A stretch of 64,000 nt of DNA from a virus (taxonomy: Duplodnaviria; Caudoviricetes), in the IMG/VR virus record IMGVR_UViG_3300013105_000843, positions 1 through 64,000 of that record. The stretch is one strand, 5' to 3'. Shown here piece after piece: positions 1 through 64,000 of this stretch. Each line of letters begins with the position of its first letter. Within the stretch, counting starts at the first letter, position 1. The translations under genes and the position numbers were made by a program. Below the pieces are notes generated by a model that saw nothing but the letters and a program-made list of their open reading frames with translations, was not told where the DNA came from and made no database searches.

Positions 1-673
1 TTACAGCAGCAGCTCGAGCCGGCCGGCCATCACCTGCTGCAGCAGCGCGCGCCGCCCAGTCCGGTGGTCGGTGACACCGTCGGCGCGGTAGGTACGCACC
101 TTGTCACCCCTCTGGCCCGTGCCCACGTGCGCCTTGCGCTGCTGGTTCTCGGCGCGCTGCGCGGCGCCGGCGTAGTGCGCCTGCACGCGCTCGCGTAGTG
201 TCGCCATCGCCACGCGTCGATTCGCTTCCTGCGTGCGTTCGACCTCTGCCTTTACCTCGATTCCAGTTGGCCGATGAATTAGGACTACACACGTTTCTCG
301 CTTATTGCGATTTTGCCCGCCCGGACCCTGACCGCGAGTGATGCGCGTGTGAATGTCGGTCTCGCGCAGCTCTGGCATGGCCGGCACGCTGCCTTCGAAG
401 ACGGCGACGGTAACGGTGGAGGTATGCACGCGGCCACGTCGTTCGGTGGGCGGGACGCGCTGGTGTCGATGGCCACCCGCCTCCTGGAGCAGCGGCATCA
501 GTATGGCCGCATCGCCTTCCAGGAGAAGGAGGTCAAAGATGGCTCCGCGCCTCGAGGGATGCCTTCACGCCATGGCGCGCGGCATAGGCTTGGTAGATGG
601 CTGCCTGGTCGTGAACCAGCAGCTTCGCATCGTCGCCGCCTTCCGCGGGACGGATTTCAATCGTAAGCTTCAT
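1..673 (-). CDS. RF1-like peptide chain release factor lacking domain 1, with a probable +1 programmed frameshift at 538-532 (about 223 aa)
   Basis: ATG at 673 gives MKLTIEIRPAEGGDDAKLL (RF domain 2 start) up to CAT CTT TGA C. The +1 frame continues DLLLLEG...QRVPPTERRGRVHTS (PxT motif)...GPGGQ and ends at TAA 1-3. Confidence 0.88.
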
Positions 674-850
674 GACCATCTCCTGTAAATGGTGAAAATA
701 GTATATGAAGTAATCACGAGCATGTCCAGCAATCGCGTAATGTGCAATGAAAAACCCCGCGTCGCGCGCGGGGTCGAGTAGCGGCCTGACGTGCTCACGC
801 GGCCGAGGACTGTGCTGCTTTCGTAGCCATGTGATGCAGTCCGCGCGGGC

Positions 851-1312
851 TCAGTGCTTCCCGGTGCTGCCGAAGCCGCCATCGCCGCGCTCGGTGACCG
901 TCGAGAACGTGTCGACGTACTTCAGCGCGACCTGGATAACGGGCTGGAACATCAGCTGCGCGATGCGTTCACCCGGCTGGATGACGTAGGGTTCCTCGCT
1001 GTCGTTGGCGAGGATGACCCCAATCTCGCCGTGGTAGTCGGCGTCGATGACCCCGACACCTTGTGCCACGCGAATGCCGTACTTCAGCGACAGCCCCGAG
1101 CGCGAGGCGACGATGGCCACGAGTCCGGGGTCCATCATGTTGATGGCGATGCCGGTTTTCACCAGCATGCGACCACCAGGGTTCAGGGTCACCGGCTCCT
1201 CGATGCACGCCCGCAGGTCCAGGGCCGCGGCGCCTTCCGTCGCGTAGCTCGGCAGTTCAATCTTGTCGCCCAGCAAGGGGCTAACCACTCGGGTTTCGAT
1301 GCGTCGATACAT
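851..1312 (-). CDS. dut: dUTP diphosphatase
   Basis: Motifs [38 protein letters not shown]. Confidence 0.97.
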
Positions 1313-1416
1313 GTCTGTTCCTCAATAAATGTGACTGGAGCTTCGTATAGCGCGCGGGCGCCCTACGAAGCTCCATTGACGCGTCGAGCACCCGGTCAGG
1401 CGCCCGGCATTCCGTT

Positions 1417-1740
1417 TTAGTGCGGAACCTTCGCCGCCGATGCCGAGGCCGGCGCCGTCGCGTGCGGCGGCACGATGACCGGATGCGGGGCGATGACCGG
1501 GCGCGCCGTGGCCTCCACCGGGTGTGCCGTCGGCGCCGCGCTCGCATGGGCGCTCGCCGTTTCCACGGGGTGCGCTGCCGCGGCGGCAACCGGATGCGCT
1601 GTCGCAACAGCGACCGGATGCGCCGCGACCACGGCGACGGGATGTGCGGCGACCACGGCGACCGGGAACGCGAATGCAGGGTGGGCGGCGACAGCTGCTG
1701 CTGCCGTCGCGAACAGGAGCGCGACTTTGATGTGCTTCAT
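1417..1740 (-). CDS. Small secreted protein with tandem AAHPVAVV-like repeats
   Basis: Signal peptide (MKHIK, hydrophobic core, AFA) followed by 8-aa AHPV repeats. Confidence 0.7.
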   Translation of the reverse strand: MKHIKVALLFATAAAAVAAHPAFAFPVAVVAAHPVAVVAAHPVAVATAHPVAAAAAHPVETASAHASAAPTAHPVEATARPVIAPHPVIVPPHATAPASASAAKVPH

Positions 1741-1826
1741 GAGTGAGCCTTCAGGTTAGAAATGATTCGGAACTGCATTCGCGTATAGCTCGGTATCGAG
1801 TGGTCCGACGCCAAATATCGTGCGCG

Positions 1827-2606
1827 TTATACCTCGGCCGGCTGCGGCGCTGCGAGCAGCGGTTGACCGTTCTGGATGGCGGCCAGTAGACGCGGCTCGT
1901 CGTGCATGAACGTCTGCACGCGGCGCGACAGCTCGGCCATGCTCTCCATCATGCGATGGAAGAACAGCGCCGCCTCCGGCGTGTACGGCATTTCCTTCAC
2001 ATCTCGCTCAGGCAACGAGAAAGCACACCAGCCATTGAGCAGGTTCAGCGGGTCAGACGGGTCACCGACATGCCCGGTCGACACGTAGTCGTATTCGACC
2101 TTGACCGCATCGCCGCGGCGGATAGTCCGTTTGTCCCATACACGCGCGCCAATCGTGAGCGAATAGCCGCCTCGTGCGGGGTTGGTCGCGTGATGGTCCC
2201 CGTACAGGTTTCTGTCGCACCAGCGCGCGTCCTTGAACGAGCCGTTCGGATAGATGGTGCCGTCCGGCGTCTCGGCGAATGACACATGAGACGCGACACT
2301 GTAGCGGATGACCCGTTCGGTCGTGACCTCTGGCGTCGCCCAGGCCTTGAGCAACGCCGTCAGCGCTTGCTTGAGTGTGTCCATCGTCTTGCTGTGCAGG
2401 CGCGTGTGCGCGCGGCCGACGCTCCACCGGACGCCGGTCGGATGCGTCAACGTGCGCGCCAGCTCGGCGAGATGGTCCGGCAGCGTCGCCATGAACTCGC
2501 CGTCTGCGTCGACCGACGCCGGGCACGCGAGCTTGACCTGTGCGTCTTCGCGCGAGGCCGAGGTCGGATTGTCGACGGCAACCTGGATGTCGGCCAGCTT
2601 GACCAT
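1827..2606 (-). CDS. Hypothetical phage-like protein
   Basis: 259-aa ORF with AGGAGA RBS, co-oriented with neighbours. Confidence 0.75.
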   Translation of the reverse strand: MVKLADIQVAVDNPTSASREDAQVKLACPASVDADGEFMATLPDHLAELARTLTHPTGVRWSVGRAHTRLHSKTMDTLKQALTALLKAWATPEVTTERVIRYSVASHVSFAETPDGTIYPNGSFKDARWCDRNLYGDHHATNPARGGYSLTIGARVWDKRTIRRGDAVKVEYDYVSTGHVGDPSDPLNLLNGWCAFSLPERDVKEMPYTPEAALFFHRMMESMAELSRRVQTFMHDEPRLLAAIQNGQPLLAAPQPAEV

Positions 2607-2628
2607 GGGCTTCTCCTGTTGTGCAGGC

Positions 2629-2847
2629 TTACTTGCCTGCGGTGTTGTTCAGGGCGGCGCGGCCGGCATCCGTGATGATGCCGCCGGCGGCCATGTATCC
2701 GAGGCGCTTGAGGACTTGCACCGTCGCCCTCGCACCGCCATAGGCGCTCCGGCCCGACAGGTGCGAGTCCCACGGAAGGCCCGCTTCGAGGTTGCGCAGA
2801 ACGGCTTTCTGCGCCTCGGTCAGCCTGTGCTTCTTCTCTGCAACCAT
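2629..2847 (-). CDS. Small hypothetical protein, possible winged helix
   Basis: LTEAQKAVL...LKRLGY...ITDAGRAAL pattern. Confidence 0.65.
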   Translation of the reverse strand: MVAEKKHRLTEAQKAVLRNLEAGLPWDSHLSGRSAYGGARATVQVLKRLGYMAAGGIITDAGRAALNNTAGK

Positions 2848-2858
2848 GTCTGCCTCGT

Positions 2859-3293
2859 TCAGTCGATGGGCTGGAGTTCAGCGGGTGCACGCCGCGCGGC
2901 GCCCTCGAGGGCAAGCTCAACGCTCGACACCACACGCACCAGCGGATGGTTTATCCAGGAGCCGATGGGCCGGCAGGACCTGGGCTCGATTACCACGCCA
3001 GGCATGACAACGAATACTGGAATACCTACGGCAATCGCGATTCCCGCCTCGAGATAGGCGCCCTTCAACGGGAAATCACCCTCCTCGGCATAGACAATCA
3101 CGCGCTCGGCGCTCTTCACTTCTGCCTCGATGCGCAACCACAGCTCGGCGAAGTCCGCGGTCTCACCCTCGCCTGCCTCGTCAATCCACGAAGAGACGAT
3201 GTGCCAGCCATCGACGTCGCGCAGGTGCTTCCAGCGCGCCGCCCGCTCTGGCAAGGCGCGGCTGGCGATATAGGTGCCGGCTCGCTTAGGCAT
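2859..3293 (-). CDS. Nucleoside 2-deoxyribosyltransferase-like protein
   Basis: YIASR N-terminus and GAYLEAGIAIAVGIPVFVV motif. Start at MPKR overlaps the upstream stop. Confidence 0.65.
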   Translation of the reverse strand: MPKRAGTYIASRALPERAARWKHLRDVDGWHIVSSWIDEAGEGETADFAELWLRIEAEVKSAERVIVYAEEGDFPLKGAYLEAGIAIAVGIPVFVVMPGVVIEPRSCRPIGSWINHPLVRVVSSVELALEGAARRAPAELQPID

Positions 3294-3738
3294 TCGCGAC
3301 CACCAGGTTAAGCAGGCGGTCGCGCGAAGACTCGAGGCTTTCTTCGTGCCCGAGATAGCCGATGTCGCCATGCAGGCGCACCGTGCTGCGCGAAGATGCG
3401 CCGTGCGTTGCCGCGCTCATGTCCTTGCCCGTCCTCTCACTCACCGGCACTGCGTCGCAAATCCACTTGGACAGTTCGGGGCGCAACGGGTCGACGTCGA
3501 CGTTGACGACCTGCACCACCCGGAATGTCCGCGTGCCGCGGTCGTTACCTGACATCGTCTGAACGCGCACCAGATACTCGGGCACTGGTCGCCGGTTCAG
3601 TTCCAGGAGTGTGCCGGCCGGCAGGAGCGCACGCATCGCGCGCAGCATCACGTCGGCGAGCGCAGCGCGCGCGGCGTCGGCTTCCTCGCGCTTGACCAGC
3701 GCGGCCTGGAAAATCTGTTGAGCTTCGGCGTTGTTCAT
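3286..3738 (-). CDS. Hypothetical protein
   Basis: 150-aa ORF overlapping both neighbours. Confidence 0.7.
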   Translation of the reverse strand: MNNAEAQQIFQAALVKREEADAARAALADVMLRAMRALLPAGTLLELNRRPVPEYLVRVQTMSGNDRGTRTFRVVQVVNVDVDPLRPELSKWICDAVPVSERTGKDMSAATHGASSRSTVRLHGDIGYLGHEESLESSRDRLLNLVVANA

Positions 3739-4148
3739 GATGCTTCCTGTATGTCAGTGAACAGCTCGACAAATCTCTCGCAAATCAGCCTGTAGAGGTT
3801 CTGTTGCACTTCGTTTAGCCCGGTCAGTGCGAGCCGCGCGGCGGTTGCCTTGAGCGGGACGATTCCGTGATGCACAGTAACCCTTTCATCGTTCCACACC
3901 GAGCCCTTGGTGCGGGGGTTGAAACCAGGGGTACGTGCAATACCAACCAGACTTTTCGCTACTTTTCGCATGTCCTTAATCAGCATCGTCGGAAGGTATC
4001 CGCAGTCAGTGCGCGGGTAGCTAATCAGGCCTTGGCCATAGAGTCCGTACAGCTCATGCAGCGCATGCTCATGCGCGTAACCAAAGCGTTCGTATGCGGC
4101 CCGAAGCAGCGCCTCGCGAGTCCAAGCAAGGACAGGATTTCTTGTCAT
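3735..4148 (-). CDS. Stand-alone type IA topoisomerase (TopB-like) catalytic fragment
   Basis: LYGQGLISYPRTD (catalytic Tyr motif), HHGIVP, LYRLICERF. No TOPRIM domain. Confidence 0.75.
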   Translation of the reverse strand: MTRNPVLAWTREALLRAAYERFGYAHEHALHELYGLYGQGLISYPRTDCGYLPTMLIKDMRKVAKSLVGIARTPGFNPRTKGSVWNDERVTVHHGIVPLKATAARLALTGLNEVQQNLYRLICERFVELFTDIQEAS

Positions 4149-4450
4149 GTGGCACCGGGAATAAATGAACTTACCTTAAGACAAGGTTACTTTTAATACG
4201 TATTATTGTCAAGTGCCAATATATCGTACAGCAGCATTAACGCGAGTTTGTGTTTGTGGTGTGAGCGTTGGTACCGAGTCGATGCCGGCGCAATGCCACG
4301 CGCTCCGTTGTTCTATGATTTCGGCCCGGGCGATTCCGAACTGCGTCGACTGGACGCGCTCCCTTGCTGGACCCAGGCTGCAACCGCGTAATACTCGCCG
4401 GTCTACTCTGCCCCGCGCTTTCGAGCCGGGGCTTTTCACGGCTGCGGGCG

Positions 4451-4483
4451 AAAAAAAGCCCGGCCTCTCGCGAGGTCCGGGCA
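4451..4483 (-). terminator. Intrinsic terminator
   Basis: GCCCGG...CCGGGC hairpin followed by a T7 run on the minus strand. Confidence 0.7.
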
Positions 4484-4563
4484 GCAGCATAGGGTGTTGC
4501 GCTTCGTCGAGAGGCGTCCCCAGCGTGGTTGTAACGGTATAGCGGTGCCGTGGGCACCGGGCC

Positions 4564-4965
4564 TCACCGGCCGCGTGTGGCCGGCGGGCGAGCGGCCACT
4601 GGAGGCGCCAGTTCGACGCGCATCGTATTCACGTCCTCGAGCTTTGCCCAGAACCGCACCTGGCGTTTGGACACCGCGCCATCTCGCGGATACGTCGGCG
4701 CCGCGGCACTCGCGCCGGCGATACGGAAGCTCACGCTGTCGTAGCCCTCCAGGCCTTGGCGGATGTAGTACCGGTCGATGATGAGCACGGTGCCCGGCGG
4801 CAGTGTGGCGGGGCTCGGTTCCGGCTCGCCGTAGACGAGAGGACGAGTGTCACCCAGCAGAGCCATCAGCGTGGCATTGCGGCGTTCGTTGTAGAGGCTG
4901 AAGCTCCACGGCTCCGCCAGCAGGAGCCGGGCGCCGAGCGGCGGTACGAAGAGAGTGAAGGCCAT
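4564..4965 (-). CDS. Hypothetical phage-like protein
   Basis: 133-aa ORF with DRYYIRQG...RFWAKLEDVN. Confidence 0.7.
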   Translation of the reverse strand: MAFTLFVPPLGARLLLAEPWSFSLYNERRNATLMALLGDTRPLVYGEPEPSPATLPPGTVLIIDRYYIRQGLEGYDSVSFRIAGASAAAPTYPRDGAVSKRQVRFWAKLEDVNTMRVELAPPVAARPPATRGR

Positions 4966-4991
4966 TCGGGAATCCGGTGAGGTGGGTTGCG

Positions 4992-5774
4992 TTACGCCGC
5001 GATGAGCGTCGGGCTGCGGCGCGCGACGGCCTCCAGGACCCGCTCGACCTTCGCGAGGTCGAACTGGTTGTCGGTGCGCACGCCGCTTTCCATGTCGAGC
5101 CAGTAGCGCGCACCTGGCAGCCCATGCTCGCGCACGGCGGCTTCGGTTGCGTCGAGCACGGCCTCGATGTTCTCCGGCGAGATGCCGCCCGCGTAGCCGG
5201 TATCCAGCGGAGTGCCGTCTACCGTGGCGGGCGCTGCCCAGTTCTCGGGCACCAACCCCAGGCCGCGCGACGCATCGAGCAGCACGGACACACGCTCGGG
5301 CATGGCCAGCCAGCTCTTCGGCAAGCTCGCGAGGAACCGGTCAATGGCGTTGGCCGAGCGGTTATGCCGCTGCAGGATGAGGCTTTTCTGATAGGCCCAC
5401 AGGGTTTCGTACACGGTGACGATTTCGCGGGCGGTGAAGACATTCGCGCGCGCGTTGATGTTCACCTGCAGACGGTCGTACTGCTGCAGCTCATGGATGA
5501 AGCCCATCCCTTCGCGGTGCATGAGCAGCGTCCAGAACGTCTCGTTGCAGCATAGGTGCAGCGCGGTGCGCAGACTGTGCGCCTTGCGCGCGGCCGCGAA
5601 CTCCCAGCGCCAGTCGCTCGTCGGATTGCGCGGCTTGCCAGCTTTCTCCGGAAGGTACAGCAGCGCCCACTCGACAAACGGATAGGCTCGACTGAGCGCA
5701 ACCAGGTCCTCGACGCGCACGGCATCATCGGCGCCGGTGATGGAAACGCAGAAGGGATGAATGGTCGAAGTCAT
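4992..5774 (-). CDS. TrpF/phosphoribosylanthranilate isomerase-like TIM-barrel protein
   Basis: LLDASRGLG, GYAGGISPENI, WLDMESGVRT motifs. Confidence 0.75.
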   Translation of the reverse strand: MTSTIHPFCVSITGADDAVRVEDLVALSRAYPFVEWALLYLPEKAGKPRNPTSDWRWEFAAARKAHSLRTALHLCCNETFWTLLMHREGMGFIHELQQYDRLQVNINARANVFTAREIVTVYETLWAYQKSLILQRHNRSANAIDRFLASLPKSWLAMPERVSVLLDASRGLGLVPENWAAPATVDGTPLDTGYAGGISPENIEAVLDATEAAVREHGLPGARYWLDMESGVRTDNQFDLAKVERVLEAVARRSPTLIAA

Positions 5775-6034
5775 GGTCGCTGCTCACCGGCGGACGTATT
5801 TGCGATACCACGGCGCGGGCGTCGGCGGGCGGCGCGGACTCGAATTCACCTTGCGGTCGAGCATGCGCGGGACAGGTGTGATGCCCCCTTGCTCGCCGTA
5901 GATGTGGTTGAAGCTGCTTCCAGCGTGCTGCTCCCGCGAGCTGTGCGTACGTGTCATCACTTAATCTCCATGCCTCGCGGCCGCGAGAACCGTTGCGAGA
6001 AAATAGAATACTTCGAAAAGCGCTATTCGTCAAG

Positions 6035-6535
6035 CTAAACGGGGCGTTGCATGTGCAAGCCAAGGGCCGCAAGCTGCTCGAGTGTGTCCTCGGTGCGCAC
6101 GTGCTGGATACCGACTCCGCCGGCGGCGCGAAAGGCGAGGATATTTCGTTCGATGTCGTCGACGAGCACGCGCCGTGGATGAGCGTGCCGCGCTTTGGCG
6201 AGGCCGTTCTCGACGGTGGTGACGGGCAGCGCGGGCGACAGGTGCTCGGCAACCCACAGACGCTTGTCGGCGTCGGCCGTGACCAGATAGCCCGTCGGCT
6301 TCGGCAGTGCGGACAGCACGCGCTTGCGTGCCGAGCACGATTGCAATGCGTTCCAGAGGAGGAGGCCCTCGGCGAGCGGAGCGAGGTCGCGAAAGAGGTG
6401 CGGGACCTGCTCGAGCACGGCCCACGCTTCGGCCGGCGGTAGGCCTTTGTAGGGCTGCCCGAGCAATTCGGCCGCGCGCCCATAGAAGTCGGCAAACACG
6501 CCGTCGAGGTCGAGCAGAATCTCGTCGCAGCTCAC
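6035..6535 (-). CDS. HAD-family 5'(3')-deoxyribonucleotidase-like protein
   Basis: ILLDLDGVFADF (motif I) and LVDD (motif IV). Confidence 0.85.
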   Translation of the reverse strand: MSCDEILLDLDGVFADFYGRAAELLGQPYKGLPPAEAWAVLEQVPHLFRDLAPLAEGLLLWNALQSCSARKRVLSALPKPTGYLVTADADKRLWVAEHLSPALPVTTVENGLAKARHAHPRRVLVDDIERNILAFRAAGGVGIQHVRTEDTLEQLAALGLHMQRPV

Positions 6536-7467
6536 GACCCCACCCTTTCCGCGCTGGTCAAACCGTCACCGCTGCGGAGTAGCCGAATTGCCCGCCCAAC
6601 GAGTTGAGCGTCGCTGACGAAGCCCCAATAGCGGCTGTCGTCGCTGTTGTCGCGGTTATCGCCCATCATGAAGTAATGACCAACCGGGACCTTGCAGGAG
6701 AAACCCGAATCAAAGTAGCGGCAGTGTTCCTGGCCAGCAAAACTCTGGACACCTTCCGGCAGGTAGACGGGGGAGCCCGGTATCTCGGCCGCGAGGTAAT
6801 TCGAGCCATCCAGCTGCTCGCGGAACAGCGTGACCGTGAGGCTCCCTCGGTGCTCGTCGGTGTAACGGAATTCCCCTGCTCGCTCATGCGGCACGGGAAC
6901 GCCATTGATGGACAGCCGCTTGTCTCGATACGTGACGACATCGCCGGGCAGGCCCACGGCGCGCTTCACGAACACCTCGCTGTCGTTACCAGGGAAGCGG
7001 AACATGACGATGTCGCCTCGGTGCACAGACCCGGTGCGGAGAAACACGTGCCGCAGAAATGGCACGTGCACTCCGTAGGCGTGCATGTTGACCAGCCACG
7101 CGTCGCCAGCGGACATCGCCGGCCGCATGGAGCTGGATGGCACGTACATGTAATCGACGATGAATATACGGAAGAGCGTGAGCGCAACCAGCCATGGCGT
7201 GGCGCTGCGTACCAGGCTGAAGAGGGGCGGAGCCGAAACATGGTCCAGCCGACGACGCGAGAGGATGAGCCGGTCAAGCAGGTAAAGCGTGACCAGCAAC
7301 AGGACGAAGCCAGCGAGCACATCGGTCAGGTAGAACCAGTGCGTCAACGCGGCGCCCAAGCCCCAGGCGAGGAGGCAATAGCCGACCATCTTCCTGCTAT
7401 TCGTAGCCGACATAGCGAGCGTGGTGCCCGCGAGGGTTGCTGCAGCCGAAATGAAGAAAATCAGCAT
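6532..7467 (-). CDS. lepB: Signal peptidase I
   Basis: N-terminal TM helices, VPSSSMRP, FVKRAVGLPGD, YFMMGDNRDNSDDSRYWGFV. The longer ORF-track start overlaps a tRNA. Confidence 0.93.
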   Translation of the reverse strand: MLIFFISAAATLAGTTLAMSATNSRKMVGYCLLAWGLGAALTHWFYLTDVLAGFVLLLVTLYLLDRLILSRRRLDHVSAPPLFSLVRSATPWLVALTLFRIFIVDYMYVPSSSMRPAMSAGDAWLVNMHAYGVHVPFLRHVFLRTGSVHRGDIVMFRFPGNDSEVFVKRAVGLPGDVVTYRDKRLSINGVPVPHERAGEFRYTDEHRGSLTVTLFREQLDGSNYLAAEIPGSPVYLPEGVQSFAGQEHCRYFDSGFSCKVPVGHYFMMGDNRDNSDDSRYWGFVSDAQLVGRAIRLLRSGDGLTSAERVGS

Positions 7468-7484
7468 CGTCTGTTCATAAATGA

Positions 7485-7571
7485 TGGTACCCAGAGAGGG
7501 GCTCGAACCCTCACGCCGTTGCCGGCACAGCGCCCTCAACGCTGCGCGTCTACCATTTCCGCCATCTGGGC
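7485..7571 (-). tRNA. tRNA-Leu(GAG)
   Basis: Cloverleaf, loop TT-GAG-GG, long V arm, encoded CCA. Confidence 0.93.
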
Positions 7572-7604
7572 AAAAAAGGCCGCTTGTCAGCGGCAAAAAT
7601 CATC

Positions 7605-7680
7605 TGGTGCCGGAGATAGGAGTCGAACCTACGACCTTCGCATTACGAATGCGCTGCTCTACCAACTGAGCTACGCCGGC
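7605..7680 (-). tRNA. tRNA-Thr(CGT)
   Basis: Canonical 76 nt, loop TT-CGT-AA, CCA. Confidence 0.95.
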
Positions 7681-7710
7681 GAATCCGGTCAGAAACCGGG
7701 GTAAATCTGG

Positions 7711-7788
7711 TGGTGCCGTCGGCGCGATTCGAACGCGCGGTCTCCGTCATACCAAGACGGCGCCTTAGACCAGCTGGGCTACGACGGC
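7711..7788 (-). tRNA. tRNA-Thr(GGT)
   Basis: CCGTC TT-GGT-AT GACGG, CCA. Confidence 0.92.
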
Positions 7789-7811
7789 GATGATGCAAAA
7801 TCCTGAGTTGC

Positions 7812-7988
7812 TTACAGCCTCTTCCACGCGCGCTTGGCGGCCTTGTCCTCCAGCTCGGCGGCCTTCAGTTGGGCCGCCGCATGCTGCAGGCGCTGCCACT
7901 GCGGGAACAACTCCGGCGTGACTTCCTTCAACACCTTGATGCGCGCGCGTGCTTTCTTAATCTGCTTGGCCAAGGACTGGTCCATCAT
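7812..7988 (-). CDS. Small hypothetical protein (58 aa)
   Basis: GGAGA RBS, MMDQSLAKQIKKARAR...KRL. Confidence 0.55.
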   Translation of the reverse strand: MMDQSLAKQIKKARARIKVLKEVTPELFPQWQRLQHAAAQLKAAELEDKAAKRAWKRL

Positions 7989-8321
7989 TCGTCTCCCGGC
8001 TGGTGCAGCAAGAACACAAGCCTGTCAATGAGTGCAGTATAACGCGCAATGCGTTAAACGCAACATCCAACAGGGTTGTGCAGCAGCCTGCTGCACAATT
8101 CACGCAGCCTGGGGACGGTCGGTGGGCTTGGCCGGCAGCAGATACTGGCGCGACGCCGCGAGGAATGCTTCGATGGTCTGCTTCATGCTGAATCTCCCTT
8201 TGTTATCAGCTTGATATCGTTGTAGGCGCGCGGCACCAACGGGCGTGATACCGGCCGATGTCGTTTGCGACACTGGTTGGTGGTTTCACGCCACTGAGAT
8301 TGCACGGCCGCGCGGGGAATC

Positions 8322-8397
8322 TGGTGCATCCTGGAGGCATCGAACCCCCGACCCTCGTCTTGTAAGGACGCCGCTCTACCAGCTGAGCTAAGGATGC
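8322..8397 (-). tRNA. tRNA-Val(TAC)
   Basis: Loop CT-TAC-AA, CCA. Confidence 0.93.
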
Positions 8398-8431
8398 AAA
8401 GAAGAAAACTTTGTACTACGAATAGAATTCA

Positions 8432-8548
8432 GGCAAAGACGTGAGGGATTCGAACCCTCCCTGCCCGCCCATTTCGCCGTGGCGTCGCCGGACAGCGACT
8501 CCCTCGGGTACTCCGGGCCGGAGTGCACAACCATGACACTTCGTCACC
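8432..8548 (-). ncRNA. tRNA-like RNA with replaced anticodon arm
   Basis: Perfect T arm GAGGG-TTCGAAT-CCCTC, D-like GTG-TCATGGTTGTG-CAC, bulged acceptor-like pairing, no anticodon loop or CCA. Confidence 0.5.
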
Positions 8549-8630
8549 ATCAGGCTGGCATGTCCGCGCCCACCTGAAGTCCTGAAACCTGTGGCGTATC
8601 GAGCGCCTTGCTGTCTCGGTTACAGCCAAT

Positions 8631-8720
8631 TGGCCGAGAGCCAGGGAGTCGAACCCTGTGACCTCGTTTCCGAAGCCTACGGATTAGCAATCCGCTGCAT
8701 TACCATCCTGCCCGCTCTCG
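8631..8720 (-). tRNA. tRNA-Ser(GCT)
   Basis: Loop TT-GCT-AA, long V arm, G73, CCA. Confidence 0.92.
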
Positions 8721-8732
8721 TCGTTAAAATCG

Positions 8733-8809
8733 TGGTGGAGAAAACGGGACTCGAACCCGTGGCCCCCGGATTATGAGTCCGGTGCTCTAACCAGCTGAGC
8801 TACATCTCC
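8733..8809 (-). tRNA. tRNA-CAT (elongator Met or Ile2)
   Basis: CCGGA CT-CAT-AA TCCGG, CCA. Met versus Ile2 cannot be resolved by eye. Confidence 0.88.
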
Positions 8810-8825
8810 AGGTACTGCGAATTCT

Positions 8826-9053
8826 TCAATCCTCGCCAATGTCCTGGAACAGACGTCGTTCCTGCATCGTGCGCTCGAGGAAGTATTTGCGGGGATTGCC
8901 GCACATCGCGCACGAACATCGTGCCGCGGTCGTGACGGTAATCCCCAGTTCGACCGGGCTCTGCGCGAGGTCCCTGCCGAAGTAATGCCGGCGGTTATGT
9001 TTCAGCCGCTCGATATGGTGGCGCCGAAGCGCGCGGGTCATGGGCTTGGCCAT
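8826..9053 (-). CDS. Small basic hypothetical protein with CSCxMCGNPR motif
   Basis: GGAGA RBS, 75 aa, Cys cluster. Confidence 0.75.
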   Translation of the reverse strand: MAKPMTRALRRHHIERLKHNRRHYFGRDLAQSPVELGITVTTAARCSCAMCGNPRKYFLERTMQERRLFQDIGED

Positions 9054-9182
9054 ACAGTCTCCGTAGAGTGTCGGCCGCCAGCTGTACAGGACCCTCCTGC
9101 ACTCTTATACGCTGACGGCCGGTCGTATGACCGCAGCCGACCAGTAATTCCGCACGTCAATCTCCCACGGACTACTGAAAAA

Positions 9183-9258
9183 TGGTGGAAACGACGGAAT
9201 TCGAATCCGTGACCTCCGCAATGCGAGTGCGGCGCTCTCCCAACTGAGCTACGTCCCC
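9183..9258 (-). tRNA. tRNA-Ala(CGC)
   Basis: G3:U70 pair, loop CT-CGC-AT, CCA. Confidence 0.94.
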
Positions 9259-9271
9259 AAGCAAGAAAATC

Positions 9272-9347
<76 letters not shown>

Positions 9348-9407
9348 AATGAGCCTTTGCGTACTGTGAAAAAACAACGCGGCGCAATGGCTTTGAAACG
9401 GTTGTTC

Positions 9408-9499
9408 TGGCGGAAAGGAGGGGATTCGAACCCCTGTAGGACATCGCTGCCCTCATCTGCATTCCAAGCAGCGCCATTCGACCTCTCTGGCACCTTTCC
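9408..9499 (-). tRNA. tRNA-Ser(GGA)
   Basis: Loop TT-GGA-AT, long V arm, GCCA end. Confidence 0.92.
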
Positions 9500-9506
9500 A
9501 TAAAAA

Positions 9507-9623
9507 CTGTTTCAGCGCCGGCCCCTGCGCAACAGAGTTCAGGTCTGTCCGCTTGAGCCCATCCGATTTCAGCAAAGGCCTACTGGATTCGGCCCCGCCT
9601 ACGTCCAACCGACGCCTACTCCG
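9507..9623 (-). ncRNA. Unclassified structured RNA, CGGAGUAG...UGAAAC family, copy A
   Basis: Conserved end motifs flanking stem GCGUCGG/CCGGCGC. Confidence 0.65.
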
Positions 9624-9629
9624 AAATAC

Positions 9630-9706
9630 TGGTTGCGGGACGCGGAATTGAACCGCGTATCTTCAGCGTATGAAACTGACGGGGTAACCGGCTCCCTCTA
9701 CCCGCG
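9630..9706 (-). tRNA. tRNA-Met(CAT) with initiator-like acceptor stem
   Basis: CGCGGG...CCCGCAACCA (C1:A72), loop TT-CAT-AC. Confidence 0.85.
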
Positions 9707-9764
9707 AAGCGTTCGTGCTTCGTTGCAAAAGCACTTTGGTTTGGGTAAAACCGAAATGCTCTCG

Positions 9765-10935
9765 ATGGTGTACAGGCCTGAGACTACAGCCTGACGCGTC
9801 ACGACTTTCGAGCGGATTATCACGCGGCTTGCGGCCGGCGTTCCCACCTTGTCCACCCCGTCAAACGAGGTATCGTGACATGGCTGCCGTTTCGGGTTTC
9901 CCCAGGGAAGGCGGTCTCCCTGTCGCGATGCACTATTCGATTCTCGTCCTACCGCCGACCTTGCGAGCCGTTCGAGGTTGCAGCCTCTACGTGCGGATTC
10001 CAATCAACATCCTTCACCTTGCGGGCGTCAGACGCCTGCCTTCACGTTTCCGTGGACAGGATTAAGCCATTTTCATGCATCACCGGACACGGCTTTGCGT
10101 TTTTTGACAACGAGGATTTGAACCCCACCGTCGGCTTAAGAGGCCGATGCTCTACCGAATTGAGCTAATTGCATCCACTGCCACGAGCGTGTCCAAGAGC
10201 TTCACCACCTTTTGAGCGGCAAAATACTCCTCGCGGCATGTCTTTCGCCTGCCGGCTACTCAACGGTCCTTCTGGACTCCGTGCCATTTCTGGCCCGAAC
10301 CCCATTGAACTGCGCTGTCGCCATTGAGGGCATCTACGACAACAGCGCTACCCTTTCCCGTACAGGTTCGCATGTTGGTTAGGCTGGACCGCGGCACCAC
10401 CCGCTGCTGTTCGCCACCTCGGGTTCCCGTCCTTGCGGACGGCCCGGCAGGTAACGTTCTTCCCCAGCCACATGCTTCTCCCTTATCGCCACCGCTTTGG
10501 TCAGTGACGCGCTCCTTTCGGAGCCGGGGAGGCTTGCATGGATTGACCGCACCGGTCCCCGAAGAGACCGGCATGGCGCGAGTTAGTGGACTACCTCGCT
10601 TTGACCGCATTGCTGCGGCTGTCCTCCCCATGCGGAGTTGTCAGTGTCTCGCCGCGCAACGTGCAAGCACGCTACCCGGCCAGCATCGACGCGTTGCGGA
10701 GCCTTTCGGACTGGGCGCCTTACGGAACCCCACCGCATACGAGCTGACGTCGTCGAATCCTTGTTCTGCCAGACCGTCTCCGGCCGCACGCTCAACCTTC
10801 ACCGCTGTCCTGGTGCGCTGTCTTTCGACACGGGCCTCCTTTCGGTTAACCCAAGCGTGACGGGTGTTGTCTGCCGGGCCAGAACCCGACGGCGCAGCTG
10901 AAGCATCTGACGATGCACAATCGGGCACCGCCCGA
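9765..10935 (-). ncRNA. Very large structured ncRNA, GOLLD-like, with an embedded tRNA-Lys(CTT)-like element (10105-10174)
   Basis: About 1.15 kb with no credible ORF, dense GNRA/UUCG hairpins and its own promoter. The 3' part resembles recalled GOLLD motifs. Boundaries are approximate. Confidence 0.65.
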
Positions 10936-10945
10936 AAGAGAATGC

Positions 10946-10973
10946 AGTATAGCATTATAAATGTCGATGTCAA
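10946..10973 (-). promoter_or_regulatory. Sigma70 promoter for the large ncRNA and distal tRNAs
   Basis: TTGACA-N16-TATACT with extended -10 TG. Confidence 0.8.
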
Positions 10974-10992
10974 CACATTTACAATGAAATGT

Positions 10993-11069
10993 TGGTCGGC
11001 GTGACAGGCTTCGAACCTGCGACCTCGTGCTCCCCGAGCACGCGCTCTACCTGACTGAGCTACACCCCG
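10993..11069 (-). tRNA. tRNA-Pro(GGG)
   Basis: CGG...CCGACCA acceptor, loop TC-GGG-GA (atypical C33). Confidence 0.82.
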
Positions 11070-11077
11070 ATGAAACC

Positions 11078-11157
11078 TGGCCTCCCCGACACGATTCGAA
11101 CGTGCATGCGTCCATTTAGCCTTTCGACGGCTTCGGAGGCCGAGGGCATACGGGGAG
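11078..11157 (-). tRNA. Atypical tRNA-Arg(CCG)-like RNA with no D arm in the normal position
   Basis: 7-bp acceptor with GCCA, perfect T arm, CGGC-CTCCGAA-GCCG. A D-loop-like segment lies 3' of the anticodon arm. Confidence 0.65.
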
Positions 11158-11165
11158 AGCGAAGA

Positions 11166-11258
11166 CTGTTTCAGCGGCGCGACTCCTCAGCCCCAAATGG
11201 CTGGCCGCCCGGGAGGTTGCTGGTCCCGGGCGCGCGCGTTTTCACGCCGCCTACTCCG
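11166..11258 (-). ncRNA. Unclassified structured RNA, CGGAGUAG...UGAAAC family, copy B
   Basis: End motifs plus stem GCGGCGUGA/UCGCGCCGC. Confidence 0.65.
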
Positions 11259-11311
11259 ATATGCGTTGCTTCAGACCCACGCTGCACGTTGCCGGCGCGA
11301 AAGGCGAAAAG

Positions 11312-11401
11312 CAGTTTCAGTGGCCTGAGCATTTAACCAGCGTTCCAGGCTGGGGCGGCAGGAGGTTGCAATTCTGTCGCGGCATCAGTCCACCTACTCC
11401 G
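11312..11401 (-). ncRNA. Unclassified structured RNA, CGGAGUAG...UGAAAC family, copy C
   Basis: End motifs plus stem GUGGACUGA/UCAGGCCAC. Confidence 0.65.
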
Positions 11402-11407
11402 ATGAAT

Positions 11408-11493
11408 CTGTTTCAGCATCCCGGGGTGACCGACAGCGTTCAAGGCCGGCGGCCGCACGGGCATGGAGCCCGCGTCCCGAGATGCCTACTCCG
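11408..11493 (-). ncRNA. Unclassified structured RNA, CGGAGUAG...UGAAAC family, copy D
   Basis: End motifs plus stem GCAUCUCGGG/CCCGGGAUGC. Confidence 0.65.
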
Positions 11494-11514
11494 GTTGTTC
11501 GTTGCACTGCTCTG

Positions 11515-11600
11515 CAGAGGGGGCGGGATTCGAACCCGCGTGGCCTTTCGACCCATCCGCTTTCGAGGCGGCGCCGTTCGACCAGCTCCGGCACCCCTCT
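11515..11600 (-). tRNA. tRNA-Ser(CGA), CCA not encoded
   Basis: Loop CT-CGA-AA, long V arm, G73. Confidence 0.9.
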
Positions 11601-11654
11601 GCACAACAGTGCGTACATGGTGCCGCGCGACACATGACGCGCGGCCCTTTTGAT

Positions 11655-11743
11655 TGGCGGAGAGCGGGTGCATTCGAAGCCCATCCGGTTGCCCGGACCC
11701 TCGGTGTTCAACGCCGCGCCCAGCCCTGCCGGGTTCGCTCTCC
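11655..11743 (-). tRNA. tRNA-Ser(TGA), atypical, possible 8/4 structure
   Basis: 8-bp acceptor GGAGAGCG/CGCTCTCC, 6-bp D stem, loop GT-TGA-AC, long V arm, GCCA. Confidence 0.7.
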
Positions 11744-11803
11744 AGAAAACTGCAAAAAAGAGACCGCTCGTGAGCGGTCCGTGAGACATCTTTGTGCGCC
11801 AGG

Positions 11804-11983
11804 CTATGCGCCGTGAGGCAGCAAGGCGCGCGCAGGAACGGTCATGCGCTTGCCGACACCTGCGTCATCGACTCGCTCCACTGTCCACGTCGCCTGCCCG
11901 CAGTACGGCTCACTGGGTACGACCGTACGTACCAAATGTCCAGACTTCGTGAACCGGTAGGTCTTGCCGGGCTCAATCTTCAT
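11804..11983 (-). CDS. Small hypothetical protein (59 aa)
   Basis: MKIEPGKTYRFTKSG..., overlaps the upstream stop. Confidence 0.55.
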   Translation of the reverse strand: MKIEPGKTYRFTKSGHLVRTVVPSEPYCGQATWTVERVDDAGVGKRMTVPARALLPHGA

Positions 11984-12263
11984 GCCGCGTCTCGCTGCTG
12001 GAAAACCGCGCGGCCAGGTCGCACAGCCACTTTTCCTGCGGCTCGCTCAGCGGCACGCCAGTGTTCAGGCGATACTCGCAGCTGCGAATGAAGCTGCGCT
12101 CGCGGGAGCTGAGCTGCTCGTCTTTGTCGACCAACACCCTGAGCCAGCTTCGATGCTTCTCTTCGAGTGCCTGGGCAGCCGCCGCAGCAGCTTCCTGCTC
12201 ACGTCGCACCTTCGCCTGGTGCTCCGGGTCCATCAGTTTCGAAAAATCGATTTTGAATGCCAT
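11973..12263 (-). CDS. Hypothetical protein
   Basis: GAGGA RBS, LSSRERSFI...LSEPQEKWL. Confidence 0.7.
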   Translation of the reverse strand: MAFKIDFSKLMDPEHQAKVRREQEAAAAAAQALEEKHRSWLRVLVDKDEQLSSRERSFIRSCEYRLNTGVPLSEPQEKWLCDLAARFSSSETRHED

Positions 12264-12352
12264 GTGTGTCCTCTCGGGTGGATATGCCACCACGGTATAG
12301 GCACACCGGCGCGCGACTCGAATTCGAACCGCGCGCCGGCGGGCATCAATGC

Positions 12353-12928
12353 TCAGTTGAGCAGCAGGCGCGAGTGCCTCGGCAGCTGCGCGGCCAGGTA
12401 CTCGTGCTGGTCGGCCAGCACGTTGCGTCCCGACAGGATGAAGTGCTCGGCCCGGTTCGGTACGTACGGCAGGAACAGCAACGGCCGGAACTCATGCACG
12501 GGCTTGTCGCGCTTCGCCTGGTTGCAGTCGAAGCACGCAGCCGTGCAGTTCATCCATGTGTCCGCGCCGCCCGCAGCACGCGGGACGATGTGGTCACGCG
12601 TGAGCTGGTGCCGCGGAAACCGGACCCCGCAGTAAGCGCAGGTGAACCGGTCGCGCTTGAACAGCAGGTCGTTGTCCCGCGGGCTGAGCGGCAGCTCGTG
12701 CCGCAGCCAGCGCGCCGAGACTTCGCTGCCGGCAAGCGCGATAATCGGCTTGACCGTGATGACCGACGATACGCCGAGGCGCGAGGTGCCGCCGCGAAAC
12801 ACGCGTTGTGCGTCACCCAGCTCCCAGGCTACTTTGCCCTTCGCGTACGCCTTCACGGCGTCCTCGGGTGTGAGCCAATCGAACGGCTGGCCCGAGAGGT
12901 TGAGCACCAACACCTGCTGAATCTGCAT
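12353..12928 (-). CDS. HNH endonuclease
   Basis: RDRFTCAYCG, TRDHIVPRAAGG, NCTAACFDCN. Confidence 0.93.
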   Translation of the reverse strand: MQIQQVLVLNLSGQPFDWLTPEDAVKAYAKGKVAWELGDAQRVFRGGTSRLGVSSVITVKPIIALAGSEVSARWLRHELPLSPRDNDLLFKRDRFTCAYCGVRFPRHQLTRDHIVPRAAGGADTWMNCTAACFDCNQAKRDKPVHEFRPLLFLPYVPNRAEHFILSGRNVLADQHEYLAAQLPRHSRLLLN

Positions 12929-13002
12929 GATAGTCCCCTAATGCATACGTTTCCGAAAGAGGTAGTAGAGAAGTCAAGCCGCTTCCCTGGTCGGCATGAA
13001 GG

Positions 13003-13089
13003 TGGTGCCCGACGTCGGACTCGAACCGACAAGTGCCTCGCGGCGCCTGTTCTTGAAACAGGTGCGTCTACCGATTCCGCCAGACGGGC
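13003..13089 (-). tRNA. tRNA-Leu(CAA)
   Basis: Loop TT-CAA-GA, long V arm, CCA. Confidence 0.93.
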
Positions 13090-13274
13090 AATGGCGTCGG
13101 CTCTTCCCCGACACGCCGCTTCCTGCTGAAAGCGCGGATGACTCGCCTGCAGTTCCTTTTACGTCGCGCAGGTCTAACAGCCCGAAGGCTCGACGTCATC
13201 GCATCCGGGTACGCTGCGCGCAGCCAGTACGAGCTTCTCGTACAGACTGGAAAGAACGTACACGGAGCAATGCG

Positions 13275-13361
13275 TGGTACCGAAGGTGGGACTCGAACCC
13301 ACATGGCCTTGCGGCCACCTGCTCCTGAGGCAGGCGCGTCTACCAGTTTCGCCACTTCGGC
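13275..13361 (-). tRNA. tRNA-Leu(CAG)
   Basis: Loop CT-CAG-GA, long V arm, CCA. Confidence 0.94.
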
Positions 13362-13366
13362 ATTGT

Positions 13367-13442
13367 TGGTCGGTGCGACCCGATTCGAACGGGCGACCCC
13401 CTGGCCCCAAACCAGGCGCGCTACCAGCTGCGCTACGCACCG
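13367..13442 (-). tRNA. tRNA-Pro(TGG)
   Basis: Loop TT-TGG-GG, CCA. Confidence 0.94.
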
Positions 13443-13662
13443 ATAGAAGATATCTGCCGGGTCCGCGAGAGCCTCTATCCCGCGCTCTTACCTCAAGTCC
13501 GCGCACGCTCATGCGTGCCGACCAGAGGGCCGTTACTGCTACTCGGCAGACAGAAAATCGTGGGCTGCTTAGGCCAGCCAATCCGCAGGTTACGGGTTCC
13601 TGCGTTCCGCCCTATCGTTGCGGTTCGGTTTATCGCCGCGCAGGTGCTGCGCCGCGGGGTTA

Positions 13663-13778
13663 TGGAGGAGACGGCAGGGCTCGAACCTGCGACCACGCGC
13701 CAAACCAAGTGCGGACGTTAGCGCCGAAGCGCAGGGCGCCGCACAGGGGCCGTGCTCTACCGACTGAGCTACGTCTCC
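13663..13778 (-). ncRNA. tRNA-like RNA whose anticodon arm is replaced by a long UUCG-capped stem
   Basis: Perfect acceptor, D arm, T arm and UCCA end. Insert GTGCGG...GCGC-TTCG-GCGC...CCGCAC. Confidence 0.75.
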
Positions 13779-13788
13779 AGCTGGATAC

Positions 13789-13865
13789 TGGTCGGGGCGG
13801 TGGGCATCGAACCCACGACCTTCGGATTAAGAGTCCGCTGCTACTGCCAGCTGAGCTACACCCCG
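13789..13865 (-). tRNA. tRNA-Lys(CTT)
   Basis: Loop CT-CTT-AA, CCA. Confidence 0.92.
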
Positions 13866-13869
13866 GTTG

Positions 13870-14395
13870 TTGTTGGGTATGGCGTTGGTGCCGGTTCGAC
13901 CCGGCGGGCACGCGCAGCGAGAGCGTAGGAACTGAATCTACGTGTGCAGCTGCGACGCATCGGATTCCCTGCCCTTGCTACTCCAGTCCATTCACCTGCC
14001 ACCTTTTCCGGTCGGCAACAGATTTCCGTGTCGTTTGGCTTGGCAACCAACAATTCAGCCGACTGCTTCACCCCTTTCGCTCGCGCGCGCTAATCAGGAT
14101 GGAACCCGCATCTGTTCGGATGTGCCTGCGGTCAGCGCCTCGGCAATCGACTGAATTGTTGGATGACGTGCGCGATGGTTTGCGGCCACTACGGCTTGCA
14201 GCTTGCCTGCCAGCATGAAGCTTCCGATTCGCGGGTGTCAGCTTCCGAACCTGAGATGGTCGAGGCAAGACGTTTCGTCTGCCGCCATCACCCACCGGGG
14301 AAATCGACCCCGGCTCCTACTCCGGCATTCATCGTTACCCCCGGCGGGCAGAGCCACGTTGAACACCCGTGTGGCGGGGCCTGGACTACAGGCTT
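13870..14395 (-). ncRNA. Large structured ncRNA, ROOL-like
   Basis: About 525 nt non-coding interval between tRNAs, with a 20-bp stem (14047-14066/14143-14162). Segments resemble recalled ROOL motifs. Confidence 0.5.
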
Positions 14396-14401
14396 GGCAA
14401 C

Positions 14402-14477
14402 TGGTGGAAACGACGGGATTCAAACCCGCGACCCCCTGCTTGCAAGGCAGGCGCTCTCTCAGCTGAGCTACGTCCCC
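14402..14477 (-). tRNA. tRNA-Ala(TGC)
   Basis: G3:U70 pair, loop CT-TGC-AA, CCA. Confidence 0.92.
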
Positions 14478-14538
14478 AATGTCCTGGCGCATACGTTTGT
14501 GCAGCTGCTGCACGCGTGTATGCGTCAAGTTGTGAAAC

Positions 14539-14616
14539 TGGCTCCCCAGGTAGGGCTCGAACCTACCCGCTCCGGATTAACAGTCCGGCGCTCTACCATC
14601 GATGAGCTACTGGGGA
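14539..14616 (-). tRNA. tRNA-Asn(GTT)
   Basis: Loop CT-GTT-AA, GCCA. Confidence 0.93.
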
Positions 14617-14625
14617 ATTGAAACC

Positions 14626-14868
14626 TCAAGCGACTGGCGGTCGCGTCGCGACGCCATGCGTTTGATGTCTCAGATGGTGAGGGCGGAGAGGCTCGAACTC
14701 TCGCCGACCGGGTAAAAGCCGGTTGCTCTGCCCGTGAGCTACACCCTCGAGTGCCACCTTGTCGGCACGACGCTGCGCCTTGTGAGGCTTGTCGTGCGCG
14801 CCCGCTTTCTTGAAGAGACTGGCGACCACGAACGGGTTGCGTGGTGCCAGCTTCGGTTTTCGCTTCAT
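14626..14868 (-). CDS. Small basic protein whose frame runs through tRNA-Lys (40 codons precede the tRNA)
   Basis: GGAGG RBS, ATGA coupling to upstream ORF, MKRKPKLAPRNPFVVASLFKKAGAHDKPHKAQRR. Confidence 0.65.
   Translation of the reverse strand: MKRKPKLAPRNPFVVASLFKKAGAHDKPHKAQRRADKVALEGVAHGQSNRLLPGRREFEPLRPHHLRHQTHGVATRPPVA
14675..14748 (-). tRNA. tRNA-Lys(TTT)
   Basis: Loop CT-TTT-AC, CCA. Confidence 0.9.
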
Positions 14869-14990
14869 GCGACCTCCGTGTGCTTCATCATGTGCCTGCC
14901 CAGCGGCCGACGCCGGCTGGCGCGCGGCGTGCGCGCGTTCAACCGGCTCAGCTTCCGGGTCGGCAGGTCAATATGCTTGTGCTTTCGCAT
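14865..14990 (-). CDS. Small basic protein, truncated paralogue of the upstream ORF
   Basis: MRKHKHIDLPTRKLSRLNARTPR...MKHTEVA. Confidence 0.55.
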   Translation of the reverse strand: MRKHKHIDLPTRKLSRLNARTPRASRRRPLGRHMMKHTEVA

Positions 14991-14996
14991 AGCCGC

Positions 14997-15182
14997 TCAG
15001 GCGACCTCCGACGCCTTCATCGTGCACGGGCCGTGCTTGCACCCGCAGTTTGCGCATCGCTGGCCGACGCCTACCTTGTAGGCGTCGCAGCGGCCGCACC
15101 AGAACAGGCCCTTGCGGGGCGTTCGGGCGTTGAGCCGATTGAGCTTCCTTGTCGGAAGCTCGGTGTGTTCATGCAGGCGCAT
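14997..15182 (-). CDS. Small zinc-ribbon protein
   Basis: GAGGAG RBS, WCGRCD...CANCG. Confidence 0.65.
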   Translation of the reverse strand: MRLHEHTELPTRKLNRLNARTPRKGLFWCGRCDAYKVGVGQRCANCGCKHGPCTMKASEVA

Positions 15183-15210
15183 TACGCTGCTCCTCATCGA
15201 AGAGACCGCT

Positions 15211-15288
15211 TGGGGGTGGCTGGTGAGACTCGAACTCACGCATGAGAGGGTCACAGCCTCTCGCCTTACCCCTTGGCGACAGCCACCC
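15211..15288 (-). tRNA. tRNA-His(GTG)
   Basis: G-1:C73 pair, loop CT-GTG-AC. Confidence 0.93.
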
Positions 15289-15298
15289 CGAAACAGTC

Positions 15299-15628
15299 TC
15301 AGTTGCGCTCGAGCAGTTTCGCGGCGAACCGCTCGAACTGTTCGTCAGCGATGAAGTCGTCGCCGGGTTCGACCGCCTCGATTGCGAGGAACACATCGAA
15401 GACCTTTTCGTCGACGGGATGCCTGATGCGCTCGAGGAAACGCTGGCTGAACTTTACGCGCCAGTGGATGAAGCACTGTGCCGGTGCGTGCCAGCGCGCG
15501 ACGCGCGCATTGCGGCAGCGGCCGCGGTAGTAGCGCCCGTGCTCGAGCTGCTCCTTGCGCAACAGGCCGGCCGCATAAGCGGTGTCCATCTGCTCCGGAG
15601 ATGGGTCTGCGGGTAACCGGAACAGCAT
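15299..15628 (-). CDS. Hypothetical phage-like protein
   Basis: AGGAGG RBS, YYRGRCRNARVARW motif. Confidence 0.75.
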   Translation of the reverse strand: MLFRLPADPSPEQMDTAYAAGLLRKEQLEHGRYYRGRCRNARVARWHAPAQCFIHWRVKFSQRFLERIRHPVDEKVFDVFLAIEAVEPGDDFIADEQFERFAAKLLERN

Positions 15629-15647
15629 GGACGCCTCCTTGCGAAAG

Positions 15648-15724
15648 TGGTCTCCGAGACAGGGATTGAACCTGCGGCCTCCGCGTCCCGAACGCGGCGC
15701 TCTCCCAGACTGAGCTACTCGGAG
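15648..15724 (-). tRNA. tRNA-Pro(CGG)
   Basis: Loop TT-CGG-GA, CCA. Confidence 0.92.
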
Positions 15725-15737
15725 AATGGATAATCAA

Positions 15738-15815
15738 TGGTGCAAGGTCCTGGAATCGAACCAGGTTCTACGGATTTTCAATCCGTCGCTGAATCACCAG
15801 ACTAGCTCACCCTGC
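15738..15815 (-). tRNA. tRNA-Phe(GAA)
   Basis: Loop TT-GAA-AA, CCA. Confidence 0.9.
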
Positions 15816-16591
15816 ATGAGTCGTTCGTAAGCATCTTTCTCGACAACAACTATCCGCTTATCCGGATGTTGCTCCCGCACAAGCTGCATCTTTCGTCGGT
15901 CATTGCCCCACCAGAAGCCCTTGATTTCAAGGTAGAGCTGCTGTTCTGCCAAATAGAAATCCGGTGTGTACGTGCGGTGTTTGCCGTCCATCACGTAGAC
16001 CAAGACGTCACGGTGGGTTCGAAGCTTCGTCCACGCGATTCCCAACGAGGACAACATCAAACCCACATTCCGTTCCCAGGTGCCTTGAACCATCTGTCCG
16101 TCGACCAGATACCATCTGCATCGACCACCATGGTTCTTGACAGAGCGGGCAAGGCTCAACTTCTGGCGCAGCTCCAAAGAGTGGGTCTTTCCCGTGAAAC
16201 TCGGAATGACTTCCCCTGCGGCAATCCGCGCAGCGAGAGTCGCACCAAACTTCGCGACGCGTTCGTCGGTGTCTTTGGTGCGGCCGTGATTCCACGCCTT
16301 ACGGCCCTCGTTGTAGCGTGAGCCTGGCGCGGTGCCTAAGTGCTGTTGCCCTTCGACGGTGTGAGCGCGCCATGCATGTGCAACCACGGCGTTTTTGCTG
16401 CCTACGAAGGAGCATTCGCGACATTGGAACTCGTCGTCGTGCTGCACCCAGGTTACGGCTGCCGCTTTGCTCGCTTCGTATTCCGCCCAGGCCTGTGGGC
16501 CGTGCGCTTTTATGTGTTTGTGCAATCCGTTTGACTTCTTCTCCACGCCACAAACGGGGCAAGCCGCTGTCGTGTAGACATACTTTGGCAT
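15794..16591 (-). CDS. Putative homing endonuclease (Zn fingers, NUMOD3-like region, PD-(D/E)xK domain)
   Basis: CPVC...H...H, CREC...H...H, AWNHGRT, FTGKTHS, YTPDFYL...LEIKG. Lower GC than flanks; stop codon lies inside tRNA-Phe. Confidence 0.8.
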   Translation of the reverse strand: MPKYVYTTAACPVCGVEKKSNGLHKHIKAHGPQAWAEYEASKAAAVTWVQHDDEFQCRECSFVGSKNAVVAHAWRAHTVEGQQHLGTAPGSRYNEGRKAWNHGRTKDTDERVAKFGATLAARIAAGEVIPSFTGKTHSLELRQKLSLARSVKNHGGRCRWYLVDGQMVQGTWERNVGLMLSSLGIAWTKLRTHRDVLVYVMDGKHRTYTPDFYLAEQQLYLEIKGFWWGNDRRKMQLVREQHPDKRIVVVEKDAYERLMQGELVW

Positions 16592-16617
16592 ACGAGGTCG
16601 CCTCACGATGCATTGTT

Positions 16618-16692
16618 TGGTGTGCGATAGGGGAATCAAACCCCTCTTCCCTGGGCGAAAACCAGGTGTCCTAGTCGATAGACGAATCGCAC
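16618..16692 (-). tRNA. tRNA-Glu(TTC)
   Basis: Loop TT-TTC-GC, CCA. Confidence 0.87.
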
Positions 16693-16740
16693 GATGAAAC
16701 AGGTTGCTGCTGGCCAGACCGTGATGAAGGCCAGCGGTGT

Positions 16741-16847
16741 TGGTGCGCAGCGGAAGGAACCGAACCTCTTGCCCATAGGGAACCGGGTTACGGTCGGCCG
16801 AGAGGGCAAGCAGCCACAACATCAGCTCGCCCATATTGGCGCCGCGC
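16741..16847 (-). tRNA. Atypical tRNA-Tyr(GTA)-like RNA with greatly enlarged D arm
   Basis: 8-bp acceptor with ACCA, GGGCGAGC/GCTTGCCC hairpin, loop CC-GTA-AC. Confidence 0.55.
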
Positions 16848-16853
16848 GAAAAT

Positions 16854-16931
16854 TGGTGGGGGAGGCAGGATTCGAACCTGCGAACGCCCTGGCTCAGAAC
16901 GGTGGCTTGGACCGCTTGCACTCACTCCCCT
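16854..16931 (-). tRNA. Degenerate tRNA-like gene, possible Gln(CTG)
   Basis: Good T arm and CCA, but unpaired anticodon stem around TT-CTG-AG. Confidence 0.45.
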
Positions 16932-16947
16932 ACAGGAAAACACATTG

Positions 16948-17020
16948 CATGGCAGGAGGGCATCGAACCCCCAACCTTCGGTTTTGGAGACCGGCGCTCT
17001 GCCAGTTGAGCTACTGCCAT
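16948..17020 (-). tRNA. tRNA-Trp(CCA), CCA end not encoded
   Basis: Loop CT-CCA-AA. Confidence 0.92.
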
Positions 17021-17051
17021 GCAATGTGCTTTTTTCGGTACTACGAATTAC

Positions 17052-17128
17052 TGGCAAGGGCGGAAGGATTTGAACCTTCGACACGCGGAATCAAAATCCG
17101 CTGCTCTACCGGACTGAGCTACACCCCC
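17052..17128 (-). tRNA. tRNA-Gln(TTG)
   Basis: Loop TT-TTG-AT, GCCA. Confidence 0.92.
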
Positions 17129-17158
17129 ACGGACAACGATGCTGCAATGAGCGCTTCG

Positions 17159-17244
17159 TGCGTCGAGCTAGATTCGAACTAGCGTGGCCACGTCGTGACA
17201 ACAGATTTACAGTCTGCCCCCTTCAGCCTCTCGGGCATCGACGC
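17159..17244 (-). tRNA. tRNA-Tyr(GTA), CCA not encoded
   Basis: Loop CT-GTA-AA, long V arm. Confidence 0.92.
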
Positions 17245-17274
17245 ACGAAGCGCTCACTACAGGTACATCAAATC

Positions 17275-17350
17275 TGGTACGTCCAGCAGGACTCGAACCT
17301 GCGACCCCCGCGTTCGTAGCACGGAACTCTTCCAACTGAGCTATGGACGT
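17275..17350 (-). tRNA. tRNA-Arg(ACG)
   Basis: Loop CT-ACG-AA, CCA. Confidence 0.93.
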
Positions 17351-17374
17351 ATTGTTGCGGATACAACGAAAATA

Positions 17375-17473
17375 TGGAGCCGGGATGCAGACTTGAACTG
17401 CGTGGGCGACGCCTGGGCTCCAAGTCGACGCTCTTATTGATTCGTACCGGCAGCCAGACCGGACTCTCCCGGC
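17375..17473 (-). ncRNA. tRNA-like RNA without a recognisable anticodon arm
   Basis: Acceptor GCCGGGA/TCCCGGC-TCCA, T arm GCAG-TTCAAGT-CTGC, non-canonical interior. Confidence 0.6.
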
Positions 17474-17486
17474 AAACAACGAAAAC

Positions 17487-17562
17487 TGGAGCGGGAAACG
17501 AGCTTCGAACTCGCGACCTCCACCTTGGCAAGGTGGCGCTCTACCAACTGAGCTATTCCCGC
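17487..17562 (-). tRNA. tRNA-Gly(GCC)
   Basis: Canonical, loop TT-GCC-AA, TCCA. Confidence 0.96.
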
Positions 17563-17580
17563 GGTGTACTGCGATGAAAC

Positions 17581-17656
17581 TGGCCGCCGACGAAGGGAAT
17601 CGAACCCTCATGGAACGGATAGACAATCCGCTGACCTACCAATGGCCCACGTCGGC
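17581..17656 (-). tRNA. tRNA-Asp(GTC)
   Basis: Loop TT-GTC-TA, one extra G before CCA. Confidence 0.85.
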
Positions 17657-17691
17657 AAAATCTGCACTACTAATAAAGCAATTTTCAATGC

Positions 17692-17766
17692 TGGAGTGCC
17701 CCACCGGAGTCGAACCGGTCTGAGTCGGATTTGCAATCCGGCGCCTGGCCGCTCAGCCAGAGGCAC
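17692..17766 (-). tRNA. tRNA-Cys(GCA)
   Basis: Loop TT-GCA-AA, U73, CCA. Confidence 0.93.
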
Positions 17767-17778
17767 AGCGAAAACGGT

Positions 17779-17855
17779 TGGTAGTGGACGTAGGATTCGA
17801 ACCTATCTGCCTCTCGCTTATCAAGCGAGTGCTCATCCAGATGAGCTTGTCCACC
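17779..17855 (-). tRNA. tRNA-Ile(GAT)
   Basis: Loop TT-GAT-AA, CCA. Confidence 0.9.
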
Positions 17856-17883
17856 ACGGTGCAACGGTGCAACGGTGCAACGG
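17856..17883. repeat. 8-bp tandem repeat (ACGGTGCA)x3.5
   Basis: Directly visible in the spacer. Confidence 0.85.
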
Positions 17884-17895
17884 ACCAACGAAAAC

Positions 17896-17969
17896 TGGAG
17901 CGGGTATCGGGAATCGAACCCGAGTGTTCAGCTTGGAAGGCTGCTGCTCTACCATTGAGCTACACCCGC
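17896..17969 (-). tRNA. tRNA-Gly(TCC)
   Basis: Loop CT-TCC-AA, TCCA. Confidence 0.94.
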
Positions 17970-17984
17970 ATGGAAATCCTTCAT

Positions 17985-18089
17985 CGCTGCCCGCTGGATT
18001 TGAACCAGCGCTGACGGGCGCCCGCCACCTGGAATGGATACCAGTCTCCCTCTGCAATGAGGTGCTCTACCAGCCTGAGCTAGAGCAGC
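17985..18089 (-). ncRNA. tRNA-like RNA with 6-nt anticodon loop and two-hairpin variable region
   Basis: Canonical D and T arms, CCTC-ATTGCA-GAGG, extra hairpins, no CCA. Confidence 0.6.
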
Positions 18090-18105
18090 GATGAAGAATC
18101 GTGAA

Positions 18106-18183
18106 TGGTGCCGTCGGCGTAGATTCGAACTCGCGACCCGCCGCCTACAATGCGGCCGCTCTACCGGGCTGAGCTACGACGGC
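18106..18183 (-). tRNA. tRNA-Thr(TGT)
   Basis: Loop AT-TGT-AG, CCA, bulge in T stem. Confidence 0.88.
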
Positions 18184-18397
18184 AGTGGAAACTTCACTGT
18201 ATCACTTTGTAAAGCCACATCGTCAAGGATGAAGCTTTAAAAAGTGCGGAGGTTGTCCCTCCGCATGCCCATCTTACTCCTGCGTTTCCGCCGCAGTTTC
18301 ATACCGGGACCCCGCCCATTCGCCATGTTTTTTGCCGTGCTGGCTGCGGTCTCGTTCCGCATGACACGTTGTTAGCCTGGTTGCGCCACTGGGGCAG

Positions 18398-18438
18398 AAA
18401 AGCAAAAACCCCTGGGTGCTTGCGCATTCCCAGGGGTT
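18398..18438 (-). terminator. Attenuator terminator upstream of the tRNA array
   Basis: AACCCCTGGG...CCCAGGGGTT followed by TTTGCTTTT. Confidence 0.85.
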
Positions 18439-18463
18439 CCTTGAACCTTTGTGGATGGACTCT

Positions 18464-18646
18464 TTAGAAGATGCCCGTCCCCTCGGAATGCGCTGCGGCT
18501 GACTTACCCTCGCTGGGCTGATAGCCAAAGCGCGGTGCCGTCGACGCAATGATGGAATCATTCGACAACACGTTCTGCCCGCGCACGGCTGCACGCCACG
18601 CCATCGGCGCGGTACAGCCATTTTGGAGGTGCAGAGCGAGTTTCAT
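18464..18646 (-). CDS. Putative attenuator leader peptide (60 aa)
   Basis: AAGGA RBS; lies between promoter and terminator; 3' end contains the antiterminator sequence. Confidence 0.6.
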   Translation of the reverse strand: MKLALHLQNGCTAPMAWRAAVRGQNVLSNDSIIASTAPRFGYQPSEGKSAAAHSEGTGIF

Positions 18647-18706
18647 TTCGAACAATTCCTTCAATCAATTCGGTTAAGGTCCGACAAGTTGGACCCGATG
18701 TGAGCA

Positions 18707-18734
18707 AGTATAGCGAGCATTGGGCTCATGTCAA
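18707..18734 (-). promoter_or_regulatory. Sigma70 promoter of the tRNA array
   Basis: TTGACA-N16-TATACT. Confidence 0.82.
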
Positions 18735-18875
18735 CGCTCTCGTGCAAAAATTTTCGAACTATTTTCAGATTCAGGTAGGATGTTTAGGCTAACCCATTGA
18801 AATTGAAGCATAATTAACGAAGCGCGCCTGCTGTGAAATCTTCACAACAGGCGCACGGATTGAGGCTGTTCAGCT

Positions 18876-20711
18876 TCAACTCTCGTTTTCGAAGGTGTCG
18901 GCTAGCTCGGTGAGCACCACTTCCAGCGCCTCCGGCCCCACCTCGAACGGGCTCTTCACAATCTTCAGCGGCCCGCGCGCCGCGTCACCGGTCATCGTCG
19001 CGACCGGCTGGGCAGTGCTCGGCTGCTCAACCTGCGGCGCGCTCGCCAGCACAGCGGCCGCCTGTGCCGCCCCTCCCTGCGGCGCCGGCTGACCGGCGGG
19101 GGGCGCGAGCTTGAGCATCGGGCGCGCTTCGAAGTCGCGGTCGGCGTAGTGTTCGGCGATGCGCTCGCGCTTTTTCGGGAACGCCAGCTTGACGCGGCAA
19201 ATCGGGTAGTCGCCCTTGAGCTTGAAGAAGCCATGGAGGTCCTTGAGCCGCTGCAGCTGGACCGGCATGACCGCGCGCTCGGTCTGCACCTGCTCGTTCA
19301 GGCCGGCGGAGCCTCCCGATTCCGATGAGGACTCGCCGCGCATCATGCGCGATACCTCCTTGTCTCCAATATAGGTGGAGATGTATTCGGAGGTCTCCGG
19401 GTCCGAGCAGCGCAGCACCAGCCACGATGACAGGCACGACAGGATGGTCTGAGCGCCCTTCTCGCCGTAGCGGTCCTGGAGTTGCGAAATCGCCTGCAGG
19501 CCAATGAGCAGGCACCCGCCCTTCTTGCGGGCCTTGGTCGCGAAGGCCTCGATGGTCTGCACCTTGCCGATGGACGCGAACTCGTCAATGATGAGCCACA
19601 CCCGACGCCCGCTATTCTCTGGCAGCGACAGGATGGTCCGCGCCGCGACGTCGAGCGCGCACGAAATCATGTTGCGCAGGGAGTCGAGCTGGTCGTCGCG
19701 GTACGTGAGGAACAGGAATCCGGGTTTGCCCGCACGGATGAACTTCGACACCGAGAACGGGTCGTCGCGGTCTTCCAGGTAGGCGTAGGTCGCCAGGTAG
19801 TTCGACGCGATGGTGCGAATCGAGCCGAAGGTGCGCTCGGAGACGAGCTGCGCGGCCGCCGGCGTGCCGGCCAGAAACTGCGCCAGCTCTTCAATGGGCG
19901 CGGCCTGCACGTAATAGAGCAGCTCCTTGACGGACAGGCGCTTCAGCTCATCGAGCTTGCGCAGCACCGAGGTCACGAACGTCTGGGCATACCCGTTCCA
20001 CTCCCGAGCTTCACCCTCGCCGTCGGGGACCATCGACTTGGACATCGCCTCGTCGTGCCCCGGACCGGAAATCTCGGCCGTCGGCGACCAGGGGGCACAG
20101 CGCTCGTCGAACGGGTTCAGGATGCGGTCACGCCCCTCGCGGTAGTAGCGCGAAGCAAACTCGCCGCCTGAGTCGACGACGAGCGCGATGTCGCCGCGCG
20201 CCTCGATATCGTCGAGCAGGCGCGTGATGGCGACCGACTTGCCGGTGCCAGTCGAACCCACGACCAGGAAGTGATAGGGCTCGGCGCTGCGCGGGATATT
20301 CACGCCGGCAATGGCCAGGCTTTCCTCGAAGTCAGACTTCGGCAGCGCCGACGCTGTCTTTCGATTGACGTCCGAGGGCGTGCTGACCGTGGCACCCCGG
20401 CGCAACTTCTCGCGCGGGCGCAGCCGGCGCGCCAGCAGGTTCAGGACAGGGGCGATGCCGGCGCCGAGCGCGAGCCAGGCCACGGTGACCCCGGTAGGGA
20501 GCGTGCCCGGCAATGCGTGCAAGCCCAGCAGGGCCACGCCGATGGCCGCCGCGTAGAGCATCAGGCGGGTCAGCTTCGCTGCGAGCGGAAACCAGTTCAC
20601 CCAGCGTGCGGCAAGCTTGCGCCAGACCGTAAAGAGGGAATACAGGGCAAAGCCGAACAGCACGAGCTGCGCGGGCTCGCTATCCAGCCAGGAAAGGATG
20701 GCTTCGTTCAT
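18876..20711 (-). CDS. traD: Type IV secretion coupling protein (TraD/TrwB family)
   Basis: N-terminal TMs, HFLVVGSTGTGKS (Walker A), LNPFDERC, WLIIDEFASIG (Walker B), GLQAISQLQDRYG. Confidence 0.9.
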   Translation of the reverse strand: MNEAILSWLDSEPAQLVLFGFALYSLFTVWRKLAARWVNWFPLAAKLTRLMLYAAAIGVALLGLHALPGTLPTGVTVAWLALGAGIAPVLNLLARRLRPREKLRRGATVSTPSDVNRKTASALPKSDFEESLAIAGVNIPRSAEPYHFLVVGSTGTGKSVAITRLLDDIEARGDIALVVDSGGEFASRYYREGRDRILNPFDERCAPWSPTAEISGPGHDEAMSKSMVPDGEGEAREWNGYAQTFVTSVLRKLDELKRLSVKELLYYVQAAPIEELAQFLAGTPAAAQLVSERTFGSIRTIASNYLATYAYLEDRDDPFSVSKFIRAGKPGFLFLTYRDDQLDSLRNMISCALDVAARTILSLPENSGRRVWLIIDEFASIGKVQTIEAFATKARKKGGCLLIGLQAISQLQDRYGEKGAQTILSCLSSWLVLRCSDPETSEYISTYIGDKEVSRMMRGESSSESGGSAGLNEQVQTERAVMPVQLQRLKDLHGFFKLKGDYPICRVKLAFPKKRERIAEHYADRDFEARPMLKLAPPAGQPAPQGGAAQAAAVLASAPQVEQPSTAQPVATMTGDAARGPLKIVKSPFEVGPEALEVVLTELADTFENES

Positions 20712-20850
20712 TTTGGTCCAAGCACTGAAAGGTCGCGTAGTGCGACCGCCGGACCGGTATAGGCAGATGAGCGAGGGATGGCGCGCGACGCGCCGCGCAA
20801 ATGAAAACGCCACCCGCGAGAGGGTGGCGCATGCGTGGTGGCGCGCTGGC

Positions 20851-21609
20851 TTAGAAGACGCCCGAAATCACGCGCACCAGGCCGCTGCGCAGCGGGGTCA
20901 CCGCTTCGCCGAAGTCGAGGTTGACCTTGTTCGCGACGCTCATCACGCGCGTCTGGTAGGTGCGGTAATCGCTATCCTCGTTGTACGTCACCGTCGTGCC
21001 GCCGCTGTTGCCCTGGTGCAGGTTGTGCACCGAGCTTTCGTGGCTCTTCACACCGCTGCGCTGGCGTTCGCGAATCATCACGTCCGTGATGGCCGTGTAG
21101 TAGACGTCCTTGACGGCCGCGTTGGCGACCATCTCGGCCAGGCCGGTGACGAGCCCCGCGGCGAGAATCGGGCCGCCGTGGGTTGCGCCCATGCCCACCG
21201 CGGCGCCTGCCCCCAGGAACGCGGCGCCGAGCGGCGCGCCGTAGCCGCCGAAGGCCATCCGCGCGGCCGACGGCGTCACCTTGCCGACCTGCAGGATGTT
21301 CGCCTGCAGGATGAACTGCGCCTGGTCCGGGTCGCTGACGACGCGGTAGCCTTTGGCAGCGACGGCGGCCGACACGTCAGACGCGATATCGAAATCCGGC
21401 TTGTCGGAGGTATTGCGGACCTGCACGTAGATGGTACGTTTCGCGGCCGCGGTCGGCTCGAGGAAGATGGTATCGGACATCCGCGTCTGGACATCCAGGT
21501 TGCGTTTTTCAATCGCTATCTGTGTGGCTGCGCAGCCGGACAGCAGGCTGGTCTAACCGATGGCGGCCAGGACGGTTGCGACGAAAATGGTCTTCGCGTG
21601 AAATTTCAT
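20851..21609 (-). pseudogene. traT: TraT surface-exclusion lipoprotein with an in-frame TAG at codon 19
   Basis: MKFHAKTIFVATVLAAIG*TSLLSGC (lipobox)...RNLDVQTRMSDTIFLEP...TRVMSVANKVNLDF. Confidence 0.85.
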
Positions 21610-21790
21610 TCTTTTCCCCGTAGATAGGATGTCGTGTGCGCCCGCGCAACAGGATGAGTGCCGGGTGTTTAGTATGTATATCACTAATAGCGACATATGG
21701 CAACTTCACAATGCGCTTTTTGCAAAGTGAATCTTTTAGTGGAGTTAACTTGTTGCGAAATTAACTCGCGGCGTTCGCGCGGTATGCCAC

Positions 21791-22228
21791 TCAGTTGAAT
21801 GCGTACTCGAGCTTGCCGGGACGATAGCGGCCCTTGTCGACCGAGTTGAGCTGGAAGCCGTACCGGTTCACGAACGGCCGGCTGTAGAGGCCGAGCATTT
21901 CCTCGGCGACCGTGCAGTGCGGCCGCTCAGTCTCCAGCTCCTCGAACATCCGCTCGATGAGCCGCAGGCCGACGCCGGTGTTCTGCGCCTCCGGCACCAC
22001 GCGCACGCAACGCAGCTTGCGCTCGTCGGCCGTTCGCTTGCCGAGCGCAAGGCCCGTCGTCTGCTCGCCCTCCTTGGCCAGCAGCAGCACGTCATTGCCC
22101 AGCACAAGCCCCGGGATGACAGTGTTGACGTACCAGTACGAGAGGTCCGGATAGAGCGTGTCGAGCGACTGCAGCAGCGGGACTGCCATGAAGGCCTCGA
22201 CGAAAGACCGGGTGGCGACGATGCGCAT
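21791..22228 (-). CDS. GNAT-family acetyltransferase
   Basis: KLRCVRVVPEAQNTGVGLRL acetyl-CoA motif. Confidence 0.8.
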   Translation of the reverse strand: MRIVATRSFVEAFMAVPLLQSLDTLYPDLSYWYVNTVIPGLVLGNDVLLLAKEGEQTTGLALGKRTADERKLRCVRVVPEAQNTGVGLRLIERMFEELETERPHCTVAEEMLGLYSRPFVNRYGFQLNSVDKGRYRPGKLEYAFN

Positions 22229-22578
22229 GGAGTATCTCCGGCGCCTACGGCGAGCTATGCCGCGCGGTACCAGACGCGCAGTCCGCCCTCGCGGTACGGG
22301 CCGTCCATCAGCGTCTCGACATTGAGGACGGTGACGTTGTTCGCGGCTATCCAAGCGTTGGCCACGTGGACAATCGTGTCCATCATGTTGGCCGATTCGG
22401 TCTTCAGGAAGTCCTTAAACGCAATCTTCACTTTTCGCTCACAGGTTCGTTGGGCATGGTGCTGGACGGCAATGAAACGGTATAATATACTTCATAAAGC
22501 GCGTTACGCAAGTCCATGGGCGTGGCGTTTCCTATACATGGGCTGCCATTCCACGACCGTACCGCCTGAAGGGATTTC

Positions 22579-24549
<1,971 letters not shown>

Positions 24550-24559
24550 GGAAACGCTC

Positions 24560-24922
24560 ATGACGACGACAACGACGGGCATCGAATTCAAGCGCTTCTA
24601 TGGCGACCGCGCGTTCTGGCCGCAGGGCGGCAAAACCTATCACGACGACACGCTGTTCGTTGTAGACGGCCGGCCGTTGCGGGAGGAGGAAGACCCCGCG
24701 GACATTCCCGACCGGGTCATTCTCGAGATTCGCAGTGGATTCGTCATCGGGATTCCGCAGGGCGTCGCAGGCGGCGTCGAAGAGATGGACCTGGGTGAGT
24801 ATTTCCTGCTTTGGCAGAAGACCCAGTCGACCGTAACGCTCGTGCTCGAGTGTCCGCGTGACGCCCTCGACCAGGTCATCGCCGTCGCGACGCGCGCGGG
24901 CGCCAGGGTGCCTCAAGCGTAA
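24560..24922 (+). CDS. Hypothetical protein
   Basis: AAGGA RBS directly after parE. Confidence 0.7.
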   Translation: MTTTTTGIEFKRFYGDRAFWPQGGKTYHDDTLFVVDGRPLREEEDPADIPDRVILEIRSGFVIGIPQGVAGGVEEMDLGEYFLLWQKTQSTVTLVLECPRDALDQVIAVATRAGARVPQA

Positions 24923-24994
24923 CCGCCGTCAGGAACGTGGTGGGTGCCCGCCGGGGCTATACGCAAGCAGGACAACCAACCACGGAGTGGAACC

Positions 24995-25534
24995 ATGAAT
25001 ACGACTGTTGTGCGCAGCAAGTTTGCCCAAGTGAAAGCAGGTAGCGCTGTCGTGATGTCGGATGCAGAGCTGGACTGGCTCATCGACAACGACATGCATC
25101 CTGCGGACATGGTGTCGATTCGCAACCCCAACCAGTTGGGCACGCTCGATACGTACATGGTGGCGATGACAAGCCACCCGGTGATGCTGGCTGAACGCGA
25201 AAAGCAGGACCTTCTGACGTCGGCGATGCGTGCCTCGGTGTACGAGACCAATGCAGTCTGGGACGAGCCGAAAGGCGCCTCCTCGCCGCGCGGCTGGTAC
25301 TGGCCGGAAAGGAGCACGATTCACGGCAAAACGCCCTGCGCCGGGCACTACCTGGACTACGGCCCGGGCTCCCGCCATGACGACAGGCAAACGGTCGAAC
25401 CCGGCACCATCCATTGCATTGTCGTTGCGAAGGATACGGGTGGCGCAGTCAGCTGGCGCTATGTCGAAACGGTCGAAGAAGCTCGCACCTGGATTGAAAC
25501 CGAAGCGGCCAAGTTTGGCCATCCGCGTACCTGA
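24995..25534 (+). CDS. Hypothetical protein
   Basis: GGAG RBS, co-oriented. Confidence 0.7.
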   Translation: MNTTVVRSKFAQVKAGSAVVMSDAELDWLIDNDMHPADMVSIRNPNQLGTLDTYMVAMTSHPVMLAEREKQDLLTSAMRASVYETNAVWDEPKGASSPRGWYWPERSTIHGKTPCAGHYLDYGPGSRHDDRQTVEPGTIHCIVVAKDTGGAVSWRYVETVEEARTWIETEAAKFGHPRT

Positions 25535-25584
25535 TTCACCCTCAAAACGGCTCCTCGTGGGCCGTTTGTTCGCGCACACCACCC

Positions 25585-26133
25585 ATGCAATTGAATACGA
25601 ACAGCAAAACGATACCCGATTGCGAGCAGCGCATCGTTCGCGTACTGCCGCGCCTCGACGCCGTGCATCGTGTGCCGGACAGCGGCGAGGCGTGCATCTC
25701 CATCACGAACCCGAGGCAATCGCCAGCATCACTCGAGGACGGATGGGCGGAGGTGCTGCGTCTGGGCTTCCACGATACCGACCGTCGCGGCGGCGGGTTC
25801 ACGGAGATGACGCTCGAGCACGCGATGGACGTGCTGGCGTTTGGCCGCCGGCATGCTGCGGCGCCGCTCACGGTGCATTGTCAGTTTGGGCAGTCTCGCT
25901 CGGTCGCTGTGGGCGTCTTCCTCGCGGCCTGGCTCGGCCGTCCGGTGCAGCTCACGCATGACGTGCTCGCGCCGAACCCGTGGGTGGTGCGCCAGTTGCG
26001 GCGCGCCGCCCTGCTCTGCGCGCTGCGCTGGTGCGACGGACGGCTGCTCATGGTCGCCCTTGTCAGCCCGCTCGCCCCTCGATTCCGGTACGGGATGATG
26101 CCCAAGGCCATCGCCGATACCTACCTGCCTTAA
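25585..26133 (+). CDS. Protein-tyrosine/dual-specificity phosphatase-like protein
   Basis: VHCQFGQSRS (CX5R), LRLGFHD, PNPWV. Confidence 0.8.
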   Translation: MQLNTNSKTIPDCEQRIVRVLPRLDAVHRVPDSGEACISITNPRQSPASLEDGWAEVLRLGFHDTDRRGGGFTEMTLEHAMDVLAFGRRHAAAPLTVHCQFGQSRSVAVGVFLAAWLGRPVQLTHDVLAPNPWVVRQLRRAALLCALRWCDGRLLMVALVSPLAPRFRYGMMPKAIADTYLP

Positions 26134-26144
26134 CGGAGACTTCG

Positions 26145-26531
26145 ATGACTGATGCAACCAAGCCCGCAGACGCGGCGCTGTCCACCGATGACGCGGCGCG
26201 CCGCGAAGCCCTGCGCGAACGCATGCGCAAGGGGCAGGAAAAGATGCGTGAGATGCGTGAAGCCGGCTGGAAGCCGGTGCATCGCACTCCCGTCGAACAG
26301 GCACAGGCCAACCCGAACTCGCTCAAGGCCGCCATCAAGGCGTTCTGCTGGACGTGTGTGGGCGAAGACGCTGACCCGGGCGCGAAATTCCGCGTGCGCG
26401 ACTGCACGGTGACGCGCTGTGCGTTGCACCCGCATCGGCCGTGGCAGAACGTCAAGGGCGGCCACGGGGCGACGGGCGAGGACGGTGAAGTGCTCGCCAC
26501 CGCTGATTCCGAAGACACGAGCGAGGACTGA
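26145..26531 (+). CDS. Hypothetical Cys-rich protein
   Basis: AIKAFCWTC...VRDCTVTRCALHPHR. Confidence 0.7.
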   Translation: MTDATKPADAALSTDDAARREALRERMRKGQEKMREMREAGWKPVHRTPVEQAQANPNSLKAAIKAFCWTCVGEDADPGAKFRVRDCTVTRCALHPHRPWQNVKGGHGATGEDGEVLATADSEDTSED

Positions 26532-26534
26532 ACG

Positions 26535-26984
26535 ATGAGCGAACGTATTCGTGCCGCGCTGGCGGCTGCCCCCAGACGTGGTCAGCTAGTGCGTCATACC
26601 GACGGCGGCATCTACCGGTTCGTCGGACTTTCACAGAGTACCGAAGACCAATCGCTGTGGCATCTCTACGACCACGTATGGCCGTTCGACGCCTCGCTCA
26701 TCCCGTGGTCGCGACCATCGGAACAGTGGGAGTCGCGTTTTGTCGTCATCAGCGAGAGGGACCTCGCCGAGGCCATGAAGCAGGACCGCTTTCAGGCCCA
26801 GGTAGCCATCCAGGAAGCAAAGGCGGCACGGCGCGCGAAAGCATCAGCACCACCCGAAATCGATTACGGCACCGCCCCACTGATGCGGGTGATTAACCGG
26901 CGTACCGGCGAAGTAATTCTGGACTCAGAGCTGGCAGGCGATGGTCCGGGTATGGAAACTCAGCGGGGAATCAAGCATGACTGA
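26535..26984 (+). CDS. DUF1653-like protein
   Basis: [12 protein letters not shown]...STED...WSRP. Confidence 0.6.
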
Positions 26985-29409
26985 AGTTCTCAATTCCGTG
27001 GACACCCACACCGAGACCGGCGTGGAAATGGGCGCCTACGCAGAGCGGGCCTACCTCGACTACGCGATGAGCGTCGTGATGGGCCGTGCGCTGCCGCTGG
27101 GCGCCGACGGCCAGAAGCCCGTGCAGCGCCGCATTCTTTACGACATGGTGCGCCTGGGGCTCCACGACAAGGCGAAGCCGGTGAAGTGCGCACGCTTCGT
27201 CGGCGACATCCTCGGCAAGTATCACCCGCATGGCGACTCGTCGGTGTACGACGCGGCCGTGCGCATGGCGCAGAATTTCTCGCTGCGCTATCCGCTTATC
27301 GACGGTCAGGGCAATTTCGGTTCGCGTGATGGCGACTCGCCGGCGGCGATGCGCTACACCGAAGCGCGCCTGACGCCCATCGCCGAGCTGCTGCTGGGCG
27401 AGTTGGACATGGGCACCGTCGACTTCGTGTCGAACTACGACGGCACGCTGACGGAGCCGCGCGTGCTGCCCGCACGCCTGCCGGTGCTGCTGCTCAATGG
27501 CGCCTCTGGCATTGCCGTGGGCATGGCGACCGAAATTCCGTCACACAACCTGACGGAGGTGGCGCTCGCCTGCGAGCACCTGATTCAGCATCCCGACGCG
27601 ACGCTCGAGGACCTGCTCGCCATTGTGCCCGGCCCCGACTTCCCGGGCGGCGCGCAGGTCATCTCCTCGCCGGAGGATGTCGCGAAGGTCTATGCGAGTG
27701 GTCGCGGTCCGCTGCGCACCCGCGCGCGCTGGACTGTCGAGCAGCTCGCGCGCGGCCAGTGGCAGATTGCGATTACCGAGTTGCCGCCCGATACGTCGAC
27801 GGCCAAGGTGATGGGCGAAATCGAGGCGCTGACCAACCCGCAAATCAAGGCGGGCAAGAAGAGCCTCACGCAGGACCAGGTCAACCTGAAGGCGCTCGTG
27901 CTGTCGGTGGTCGACCACATCTCGGACGACTCGGATGGCCAGCATCCGGTGCGCCTCGTCATCGAGCCGCGTTCGTCGCGCCAAAGCCCCGACGAAGTGA
28001 TGCAGGTGCTGCTCGCGCACACCAGCCTCGAGTTGAACTACGCAATGAACCTGGTCACCATCGGCCAGGATGGCAAGCCGCAGCAGAAAGGTCTGCTGCA
28101 GGTGCTCCGCGAGTGGGTCGCGTTCCGCTTTGAGACGGTGACGCGTCGCACGACGCACCGCCTCGAGCAGGTGAAGACACGCAGCCACATCCTCGAAGGC
28201 CGGCTGGCGGTGTTTCTGCACATTGACGAGGTCATCCGGATTATCCGCGGCGCCGAGGACCCGAAGGCCGAGCTGACGAAGACGCTCGGGCTCACGGACG
28301 CGCAGGCAACCGACATTCTCGAAATCCGCCTACGGCAGCTCGCGAACCTCGAGCGGGTCAAGCTCGAAGCCGAGCTGGCCGAGCTGGCCAAGGAGGCGGC
28401 ATTCCTTGAGGGACTGCTCGCCGACGGCGACAAGATGACCCGCCAGGTGCTGCTCGAACTCAAGGCCGACCGGGAAAGGTTCGGTGACGCGCGCCGCACG
28501 CTGATTGAAGCTGCGGGCCGGGTGACGACGGGCGCAGTGGCCGCGGCCGCCGACGACCCGGTAACGCTCATCGTTTCGAAGCAGGGCTGGCTGCGTGCGC
28601 GCACCGGGCACAAGGTCGACCTGTCCGCGCTGGGCTGGAAGGCGGGCGATGACGCGCTCGCGATTCTGGAGGCGCGCACCAACCAGACCATCGTGGCGCT
28701 TGACACCACGGGACGGGCCTACAATCTGTCGGCCGCGGCGTTCCCGACCGGGCGCGGCGATGGCGTGCCGGCCTCTTCTCTCATCGAGCTGAATGGCAAC
28801 ACCCTCGCACGCGTGTTCGTGCTGGATGCCGCCGCGCACTACCTTCTCAGCCACTCGGGCGGCTATGGCTTCCTGTGCCCGGGCAGCGAGCTGCAGACGC
28901 GCCAGAAGGCCGGCAAGGCCCTGGTGACACTCGAGAAGGGTGAGCAGCTGCTGCCGCCGGTGGCGGTGGCGCTGCCGGTCGAGGGTGACTCCGCCGGCGA
29001 GGCGGTATTCGCCTCGAGCGCGGGCAAGCTGCTGGTCTGCCCGCTCGCCGAAATGAAGGTGATGGGCAAAGGGCGCGGTGTGCAACTGATGACGCTCAAC
29101 GGCAAGGACCGCCTGACCGCCGGTGCGGCATTCGAGCGGCCCGTCGACACGCTGACACTGACCGTGCCGGCCGGAAAGGTGGGCGAGCTGCAGCTCGCGC
29201 CGGCCGACGTCGAGCGGCATCGCGGCAAGCGGGCGCGCGCAGGCGCGGTGCTGCCGCACAAGGCTGTGGTGAGCAACATCACGGCGACTCTCACCGATAC
29301 GTCGGCAACGGCCGGCGCCACACGCGAAGCGGCAGCAACCAAGCCAACGGCAGCGACGCAGGTCCAAGCGCCTCCCGCATTCGACTTCGGTGATTCGGAC
29401 GAGATTTGA
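26977..29409 (+). CDS. parC: DNA topoisomerase IV subunit A
   Basis: [27 protein letters not shown] (catalytic Tyr), C-terminal beta-pinwheel repeats. Confidence 0.95.
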
Positions 29410-29505
29410 GCGCATACCCTCCTCTTTGTCCCAGCGGATAGGGAGGAGGCCAACAAGATTGGCGCAGCATGCTGTGCCACCCTGTTTCTGAATCGTGAGG
29501 ACCAT

Positions 29506-30258
29506 GTGAATTTTCTGACCATGCTGGACTGGAGCGCCATCGCGAAAATCGTGATGCTCGATGTCATGCTGGGTGTCGACAACGCCGTCGTCATTGCGCT
29601 CGCCTGTGCGGCGCTCCCGGCCGCACTGCGGGTCCGCGCAATGGTAATGGGCACTGCCGGCGCTGTCCTCCTGCGCGCCGCCCTGCTTGCGGGAGCGGAT
29701 TATCTGATGGGCCTTCCCTACCTGAAATTGGTGGCGGGTGCGTACCTGCTGTATATCGGATTCAAACTGCTCGCCGCGGCCGAAGACGGTGAACCACATG
29801 TGAAGGCTGCCAACCGTGTATTCGCGGCGGTCTGGACCATCCTCGTGGCCGACTTCATGATGAGCCTTGACAACGTCCTGGCCGTGGCCGCGGCTGCGCA
29901 TACATCCGGGGCGCACAGCACTCTCTACGCCATTGCCGGCATTGGCCTGAGTATCCCCGTCATCGCGTTTGGCGCAGGCTTCCTGACGAAGGTGATGGCC
30001 CGCTTCAAAGCCATTATTTGGCTGGGGGGAGGCTTGCTCGGCTGGGTCGGCGCCGAAATGGCGATGGCGGACCCGCTACTGAAACCGTACTCCGACTTTA
30101 CAACGGTCACCCTCTTCGACCATGCCCTGCCAATTATTGAAGCGCTGGGTTTCGGCGTGGTCATCTTTGCCGCCCTGGTGTCCCGCCGCCGCGCGGCGGA
30201 CAAGGGTCCTAAGCTAGATGCGACCCGGGACGAAGTCAGCGCGCGTGTGACGTTTTAA
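29506..30258 (+). CDS. TerC/YjbE-family membrane protein
   Basis: DNAVVIALAC and ADFMMSLDNVLAVAAAA. Confidence 0.9.
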   Translation: MNFLTMLDWSAIAKIVMLDVMLGVDNAVVIALACAALPAALRVRAMVMGTAGAVLLRAALLAGADYLMGLPYLKLVAGAYLLYIGFKLLAAAEDGEPHVKAANRVFAAVWTILVADFMMSLDNVLAVAAAAHTSGAHSTLYAIAGIGLSIPVIAFGAGFLTKVMARFKAIIWLGGGLLGWVGAEMAMADPLLKPYSDFTTVTLFDHALPIIEALGFGVVIFAALVSRRRAADKGPKLDATRDEVSARVTF

Positions 30259-30432
30259 AGCGCGCGCACTGAACAGACCATCTCGAGACGCCTCTCGCGT
30301 TTTAAGCCCGCCAAGCGCGGGCTTTGCGCGCTAGGTATGCCGGTCGATATTGTGGAAAACTTCGCATGAGCTGGGCTACGCGTCGAAGCCGAAGAAACGG
30401 CGCAGCGCATTTGTGAAGCGGAGCTGGCCTGC

Positions 30433-31503
30433 CTAGCGCTCAGGGACGAGCTTGCGGGCAGCGTGACGCGTTGGAACTTGGGACGGCGTATTGAATTCGT
30501 CTTCGTAAATACGAGGGAACCAATCGTTGAAGGAAATAAATACAGTTTCCTCAAACGCATCCAGAAGCGTTTCAATTGGCATTCTCCAAATTAAACTCTT
30601 GAATGGCTGACCTTTCGCACTTCCAGACTTTTGCTCCAATTTAAGCCGGCCGCTAAGTATCGCTTCTTTTACAACTGAAAAATTACTAAAAAACGTCTCT
30701 CCGGTAGGTAAATTTACTGAAGAAATTACGTTCATTTTAGATTTATGCACCCATCCCAATTCGCCTGTCGTTTGATTGCAAATATTTTCATAAGCGTGGG
30801 AGCCAGAGTACCGTTCGGATTTTACATCTATGGCAATTTTCTTTTGCGCCGAGCCGCCTGTTCTTCCTCGCACAAGGATGTCAATACCGTCTTTCTGATA
30901 ATCGTTATCATTTTCCACATTCTCGACATGATGGGAGCCATGGACATGCTGTAGTAACATTGTAACCGCTCCGGCACCTTTATCGCCAATCAAAAAGCTT
31001 TCTTCTGTATTCCAACCTTTATGAGTGTTCAAGCGCGGCGGCCGACGTAGGGGCGTCGGTGTCAGACTGAAAACGAGGAACTCCTCCAAAAGAAGACGAA
31101 CTGGTGAGTCAGCGGATAAACCGCCGATATATCCAATTCTCGATTTCAACCAGGTGCAATATGCTGCGTAATCGCCGACGTGCACGCGTAGGGTTGGTGA
31201 TTTATGCCCCAACCGGGTACGATACGTCGCGATTTGCGCCTGCGAAAATCCATGCATTACTACGTACTGCTCATCATATTTGCTGGCTCGCATGTCGTCA
31301 GCAAGGTAGTTGAGCAGAGGTTCGATGCAGGGTTCGTTGAGGATAAGTCTCACCGGAATGACATGGCTCCCAAGACGCAGTAGAACGGCGCCGCACAATA
31401 CTTCGCCGGAGCGACAGTTCAGGGTGCCGACCCACCCCGCGTCGCGCGCCGGCGCGGCGAGGTCGAGCCCAGGTGGCGCGGGCACGGTAATGTGCGATAA
31501 CAT
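30433..31503 (-). CDS. Hypothetical protein with a C-terminal PD-(D/E)xK-like nuclease motif
   Basis: YQKDGIDIL...IAIDVKSE, markedly AT-rich. Confidence 0.6.
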   Translation of the reverse strand: MLSHITVPAPPGLDLAAPARDAGWVGTLNCRSGEVLCGAVLLRLGSHVIPVRLILNEPCIEPLLNYLADDMRASKYDEQYVVMHGFSQAQIATYRTRLGHKSPTLRVHVGDYAAYCTWLKSRIGYIGGLSADSPVRLLLEEFLVFSLTPTPLRRPPRLNTHKGWNTEESFLIGDKGAGAVTMLLQHVHGSHHVENVENDNDYQKDGIDILVRGRTGGSAQKKIAIDVKSERYSGSHAYENICNQTTGELGWVHKSKMNVISSVNLPTGETFFSNFSVVKEAILSGRLKLEQKSGSAKGQPFKSLIWRMPIETLLDAFEETVFISFNDWFPRIYEDEFNTPSQVPTRHAARKLVPER

Positions 31504-31672
31504 CGGCAGGGTCCGGATTCGGGTGACCGATAGTATATCTCATAAAGCGTAAAACGCAAGGTTGAAGGTCGGATGGCTTACCCTTTCGTTGTCAGAATTG
31601 CCATTGATTGATATAATGACGCCATTCTCACGAGGTCAACCGCCTCGCTCGCAACGCACCCTCATACCGCCC

Positions 31673-32167
31673 ATGAACCTGCTCGTGCTCGACGCCACCC
31701 AGCCCCATGTCTCCTTCGGGGTGTTCTCCACTTTCCCGTTTCTCGAAGAAGTCCTGACCGGCACCTTCCAGTGCGACAGTGACCAGCCGCTGTCTGTGAA
31801 AGACGCCAGCGGCCGCGAACTGGCGACGTTCAAGGTTCCCCCGGGACTGGGCGACGAAGCATGTCTCGCCTGGATGCTGCAATGGCTCGACAACCGCAAC
31901 ATTCGTATCGACGCGCTGGCGCACCGTGTGACGTTCGGCGAGCAGCGCGCCGGCGGCGGGCACGACCGGGCCATCAGCTTCCTGAGTAGCGCGTACCCTG
32001 GCCGGCCGCAGGTTGCCTGCCTTGTGCAGGACGATGGGCTGGCCAACCTTGCCATCGAGGCGATGGCCTCGCTCGCGCTGCCGCTCCTGGAATCGCTCGC
32101 GCTGCCGCGCCTGGCCGCGCGGGGTCCCCGCAGCATCGTTGCAATTGCGAGGCATTCAGCGGCATAA
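31673..32167 (+). CDS. Degenerate acetate kinase N-terminal-like protein
   Basis: MNLLVLD... and IDALAHRVTFG resemble the AckA N-terminus; much shorter than AckA. Confidence 0.45.
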   Translation: MNLLVLDATQPHVSFGVFSTFPFLEEVLTGTFQCDSDQPLSVKDASGRELATFKVPPGLGDEACLAWMLQWLDNRNIRIDALAHRVTFGEQRAGGGHDRAISFLSSAYPGRPQVACLVQDDGLANLAIEAMASLALPLLESLALPRLAARGPRSIVAIARHSAA

Positions 32168-32214
32168 AGTGCCTATACCTCCATGGAATTATTCAACGTG
32201 GAGGTCATAGACAA

Positions 32215-32607
32215 ATGCTGAAACTGAAGCACATCAACGCCCTGAACCGTTTTGCCCTGCTCTACGGTTACGGCTGGCGTCGTCGACTGCTGGCGTCGCT
32301 GGAACACGGCGAGGAGATGCCGGCGCGCACCTCAGAGCATGACGCGGGGTTGCTGCGGGAGCTGTTTGCCACCGCCGGCAAGGGCCTCATCGAGAAGTTC
32401 AAGCCGCTCGAGGGCGGGTACGGGAAGGTGGCGTATCTGCGCAAGGACCACATGGAGCGTTTCAACACGCTCCGCGCGTGGGTGGTGAACGCCTGGCGGT
32501 TGGTGGACGCCGACGGCAGGGACATCATTCAGCCGTGGTCGCACACGAGGACGGAGGCGCGCAAGACGGCGGGCGCCAACAGCATCTTCCTCATCGAGGA
32601 CATCTGA
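32215..32607 (+). CDS. Hypothetical protein
   Basis: GGAGG RBS, 130 aa. Confidence 0.7.
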   Translation: MLKLKHINALNRFALLYGYGWRRRLLASLEHGEEMPARTSEHDAGLLRELFATAGKGLIEKFKPLEGGYGKVAYLRKDHMERFNTLRAWVVNAWRLVDADGRDIIQPWSHTRTEARKTAGANSIFLIEDI

Positions 32608-32647
32608 GGTAGTCAAGCGGCGCGTGCCGTATCACAACTCCATGCAC

Positions 32648-32681
32648 GAGGGCGAACCACTGGTTCGCCCTCTTTTTTCTT
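32648..32681 (+). terminator. Intrinsic terminator
   Basis: GAGGGCGAACCA/TGGTTCGCCCTC followed by a T run. Confidence 0.8.
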
Positions 32682-32702
32682 CCGGGTCGCGCTTACCTCG
32701 CG

Positions 32703-33128
32703 TCAGGCGCTCGGCCACTTACCCGGGGCAGGCACTTCGCACGGGCCTTCGACGCCGATGCTCGTGAAGTCGGCCGGGCCGACGATTTCGAGATATTCCA
32801 TGTCGGGCGAGTAGTCGAACAGGAAGTGGCGGATGCCCGGACGCTGGTGGACGCAGTCGCCCGCCGCGACCAGCGTTTCCTGGTCTTCGTACATGAATCG
32901 CGCCCAACCCTTAAGCATGTACACGATGTGGAATTGCGCGCCGTGGATGTGCCAGCCGGTGCCGTGTTCCGGCGCCTCGTTCGCTCGCACCAGGTGCGCG
33001 ATGACCTTGCCGTTGGTCGCCTTCGCGATACCCAGGTCGCGGTACACGAAGAAATCGCGCAGGCCGCCGGCCACGAACGGGGTGCTGTCGGTCTTCACGT
33101 GGGAAAAAGTTGTCGTCTCTTCAGCCAT
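32703..33128 (-). CDS. Cupin domain protein
   Basis: GWHIH...YMLKGW...AGDCVHQRPGIRH. Confidence 0.9.
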   Translation of the reverse strand: MAEETTTFSHVKTDSTPFVAGGLRDFFVYRDLGIAKATNGKVIAHLVRANEAPEHGTGWHIHGAQFHIVYMLKGWARFMYEDQETLVAAGDCVHQRPGIRHFLFDYSPDMEYLEIVGPADFTSIGVEGPCEVPAPGKWPSA

Positions 33129-33214
33129 TTTTGAGTCTCTCTGTTGGGGCGGCTTGTCCAGCCAGGATAACCGGGGCAAATCATCGGTTCGCCCGCCTTC
33201 GGTGTCCGTCCGTG

Positions 33215-33853
33215 TCACCCGCCGTTGACCAGGACACGCAGGCCAGCGGCGAATTCGTTCGCGCCGCCGTTGGCCGGATGCCGAATCTGGCCGGCGGTAC
33301 GAATGTCCATCCGGTGCAGGAGCTGCTCGGCCTTGCGTCCTACCGCCACGACCTTCGCGTGCGGGAAGGCCTGCACGAGCACGGCCATCGCGGCACGACC
33401 CAGCTGCAGCTCCGAGTCGGTCGGCGTGCGGTTCGAGTCGGGGTCGCCAGGTTTGAACGGGTGCATCGGCAGCGCGTTCCAGAGGACGGTGCGCTCGGCT
33501 ATCCCGAGGTGTTTCAGCGTCTTCCAGACAATGGTGGCGCTCGGCTCGCTGTACGGCAGGCGGCGCGTCGTCAGCCGGCCGGCGGGAACCGGCACGCGCG
33601 GAATCGCGCCGTCAAGCAGGAGCCGCTCGCTCGTGAAGGCGATGGCGCTGCGGCGCATCCCGAGGTAGCCGCTTGCTTCCCCCACCACCAGGAATTCGGG
33701 GTGGCAGTCGAAGTGGGCGGCCAAGCGCGCGAGCCGCGCGTTCGCGTCGTTGAGCGCCGTGTCCCCCGGGCACGGGTCCAGCCAGGGGTTGAAGAGCCCC
33801 GGCGTGCCGGTGGGCAACGTCGAGACGAGCCTGTCTACGAGCGCGCGTGCCAT
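33215..33853 (-). CDS. Uracil-DNA glycosylase superfamily protein
   Basis: VVGEASGY, FTSE, EPSATIVW, WNALPMHP, RHPANGG. Confidence 0.85.
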   Translation of the reverse strand: MARALVDRLVSTLPTGTPGLFNPWLDPCPGDTALNDANARLARLAAHFDCHPEFLVVGEASGYLGMRRSAIAFTSERLLLDGAIPRVPVPAGRLTTRRLPYSEPSATIVWKTLKHLGIAERTVLWNALPMHPFKPGDPDSNRTPTDSELQLGRAAMAVLVQAFPHAKVVAVGRKAEQLLHRMDIRTAGQIRHPANGGANEFAAGLRVLVNGG

Positions 33854-33864
33854 GCTGCCCTCGC

Positions 33865-34773
33865 TCAGAAGCGAATCGTGACCGCCACGCCAACTTCGCG
33901 CGTACGGCTCTTCGATTCAGTCATCGCGTTCGCGCCGCTGGACGACACGTGCCACATGCGCGCGTACGGCGTGAACACCAGGTCACGGCCGCCGCTGTGG
34001 TACGTGATATCGACCGCCGCTTCGGCGCCGAAGCCGTGCTCGCTGACACTGGCGCCGTTACCGAGGTCAGAATACTGCCGGCCAAGAATGATGTGGCGGT
34101 ATTCGAGCCGCGGCGTGACCGTCCAGGCTTGCGCGAAACGGAACGGACGCGCGACGCCCAGGCTCGCGTAGACGCGGTGATTACGACGGAAATACTGGCC
34201 CGACCGGGCAACGCCTGAGTCGTCGAGCATCCGGTAGCCCACCCCGACGAGCAGCGCGGTCTGATAGAAGCCCGTCTGCCACTTGTAGCGCGCGTCGGCA
34301 ATGAGCATCGAGCGGTCCAGGCCGTCGACGCTGACCGAATGCTCCGGCGCGCCCGCGACCGGGCCGGAATAGCTGCTGGTGCCGCGGAAGTACGACACGC
34401 TGCCGGCAATCTCGTCACCGTTATGCAGCGTCTGCGCTACGCCGAGCTTTACGCCCGGCAGCACGGCTTCATACTTGTGCTGGCCATCGGCGCCGTCCGT
34501 CTCGTAGGATTCGTGCTCGACCGCCGCGCCGACTTCGACGCGCAGGCCAGGGGTCACCGATGCCGCAGCCGACGTCGGCGTGGGCGTGTCCGGGATATCC
34601 AGGTTCGAGGCCGGCCAGTCCTTCAGCGGGGCCTTCTGCCAGACCGGCTCCGAAGGTTGCGCCTGCTCGGGCGCGGGATACGAGCTGAAAGTAAACGTCG
34701 ACCCCTCGGCGAAGGCCGAGCCGGCGGACAGCAGTGCGGCCGCGGCAGCCGCCGCGATTGCGAGCTTCTTCAT
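33865..34773 (-). CDS. Outer-membrane beta-barrel protein
   Basis: Signal peptide, amphipathic strands, C-terminal Phe. Confidence 0.75.
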   Translation of the reverse strand: MKKLAIAAAAAAALLSAGSAFAEGSTFTFSSYPAPEQAQPSEPVWQKAPLKDWPASNLDIPDTPTPTSAAASVTPGLRVEVGAAVEHESYETDGADGQHKYEAVLPGVKLGVAQTLHNGDEIAGSVSYFRGTSSYSGPVAGAPEHSVSVDGLDRSMLIADARYKWQTGFYQTALLVGVGYRMLDDSGVARSGQYFRRNHRVYASLGVARPFRFAQAWTVTPRLEYRHIILGRQYSDLGNGASVSEHGFGAEAAVDITYHSGGRDLVFTPYARMWHVSSSGANAMTESKSRTREVGVAVTIRF

Positions 34774-35029
34774 GTACAGTCCTCTATCGTGTATGGTGCC
34801 TCATAGACGGATGCACGCCAGATGGTCGTCGCCCGCCGCGGAGTAGCAGTAATATACGTAGAAATAGCATATTCGTCAACGCGAAAGCGAAAATTTTGGT
34901 TTGGAGCCCGTGGAGTGGCTGATGTTCGAGGCATGAGATATTGTCTTGTTGCAATATAATAGGTATACTAATCTCGCCTCAACCTATCTCAATCCGGCCT
35001 GAGGGCCATTCCGAGCGGGGACTTTACCG

Positions 35030-35437
35030 ATGAATCCAGTCATGGCGGCGCTGGCGCCGTTCTGGCACGCGTGGCGGGTGCTCACGTTCAGACACACCGC
35101 GAAGGGCCTGCCGACCAAGGTCAATTTCGACTTCATCACGCTCGCCGCCTTGGGCGCGGCTATTGGCACCGCGCGGTGGAGCATCGGCAATCACAGCATT
35201 CCGCTCGTCACGTTGCTGAGTTACTGCTTCTGGCCGCTCGTCTTCTGCCGGACCATACCTGTCCCTCGCATGGTCGTGGTGCTTCTGGCACTCCTGGGCA
35301 CCGACCTCATCGCCCTCGCGCTGGCGCTGTGCGGGCTCGACACGTCGAACGGCCTCCTCTACAGGGTATTCCTCGTCTGGAATGTCAGCGCCGGCATCGT
35401 CGGGACACGCAACATCGACCAGGCGAAAAAATCATGA
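35030..35437 (+). CDS. Hypothetical membrane protein
   Basis: About four hydrophobic segments. Confidence 0.65.
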   Translation: MNPVMAALAPFWHAWRVLTFRHTAKGLPTKVNFDFITLAALGAAIGTARWSIGNHSIPLVTLLSYCFWPLVFCRTIPVPRMVVVLLALLGTDLIALALALCGLDTSNGLLYRVFLVWNVSAGIVGTRNIDQAKKS

Positions 35438-35961
35438 CCACCTCCTCTTCCATTGCCGTGAGTTCCAATCGGCTAGCCGGCAGGCCCAGCGGGTCGTGCG
35501 CGTATGCACGGTCTGCCGGTGCGTACACGGTCTACACCGACGGCGGCTGCCGTCCAACCAACCCGGGGCCGGCCGGATGGGGCATCATCGTCGTCGACGG
35601 TGGCACGGTCATCGAGGAAGCCGGTGGATTCATCGGCCACGGCACCAACCAGATAGCCGAGCTTGAAGCAGCCATCCAGGGGCTGCGCCGCACGCCGGAA
35701 GGCGCGACCGTCGAGCTGGTGTCGGACAGTGAGTACGTGCTCAAAGGTCTGTCGGAGTGGCGGCGTGGATGGGAGGGTCGAGGCTGGCGCACGGCCGCTG
35801 GCAAGCCGGTCGCAAACAAGGACCGGTGGCAGCTGCTGTTTGCGCTGGCGGACAAACGCACCGTGCGAACGCGCTGGGTGAAGGGGCACAACGGGGACGC
35901 CTTCAACGAACGCGCCGACGGGCTGGCCACCAAGGCCATCACGACTCGGGAAGGAGCCTGA
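35434..35961 (+). CDS. rnhA: Ribonuclease HI
   Basis: YTDGGC..NPGPAGWG, TNQIAEL, DSEYV, WVKGHNG..NERADGLA. Confidence 0.95.
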   Translation: MTTSSSIAVSSNRLAGRPSGSCAYARSAGAYTVYTDGGCRPTNPGPAGWGIIVVDGGTVIEEAGGFIGHGTNQIAELEAAIQGLRRTPEGATVELVSDSEYVLKGLSEWRRGWEGRGWRTAAGKPVANKDRWQLLFALADKRTVRTRWVKGHNGDAFNERADGLATKAITTREGA

Positions 35962-35962
35962 G

Positions 35963-36496
35963 ATGGGCTGGAAAAATGTCAAGGAACACTACCGCATCGG
36001 ACATATCGTCCGAATGAGCGGGGAAGAAATTCACGTCGGCTCGCCCTACATCTCCGATATTCTGGTAATCAACCAGAAAGGCGAACTGCTGAAGCGCTAC
36101 GACGGTTGGGATGAAGACCTGGCGCGGTATCAGCGCGAAATGGAAGCGGACCCGCAGCGGCTGCGCCAGCTGATTGAAGCGCCCGACACGTTCGGAAGCC
36201 TGACCACCGTGTACACCTACGCGGGTGCGGAGATTATCGAGAAATTCTGCGAGGCACCGGGTTGGCCAAACGTCACGAGCGACGGTGAATTGATGTATGA
36301 CAATGCGTTCTCCACCGACAAGCAGAAGGTCGTCTTGTGGGCGAAACGGTACGCATCTTCAGGGGCGGCCCACTATCGTCGTGATATCGCGGCGGTCGAG
36401 CTGCAGCTCCAGACTTTGAAGACGCGGCTTGCCGAGTGCGAATCGGACCGAGCCGCGCTTGACGCCCGCTATCCGAACGTCTTCATCGAGAACTGA
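35963..36496 (+). CDS. Hypothetical phage-like protein
   Basis: MGWKNVKEHYRIGH, coupled to rnhA. Confidence 0.75.
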   Translation: MGWKNVKEHYRIGHIVRMSGEEIHVGSPYISDILVINQKGELLKRYDGWDEDLARYQREMEADPQRLRQLIEAPDTFGSLTTVYTYAGAEIIEKFCEAPGWPNVTSDGELMYDNAFSTDKQKVVLWAKRYASSGAAHYRRDIAAVELQLQTLKTRLAECESDRAALDARYPNVFIEN

Positions 36497-37234
36497 CATG
36501 GGTGAAGCGAAACGACGCGGCACGCGAGCAACGCGTGGCCAGCGCGCCGCCGCGTGAGCCCAGGATGGGTGCAGAGGAGCGCCGCCGCATGCACATGGAA
36601 GTCATGAGCCAAGTGCTCGCGCAGGTGCTGACGCCAGTCCTTACTGCCCTGCAGCCGCGCTCTCGAGCCCCGATGCCGAAGGCAGAGCAAGAATAGCGTT
36701 GCCGCGCCAGCGGATGACGAGACTGGCTGGCCGCGCGTCGGCGAGCAGCACGTGGTGCCGGCCGGGTGGCATCAGCATTGACATCGAAAGGACCAGGGCC
36801 AGGGCGATACGGGTGATACACATTGCAACCTCCTGTTGCGAATGAAGTTGCTTCGTGTAGCCCGGCTTTTTAGTCCCCCTACTGTGACCCTGGTTATTCG
36901 TGGTCTCGATGCAGACCCCTACTTCTCAATCACCACGAGCTGGCTGCGCGGCAGCCATTCGGTTCCGTTTCGCGGCCAACGTACGAGCACCTGGCCAAAC
37001 GAACCCACTTCAACGACGACGCCATCGCAATTGACGGGGGCGCCGAAGCGTACGTGGTTGACGCGCGTACCCGGCGCGATAGGCGGAACTGGTTCGGTGA
37101 ACCACGACAGGATACGGGCGAGAAGGAAGCTCACGGCTGACTCCAGACTTGGGGTGGCCGTATAGCGCAATCACGTTGGCATGAGCAAAGTTTCTCGGGA
37201 AATCGAACAGTGGGCCCGCGGACCTAACGAAAAT

Positions 37235-37507
37235 TTATCCGGATTGTTCTGTGGTCGGGCCGCCTCGGCGGACCAGCTTGAGGTTTGGGTGCTGGTTCGT
37301 CAGCAGCAGGAAAAATTCCCAGGTCGCGAGGGGTATCGCACGATGGTCCGCGCTGTCCAGCGACGCTTCGTAACGCTGCCAGGTGCGGTAGCCTTTCGAG
37401 CCGGCATCGGATACCAACTGACTGGCTTCAGTTTGAGATAGACCGGCCGCCTTCCGAGCAGTCCTGACTTGCTCGGGAGATGGCTGCGGCAGCTTATTGC
37501 GCTTCAT
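37235..37507 (-). CDS. XRE-family HTH regulator
   Basis: VRTARKAAGLSQTEASQLV...RTWQRYE. Confidence 0.8.
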   Translation of the reverse strand: MKRNKLPQPSPEQVRTARKAAGLSQTEASQLVSDAGSKGYRTWQRYEASLDSADHRAIPLATWEFFLLLTNQHPNLKLVRRGGPTTEQSG

Positions 37508-37562
37508 GATGTGCGGGCAGCGTGCGTTCTCGCGTCGAACGACATCTGCTAGGCTCCCGGTC

Positions 37563-38054
37563 TCAGTCGGACACTGCGTCGGTGGCGCGGGCACAAGCTG
37601 CGCCGAGCCTGGTAAATTCCGCTTCGTCACCTATGCGATGTACGACGCCTTTCTTGACCAGGCCAGCGACGGCCCGGCCTTCCGTGTGGTCGATTCCCAC
37701 TCGCTTGCCTGCCTCGAGCTTCCCTTCGGCCGCTTCGAGTGCACCGCGCACGAACGCTTGCTCCCCTGGCGACAGCTTGACCTTTTTTGCCTCGAGAGTC
37801 AGAAGCACGTCCTCAATCGAGCCTTGGTCGTGTACGCTCTTGGCCCACGACGCGAAGGTCTCGAGGCTCACAACTGCTATCTCGCCGATACGCGACTTCA
37901 TCGCGCGCGTCTTGTAGTCGTACTCTTGCGTCTGTTTGGCGGCCAACAGCTTGTATTTCACGCGCAGCGGCCCTCCTTCGATAGCAAGCACTTCACGCAC
38001 GCCCTCTTTAGCGTCGTGGTAGTACTTTCCAACCTGGATTTCATTCACCTTCAT
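37563..38054 (-). CDS. Hypothetical protein
   Basis: 163-aa ORF in a minus-strand run. Confidence 0.7.
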   Translation of the reverse strand: MKVNEIQVGKYYHDAKEGVREVLAIEGGPLRVKYKLLAAKQTQEYDYKTRAMKSRIGEIAVVSLETFASWAKSVHDQGSIEDVLLTLEAKKVKLSPGEQAFVRGALEAAEGKLEAGKRVGIDHTEGRAVAGLVKKGVVHRIGDEAEFTRLGAACARATDAVSD

Positions 38055-38065
38055 GATTTTTCTCG

Positions 38066-38293
38066 TTAGGAGTGCTGAGCCCAGCGGTAAGCCGCGTGAC
38101 GAAACAACGAGTATTCCAACACCTTTCTCGCCTCCTGCTTACCGATGCCCGCGTAATCTGCAAGCTCGACACCGAGGCGACGGACCACTCCGTCAGGGAG
38201 AACAGCCTGCTCGTCGAGCACCTTCAGCTCGCGAATTGCAGCCTTCATGTCGGCATCGGATATCGCATCCAGAAATTCGGTAACGCGTGTCAT
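38066..38293 (-). CDS. Hypothetical protein
   Basis: AAGGA RBS, MTRVTEFLD. Confidence 0.6.
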   Translation of the reverse strand: MTRVTEFLDAISDADMKAAIRELKVLDEQAVLPDGVVRRLGVELADYAGIGKQEARKVLEYSLFRHAAYRWAQHS

Positions 38294-38312
38294 CGGGATT
38301 ATTCCTTGTGGG

Positions 38313-38573
38313 TTAGAGAGCGTCTCGCACCGCACACCGCAGGTCAAACAGCCAGCCCTTGATGTCAAAGTCAGCACGATACTGACAGTGCGCCAGCAAG
38401 ATAGTGTCTGCTGCAATGCTGATGCGGCCCTCGTCCTGCGCATCCAGCGCTTCTTGGGCCTGCTGAAGCCAGCTCGCGGGCGCTTCAGGTACCTGCCCGG
38501 GTTGCTCTTGAGCTGTGAGAACCGCGCATCGCAGCGCATCTTCTACCGATACGTTATGTGCCATTTTGCGCAC
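38313..38573 (-). CDS. Hypothetical protein
   Basis: 86-aa ORF downstream of an AT-rich promoter-like site. Confidence 0.55.
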   Translation of the reverse strand: MRKMAHNVSVEDALRCAVLTAQEQPGQVPEAPASWLQQAQEALDAQDEGRISIAADTILLAHCQYRADFDIKGWLFDLRCAVRDAL

Positions 38574-38700
38574 CTGATTTGGGTGATTCCCGGATGACTC
38601 TCAAAATACGCCCAATAGGCGTATTTGTCAAGTGAACTGACCTCCCAACATGGAAATCCAGATACCAAAAAAGAAGCCCGCAATTGCGGGCTCCAGAGAG

Positions 38701-39273
38701 TCATTCGCTGTAGAAACAGCGTGCACATACCTGCTTGTAGGTGACGTCGCCAATGAGCACTTGCGGCCCTTGCCGGACCCGCTGGCCACGCTCGTCGACG
38801 CGCATGTTCATCGTGGCCTTGGAGCCGCACGCACACACGTTTTTCAGCTCCTCGATGTCTTCCGACAGGGTGAGCAGCATGGCCGAGCCTGCGAACGGCT
38901 TGCCCTGGAAATCCGAGCGCAGGCAAAAGCACAGGACGGGTACATCGAGCTGATGCACGGCACGATGGAGCTGCTGCACCTGCTCGACGGTCAGGAACTG
39001 CGCCTCGTCGATGAGCACGGCACCCAGCGCATCCCCAGCCTGGTCGCGAAATGCGACGACGCGCGCGAACATATCCACGCCGGCATCAAACACTTCCGCG
39101 TCCTTGCTCACGCCAAGCCGCGAAGTGATTTTGCCCACGCCGAAGCGGTTATCTATCTTCGCCGTCAGCAGCAGCACCTGCTTGTTGAGTGCAGCATAGT
39201 TGTGCTCAATCTGCAGCAGTTGCGTGCTCTTGCCGGCGTTCATCGCCGCATAGCGCGTGTAAAGCTTGCTCAT
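38701..39273 (-). CDS. tdk: Thymidine kinase
   Basis: AMNAGKST, ITSRLG, LIDEAQFL, LRSDFQG, C-terminal Cys pairs. Confidence 0.96.
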   Translation of the reverse strand: MSKLYTRYAAMNAGKSTQLLQIEHNYAALNKQVLLLTAKIDNRFGVGKITSRLGVSKDAEVFDAGVDMFARVVAFRDQAGDALGAVLIDEAQFLTVEQVQQLHRAVHQLDVPVLCFCLRSDFQGKPFAGSAMLLTLSEDIEELKNVCACGSKATMNMRVDERGQRVRQGPQVLIGDVTYKQVCARCFYSE

Positions 39274-39288
39274 GGTGACTCCAGTGAA

Positions 39289-39597
39289 TCAATATGCGAC
39301 GTCTCGTTGCTGGTAACGCCGCACGTGCTCGGGATTGGCCGGGTCGAACGGCACCTCGGTGATGAAGTAGAACGCACGGTTCACGAGGTGATAGCCTTGG
39401 GCAATGTGGAACTTGCCGTCGTTGACGAGCATCGTCCAGACCGTTTCCGGTGCGTACTTCGAGGTAGCCAGCACCTGGTCCAGGTCCTGCCCCATGGCCT
39501 CAAACCGCGTGACCTCGCCCGAAGCCGGATGCTTGCGCGGATTCTTGATGGGATGAAACGTGTCCACCCAGATATCGTATTGCGTGCGTCGTGTCAT
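39289..39597 (-). CDS. Hypothetical phage-like protein
   Basis: AGGAGA RBS, GYHLVNRAFYFITE. Confidence 0.75.
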   Translation of the reverse strand: MTRRTQYDIWVDTFHPIKNPRKHPASGEVTRFEAMGQDLDQVLATSKYAPETVWTMLVNDGKFHIAQGYHLVNRAFYFITEVPFDPANPEHVRRYQQRDVAY

Positions 39598-39733
39598 GTC
39601 CTTCTCCTGTGTCCTTGGGTTGAGCCACGAAGCGTGGCGGTACTACGCTCCCGTATAGCCACGCCGCCAGGAGACCCGCGAACGGCCAAAGAAAAACCCG
39701 GGCAGAAGCCCGGGCTGGAGCGAGATGATACCG

Positions 39734-40486
39734 TTATGCCACCTTCTTCTCCGGCGCCGGCAGCGTGAGGAAGTCGGAAATCTGGTGGATGTACACTTCG
39801 GCGCCGCGAATGACAAACCCGTCCACCCGATGGCGCTGCACGTTATCAAACTTGAACACCTTCGACGAAGGCAGGCGCGTCTTGAACAGCTCGCATAGCG
39901 CATGGCGGCTCGCGTCGCAGTCGGCCAGAGCCCACTCACGGTCGTCTTCGATGAGCACGAAGCCGCGCTCGCGTAGGCTGTCGTACCAGCAGTCCTTGCG
40001 CTCTTTGTCCGTCACGGGGGTGTCCGAGTCAATCAGCCGGAAATCGCCGAACATACTGCAGCTGAAGTTTACTTTGCAGACGTACTCGCCGAACGCAATG
40101 TCGGAAATATGCCCGAACCCTTCGTGGCGCCACCACCGCCGTAGCTGTTCGGCCATCTGCTTCAGGCTCATCTGGGTCACTTCAGGAGCCTGCACGTTGC
40201 CGAGCTGCGCTTCGAGTTCGCGGATGCGTTCGTTTGCCTGGCGCAGCTGAACGTAGCGCTGGTCACGCTCCTGCGCGCTATCAGTCTCGATTCCCAGCGT
40301 CTTGCAGAGATACGCCAGCTCGAACTCGGCCACCTTCACGCAGTTGGTTGCCAACTCCGCGTTGATAGCCGTGCCGTCCTGGATGATGCCGAAAATCGTG
40401 CCGACCGCTTCGCGGACTTGACGGATTTGGCGCAGCGCAACCGCGTTCTTGTCGCGCGAAAGCTTGAGTGTCTGGTTAGAAGACAT
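39734..40486 (-). CDS. Hypothetical protein
   Basis: AAGGA RBS, coiled-coil region. Confidence 0.75.
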   Translation of the reverse strand: MSSNQTLKLSRDKNAVALRQIRQVREAVGTIFGIIQDGTAINAELATNCVKVAEFELAYLCKTLGIETDSAQERDQRYVQLRQANERIRELEAQLGNVQAPEVTQMSLKQMAEQLRRWWRHEGFGHISDIAFGEYVCKVNFSCSMFGDFRLIDSDTPVTDKERKDCWYDSLRERGFVLIEDDREWALADCDASRHALCELFKTRLPSSKVFKFDNVQRHRVDGFVIRGAEVYIHQISDFLTLPAPEKKVA

Positions 40487-40521
40487 GATGGTGTCCTTTA
40501 CGTTGAGGGATGTGTCCTGCC

Positions 40522-42810
40522 TCACCGTATAGCCGCGGGCTCGACTCCCTGGCCGCCCGTCACGTACTGCGGAACCACGAGCGGCGCACCGGCCTTCGGC
40601 GCCCACTCGGCCGGCTTCGCGCAGGCAGCAACGCTGGTCGCCGGCGTGAACGGCTTGAGCACTGTGTAGAGGTCGTTCGGTTGTTGGCCGAGCCCGTTCG
40701 TGAGCATCGACAGGCGCAGGCGCATCGACGTCGTTTCAATGACCGGATGGTCGAGCGTCGAGAGCGGTTCGCGGCCCGTCGGCAGCAGCGGGCCCGGCGT
40801 GGTCCAGCCGCTGCAGCTCACTGCGCGCAGCAGGCTGATATCGTCGGCCAGCAGCTTCTGGTCGGCGGCGCGCGTGACCAGCCGGCCGAGGTCGATGGTC
40901 GCGCCCGGCCGCAGCTCGCGGTCCGAGGCCAGGATGATGGGATAGGGACTCGGTGCGATGTACAGGTGCGCGAAGTGCCGGGCCACCGGCGCGAGGAACG
41001 TGCGGACCTGCTCCTGGCTCGCACCTTCGTTTTCGTCGACGTACAGCTGCAGGATGCCGCCCGGCTTCAGGCAGCGCTTCGCCGCGCTGACGAACTCGTC
41101 GGTGTACAGCTTGTACGCGTTGAACATCATCGCGTAGGTCGACGTGTTGAAGATGAAGTCGTAGCTGCCCGGTGCGCAGTGGCGCACGAAATCGAGCGCG
41201 TCGTCGCGATGAATCGTCGCGTCGGGGCGCGCGCCGACCCGATGGTTGTACGCGGCCATCGTCGGCAGCGCCTGCAGCACGGCCGGCGAAATCTCGACAA
41301 CATCGGTGTGGGCGGAAATGAGGCTGGCGCCGAGCGCGGATTGCCCGGACCCCAGGCCAATCACCAGGCTGCGCGCCAGCGGCGCATCGACCACCTTGGC
41401 CGGAAAGAGCGCCACGGCCGTCTCGCGTTCCGTGTTGAGGAAATGGCTCAGGTGGCCGTCGACGAAGTAGACCCGGTCGAGCGGCACGTTGAGCACGCTC
41501 GCCGGAATCTGCGTGGTGCGCGCCGAGATGAAGCCAGCGGTGCTGCCGAGCACGGTCGACAGCGTCGCGCCCGTCATCCGGAGGGCCGGCAGTTCCTTGA
41601 ACGCGTAGGCCGTTGCTACCGGCTGGAAACCGACACTCACCCCCATGGCCAAGCCGACCGCGGAGGCCACCAGCCAGGTGCCCAGCGCGAGCGGACGCCG
41701 CGGCTGCGTGACCGCGAGCAGGACCAGGACGAGCAGCGCTCCCGCTGCAAGCGCGGGCCAGACTGTCAGGAGCTGCGCGCCGCATGCAATCGCGGCCACG
41801 CCGCCGGCGACGTTGCCGAGCGCCGACACCAGCAGCAGCCGGCTGACGGACACGTCCCGCGCCTCCTTCATGGCGGCCGACAGGCAGCTGAAGAGCGCAG
41901 CGGACACCATCACGGGAAGGCTGAGCAACAGGGCCAGCATCAGCGCATAGGCCTCGAGCTGGATGAACCCGGAATGCAGCAGCCACGCCGGCGCTTCCCG
42001 GTAGCAGAGGAGCCCGGCGGCGAGCCAGACCCCTACCAGCGCGCTGAGCGCGGCCGGCGAGGTTCGCCGGCCCAGGGCCACGAGGCCGCCCAGTGCGAGA
42101 GCGAGCAACACCGCGCCGTTATACAGCCCGTTGTGCATGCGGGCGGGCAGCACGATGTACTGGTAGCCCTTTAGTCCCCAGCCGATAGCGAGGTAACTGG
42201 CGATGCTGGCCAGGAAGACGGCGATGACGGCCGTGCGATGCGCACGCAGCCAGGCTCCCCACGACGGCGCGGGCTGCGTCGCCGCGTCGGTTGCCGGCGC
42301 GCGACGGAGCGCCCTCGCGACCAGCACCCCCAACCCGGTCTGGATGGTGCCCAGCGTGAGCAACACACCCGACAGCGTCGCGAACGGCAACACGAACCAT
42401 TCGAGCGCAATCACGCCGAGCGCCGCACCGAGGTGGTAGACGCCGTAGGTCAGGCCGACATGCCGACGCACGAAGTGCGCATAGAGCGGCAGGTGCACGC
42501 CGAGCGCGAGCGCGGGCGGCGCGAGCAGCGCGACGGCGGCCCAGGTCGGGAGCGTGAGCTGGGCGAGCAAGCCGAGCCGGATGCCGACGCCCAGAGCGAC
42601 GGCATAGAGCCCGGCGCCGACCTCGACGAGTGGCAGCGCGCGCCTCAGCCGGGGCGCGACGAGATTGCCGAGCGCCGAGAAGACGATGAACGAAAGCGTG
42701 GTCAGGTAGTACGTCAGGTAATAGTCGCCGTTGGCAGCGCTGACGACGCGCATGAATACGGCCTGGCTGGCCAGGCAGGCCAGCCCACTGAGCAAGGCGA
42801 AAGGGAGCAT
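40522..42810 (-). CDS. Polytopic membrane protein fused to a spermidine synthase-like SAM-binding domain
   Basis: About 12 TMs followed by LVIGLGSG, DVVEIS, DDALDFV, LKPGGIL. Confidence 0.85.
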   Translation of the reverse strand: MLPFALLSGLACLASQAVFMRVVSAANGDYYLTYYLTTLSFIVFSALGNLVAPRLRRALPLVEVGAGLYAVALGVGIRLGLLAQLTLPTWAAVALLAPPALALGVHLPLYAHFVRRHVGLTYGVYHLGAALGVIALEWFVLPFATLSGVLLTLGTIQTGLGVLVARALRRAPATDAATQPAPSWGAWLRAHRTAVIAVFLASIASYLAIGWGLKGYQYIVLPARMHNGLYNGAVLLALALGGLVALGRRTSPAALSALVGVWLAAGLLCYREAPAWLLHSGFIQLEAYALMLALLLSLPVMVSAALFSCLSAAMKEARDVSVSRLLLVSALGNVAGGVAAIACGAQLLTVWPALAAGALLVLVLLAVTQPRRPLALGTWLVASAVGLAMGVSVGFQPVATAYAFKELPALRMTGATLSTVLGSTAGFISARTTQIPASVLNVPLDRVYFVDGHLSHFLNTERETAVALFPAKVVDAPLARSLVIGLGSGQSALGASLISAHTDVVEISPAVLQALPTMAAYNHRVGARPDATIHRDDALDFVRHCAPGSYDFIFNTSTYAMMFNAYKLYTDEFVSAAKRCLKPGGILQLYVDENEGASQEQVRTFLAPVARHFAHLYIAPSPYPIILASDRELRPGATIDLGRLVTRAADQKLLADDISLLRAVSCSGWTTPGPLLPTGREPLSTLDHPVIETTSMRLRLSMLTNGLGQQPNDLYTVLKPFTPATSVAACAKPAEWAPKAGAPLVVPQYVTGGQGVEPAAIR

Positions 42811-42923
42811 CAGGAACCCCAGGGTGCGGAACGCGAATAGTATGCCTTATAATGCGTGAAATGCCAACTCCAATGAAAATGGCCGCTCGGTGAGGAGCGG
42901 CCATGGGAGTCAACAGAACGGCA

Positions 42924-43601
42924 TCAGTACAGGTAGCCGTTGAACGTCTCTTCGATGCTGACCTTGTGCTTTTTCGCGTACTTCACGGCCTCGGCGACGT
43001 CGTCGAACGAAGGCCCCGGGGCGGACATCGCCCGGTCGTTCTCCGCCGAGCTGCGCGTCACGTGCAGCGTGCCGCCCTTGAAGTGCCCTTCGACGCCATG
43101 CTCTTTGGCCAGGTCGAGGACGGCCGGCGGGACCGGTTCGGCGTAGCTCGCTTCCGCTGAGCCATAGTCGGCCTGCACCCAGTCCCATACCGACTGCGAC
43201 ACCAGCTTCACGACCGTATCTCCGCCACCCGACAGCACGAGCAGGTACTGCTTGCCCTGGGTGGTGGATTTCGGCCGGGCCACGACATCGAAGCCGAGCT
43301 TGTCCGCCCATTCGCGCAGCATGCGCTCCTGCAGGGCCGGCTCCGTGTGGCGCCAGCCGTAGGTCTGCAGATGCGACACGCCGAGGTTGCCGCCGATAGT
43401 CACGAGCGAGGTGCTGTCGGCGTGATGCACTTCGACCACGTGCGCTGCATTGGCATGACCACCCGAGCCGACGTCCAGCCGGTCCGGACGGTGCGTCATC
43501 ATCAAGCGAATGGCATCGGCGAGGCTCTTGCCGAACGTCGGGTCCTTCTCCAGCCGGTCGAGCGCGTCGACCATCACCACGACAGTAGCGTTGTAGCCCA
43601 T
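42924..43601 (-). CDS. Hypothetical protein
   Basis: AAGGAG RBS, 225 aa. Confidence 0.7.
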   Translation of the reverse strand: MGYNATVVVMVDALDRLEKDPTFGKSLADAIRLMMTHRPDRLDVGSGGHANAAHVVEVHHADSTSLVTIGGNLGVSHLQTYGWRHTEPALQERMLREWADKLGFDVVARPKSTTQGKQYLLVLSGGGDTVVKLVSQSVWDWVQADYGSAEASYAEPVPPAVLDLAKEHGVEGHFKGGTLHVTRSSAENDRAMSAPGPSFDDVAEAVKYAKKHKVSIEETFNGYLY

Positions 43602-43613
43602 CAATTTTCTCCT

Positions 43614-43862
43614 TTATGCGGCGTCGACGATGTCGAAGCACCAGTTATCGATGAGGTAGGCGTCGATATCCGGGTTGTCCACCGACACGGCAAACGTCAG
43701 CTCCGGCGCCGTCAGCGATTCGCTGTCGACCTCCGTCACCGTCATGCGCAGCGTCTTCATGTGAGCCAACTCGTGGCAGGTGCCATACACCTGCCGCAGA
43801 CCGTGGTCGTTCAGCACGACCGTGTCGCCGACCTTCGGAACAGGATGAGAAAATATCTTCAC
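43614..43862 (-). CDS. Hypothetical protein
   Basis: GGAGG RBS, GTG start. Confidence 0.65.
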   Translation of the reverse strand: MKIFSHPVPKVGDTVVLNDHGLRQVYGTCHELAHMKTLRMTVTEVDSESLTAPELTFAVSVDNPDIDAYLIDNWCFDIVDAA

Positions 43863-43874
43863 GCTGTCCTCCGG

Positions 43875-44159
43875 TCAGGCCACGACGGCTTCGACTTCCA
43901 CCTCGTACGTGATGCCCGCCATCAGCGGTTCATCGGCACGAAGCTCCGCCCAGACATGCGGCGGCGCGTCGAGCGCCACCACCTGGCCGCGGGAGTTCAT
44001 CAGCCCCGCTTCCATCCACTGCTGCGGAAACTTGCTGTAGTGGTCACGCACGCTGCGCGCCTCGTCAGCGATTTCCTTGAGCGACGCGTTGCAGGCGACG
44101 ATGCGGCACTGACCGGCGATGTCGGTGAGTGCCGGCACGATGTAGAAGGTCACTTTCAT
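43875..44159 (-). CDS. Hypothetical protein
   Basis: ATGA coupling to upstream ORF. Confidence 0.65.
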   Translation of the reverse strand: MKVTFYIVPALTDIAGQCRIVACNASLKEIADEARSVRDHYSKFPQQWMEAGLMNSRGQVVALDAPPHVWAELRADEPLMAGITYEVEVEAVVA

Positions 44160-44647
44160 GCTGACGCTCCCTTCGTATCCGCAACCGGCACCGTCCAGCC
44201 AGGCAGCACCTGTTCGATGGCCCGGGCATAGTTCGCCAGGTCCGCCGGGTCGCTCGAGGCATCGCCCATGAAACTGTAGGCAAGGTCCCCCAGTTTTTGC
44301 ATTCCGGTGGCCTGCAGGTCGCCGCTGCGCTCGTGCATGGCATCCACCAGCACCTTGCCCAGCTCTTCGGTGACCTCGTACTGGAACACCCCAGGGAACC
44401 CCTCTTCGCACGCGGCGCCCAGGGCAAGCTCCACTTCCGCGACCTTCACGGCCAGTGGCGCCAGCTCGATGAGCCCGTCGAGAAAGCCTGCTCCCGACTG
44501 CTCCTGCACCAGGGTCACAAACGTTCCGGTGTCACCCATCTGGGCATGCATGCCGAACAGCAAGCTCATCGCATTGACGGCAACCCACATCTCACGTTCG
44601 GCGGCGGCCTTCAACTCGCGCGCCACCTTGCATTCTTGTTTGCACAT
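44156..44647 (-). CDS. Hypothetical protein
   Basis: GGAG RBS, co-oriented run. Confidence 0.7.
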   Translation of the reverse strand: MCKQECKVARELKAAAEREMWVAVNAMSLLFGMHAQMGDTGTFVTLVQEQSGAGFLDGLIELAPLAVKVAEVELALGAACEEGFPGVFQYEVTEELGKVLVDAMHERSGDLQATGMQKLGDLAYSFMGDASSDPADLANYARAIEQVLPGWTVPVADTKGASA

Positions 44648-44676
44648 ATCCAATCTCCGTATGGGGTTCAGCGAGG

Positions 44677-45105
44677 TCAGGCGGTGACGCCAGCCAGCTG
44701 CGCGAGCTGTGTGTGGTTCAAGTGAAAGACATCGGGGTTGACCGGGTCGACGTTCGCGAGCGCCAGCTCTTCTTCAGCCGCGGCAAGCCGCGCCTTCAGT
44801 ATCGAAATCTGACGTTGCCGGCGGGCCTTGAAGGACTCGAGGGCCTGCTCCAGCGTCTCGTGAGCAAAGCGCTTGCGCGACGTGTCGAGTACGAATTTGC
44901 GTTCGCCTTCAGCGCGAATCCACTTGCCACACCGGGTCACCTTCAGGATGGGATACTCGTACGCGTACAGCTGCGAGTAGCTCGTGCCGTAAGGGTCCCC
45001 GTCCTCGTCGAAACTGCCGACGCGACGCGACTCGACGCGAACCATCGTACCCAGTCCCTGGTCCTGCGAAAAACCAGCCACTCTGATGATGTTGGGATAC
45101 TTCAT
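44677..45105 (-). CDS. Hypothetical phage-like protein
   Basis: GAGGAG RBS, KVTRCGKWI...RFAHETLEQALESF. Confidence 0.7.
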   Translation of the reverse strand: MKYPNIIRVAGFSQDQGLGTMVRVESRRVGSFDEDGDPYGTSYSQLYAYEYPILKVTRCGKWIRAEGERKFVLDTSRKRFAHETLEQALESFKARRQRQISILKARLAAAEEELALANVDPVNPDVFHLNHTQLAQLAGVTA

Positions 45106-45174
45106 CGTTATCTCCTCGGCACAAAAAACAGGGTGAAGCACGCTTCACCCTGTCCTGAGTGCACTGTTTCTGGA

Positions 45175-45996
45175 TTAGCAGTAGCCGGCGTTGAGCAGCT
45201 TGTCGGCCGCCGAGAAAGCGCGGTTGGCGAGCCGGTCCGGGATGCGCGGCTTCCTGCCGTCATCGTCGTCCAGTGCCAGCTGCACCCGCATGCGGCCTTC
45301 CTCGAGGCCCGGAATGCCCAGCGTTGCCGCGCACAGGTACGCGGCCGTCTCGGCTTCCAGGTCGCGCAGGTCGGCTTCCTGCGGCACGCTCTTGCCCGGT
45401 TCATCCGCGGTATGGCCCAGGATGATGCGGGCCATCTCGCGCAGCCGGCCATAGACCGGATGCGCATCGAGCGGCGAGACCGCAATCGCATTGCCGCCGG
45501 CCCAGCCCAGACGCTTCGTGTCCGTGACGCTCGCGAACTCGAACGCACGTTCCTGGATTTCGAGGAAGTCCAGCGCGGCCTTCACGCTCCACTCCTTGCC
45601 ATCCGGTTCCGGCGGCTGATACTCCGCGCCGGCCGTCTGCCCGAGGTGGAACCAGTAGCTGCGCAGCATGAAGCGCGTGAAGCGCTTGTGCTCGACCTCC
45701 TCGCCGGTTTTCTCGTCCTTCTTCTTCGCTTTGACGGGCACCGGCATGACCAGCGCGATGCTCGCCTTCTCCCCTTTCTGGACCGGCCGCTCGACACCCA
45801 GCCAACCCTTGAAGGTGTTGATGGGCATCAGCGGCAGTCCGCGGGCACGCAGCTGCGTGCTCGCCAGCCAGCGGTTGGTCAGGCTGTACTGATGGAAAAA
45901 GCGGTACGCGGCCGCCAGCTGGCCGGGCTCGCGCACGGCCTCTTCCAGCAGCTCGTACCAGTCGGGGCTGTCTTGACGTGCGACGGTTGCTTCCAT
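45175..45996 (-). CDS. ArdC-like ssDNA-binding antirestriction protein
   Basis: YSLTNRWLA, TFKGW...VQKGEKA, FHLGQT, and a zincin-like region with LEAETAAY. Confidence 0.75.
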   Translation of the reverse strand: MEATVARQDSPDWYELLEEAVREPGQLAAAYRFFHQYSLTNRWLASTQLRARGLPLMPINTFKGWLGVERPVQKGEKASIALVMPVPVKAKKKDEKTGEEVEHKRFTRFMLRSYWFHLGQTAGAEYQPPEPDGKEWSVKAALDFLEIQERAFEFASVTDTKRLGWAGGNAIAVSPLDAHPVYGRLREMARIILGHTADEPGKSVPQEADLRDLEAETAAYLCAATLGIPGLEEGRMRVQLALDDDDGRKPRIPDRLANRAFSAADKLLNAGYC

Positions 45997-46138
45997 GGTG
46001 TTTTCCTCCGGTTTTGAGTGCGCGCAGGCTTGTTGCATGACAAACGCGCATTTAACGATATATGTGACCTGCAGCGGAGTATAGGCGTGGAGACGGGTTG
46101 AGAAATCGGATAGACTGCCGGCCGGAGAGGAGGATGGA

Positions 46139-46618
46139 ATGGAAGGGAAACTGTGGTTCAGCCGGCTGGAACTGACGCGCCCGAGCCTGGGGCGTCCGAT
46201 GCAGTTCAACGTGACGCTAACGGGCGGCCCGACCGGCCGGCCGGGCGTCTCCGCGCTGATACTGCGCACGCCCGGGCAGCCGGGGCTCGGCTGGTGCCTG
46301 CTGGCGGACCACCCGGAAAACGACGGGGTGTCGGTGACGAACGGCGCGATGGACTATGCCGACGCGGTATGCCGCGCGCTCGAGTGCTCGCGGATGGACC
46401 TCGCCTGGTTCGAGATGGACTCGATGGGGTGCATCGACGAACTGCATCTGCTCGGTGACGAGGCACGGTTCGCGCCGGTGCACGAGCCGGACTCCAAGCC
46501 GCGGACGCTGGTCGCCTTCCTGCGGCGCGCCGAGCGGGTACTCGGCCCCCTGCCGGCGGAGTTCACGGTGGCCGTCAACGCGTGCGCGCTGCGCTTTGGC
46601 TGGCGGAATCGCGATTGA
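46139..46618 (+). CDS. Hypothetical protein
   Basis: GAGG RBS, NDGVSVTN motif. Confidence 0.65.
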   Translation: MEGKLWFSRLELTRPSLGRPMQFNVTLTGGPTGRPGVSALILRTPGQPGLGWCLLADHPENDGVSVTNGAMDYADAVCRALECSRMDLAWFEMDSMGCIDELHLLGDEARFAPVHEPDSKPRTLVAFLRRAERVLGPLPAEFTVAVNACALRFGWRNRD

Positions 46619-46683
46619 GCGGCGGCGCCACGTGAAAAAGCCCCTGAGCGATGCTCAGGGGCCTGAAGATGGGGTGTGAGTGG

Positions 46684-46788
46684 TCAGCTTTCGTCGGTTT
46701 CCGACGGCTCGAAGCTGATGGGCTCGCCGTCGTTACCGTTTTTCGCTTGCTGCTCCAGGTAGTCTTCCACGTCGAAGTAACCTTCCAT
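46684..46788 (-). CDS. Small acidic peptide
   Basis: GAGGA RBS, MEGYFDVEDYLEQQ..., terminator downstream. Confidence 0.5.
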   Translation of the reverse strand: MEGYFDVEDYLEQQAKNGNDGEPISFEPSETDES

Positions 46789-46885
46789 GATGTTGTCCTC
46801 GTATGAATGTTCACGGCGAGGAGTCGCCGCACCCTCGTATAGCGTGCGATTCGAGCATGACGTGCAATCATTTTCTGCGTAGACG

Positions 46886-46962
46886 AAAAAAAGCCCGGGA
46901 GCTTCGCTCACCGGGCAAAATCCCTATCCCTTTCAGTCCGATGAAGATGCTGTCTCCACCGG
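46886..46962 (-). ncRNA. Candidate small RNA 1
   Basis: TATACT -10 at 46969-46974, 5' hairpin, GCCCGG terminator with T7. Confidence 0.45.
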
Positions 46963-47016
46963 CAGATGAGTATAGTGTCGCTGACGGCCATGATTGCCGG
47001 TTTCTGGACGGACAAC

Positions 47017-47155
47017 AAAAAAAGCCCGGCAGTGCATGCACTGACCGGGCAAAGTCTCTCGGAGGATTTTCATCCCCACCGGACTGGCCCTTGCGGGCCG
47101 CGGAGGAAACAACACAAAACTCGTTGCAGCTGCGATTCAATTTCTGCCATCCATG
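47017..47155 (-). ncRNA. Candidate small RNA 2
   Basis: TTGACA-N17-TAATGT promoter, CCUCC motifs, paralogous terminator. Confidence 0.5.
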
Positions 47156-47298
47156 TGAAGCACATTACCGAGATAATGCTTTGATGTCAAGTTAATATTC
47201 ACAAAGTTAACTTAACTGTCATTCTGACGTTTACACGCAACACCCGCATGTAAAACGCCCACCATGCAGGTGGGCGTCAAAGAGACATCGTGCGTTGC

Positions 47299-47997
47299 TC
47301 AGGCGGCCGTGCGAGCCCGCTCGAGCAGCTGGTCGACCTGCCGGTAGAGTCCAGCAAAGTCGCCCTCGCGATTGATGAGCGTAGCGTCGACCTGCGTGTG
47401 GAGCAGCGCGATTTCCGACACATGTTCCCCGCCCGTGTACGCGACCTCGGTGCCCGGGCGAACGATGCGCACGAGCATTGCGCCCATCTCTGCCAGCGCA
47501 ACCGGCTCATTCGGCATGCGGACGTCGGTTACCAGGAAGTCGTCGAGACCGCTGACCTTTTCACAGCCCTGCCGGGTCCAGTAGTCGTCGCCGTACCGCT
47601 TGCGACGATACTCGGTGCCCCAGAGCTGGGTCACCCAGCGCGGCGAGCGCGGTGCGTCCATTGCCGCCTGCAGCTCGTCCGCAGCTACGAGCAGGGTGCC
47701 ACCCGCCCCCACTGCGCCGAGATGCATGAGCGCGACCTCCACGAACTCCTGGTCCTGGCAGTGTTTCAGCGCCAGGTAGTCCTGCTGCGTCTCTTTCAGC
47801 TCACGCTGCTCGAGACGGGCCACCGTGGTGCCGTAGGCTTTCGCCACCTCCTGCTTCAGGCTGTCCGCGAAAGCCACCCGCGTGAAGCCCTTGAGCGCCA
47901 GATAGTCCGCCACCGTATCCTTGCCCTGCGCGAGCGTCGGATAACGCATGCCGGACGGCAGGCCATCGAGGCCGCCACCAATCAGGCCGATAATCAT
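47299..47997 (-). CDS. Deoxynucleoside monophosphate kinase (phage type)
   Basis: IIGLIG...GKDTVA, FADSLK, QLWGTE..R, VTDVRMPNE, HVSE. Confidence 0.85.
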   Translation of the reverse strand: MIIGLIGGGLDGLPSGMRYPTLAQGKDTVADYLALKGFTRVAFADSLKQEVAKAYGTTVARLEQRELKETQQDYLALKHCQDQEFVEVALMHLGAVGAGGTLLVAADELQAAMDAPRSPRWVTQLWGTEYRRKRYGDDYWTRQGCEKVSGLDDFLVTDVRMPNEPVALAEMGAMLVRIVRPGTEVAYTGGEHVSEIALLHTQVDATLINREGDFAGLYRQVDQLLERARTAA

Positions 47998-48010
47998 CAG
48001 GTATCTCCTT

Positions 48011-49369
48011 TCAGAAAAGGCTGGGCTGCACCGCCGGGGGCAGCGACCACGCGCGGCCGTCGGCCAGTGCTGCGAGCACGTCGCCATGGCAGAGCGCATG
48101 AGGGTTTTCTTTCGTCTTGCACCAGCAGCCGAGCCGCTTGCCCTTGAGCAGATGCACCTTGCCCAGCAACGCCTCGTTGCTTTGCGCATAGTCGGCGAAC
48201 TTCTGGACCACCTCCTCGCGCGTGCCGTCTTCCCCGATACGGAAGGGATTGGCGAACTCCGACTGCTTGAACGCACTGCCATCACCCATCTGCCGGCCGA
48301 TGTAGACGTCATACGGCTCCTCGCGTACATGCACCACGCGCGTCTCCGAGAACGACACATCCGCACCGGTGAGTGGCACCGTCCGCTTGCGCGGACCGAG
48401 CCACGGCTGCCAGGGTTCCGGGAACGAACAGTTGCTCGGCGCCTTCACGAAGAGCGGCGCGACCTGCTCGTCCTGGTAGCCCGCCAGGCCGCACCCGACG
48501 CGCGTGACAAAGAACCGCTCAGCCTCGTGCGCTTTCGCGTACGCGATGAACTTGTCGACGTACTGGCGGATGCTCTCGAGCGACAGGGTCTGTTCGGGGT
48601 CGTTGAACGATGGCCGTTCGTTGCCCGTAAGGGGCCGGCCGTCTTTCGTCGGAATGCCGAAACTCTGACCCTGTAGCCCAGCTCCCACGCCGGCCTGCGC
48701 GCCGAACTGCTCCTTTGCTACCGCAGCAGCTCCTTTGCCATGCCGTCCCGCGAGATTCGAGCCGAAGACGAACACTTCGCCGTTGCACGGCAGCGTGTTG
48801 TCCGGATGGAACTCTCGGTCCTCGGCCAGCACGTGCGCGACAAAGCGGTCGTAGCCGTCCGGCTTGGCCAGGTTGAACACAGGGATGCCCCAGCGGTCCG
48901 CCAGCACAATCGCGGTGGCCGTGCCGCCCGTGTCGCGGGTGCGCTGCGCTTCCGACTCGCAACCATCGCGGGTCCAGCACAGCACGAACGACACTGGCGT
49001 GGCGATATCCTCACCGAGCACCTGTCCTACATTGCGCGCGTGGAGACTGCGCGGGCCGCGCGTGAGGCGCTCCCACGCGGGATGAACCATCTCGGCCATC
49101 TCGTAGTGCGTTTCGCTGGGATACAGTTTCGTATCCGGATGGTCGTTGAAGCCCGGCCACGGCAGCCAGATTTCCTTGATGCCGCGGACTGCGATGCAAC
49201 CTTCCTCGAACGCCGTGTCCGCGCCGGGAGCCGCGCCGGAGCGCAGCACATAACCACGCGCGGCGAGCCTGCCCGCGAGCTTTTTCATCAGCTCCAGCAC
49301 ATGGTCGGGCGTCTCGCGCGAGCCCACGCCGGCATAGAATCGATTTGCAATACCAGTTACAGGTTTCAT
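48011..49369 (-). CDS. Three-domain fusion: SLOG/DprA-like, phage macro-like, DUF4326
   Basis: YAGVGSRETP/LRSGAAPGAD; VFVFGSNLAGRHGKGAA/TRVGCGLAG; YIGR/ANPF/LGCWC/CHGDVL. Confidence 0.8.
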   Translation of the reverse strand: MKPVTGIANRFYAGVGSRETPDHVLELMKKLAGRLAARGYVLRSGAAPGADTAFEEGCIAVRGIKEIWLPWPGFNDHPDTKLYPSETHYEMAEMVHPAWERLTRGPRSLHARNVGQVLGEDIATPVSFVLCWTRDGCESEAQRTRDTGGTATAIVLADRWGIPVFNLAKPDGYDRFVAHVLAEDREFHPDNTLPCNGEVFVFGSNLAGRHGKGAAAVAKEQFGAQAGVGAGLQGQSFGIPTKDGRPLTGNERPSFNDPEQTLSLESIRQYVDKFIAYAKAHEAERFFVTRVGCGLAGYQDEQVAPLFVKAPSNCSFPEPWQPWLGPRKRTVPLTGADVSFSETRVVHVREEPYDVYIGRQMGDGSAFKQSEFANPFRIGEDGTREEVVQKFADYAQSNEALLGKVHLLKGKRLGCWCKTKENPHALCHGDVLAALADGRAWSLPPAVQPSLF

Positions 49370-49541
49370 GGGGACCTCTCTTCGTAATTGACCTGGTGTC
49401 GTATAGGTCTAAAACGAGTGCGAGAAGGTAGTAGCGAGGCTTCGTTGAGTCGCTATAATATACCACGTAACGCGTAATACGCAACGTCAGAATGTTGCGC
49501 CCTCCAAGGCGCAGGTTCCCCATCACGTTCAGGAGCGTCGA

Positions 49542-49961
49542 ATGGTAGCGGTTGTCGTGCCCCGTCAGCATGAAGAAAAGCCTGTCTTTGTCAGCGTGCC
49601 GCGCAGTGTGGCCCTACCCCTTGCAGTGCGTGCGGCCGCGCGTCTCGAGCGCGAGCTGGCGTCGACCGAGCAGGACATGGTGGACAAAGAGCTGGCCCGG
49701 AGGGAAAGGTGGAACCGGCGCTGGTGGGTGCGGCTGCTGCCGTTTCTGAAGGCTGACACGTCGCGCGCCGCCATCGACGTCTGGGACACCGGTGGCGGCG
49801 ATGTTCTGGCACGGCTCGACGAAGTGTTCCTGCTCTCTTGGCTGGAGTCCCAGGCCAGGGAAGCGCGTCGTGTCGCCGCCGCTGCGCGAGGCGCTACGGC
49901 GGCGAACATTAGCGTCGAGCAACGAGTGCTGGACGTCATCGAGCGGTGGGCGGCGAAGTGA
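49542..49961 (+). CDS. Hypothetical protein
   Basis: AGGAG RBS, 139 aa. Confidence 0.55.
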   Translation: MVAVVVPRQHEEKPVFVSVPRSVALPLAVRAAARLERELASTEQDMVDKELARRERWNRRWWVRLLPFLKADTSRAAIDVWDTGGGDVLARLDEVFLLSWLESQAREARRVAAAARGATAANISVEQRVLDVIERWAAK

Positions 49962-50013
49962 CCCGCAGCGCTTCCCCGTCTGAGCGTGTCTGGACTCCGA
50001 TGAACCCCCCCGG

Positions 50014-50562
50014 CTAGTGCGCCTTGCAGGCGACCTCGCCCAGCCACTCAGCCAGGATACCTGGAGCGAAGCTCGCACCGACGTGTCGCTCGAGCAGAGC
50101 GCGGTCCTCCGCGATGGCCGTATCGACGGCGGCGCGCAGTACATCGAAGTGGGCGGCGAACAGTTCTCCGTGCTGATGCCACGGTGCGCAGGCCCGCTTG
50201 GCCCTTGCCTCGAGCCCGTGCGCGTCATATACCGACCAGCTGAACACGATGAGCCAGGGCGTGGCCATGCCGGCGCCGCCCAGTTCGGCGACGCGTGTCT
50301 GCACTGCACGCCGCGTGCAGCCGAGTTTGTACAGCCCCGGCCACGAGGCATTGGCAGCCAAGTACAGATGGCCTGCGCGGGCGGCGCACCAGAGTGGCAG
50401 CCCCTCGACGAGGGCTTCGCGCTCGAGGTCACCGATTTCGCTGTCGTCGAACGTGACCGGCACGCCCCGGCGCGCCTGCTGAACCGCGCGCCGCGCTGCG
50501 GGCAGCGGCTCGAGCTGTTCGAGCACGCGCGGATGTTGCTGCAGCGGGGCCGCGCGGTTCAT
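50014..50562 (-). CDS. GIY-YIG/T5orf172-domain protein
   Basis: GHLYLAAN...LYKLGCT...RVAEL...LE...ELF. Confidence 0.75.
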   Translation of the reverse strand: MNRAAPLQQHPRVLEQLEPLPAARRAVQQARRGVPVTFDDSEIGDLEREALVEGLPLWCAARAGHLYLAANASWPGLYKLGCTRRAVQTRVAELGGAGMATPWLIVFSWSVYDAHGLEARAKRACAPWHQHGELFAAHFDVLRAAVDTAIAEDRALLERHVGASFAPGILAEWLGEVACKAH

Positions 50563-51293
50563 ATCAGGTCCAGTTGCCGGACATTGGCCACTGCCCGCAG
50601 CGCCGGCCGAATCACTGACGGCGGGGACACCTGCTCAATCGGGACGCCGCGGCGCAACTGGGCGACGGCGTGGCTGATGGACGTCTTCGCGCCGTCACCC
50701 TGAAGCACTCGGGGGTGCGGGAACAGCGATTTCGCAAAGTCGACGATAGGCGAGCCATCATGGGCCAGACCGAGGCACATCAACGGCACGGGGATTTTTT
50801 CAAAGACCGTGTCGGACACCTCGGCGACTCGCCGCAAGGTCGTCTCGTGGGTCGAAAGCCCCGAGTCGGTAAGATTCGCGGTCTCGTCGGTCAACGAGAC
50901 ATGGATGGCGAGCGCGAGCCTGCCCTGTGCCTGCAAGTGCAGGAACTTGAAGATATCGCTGTAGAAACGGCCCACGTTGCCGAGCTGGACCTCCACGGCG
51001 ACCACCTGGCCGCCGCCGACCTGTCGGCAGAAGTCCACCCGCATGCCATTCGCGCCATCGCTGGCGCCGGTTGCCCGCCATTCGCGCTCCCAGCCCCGGT
51101 CTACCAGTTCCTGTTCGATGTAGGCGTTGAGCACCGGCTGCAGCACGCTTTTGGCCGCCTGCTTTTCCGACTTTCCCCGCCAGTACGGCACCGGCGTAGC
51201 CACGAGTGCGTCAAGCACACTGGCCGCGCATGCCGCCACCTGCTCGTCCCGGAGCGCGCGCTCAGTCTGGTGGTCGAAACGGATGACTTGCAT
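50559..51293 (-). CDS. BglII/BstYI-family restriction endonuclease-like protein
   Basis: RVDF...AVEVQLGN...FYSDIFKF. Confidence 0.75.
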   Translation of the reverse strand: MQVIRFDHQTERALRDEQVAACAASVLDALVATPVPYWRGKSEKQAAKSVLQPVLNAYIEQELVDRGWEREWRATGASDGANGMRVDFCRQVGGGQVVAVEVQLGNVGRFYSDIFKFLHLQAQGRLALAIHVSLTDETANLTDSGLSTHETTLRRVAEVSDTVFEKIPVPLMCLGLAHDGSPIVDFAKSLFPHPRVLQGDGAKTSISHAVAQLRRGVPIEQVSPPSVIRPALRAVANVRQLDLI

Positions 51294-51377
51294 GTGGCTT
51301 CGCCTTTGGCAAAGCCACGTATAGTTTCAGTTGAAAACCATAAACCGTCGAGTAACGATGGACGCGCTGCCGCGGGT

Positions 51378-51581
51378 CTACTCCGGATGCCCCGCGTAAC
51401 AGCCGAGCAGCGCGAAGACTGCCGTGAACTCGTACTGGCACGTTTCGCACGTGTACTCCTGATGCACCGTCATGGAGCCGATGCCGCACGCCCCGGCGGT
51501 GAGCCGGGTTGACTGGCATGCGGGGCAGAGAGTCAGCGACTGCTTGACCACCCTGGCCTTCCACTCGTCGGAATTCAGCAT
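51378..51581 (-). CDS. Small zinc-ribbon protein
   Basis: GGAGG RBS, CPAC...CETC. Confidence 0.65.
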   Translation of the reverse strand: MLNSDEWKARVVKQSLTLCPACQSTRLTAGACGIGSMTVHQEYTCETCQYEFTAVFALLGCYAGHPE

Positions 51582-51708
51582 CGTACCTCCCCTCGCCCTG
51601 GTTCCTGGCATGGTAGTGGGCTTTGGGGATAGCCGCCAGCCGGGCGCGCTCCGGGATTAAATCTGCGATTGGCTCGCGAGCGTTGAGACGTTTCAACGTC
51701 AGGGTAAA

Positions 51709-52218
51709 ATGAAGCACTCGACCGCTTTATCCAGACGCCAGAATCCTGTGAGCCGAAACCTCTCCGCCACCCGCAAACCTGTCCGAAAAACCATCTCTCC
51801 CTTGCTCGGCAAGCTGATGGCGACCGAAGCGGCACCCAATCTCCTTCTCCTCCAGCCCTATGTCGCCCTTGATGTCCTCTGCAGGGGCAAAGGCTCGTCC
51901 GGTGTTGTCACGATATTGGGGCAGCATCTGATTATCTCGGAGCAGTTGTGCCGGGCCGGGTTTGAGCGGACGCAGCTGGGTCCAATCCGGCAAGGCCATG
52001 CGGCGCTCGTGCGCATCGACGGGCAGGCGAAAGAGGGTGGCTCGTGGAGAGCTGAAGGCCAAGATTACGAAGCGCTGCGCGATGCGCTTCAGGTCTACGA
52101 CCGTCAGCTGAGCAGCGCCGCGGCGGCAGAAATCAGGATGGCTCAGTCAGCGATGTCGGAGATGCTCAACTCGCGCCGACAGAAACTCGCTGAGCAGCAG
52201 ACGAGTGCTGTGCGTTGA
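51709..52218 (+). CDS. Hypothetical protein
   Basis: 169-aa ORF. Confidence 0.6.
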   Translation: MKHSTALSRRQNPVSRNLSATRKPVRKTISPLLGKLMATEAAPNLLLLQPYVALDVLCRGKGSSGVVTILGQHLIISEQLCRAGFERTQLGPIRQGHAALVRIDGQAKEGGSWRAEGQDYEALRDALQVYDRQLSSAAAAEIRMAQSAMSEMLNSRRQKLAEQQTSAVR

Positions 52219-52234
52219 CGCGCGGCATTGCGCT

Positions 52235-52765
52235 TCAGGGCGAAATCGACAGCAGATATGCCGTCGGGTCGCGCAACATGGCCGGCCGCTCCTCGTGCAC
52301 CAGCCATTCGGGCGCGACGCGACTGCCTGCGGTATGGAGTTCCAGGTGCAGCATCGAGCGCGGCCGGCCCTTGTCCCTGGCCAGCACCGGCGTCACGTGG
52401 CCGAGCACCGTGCCCGCCGGCACCCGCGAACCGGAAGTCACACACGGCAGGAGTTCACCATACACCACGACACCTGACTGCCCCTCGACGAACACGGCCC
52501 ACGTATCGAGCCACCACGGTAGCCCCGCGTGCGGCCCGGTGAACGGCGTCACGGCGACCACCTCCCCCTCCTCCACGGCACTCACCGGCGTTCCCTGCGG
52601 CACGTAAAGGTCGACGCCCTCATGAGTGTGGTGCCGGCGCCGCACGCCGAACGCACTAGGGTGCGGCGGCAGCGGCAAGCCCGTGTGCCCGGCGGGCATG
52701 GTGGTGAACGACTCGCCATCGTCGGTGGGCACCAGCAGGAAGGGAATGGGCGTCAGCCAGGTCAT
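52235..52765 (-). CDS. M23-family metallopeptidase
   Basis: FGVRR..HEGVDL..GTPVSA, LHLEL, DPTAYL; no signal peptide. Confidence 0.85.
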   Translation of the reverse strand: MTWLTPIPFLLVPTDDGESFTTMPAGHTGLPLPPHPSAFGVRRRHHTHEGVDLYVPQGTPVSAVEEGEVVAVTPFTGPHAGLPWWLDTWAVFVEGQSGVVVYGELLPCVTSGSRVPAGTVLGHVTPVLARDKGRPRSMLHLELHTAGSRVAPEWLVHEERPAMLRDPTAYLLSISP

Positions 52766-52778
52766 GATGTGCTGGCGC

Positions 52779-53324
52779 TCAAAAGGCGCACGAGAGCACA
52801 GTGAGTAAGGCGGCAGCCAGCGCCAGTCCTCCAGCGATAATCGGTAGGTACGCGAGCACCACGACGATAGCCGTGGCAACGAAAACCAGTATCTCGGGCA
52901 CGCCACCCGCCGCCAGGAAAGCGTCATATAACGCCTGGGCAGACGGTTGGAACGTGTACAGCCACACGTACAACCCCAGACCGAAGACGAACATCAGCGA
53001 GACGACAGCGATGCGTCGACCCGACCAGATGACCGCATCAACCTTCCAGATGCACAATCCCACTCCGCCGACCAGATGGCCTCCGAGAAGGGCCAACATG
53101 AACCAGCAGAGCACCGGGTGATGTGCGGGCCATTGGATGGCCGCGACGGCCATGCTGATGACGTCGAAAGCACGGGAGAGCCAGTCACCGAGCCGCACAA
53201 GCCCAGGGCCCACGGTGAACGGACTCGTCACCAACAGTACGAGCGCGAAAATGATAACCAGATAGAGACGCAGCGGCGTCACGCGACGCCAATTGGCTGC
53301 AGTCGAATTCGAAGCGGTGGCCAT
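52779..53324 (-). CDS. Membrane protein, paralogue A
   Basis: TPLRLYL...TSPFTVGPG...DAFLAAGGVP. Confidence 0.7.
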   Translation of the reverse strand: MATASNSTAANWRRVTPLRLYLVIIFALVLLVTSPFTVGPGLVRLGDWLSRAFDVISMAVAAIQWPAHHPVLCWFMLALLGGHLVGGVGLCIWKVDAVIWSGRRIAVVSLMFVFGLGLYVWLYTFQPSAQALYDAFLAAGGVPEILVFVATAIVVVLAYLPIIAGGLALAAALLTVLSCAF

Positions 53325-53358
53325 GGGAATATCCTTGTCTTGTTGGCTTTCCGCGCGG

Positions 53359-53886
53359 TCACGCGCAGTTTTCTTCAGCTGCCGCACCCACGGTCAACAT
53401 AACGACGACGACCACTGCGCCATGGGGAATGTTGGCTAGAATCACCACCAGCGCGGTTGCAATGAAATTCAGCCATGTCGGTACGCCGCCTGCCGCCGAA
53501 AACGCATCGAACAGGTTTCCGATGGTGGGCGATGCCCAGAAGAACCACTGCTGGGCCGCCACGCCGATGATGCATCCGACTGCGGTCAATGCGATAAAGA
53601 GGCCGCGCGAACCGCCTTTCTTTTTCGCCGGGACGGCCAGTGCGCCGCTAAACAGGGAAAAGCCGATGGCTGCGGTAACGAACCAGGACGAGAGCGGGTT
53701 CCGCGCAGCCCACGCCTTTGTCGAGTCGAACAGACCGGAAAGCACCGTACCGGTATGTGCGAAACCGGGGCCGACCGTGAACGGACTCGTTATGACAAGC
53801 AGAAGCAGCGCCGTGCCGAGAAGGTACGCGCGCAGCGGCGTGAGGCGAAACCCGCAATTGGCGGGGGACTGGGTAACGGTGGTCAT
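53359..53886 (-). CDS. Membrane protein, paralogue B
   Basis: TPLRAYL...TSPFTVGPG...DAFSAAGGVP. Confidence 0.7.
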   Translation of the reverse strand: MTTVTQSPANCGFRLTPLRAYLLGTALLLLVITSPFTVGPGFAHTGTVLSGLFDSTKAWAARNPLSSWFVTAAIGFSLFSGALAVPAKKKGGSRGLFIALTAVGCIIGVAAQQWFFWASPTIGNLFDAFSAAGGVPTWLNFIATALVVILANIPHGAVVVVVMLTVGAAAEENCA

Positions 53887-53921
53887 GATTTTGGCCTTAT
53901 GTGTGGTCGGGTGCTGAGCAA

Positions 53922-54317
53922 TCAGGTCCGGGAGGGCGGCGGGACCGCGCCCGCGCCGAAAAGCTCACGCAGTCTGGCCACGCGCTCGGTGTCCAACAGC
54001 GCGGGATTCTCGAGCACGCGCTGGGCGCGATAGCGAGCGGCAGACAGCATGTCGAGCTGAACATGAAGCTTCGCGAGCGATTCGCCGGCCGGGCCGAGCC
54101 GTTTCGCTGTGTGCAGGAAGACCTTGCCATGGTCCCAGTCGAAGCCGGCCGACGCGTCGGTGATGGCCACCGTCGGACGGCCGCCCATAATGGTGTAGCC
54201 GGGGTCGAAGGCGATGACAGCAGGCTGGTCGCCCTGCCCTGCCGCGCACATGGCGTTCAGGCGTTCCGCCAGTTCGAGGACAGACAGTCCCAGCTCGTCG
54301 TGAGTCGATGCGGTCAT
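53922..54317 (-). CDS. Hypothetical phage-like protein
   Basis: AGFDWDHGK motif. Confidence 0.7.
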   Translation of the reverse strand: MTASTHDELGLSVLELAERLNAMCAAGQGDQPAVIAFDPGYTIMGGRPTVAITDASAGFDWDHGKVFLHTAKRLGPAGESLAKLHVQLDMLSAARYRAQRVLENPALLDTERVARLRELFGAGAVPPPSRT

Positions 54318-54602
54318 GATGAACTCCTCTACAGAAGTTCATGAACTATACCAATAAATGCCTTATTTGACAAGTTATGTTTGTGCGGGGTCACTCTGTG
54401 GCCCAGGGCACAACGTGCGCGCCGCCGCTTACTGGGCCACACCCATGACCAGGCCGTCGTCACGTGGCATGCCGACGAGGCTAGGCCCATCCGGGCATCC
54501 TTCCTTGTGCGGTGTGCCGATGAGCGCGAGGCAGTGCGGGCAGAGGTTGGCGGCCGCGGCTGGCGTGGTCGGGGGAATTGTGTTGTTCGGGTCCATCGCG
54601 CG

Positions 54603-55022
54603 CTACCCCTGACGAGTTTCGCGAGCTTTGCGGTCTAGAAATTCTACCAACCCAACGGTTTCGCTATTCTCGACCATCACCTCGAACTCTGAACGTCCCC
54701 AACGGGTCAGCCTGGCCTCGCGAAAAAGTCGCACGTTACGGCTGCTGTCAGCCGCAACCTTTCGGTCGGAGGGGGCCATCGATGCGGCAAGCCCTTCTTC
54801 CCACTGCTCGGCACAGATGAAAACCGCGAACGCCACTTTCTGTTCGGCAGCGTCGAGCTGTGCGAGCTTTCGGCCCTTGAGCTTGCGCATCGCCTCTGCC
54901 TCGGCCCGTGCTGCCTTCCAGTGTTCGCTCTCACGCGGATAAGCATCCGCCAGCGCCAGGCGGTCGGCGATGGCGAGAGGCAGCGCACGGGAGAACAACG
55001 TATCGTGGGAAAGCTTGGGCAT
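54603..55022 (-). CDS. Hypothetical protein
   Basis: AAGGA RBS. Confidence 0.65.
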   Translation of the reverse strand: MPKLSHDTLFSRALPLAIADRLALADAYPRESEHWKAARAEAEAMRKLKGRKLAQLDAAEQKVAFAVFICAEQWEEGLAASMAPSDRKVAADSSRNVRLFREARLTRWGRSEFEVMVENSETVGLVEFLDRKARETRQG

Positions 55023-55054
55023 ATCCGGTTCCTTTGGCAACGACGCGTACTGTA

Positions 55055-55804
55055 TCAGGCCTGGCGCGCGAAGCGGCTACGCCGATGCTGCAGATTCAGC
55101 GACTGCACGGTAGCGTAGCGCGGCACCACCTTCCCGCAGAGCGCTTCGACCCGGGCGCGATACGCGGCAAAGCCGTTTTCGGGTCTTTCGTTGTGCGGAG
55201 GTAGCGCGAGCATGCGGTATCGGCGCTCAGGGACAAAGCCGCCCGGTGCGCGTTCGTTTTCGTCGAGGAAGGCGACCGCCTGGTCCTCGTCGAGATGCAG
55301 GCTGACCGGCGCATCCTGGCGCCCCTGGCCCGCCGCCCACTCGGCGGTTGGCGCATACGTGACCACGACGACTTCGAAGGCTGCCTGATGGCGCAGCTTC
55401 CGGTTGTGCGCGTCCGCCATTTCGACGTGAAGCCGACGCAGCTCATCCGCGCATGCGGCCGACACCGCCGAGACAGTCGACAGATTGCGCAGGCAGCGCG
55501 CTTCCTGGGCCGCCTCCGACTCTTCCCCGCGCGGTCCGGTGTCGATGAACGCCCAGTCGCACACGAGCCGGAGCTGGCCACGGTGCCACATGCGTACCTT
55601 CACCGGCGCGTCGCCGTCGACATCGCGACCCCACTTCAGGTCCAACATCTCGCCGACGAGGTCATCGGCGGTGGTCAGCACTTCGCGCGGGATATTCGGC
55701 CAGTCCCCGTCGCCGTGGTCCGGCGTCATGAGGAAGGCCTTGAGCTTCGCGAGACAGGCGTCGACGGCGGCCTCGTGCTTTTTCATGTTGATGCGGTCGG
55801 TCAT
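55055..55804 (-). CDS. Hypothetical protein
   Basis: GAGGA RBS, 249 aa. Confidence 0.7.
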   Translation of the reverse strand: MTDRINMKKHEAAVDACLAKLKAFLMTPDHGDGDWPNIPREVLTTADDLVGEMLDLKWGRDVDGDAPVKVRMWHRGQLRLVCDWAFIDTGPRGEESEAAQEARCLRNLSTVSAVSAACADELRRLHVEMADAHNRKLRHQAAFEVVVVTYAPTAEWAAGQGRQDAPVSLHLDEDQAVAFLDENERAPGGFVPERRYRMLALPPHNERPENGFAAYRARVEALCGKVVPRYATVQSLNLQHRRSRFARQA

Positions 55805-55825
55805 GGTGTGTCCTCGATGCCTGAG

Positions 55826-56341
55826 TCAGTAGAGGTCGTCTTCGCTGCGGACCTTGAGCGCGCCGTCACGCCATCTGAATTCCCACGTCGTGTAGCAGTT
55901 GTGGCTAGTTTCGACGTGCAGGAATCCCCACAGCGAACCGTCCTCGTTCAGCCGCGCGGAATTGATGCGGTTGACGCGAGCTGTGACCTGCTGGCCCGAC
56001 ACATCGTTGAGCAGCTGGCGGCCGTCGGGCAGCGTGACGGCGCCGGCGGCCAGGAGCGCAGCCAGCTGCGCCGAAGCGTCGGCATTCGCCTGCGCGATGT
56101 TGGCCCGCATCCGCTGATTGAGCGAAGCACGGGCTTCGCGAAACGTGTCGATGAGCTGCTGGCCGTCAACGCCGAGACAACGAACCAGCAACGCGACGCT
56201 CGAGTCGTCGCGCTCGACGCCTTTCAGCACGAGGCTCAGCATGATGCTGGCAGAGAGCTGTCGCTCAGCCGCGGTGACGGCTTGCGCCAGGGCCTTTGCG
56301 TCGACCGTGCCGACGCTCCCGGTGACAGCACATTCATCCAT
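55826..56341 (-). CDS. Hypothetical protein
   Basis: GGAG RBS. Confidence 0.6.
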   Translation of the reverse strand: MDECAVTGSVGTVDAKALAQAVTAAERQLSASIMLSLVLKGVERDDSSVALLVRCLGVDGQQLIDTFREARASLNQRMRANIAQANADASAQLAALLAAGAVTLPDGRQLLNDVSGQQVTARVNRINSARLNEDGSLWGFLHVETSHNCYTTWEFRWRDGALKVRSEDDLY

Positions 56342-56397
56342 TCGGAACTCCACTAAGAAAGTAGCCGCACGCCGGGTCGACGTGCGTGGCGAGCGAA

Positions 56398-58233
56398 TCA
56401 GACCGTTGCTGGAACCAGGCGAATGCGTCCTTCGCCCGCGAGCACCTTCACGGTCGGGCAGCTGAACGGCTTCAGCGTCTCGGTCGGCACGTAGAGCTTG
56501 GCGCGCCCCGGCGAGTGTTCGGTGACCGTCATACCCCCCTCGCCCACCAGCTCGAGCTGAAGCTCGGACTCCATCGGCACGACGCGGTACTTCAGCCCCG
56601 GCGCGAAGCCGAACTGCTGGAGCCACTTGCCCTGCATCTGCAACCGCTTGCCCTCGGGAATCGAATAGCAGCCAACTTCCACGGCCGCGACCGGCTTGAC
56701 CCGATTGCGCTGGCGGCGAATGCGGCTCGCCTGCGCAACGTCCGACTGGCCCCGGTCGGTGCGCCGAGCCTTGGCGGCCGACTTGTGCTTGGCTGCGCGC
56801 CTTCCATACACGGGAAGCCCGTGGCGCTGCAGGAGCCGTTCAACATCCACTCGACCTACCGGCATCTGTTCGAGCCCCTCGCACAGCGCGGCGAGGTCGC
56901 TGTCCCAGCGCGTCAGGACCAGCCGGCCCGGCAGCGCGATGACCCGAAGCAAGGGCGCGTCGCGCAGCAGCGTCTGCTTGAGCGAGAAGTCGTGATAGGG
57001 CGAGTCCTGCGACGGACTGCCAACCCGGAAACTTGCCGCCGAGGCGGCATCGCACTTCTCGGCCACCAGGGCATTGTGATACTCGACCAGGTGGGCGGCG
57101 TCGCCGATGGCAAAGCCGGCGAGCGACCAGATGCGGCCGTAGACGTTCAGATGACCGTCAAGCACCGTCATGGCCTTCCATGTCGCCGGGCGGGCTTCAC
57201 CGGGCGCAAATACAGACAGGGGTGAAGCATTCCCGACAAGCGGGCGCCGCTCGTTGTCGAGGTCGATGGTGGGCTGCGCGAGCGGAGTGGCCGGCATGTC
57301 TTGTCGCGCGTCTTGCGAATTCGACAGAAGCAGCTCCTTGAGCGTCAGCCGCTGCGGGGTGCCATCGCAGAGGCGACCGATATTGGTTTCGGGCGTCGTC
57401 AAGATGAGCCGCCCGGGCAACGCGATGGCCCGAATCTTGTCAGCGTTGGCGATATCGCACAGCAGGCTGCCGACATAGTGCCGCGGTCGCTCGCTGTTGC
57501 CGTCTTTGACGAGGACGCTGTGCCTAGCGTCCTCGGTACACTTTTCCACGACCGTCGCGTTGCGATAACGGGTGAACCGTATCGCATCGCCAGCCACGAA
57601 GCCCGCGAGCCACCACACCGGGCCGGCAACGCTTGCGGTACGACTGACCGCGCCGGGACGCGTCAGGCAGAGCGTGAAATCCGACCAGCCGCGAACGTCA
57701 ATGCCGTTCGGACACAGTTCGTTTTTCAGCGCGGAGACGATGCCAAGGCCCATCCTTCGCCACATCTCATGCTCGTGCACTTCGACTTGAGCCGCAAGCT
57801 TCAGCGCATCAGTCATGGTCGTAACAATCAGATAGTCCGGACCCTGAACGAGGGCCATCGTGCGGTTGGTAATACGTTTCGGGACTCCGTAATTCCGGAC
57901 CAACGGGAAACCCTTGGACTCGGCACACTGCTGGAACTGCCCGCCGCGCGCATCGCCCCAGATGAGAACGCGATTGCCATGCGTCGCGACCTGAACACCT
58001 CGTTCGGGATGCATGCCGGCTTCGCGCATCAGCTTCACGGGAACGCGTAGTCGTGCCCACTGTCGCTTGAGCCCGAGGTTGGTGTGCACGGCAATGGCTG
58101 GCGCCAGCTCGGGCCAGTGGCGCAGCGCCGGATAGCCCAGCAGCCCAGTGCTTTTCAGTCCCGGGGTCTGCTTCTCGATGGCGGATGCCGGGGTCCCGGC
58201 AGGGGTCGGTTTCGAACTTGTCGATGCGTGCAT
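56398..58233 (-). CDS. Protein with four SymE/AbrB-like repeats
   Basis: LMREAGM, VWWLAGFVAGD, IWSLAGFAIGD, GKWLQQFGFAPG; IALPGRL occurs twice. Confidence 0.65.
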   Translation of the reverse strand: MHASTSSKPTPAGTPASAIEKQTPGLKSTGLLGYPALRHWPELAPAIAVHTNLGLKRQWARLRVPVKLMREAGMHPERGVQVATHGNRVLIWGDARGGQFQQCAESKGFPLVRNYGVPKRITNRTMALVQGPDYLIVTTMTDALKLAAQVEVHEHEMWRRMGLGIVSALKNELCPNGIDVRGWSDFTLCLTRPGAVSRTASVAGPVWWLAGFVAGDAIRFTRYRNATVVEKCTEDARHSVLVKDGNSERPRHYVGSLLCDIANADKIRAIALPGRLILTTPETNIGRLCDGTPQRLTLKELLLSNSQDARQDMPATPLAQPTIDLDNERRPLVGNASPLSVFAPGEARPATWKAMTVLDGHLNVYGRIWSLAGFAIGDAAHLVEYHNALVAEKCDAASAASFRVGSPSQDSPYHDFSLKQTLLRDAPLLRVIALPGRLVLTRWDSDLAALCEGLEQMPVGRVDVERLLQRHGLPVYGRRAAKHKSAAKARRTDRGQSDVAQASRIRRQRNRVKPVAAVEVGCYSIPEGKRLQMQGKWLQQFGFAPGLKYRVVPMESELQLELVGEGGMTVTEHSPGRAKLYVPTETLKPFSCPTVKVLAGEGRIRLVPATV

Positions 58234-58327
58234 GGCCTAAATCTCCTGGAGAGTGGCGCTAGTATACTCATTTAATCACACAACGCAAGTTAAAGATTGG
58301 AAAATCCCAGGCAATCACGGTGCGATT

Positions 58328-58903
58328 TCAGACCGGCGCGCGCCACTGCTGGCGACGGTGCCGCTTCCAGTTGCGGTCGTCACGAGCGGCTACCCCGAAA
58401 TCATCGTAGTCACTCGGCAGGTTCCGGAAGCTGCGTTTGGCGCGCGGCGCCGGTTCGTCCGCCACCACCTGCGCGAGGCGTCGCTCGTTGAGCGTGCCCG
58501 GCCGGCGGAAGTAGTGCCCCCCGCGCGGGCGGCGGACAAACGGCACCGGGCCGATGCCATTCCAGTTCGCCCACACACGGTCGCGGCGGCTCCGCCAGCC
58601 CGGGCGTCGCGAGAGCAGCGGCTTGAAGTCGTCTGCAGTGAGCGACTCGCCGAAGTCGCCGCGCATGATGTAGCGCGACTCGGTGTAGACCGGCTCCGTG
58701 AACCAGCGCAGCCGCCCGGTCAGCGGGTCCTGGACCGGGTAGCGCGCCGCGCGCGAAAACATGCGGAAGTCTGCCGCGACGTGGTTGCACATCCAGCGAT
58801 AGCCGAGCTGGCGAAGGGCGTCGGACATCGACGCGAAGACGCGGACCTCGCCGTCGCGGGAAAACAGCGTGACGGCGGGCTCGTGGGCCTTGATGACATG
58901 CAT
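58328..58903 (-). CDS. Hypothetical Arg-rich phage-like protein
   Basis: AGGAG RBS, LPSDYDD...RNWKRHRRQQW. Confidence 0.75.
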   Translation of the reverse strand: MHVIKAHEPAVTLFSRDGEVRVFASMSDALRQLGYRWMCNHVAADFRMFSRAARYPVQDPLTGRLRWFTEPVYTESRYIMRGDFGESLTADDFKPLLSRRPGWRSRRDRVWANWNGIGPVPFVRRPRGGHYFRRPGTLNERRLAQVVADEPAPRAKRSFRNLPSDYDDFGVAARDDRNWKRHRRQQWRAPV

Positions 58904-59103
58904 GGTGGGGCTCCTAGAGAAAGTCTCTAGTGCCCGTGCAGTGCAATGTAATTGCGGTAGGTCATGAAGAAGGCGGCGCAGCGAGGGCGGGTTGTTTCAA
59001 TGGAGTATACGTTATAATTGAAATATGGCAAGTTTAGCTGCGCCACATAGAAGAAAGCCCACCATGGTAGGCGGGCTTTCGTGAGGTATTGCGAGACAGT
59101 GCC

Positions 59104-59373
59104 CTATGCCTGCGGATTCGACGCCGCGGCGATGCGCCGGATGTGCTCCCGGTCCGCGAGCGCGGCATAGGCGCCTCGCGCGACACCATCGAGCAGCGAC
59201 ACGGCCACCCAAACCGTGCTGTCTTTCGACCACACGACCTTGCGCGGCTCTATCTTGTCCACCGCCCACATGTTGCCGACGCACGGTTCACGGCCCTCGT
59301 TCAGCGTGTGGAAGAGCTGGACAGCGAGCTTACAGGCCTGGGTCGGGTTGTCGACCGGAAACTGACCGGACAC
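59104..59373 (-). CDS. Hypothetical protein
   Basis: 89 aa, followed by a terminator hairpin. Confidence 0.55.
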   Translation of the reverse strand: MSGQFPVDNPTQACKLAVQLFHTLNEGREPCVGNMWAVDKIEPRKVVWSKDSTVWVAVSLLDGVARGAYAALADREHIRRIAAASNPQA

Positions 59374-59376
59374 GGC

Positions 59377-59646
59377 TCAGTGCAAGGTCGCTTCGTAGCG
59401 GTCGGTCAGCACCTGGACAGCACGCAGGGTTTCGACCACCAGCCTGTTGCGGGTGTTGGTCTCGACGTCGTAGTGCTGCTCGATGAGGTCGGCAAACTCG
59501 TCGAGCCGGTATTCACGCGGGGGCTGGCTCGACAGCAGGAAGCCGTAGGCCTCGATGGCGAAGTCGACCAGATGCCCCTGGATGGATATGGCGCGCACGC
59601 TCGTGCGGCAGATAGCCCGGGCGGGCGTAACAGTCAGGATGTTCAT
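59377..59646 (-). CDS. Hypothetical protein
   Basis: GAGGA RBS. Confidence 0.6.
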   Translation of the reverse strand: MNILTVTPARAICRTSVRAISIQGHLVDFAIEAYGFLLSSQPPREYRLDEFADLIEQHYDVETNTRNRLVVETLRAVQVLTDRYEATLH

Positions 59647-59730
59647 GATGTGTCCTCGGTTGTATTTCGGGAACTGCGCACGGTATAGCGCGACCGAGGG
59701 CACCAGGTGAGTGGAGGAGGACCCCCTGTA

Positions 59731-59988
59731 TCAATCTGCTGCTGTGTTGGAATCTGACGGGTGCAGCCGGTCGAAGGCGGCCTTGGGGTTCTCTGCGGCC
59801 AGGTCAGCCAGCTCCGGGGCGAGCGCCTTCAGCGCGTTCCAAGCCCAGGCGCGGTGCTTGTGTGCGCATTCGCGAAAATACTGGATGGCGACCAGCTCGC
59901 GAAGGCAAGTGGTCAGGGCATCATCGGTCAGCGGCGGAATCTCCGCGCGCGGCACATATTCGACGCCATCGATGACGACGGTCGGCAT
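59731..59988 (-). CDS. Hypothetical protein
   Basis: MPTVVIDGVEYVP. Confidence 0.65.
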   Translation of the reverse strand: MPTVVIDGVEYVPRAEIPPLTDDALTTCLRELVAIQYFRECAHKHRAWAWNALKALAPELADLAAENPKAAFDRLHPSDSNTAAD

Positions 59989-59991
59989 GAG

Positions 59992-60252
59992 TCACTTCCC
60001 GGAAAGCTGCTTCACCGAAACCTGGGCCGGAGCGGGTGTCAGGTGCCGGACCGGGAGACTGAAGAGTCCCTTGTCCGTGGTGATGGAGCACGCGGCGTGT
60101 ACCTGGCAGGCCTGAACGTCGGCCAGTTCGAGCTGGCCGCCGACATAAACCGCGAGCCACAGGACGCCGACCACCGCGGCGACCTTGAGTCCCAGCTGAA
60201 ACATGAGGATGTCCGCGAACAGTTCGCTCAGCAAATCGAGTACTTCAACCAT
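59992..60252 (-). CDS. Hypothetical membrane protein
   Basis: GGAG RBS, one TM segment. Confidence 0.55.
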   Translation of the reverse strand: MVEVLDLLSELFADILMFQLGLKVAAVVGVLWLAVYVGGQLELADVQACQVHAACSITTDKGLFSLPVRHLTPAPAQVSVKQLSGK

Positions 60253-60298
60253 GTCGTGCTCCCAGGCTTTCGCCGAAGGTGGTGTGTGCCGCGCAGGG

Positions 60299-60673
60299 TC
60301 AGGCCATCACGCGGTGCAGGTACGGCAGTCCGAAGGCGAAGAAGGCGCCCGCCGCGTAGACCGCGAGCGAGGCCAGATACGTAATGCGCGAAATGCGCTT
60401 GTAGCGCGCGCAGGCGGCAGCGAGACGCTTGTCGACGGGACAGGCCGCGGGCCGCAGCTGCCACAAACCGCCCGCGAGCAGCATGACGAGCGCGCCGCCG
60501 AACACCAGCCCCTTGTGCATCGAAATCCAGACGAGTTGCGGCACGGCCGACACCAGCGCCGCGAGCGTGGCGCCGGCGCCCAGACTGATAAGCAGTGCCG
60601 GCAGCGCGCAGCACACCAGTGTCGAGCTGCTGGTGGCCAGCGCGAGCCACATGAATCGGGTTTCTCCCTTCAT
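60299..60673 (-). CDS. MerT-like heavy-metal transporter
   Basis: SSTLVCCALPALL, three TMs, cytoplasmic Cys pair. Confidence 0.8.
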   Translation of the reverse strand: MKGETRFMWLALATSSSTLVCCALPALLISLGAGATLAALVSAVPQLVWISMHKGLVFGGALVMLLAGGLWQLRPAACPVDKRLAAACARYKRISRITYLASLAVYAAGAFFAFGLPYLHRVMA

Positions 60674-60680
60674 GGCCGCC

Positions 60681-61007
60681 TCAGCACGACAGGTCGCGAG
60701 CCTCGGCGAGGCTCATGTTGGTAGGCTTGACCGACTTCATCGTGAAGCCATTTGACTGCAGCGTGAGGCCCAGGCTCAGTTCATTGACGTGCGCCCCGGG
60801 TGCCATCTCGAGGAAGAGGAGCCCGCATTCAAGGCGCGGCAGAACCTCTTCCGCTCCAGACATATGCTTGAGCTGGGCCTTCATCGCGTCGCTGCACAGC
60901 GCGCAGTTGAGCCCCTGCAGCGAAACCTCGACCGTGCCGGCCATAGCTGCGGCCGACATTGCAAGCGCCGCCAGCATGAGACCGGCGCGAAGCTGTTTGG
61001 TGAACAT
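60681..61007 (-). CDS. Periplasmic heavy-metal-associated (MerP-like) protein
   Basis: Signal peptide and GLNCALC (GxxCxxC). Confidence 0.75.
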   Translation of the reverse strand: MFTKQLRAGLMLAALAMSAAAMAGTVEVSLQGLNCALCSDAMKAQLKHMSGAEEVLPRLECGLLFLEMAPGAHVNELSLGLTLQSNGFTMKSVKPTNMSLAEARDLSC

Positions 61008-61105
61008 GACAACCTGCTCGAATGAAAGTAGTGGATGTATATCGCCACGGAGAGTTGATGCCTGCGTCGAATTCGCGCCGCGCGCTATCGCTGTCTGCAT
61101 GCGCA

Positions 61106-61486
61106 TTACAGCCCGAACAGGCGCCCCAGGACCGAACGGCTGAAGCATGCCCGCCCTTCTTGTTCGACCTGTTTCTGATAGGCGGAAGCGCGCGCCATGA
61201 CCTCGGCCTTGCTCGGGCCGCACAGATTTTCGATGGGCTCCTCGACCGGCACGCGCGTCGAACGATTCACCCGGGTCCCGTAGGCACAGTATTCGAGCTT
61301 GCCGCGCGCGTCGCTCGGAATCACGAGGATGAACTGCAGTTCCGCCGCCTTGGAAGCCTTTTCCGGGCAGCCCGAGAAGCCATAGGCGATAAAGCCGACG
61401 ACCAGCGCCACTAAACCGCAAAGCTGCACGCGCCATGCAAGTCGCAGATTCCCCTCAGACAACCGGTTGGTGGCGTCGTCCGTCAT
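61106..61486 (-). CDS. Hypothetical membrane-anchored protein
   Basis: Follows smpB, one TM segment. Confidence 0.6.
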   Translation of the reverse strand: MTDDATNRLSEGNLRLAWRVQLCGLVALVVGFIAYGFSGCPEKASKAAELQFILVIPSDARGKLEYCAYGTRVNRSTRVPVEEPIENLCGPSKAEVMARASAYQKQVEQEGRACFSRSVLGRLFGL

Positions 61487-61487
61487 G

Positions 61488-61937
61488 TCACATCTCCCCG
61501 CGCGCTGCGGCGCGTGCCAGGTCGCGTTGCTTGAGCGTTTCGCGCTTGTCGTGTTGCTTCTTGCCGCGGGCAAGGCCAATCACGAGCTTCAACGTGCGCC
61601 GGCGCACCACTGCGAGCGGCACGACCGTGTAGCCTCGCTCGGCGACCTTGCGGCCGAGCTTCTCCAGCTCGTGCTTTGTCAGCAGCAGCTTGCGCAGCCG
61701 ATTGGGCTCGCGCGGCGTGAGCAGGCCCTGGTGATGTTCCAGCAGCGGCGTGATAGTCATGGCGTCGAGAAATGCCTCGCCGCCAGTGAAACGGATGAAT
61801 GCGCCGCCGCCGTTGAAATTGGCGCGGCCGCCGAGCATCGCCTTGACCTCCCACCCCTCGAGCACGAGCCCGGCTTCGAGCGTGTCCTCGATGGTGTACA
61901 GATGGCGAGCCTGGCGATTTTCGATTACGGTCGTCAT
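61488..61937 (-). CDS. smpB: SsrA-binding protein
   Basis: NRQARHLY, EAGLVLEGWEVK, RKLLL, GYTVVPL, ARGKKQHDKR. Confidence 0.96.
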   Translation of the reverse strand: MTTVIENRQARHLYTIEDTLEAGLVLEGWEVKAMLGGRANFNGGGAFIRFTGGEAFLDAMTITPLLEHHQGLLTPREPNRLRKLLLTKHELEKLGRKVAERGYTVVPLAVVRRRTLKLVIGLARGKKQHDKRETLKQRDLARAAARGEM

Positions 61938-62096
61938 CGAAGTCTGCCCTGCGTGCTTTTGCTGTTGTTTGCGTTAACGAATAGTATATTCGTTAAATGC
62001 GATATCGGCAAGTATTGGGCGAAGCGCAAACGCCCCGGCGGTCCGGGGCTCAAGGTTAGGCAGGGAACGCGGTTGGATGCCGTGTGCGGCTGTCGG

Positions 62097-62831
62097 TCAG
62101 CCTGGCATCTGGTGCGAGGACAGCGCTGCGGTCATCGCATCGTACATCCTGAGGGCATCCTGGATATTGTTCCGGAATTGCCCGGTCATGAACTGGTCGA
62201 CGGTCACGTAGCCCTTTTTCCCGCTAATGCGGATGACAATCTTCGAATCCGGGTGGATTTTGCGCAGGCCTTCGATATCGTCGGGCGTGGCAACGAAGTC
62301 GTACCGTTCGGTGACGCCGCCAGGCAGCTGGTCAGTGTCAACCCGAATATTCTTGAAATCGCGCGAGAAAACCACTTCACCATCGACCATCACGGCCACC
62401 TGTTCCATGAAAAGCCAGCCGTTCGGGCCAAAGTAGTATGGCTTCATGACCAGGACGGGCATCTTGCCATCGCGCAGGGAGATGTAGGTCTCGAGGGACG
62501 TGTCAATTTCCAGCTGGACACCCGGCGTGTAGAAGCGCAGATTTCGGAACGCATCGCGTTTTCCGAACGCCAGTGCACGTGGTATCCGTTTCGAGGCGGG
62601 AGGAAACTCGAAGTACGCGAGAAAGCTGGTGACGCCGTCCTTCTCGTCCTTACGCTGTTTCTCCTGGTAGACGCTGCCGAGCGCTCTCGTCCAGTCGGCC
62701 ATCGTGGGCGGCGGCGCGGCCGGAGCGACGGCCGCCGCGGGAGACCCCGAAGCAGCCTGCGCTACGGGTTTTGAGCATCCACCTAACGCGAATACAGCCA
62801 GCACGGCCACCACAATCGGCGTCTTCATCAC
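62097..62831 (-). CDS. Putative lipoprotein
   Basis: Lipobox LGGC. Confidence 0.75.
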   Translation of the reverse strand: MMKTPIVVAVLAVFALGGCSKPVAQAASGSPAAAVAPAAPPPTMADWTRALGSVYQEKQRKDEKDGVTSFLAYFEFPPASKRIPRALAFGKRDAFRNLRFYTPGVQLEIDTSLETYISLRDGKMPVLVMKPYYFGPNGWLFMEQVAVMVDGEVVFSRDFKNIRVDTDQLPGGVTERYDFVATPDDIEGLRKIHPDSKIVIRISGKKGYVTVDQFMTGQFRNNIQDALRMYDAMTAALSSHQMPG

Positions 62832-62943
62832 CCCTCTCCCCGTTTTTGTTGCCTGCGGAGCGTCTTAGGCCCCTTTCAGTTGACAAAAGCGTAGCGCAGG
62901 ATTGAGGGCTTGCAAAGCCGGGTTGGGCCTCATACGGCGGAGT

Positions 62944-62980
62944 AAAACAAAACGCCCCGGCTTTGGACCAGGGCGTTTTG
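62944..62980 (-). terminator. Terminator of the tmRNA gene
   Basis: AAAACGCCCTGG...CCGGGGCGTTTT followed by GTTTT. Confidence 0.8.
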
Positions 62981-62984
62981 CGCG

Positions 62985-63255
62985 ACTTTGGGCGACCGGG
63001 CAATCGCGGCCCGGTGGCAGTTTAGGCAACTGCCAGATAACGGCTGTCGTTAGCAGTTATTTTTTGCGTCTTTCGCCGCGCGAAACGCGCCGCCGGGCAT
63101 GCGCCTGCCCTCGTTGCCGCCTTTGCCTTCATGCGCTGTCAAAACCTGTCAGCCCCATCACATGCACACCTGAGACAGATGCGCAGGTGGTGGAGCTGGC
63201 GAGGAACTCGAACCCCACTTCCAACACACGTCAACTCTGGAGGAGTTACAACGAT
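62985..63255 (-). ncRNA. ssrA: Circularly permuted two-piece tmRNA
   Basis: Acceptor piece ending GGTTCGAG...CAGCTCCACCA (63188) precedes the coding piece starting GGGGCTG (63156). Tag ANDSRYLAVA* at 63054-63022. Confidence 0.9.
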
Positions 63256-63261
63256 TGAATG

Positions 63262-63290
63262 AGTATATCTCTAATATCGCAAAATGGCAA
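63262..63290 (-). promoter_or_regulatory. Sigma70 promoter of ssrA
   Basis: TTGCCA-N17-TATACT. Confidence 0.75.
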
Positions 63291-63292
63291 CA

Positions 63293-63592
63293 TTATCGTG
63301 CGGCCTCTGCGTGCGGAGAAGCCAGTTCTTCCATCCATTCGAGCCGTTCGAGCGCCTCCTCCCCGACGAGCGAAGGTGTCACGATGAACTCCGGGGCGTA
63401 GTGGTCGCCGTTGTCGCGCACAAAGATGAAGCCCGCATTTTCGAGGAGGCGCGCGGCCGTCGAGACCTGCTTCCTGGTCAGCTGCTGTTCAGCCACGCAC
63501 TCCTCCAGCAGGCGCCGCGCGTGACCACCGAGCCCGCGCAACACCACAGCGGATGCGCGAGCGTCTTCCTCGGTTTCGTGCGCCAGCAGCAT
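63293..63592 (-). CDS. Hypothetical winged-helix-like protein
   Basis: LENAGFI...TPSLVGEEAL. Confidence 0.55.
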   Translation of the reverse strand: MLLAHETEEDARASAVVLRGLGGHARRLLEECVAEQQLTRKQVSTAARLLENAGFIFVRDNGDHYAPEFIVTPSLVGEEALERLEWMEELASPHAEAAR

Positions 63593-63606
63593 GACAGCGT
63601 TCTGGC

Positions 63607-64000
<394 letters not shown>

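Follow-up and report, generated by a model that had tools for sequence, protein, structure and literature searches.

A conserved leader reading frame containing all 20 amino acids and a proposed ribosome-dependent attenuator at the head of a conjugative element's tRNA array

How a mobile element controls a large array of tRNA genes is the question raised by this locus, in which a short reading frame containing every amino acid precedes 33 tRNA genes. The window, that is, the whole stretch of DNA analysed, comprises 64,000 nucleotides (positions 1 to 64,000 of IMG/VR record IMGVR_UViG_3300013105_000843). The tRNA genes extend from 18183 down to 7485, together cover all 20 amino acids, and begin with tRNA-Thr(UGU) on the minus strand (18183-18106). 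An earlier note described, ahead of this array, a promoter, a 60-codon leader ORF with all 20 amino acids and 39 different codons, and a strong terminator about 25 nt after the stop codon, whose 5' arm is complementary to the last codons of the leader. It inferred, by the logic of amino-acid operon attenuation, that a ribosome finishing the leader keeps the array off, whereas stalling at almost any earlier codon allows read-through, making the leader a general sensor of translation failure rather than of one amino acid.

The elements described in the note are all present where it placed them, on the minus strand. The promoter P1 consists of a -35 TTGACA (18734-18729), a 16-nt spacer and a -10 TATACT (18712-18707), with 11 of 12 consensus matches; the transcription start, inferred and not mapped, is predicted at about 18700. 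The transcript would begin with a 5'-terminal hairpin (18696-18677, GGGUCC...GGACCU), and many homologues have a 5' hairpin of different sequence at the same place, for which a role, possibly in stability, is only inferred. A Shine-Dalgarno-like AGGA (18660-18657) lies 10 nt before the AUG at 18646. The leader ORF (18646-18464) consists of 60 sense codons plus UAA, with 20 amino-acid kinds and 39 distinct codons. The intrinsic terminator T1 (18436-18398) starts 27 nt after the stop codon and is formed by an 8-bp G+C-rich stem (18436-18429 with 18416-18409), a 12-nt loop, AAUGCGCAAGCA, and U5 (18408-18404) followed by GCUUUU, with a hairpin energy of -19.6 kcal/mol; it was missed by a consensus terminator scan only because of its 12-nt loop. 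Near the end of the ORF, UUCCGAGGGG (18488-18479) pairs 9 of 10 with CCCCUGGGAA (18436-18427), and the pairing extends to 14 of 15 between 18493-18479 and 18436-18422. Between the stop codon and T1 lies a short conserved hairpin, GGUUC-AAG-GAACC (18447-18435), which overlaps the first two bases of the T1 arm; GGUUC/GAACC, GGUUUC/GAAACC and GGUUCC/GGAGCC variants occur in homologues, and no role is assigned to it.

Taken alone, the composition of this one leader is unremarkable. Among random open 60-codon frames of the local composition, 6.8% have all 20 amino acids, 45% have 39 or more codons and 4.8% have both, and among 60-codon pieces of the window's real genes 3.7% have all 20. The observation becomes significant only through its conservation in relatives, of which about 20 related loci (numbered with the prefix L) were found in Burkholderiales-type conjugative elements. 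L002 (Novimethylophilus) and L003 (Achromobacter) were found through the coupling protein, and L129, L130, L132 and L133 through a DNA pattern taken from RNA-2, a conserved structured RNA downstream of T1; both searches were blind to the ORF, and all six loci have an intact leader with all 20 amino acids. Profile searches added 19 further peptide entries, including ones named from Burkholderia multivorans and Paraburkholderia aspalathi, bringing the total to 27 distinct leader peptides. Every genomic context retrieved shows the order TrwB/TraD coupling-protein gene, promoter, leader, T1, RNA-2 and tRNA array, with the same TTGACA-16/17-(G)CTATACT promoter in the homologues, and a tRNA-Thr is the first gene of nearly every homologous array, L002 starting instead with tRNA-Ala. 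DNA similarity searches of 18230-18760 against phage and plasmid collections found nothing, as did scans of viral contigs with the coupling protein and with the leader peptide, and a 14-mer from RNA-2 gave only chance hits in viral contigs, none of which carried the second RNA-2 motif. Within the family of L003's genome, a sample of 151 genomes searched with the RNA-2 model and 401 searched with a DNA pattern returned only that genome itself, so the element is rare among species representatives.

All 27 distinct leaders (54-66 aa, down to under 30% identity) contain all 20 amino acids. With the family's own composition the chance of this is 7-19% per sequence, and column shuffles give P = 1e-4 for 7 representatives under 50% identity and 0 of 20,000 for 10 or 14 representatives; the homologues are related, so these statistics overstate independence, and neither a phylogeny-aware simulation of the completeness statistic nor a test on a larger set of homologues collected without reference to the ORF was made. 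Cys, Asp, Ile and others sit in different columns in different lineages; the set is kept complete although the rare residues move between positions. In 18 of 20 leaders the complete set lies upstream of the switch segment described below, in 47-59 codons, for which the chance is 3-5% at 47-51 codons and about 11% at 59. The control codons thus match the regulated product, since this window's array has tRNAs for all 20 amino acids, but there are no runs of control codons, and most amino acids occur once or twice, which gives low sensitivity to mild starvation compared with classical leaders. Codon diversity, whose conservation in homologues the earlier note had put forward as a check on its 'codon-sampling' idea, is only weakly supported: it is above expectation in 10 of 16 leaders at P < 0.05 and not in the rest, while all leaders use somewhat rarer codons than their neighbours, and the case does not rest on it. 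Codon matching does not discriminate either, as array tRNAs read 59 of 60 leader codons but also 95% of the codons of the neighbouring coupling-protein gene.

The leader ORF evolves like a frame that is read. An open frame of 54-66 codons is kept in all homologues, dN/dS is 0.2-0.6 in 37 pairs, with one further pair at 0.83, and a GGA at about -10 to -13 is kept in nearly all homologues, L129 and L130 lacking an obvious one; translation itself was not measured, no ribosome-profiling or RNA data were analysed, and neither expression, termination at T1 nor read-through was observed directly. These features, together with a strong promoter, a strong terminator and annotation by gene callers as a hypothetical protein, would also fit an ordinary small-protein gene of the conjugative element whose position and full amino-acid set have nothing to do with tRNA expression. 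This reading is considered very unlikely. The peptide matches no Pfam family and is probably not a folded protein, as AlphaFold gives pLDDT 53 and no secondary structure, and its conserved motifs AW, GYQP and HSG coincide with RNA elements, namely hairpin H1, a small hairpin and segment R2. H1 (18612-18596) lies inside codons 12-17, with arms CCGCGCC and GGCGUGG around a GAU loop, and is the source of the AW motif. The RNAalifold consensus shows compensatory pairs in it (CG 11, UA 3, AU 1 at one pair and GC 9, AU 2 at the next), and the third base of the Ala codon, a synonymous position, covaries with the 5' arm. The completeness of the amino-acid set is maintained beyond column conservation, the end of the ORF is complementary to the terminator arm in every homologue, and the ORF always lies directly ahead of RNA-2 and a tRNA array. 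Two other kinds of frame are not credible as genes: a 115-codon ORF in another frame (18621-18274) and short ORFs starting at the AUG in the T1 loop cross T1 and RNA-2 and merely follow RNA conservation.

The switch is formed by three segments that can pair in two exclusive ways. Segment R2 (GCGCAUUCCGAGGGG, 18493-18479, codons 52-56) ends 12 nt before the stop codon and is the 5' strand of the antiterminator. Segment R3 (CCCCUGGGAAUGCGC, 18436-18422), comprising the T1 5' arm plus the first 7 loop bases, pairs either with R2 (14 of 15) or with R4, the T1 3' arm. In 20 of 20 homologues the best partner of R3 lies 15-29 nt before the stop codon; the duplex is -25 to -31 kcal/mol in 13 of the 20 and -13 to -25 in the others, while the next-best site elsewhere is -11 to -21. 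The pairing is weak in L002 and in the upstream units of the tandem pairs described below. In the alignment, 77.6% of cells pair, against 23-45% with slid partners, and 3 pairs show compensatory change; compensatory changes occur in two clades (CAUCCUGG/CCAGGAUG, and an A-U pair in this window's clade), and L144 has a perfect CCGAGGG/CCCUCGG. T1 is present in all homologues and conserved with covariation, its hairpin ranging from -12.8 to -22.8 kcal/mol and being -16 or stronger in all but L002, and the terminator and antiterminator states differ by only -6.8 to +3.0 kcal/mol. H1 is a candidate RNA-polymerase pause or synchronising hairpin, but pausing was not assayed, and a conserved partner that sequesters R2 (a classical segment 1), sought by eye and by alifold, yielded only clade-specific candidates, so whether a synchronising structure operates here is left undecided. 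Two relatives, L136 and L138, carry two leader-T1 units in tandem with no promoter between them, so T1 must be read through for the second unit to be made.

In a further alternative, the unit is a structured small RNA of about 300 nt acting as RNA, with an ORF that is incidental or only serves to destabilise or stabilise it. The transcript folds far better than shuffles (z = -5.0), contains several conserved helices and ends at a strong terminator, and attenuator-derived small RNAs with trans functions are known (rnTrpL, PMC7968998). This alternative is also judged very unlikely, because the open frame is kept despite under 30% peptide identity, synonymous changes exceed non-synonymous ones, the SD-like GGA is conserved, and the amino-acid completeness has no RNA-level explanation. 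A trans role of the terminated leader is not excluded, but it would be in addition.

The leader does not directly abut the tRNAs, a point absent from the earlier note. RNA-2 (18372-18242) lies between T1 and the first tRNA, occurs once per locus at 107-151 bits, and shows 28 consensus pairs, 12 of them with compensatory change. It has no Rfam family, and a suggested resemblance to the RNase P specificity domain was examined only to the extent that no RNase P hit was found. RNA-2 ends in a second terminator-like hairpin, T2 (18265-18245), followed in this window by CUUUUU, and downstream lies a possible weak second promoter (18226-18196), read by eye as TTGACG (18226-18221) followed by GATACA after 17 nt or TG-n-TACAGT after 19 nt. 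The attenuator may thus be real but mainly gate RNA-2, as a regulatory or tRNA-binding RNA ending at T2, with the tRNA array of this window transcribed from its own promoter downstream of T2; in keeping with this, RNA-2 is strongly conserved and is also found without tRNAs in L128, and a similar promoter-like site, TTGACA-17-TGTACT, occurs in the close relative L139. This possibility is considered unlikely. The U-run after the terminal hairpin is absent in L003, L133, L141, L142, L144 and L128, and is also the 5' arm of a longer conserved hairpin (CUUUUUCAAGG...CCUUGAAAAAG) seen by eye. The candidate promoter fails the consensus scan, and its like occurs only in L139; no recognisable second promoter was seen in most homologues, which were read by eye except for L138, which was scanned, so that at family level P1 is the only promoter found ahead of the arrays. 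The array of this window also has at least one internal promoter of the same type (10973-10946), and whether its tRNA genes depend on read-through from P1 is not settled by these observations. The evidence that T1 is read through comes from the tandem units of L136 and L138.

The explanation favoured here, with fairly good confidence, is a ribosome-dependent (leader-peptide) transcription attenuator at the head of the tRNA array of an integrative conjugative element. In this view, a strong constitutive promoter makes a leader RNA of about 300 nt, whose 60-codon ORF is translated. If the ribosome keeps pace with RNA polymerase, it is on the last codons or the stop codon and occupies or unwinds R2, which lies in the last nine codons, while R3 and R4 emerge, so that T1 forms and transcription ends. 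If the ribosome lags or stalls anywhere upstream, R2 is free and captures R3 as soon as it is made, T1 cannot form, and polymerase reads on into RNA-2 and the tRNA genes. Because the stretch upstream of R2 holds every one of the 20 amino acids, shortage or destruction of any aminoacyl-tRNA, or general ribosome inhibition, should open the gate, and the tRNAs then made would restore decoding and close it again by negative feedback. R2 ends 6-14 nt before the stop codon, and a ribosome parked at the stop covers only its 3' part, so masking would depend on timing and on trailing ribosomes. The analysis itself establishes the anatomy, its conservation, the alternative pairings, the selected completeness of the amino-acid set and, from its pattern of evolution, the read frame, whereas the polarity and timing of the switch, the pause role of H1 and the arrival of read-through transcripts at the tRNAs are inferences. 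The interpretation offered in the earlier note, a ribosome-dependent attenuator sensing translation in general, is supported by this evidence.

Among studied systems, the mycobacterial whiB7 uORF attenuator, a general translation-stress sensor, works in this way (bioRxiv 10.1101/2023.06.02.543512). A long uORF of diverse composition lies upstream of a Rho-independent terminator; efficient translation lets the terminator form, and inefficient translation (antibiotics, or depletion of amino acids, tRNA or synthetases) gives an antiterminator and read-through. The amino acids sensed are set by the composition of the uORF, a single Trp codon suffices, and the M. smegmatis uORF has 19 of 20 amino acids. 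There is no sequence relation between the two, and the present leader is not a whiB7-type uORF: that uORF is Ala-rich (25-40%), varies in which amino acids it lacks, and controls a transcription factor in Actinobacteria, whereas here Ala is 10 of 60 residues, the hosts are Betaproteobacteria-type, the set is complete in all 27 members, apparently under selection, and the regulated product would be a tRNA array plus RNA-2, feeding back directly on the sensed quantity. Classical leader-peptide attenuators of amino-acid operons (trpL, hisL, pheL, leuL, thrL and the multivalent ilvGMEDA leader) likewise have a promoter-proximal translated leader, an intrinsic terminator, an antiterminator using a segment near the ORF end and an early hairpin that could be a pause site, with stalling giving read-through and completion giving termination (for theory, see PMC1183508). 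They have 14-32 codons with runs of one to three control amino acids and regulate biosynthetic enzymes, and the present leader is not a member of the Rfam His_leader family (RF00514; 17.2 bits against a threshold of 49, E = 3.5); other Rfam hits have E of 2 or more, and no leader family passes at gathering thresholds. In the antibiotic-sensing attenuators of B. subtilis bmrCD (PMC4191407) and vmlR (PMC9226507), and in P. aeruginosa PA5471.1-armZ, a slowed ribosome on a short leader ORF prevents terminator formation, so that general translation trouble switches on a remedy; those leaders are short, tuned to drug-stalled ribosomes and control pumps or ribosome-protection factors, and none is reported to hold a complete amino-acid set or to control tRNA genes. 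T-box riboswitches couple the supply of charged tRNA to read-through of a terminator upstream of translation-related genes, but they bind one uncharged tRNA directly and need no ribosome or ORF. No T-box (RF00230) match was found at E up to 10 in 18150-18900, nor at gathering thresholds in the window or in four relatives, and only RNA-2, not the leader, has any hint of a tRNA-binding module, which was not examined. Large clustered sets of tRNA genes for most or all amino acids, proposed to aid expression or to act as anti-defence, are carried by Variovorax megaplasmids (PMC7313664), by the Acidithiobacillus conjugative element cited there and by mycobacterial tRNA array units (PMC12803027); neither a term search of the Variovorax paper nor the abstract of the mycobacterial one revealed a leader peptide or attenuator, and full-text literature searches found none for any tRNA array.

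A more far-reaching reading, possible but tentative, is that the all-20 leader is a universal integrity sensor for the cell's decoding capacity. A single codon for each amino acid would be enough because the relevant insult would be near-total loss of one tRNA species, for example through tRNase toxins, colicins or anticodon nucleases used in bacterial warfare and phage defence. When any one tRNA is destroyed, ribosomes would stall in the leader, the gate would open, and the conjugative element would supply a complete spare tRNA set, possibly assisted by RNA-2 as a tRNA-elbow-binding module. This would be a self-resetting 'translation insurance' that benefits both host and element.

In conclusion, the array is probably switched on when ribosomes decode slowly. 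Leader-peptide attenuation is textbook for amino-acid biosynthesis, and uORF sensing of general translation stress is known for whiB7, but no published case was found in which tRNA genes are under such control, nor a leader whose defining, evolutionarily maintained property is that it contains every amino acid. If confirmed, the finding would provide a compact natural reporter of global translation speed and an unusually clean test bed, in which deleting one singleton codon should blind the switch to one amino acid. It would also explain how mobile tRNA arrays are kept silent, and cheap, until decoding fails, and would give a direct handle on why conjugative elements and phages carry tRNA sets, whether for supply matching or for counter-defence.

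On the minus strand, every element recorded in the earlier note is present as described. The promoter TTGACA-16-TATACT (P1) lies at 18734-18707, followed by an ORF of 60 sense codons plus UAA at 18646-18464 that contains 20 amino-acid kinds and 39 distinct codons. A strong terminator (T1), consisting of a hairpin and a U5 tract, starts 27 nt after the stop codon, its stem pairing 18436-18429 with 18416-18409 and its U-run occupying 18408-18404. The 9-of-10 complementarity between 18488-18479 and 18436-18427 is real, and it extends to 14 of 15 between the segments R2 (18493-18479) and R3 (18436-18422). For this one sequence, the composition is not remarkable: among random open 60-codon frames of local composition, 6.8% have all 20 amino acids and 45% have 39 or more codons. 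The case therefore rests on comparison with relatives.

The window belongs to a 129.6-kb record classed as a provirus. The gene just upstream of the promoter (18876-20813, minus strand), however, encodes a type IV secretion coupling protein of the TrwB/TraD type (TrwB_AAD_bind, E = 9e-111), and the relatives of the record lie in bacterial chromosomes beside TraT and T4SS genes. The element looks like an integrative conjugative element rather than a phage. Downstream lie 33 tRNA genes for all 20 amino acids. Inside this array of a high-G+C conjugative element sits a GOLLD RNA (9775-10239, minus strand; Rfam 189.6 bits against a threshold of 150), preceded at 10973-10946 by a second TTGACA-16-TATACT promoter of the same type as P1. 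Rfam's tRNA model also matches three minus-strand stretches (13666-13778, 17985-18089 and 10104-10173; 39-47 bits) that ARAGORN does not call; two are 105-113 nt long, which suggests tRNA-like genes with inserts, and one lies inside the GOLLD region. A permuted (two-piece) tmRNA gene at 63022-63253 (minus strand) scores 73.8 bits and could be either the host's ssrA marking the integration site or a copy carried by the element.

A search with the coupling protein found two species genomes, Novimethylophilus kurashikiensis (locus L002) and Achromobacter anxifer (locus L003), in both of which the gene is followed by a tRNA array. A DNA pattern from the conserved RNA downstream of T1 (RNA-2) found six metagenome loci. 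Both routes were blind to the ORF, and every locus that reaches far enough upstream, except one in a low-G+C contig (L128), has the same promoter, an open frame of 54-66 codons and a T1-like terminator. A profile of these peptides found 14 clusters, including proteins named from Burkholderia multivorans and Paraburkholderia aspalathi, and an exhaustive profile search added five more distant ones. Eleven further contexts were examined as DNA and one more by its gene list only. All show the order coupling protein (sometimes plus one or two genes), leader ORF, then a stretch without called genes; where DNA was available and reaches far enough downstream, that stretch holds RNA-2 and a tRNA array that starts with tRNA-Thr.

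The leader evolves as a frame that is read, but the peptide is probably not a functional protein. A GGA about 10 nt before the AUG is kept in nearly all loci, and pairwise dN/dS is 0.2-0.6 in 37 pairs, with one further pair at 0.83; synonymous sites change faster, which RNA constraints alone would not produce. This evidence is indirect, and translation of the ORF is inferred. There is no Pfam family for the peptide, and AlphaFold with the family alignment gives pLDDT 53, pTM 0.11 and no secondary structure. The few conserved residues sit on RNA elements: ‘AW’ is the 3' arm of a covarying hairpin, H1 (18612-18596), in which the third base of the Ala codon (G, U or A) changes together with its partner in the 5' arm; ‘GYQP’ is a small GGCU/AGCC hairpin; and ‘HSG’ is R2.

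All 27 distinct leaders contain all 20 amino acids, although identities fall below 30%. Even with the family's own, unusually even, composition, the chance of this is 7-19% per sequence. Shuffling residues within alignment columns, which keeps conserved positions, yields an all-complete set in 1 of 10,000 trials for 7 representatives under 50% identity, and in 0 of 20,000 for 10 or 14 representatives. Rare residues occupy different columns in different lineages, with Cys using 10 columns, Asp 7 and Ile 14, and in one close pair (L003 and the leader peptide P0006) Cys has moved from one position to another. In 18 of 20 leaders with DNA, the full set already lies upstream of R2, in 47-59 codons, and the two exceptions lack only Glu there; the chance of a full set is 3-5% at 47-51 codons and about 11% at 59. 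The homologues are not independent, and their relatedness inflates these statistics, but the pattern is what a device that must ‘taste’ every amino acid would show. Codon diversity, whose conservation among homologues was proposed beforehand as a check, is raised only modestly and not in every member. Matching of the leader codons to the array's anticodons does not discriminate.

In all 20 homologues tested, the best partner of the T1 5' arm plus adjoining loop bases, anywhere in the leader, starts 15-29 nt before the stop codon. Duplex energies are -25 to -31 kcal/mol in 13 of the 20 and -13 to -25 in the others, whereas T1 itself is -12.8 to -22.8 (-16 or stronger in all but L002) and the next-best site is -11 to -21. 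On the alignment, 77.6% of cells pair, against 23-45% when the partner is slid by 1-3 columns, and three pairs show changes on both sides. The clade of L133, a locus found with the RNA-2 pattern, has CAUCCUGG/CCAGGAUG where others have CAUUCCGG/CCGGAAUG, and L144, another relative, has a perfect CCGAGGG/CCCUCGG. The pairing is weak in L002 and in the upstream units of the tandem pairs. With the 3' arm of T1 (R4) kept unpaired, the predicted fold forms the long R2:R3 helix, and the terminator and antiterminator states differ by only -6.8 to +3.0 kcal/mol.

Two relatives, L136 (2721-3174) and L138 (1609-2066), carry two leader-T1 units in tandem behind one promoter, each peptide with all 20 amino acids; the upstream units have the weaker R2:R3 pairing (-17.6 kcal/mol). 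The only promoter found in L138 lies before the first unit, and the second unit can therefore be made only by reading through the first T1. This argues that T1 is a conditional stop.

Directly behind T1 lies RNA-2 (18372-18242, minus strand), a conserved structured RNA of about 130 nt and unknown family, with 28 consensus pairs, 12 of them with compensatory change, and no match in Rfam. Its invariant stretches are GGAACGAGACC, AAUGGGCGGRGUCCCGG, UGAAAC-hairpin-GGAGUAAGAUGGGCA and a covarying terminal hairpin, and the UGAAA/AGUAAG pair flanking a hairpin with a 7-nt loop recalls T-loop or loop-E modules. A covariance model finds exactly one copy per locus, always at the array head. It also finds one (107 bits) at 664-796 (plus strand) of L128, a 242-kb low-G+C metagenome contig with no tRNA genes in the 6.3 kb examined, where RNA-2 lies behind two small ORFs and a terminator, so RNA-2 is not restricted to tRNA arrays. 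In this window, the terminal hairpin is followed by CUUUUU (T2), but in six relatives it is not. In the others, the U-run doubles as the 5' arm of a longer conserved hairpin (18196-18244, minus strand, and homologues; CUUUUUCAAGG...CCUUGAAAAAG in relatives), and in other clades a CUCGA-UGA-RUCGAG hairpin takes its place. In L144, two elements bounded by GGAGUAGG ... CGAAAC lie between RNA-2 and the first tRNA (3420-3660, plus strand) and resemble the small-RNA family recorded in the earlier note at 9507-11493 of this window. A weak promoter-like site (18226-18196) precedes tRNA-Thr here and in one close relative only. At family level, P1 is thus the only recognisable promoter ahead of the array, although in this window, with T2 and a possible second promoter, an additional layer cannot be excluded.

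The system works like classical leader-peptide attenuators and, most closely, like the whiB7 uORF, but it is a member of none of the curated families. What differs is the complete, maintained amino-acid set and the regulated product. Full-text searches found no account of attenuators on tRNA arrays, and a term search of the Variovorax paper on plasmid tRNA arrays (PMC7313664) showed no mention of regulation in the passages found.

The interpretation in the earlier note, that a completed leader keeps the array off while stalling permits read-through, is supported, and we consider the attenuator reading likely but not certain. The polarity follows from the geometry and matches the experimentally studied whiB7 uORF, where efficient translation gives termination, stalling gives read-through, and a single Trp codon is enough for sensing (bioRxiv 10.1101/2023.06.02.543512). 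There are no expression data for the system described here. In the proposed mechanism, P1 fires constitutively, the ribosome loads on the leader, and H1 may pause polymerase until the ribosome arrives, a role that is inferred. If decoding is fast, the ribosome would be on the last codons or the stop codon while R3 and R4 emerge, so that R2 is occupied, T1 forms and transcription stops; a ribosome at the stop codon, however, masks R2 only partly. As most amino acids have single codons, sensitivity to mild starvation would be low. If decoding of any codon upstream of R2 is slow, R2 would be free to capture R3 before R4 exists, and polymerase would continue into RNA-2 and the tRNA genes. New tRNAs would then relieve the stall and reset the gate.
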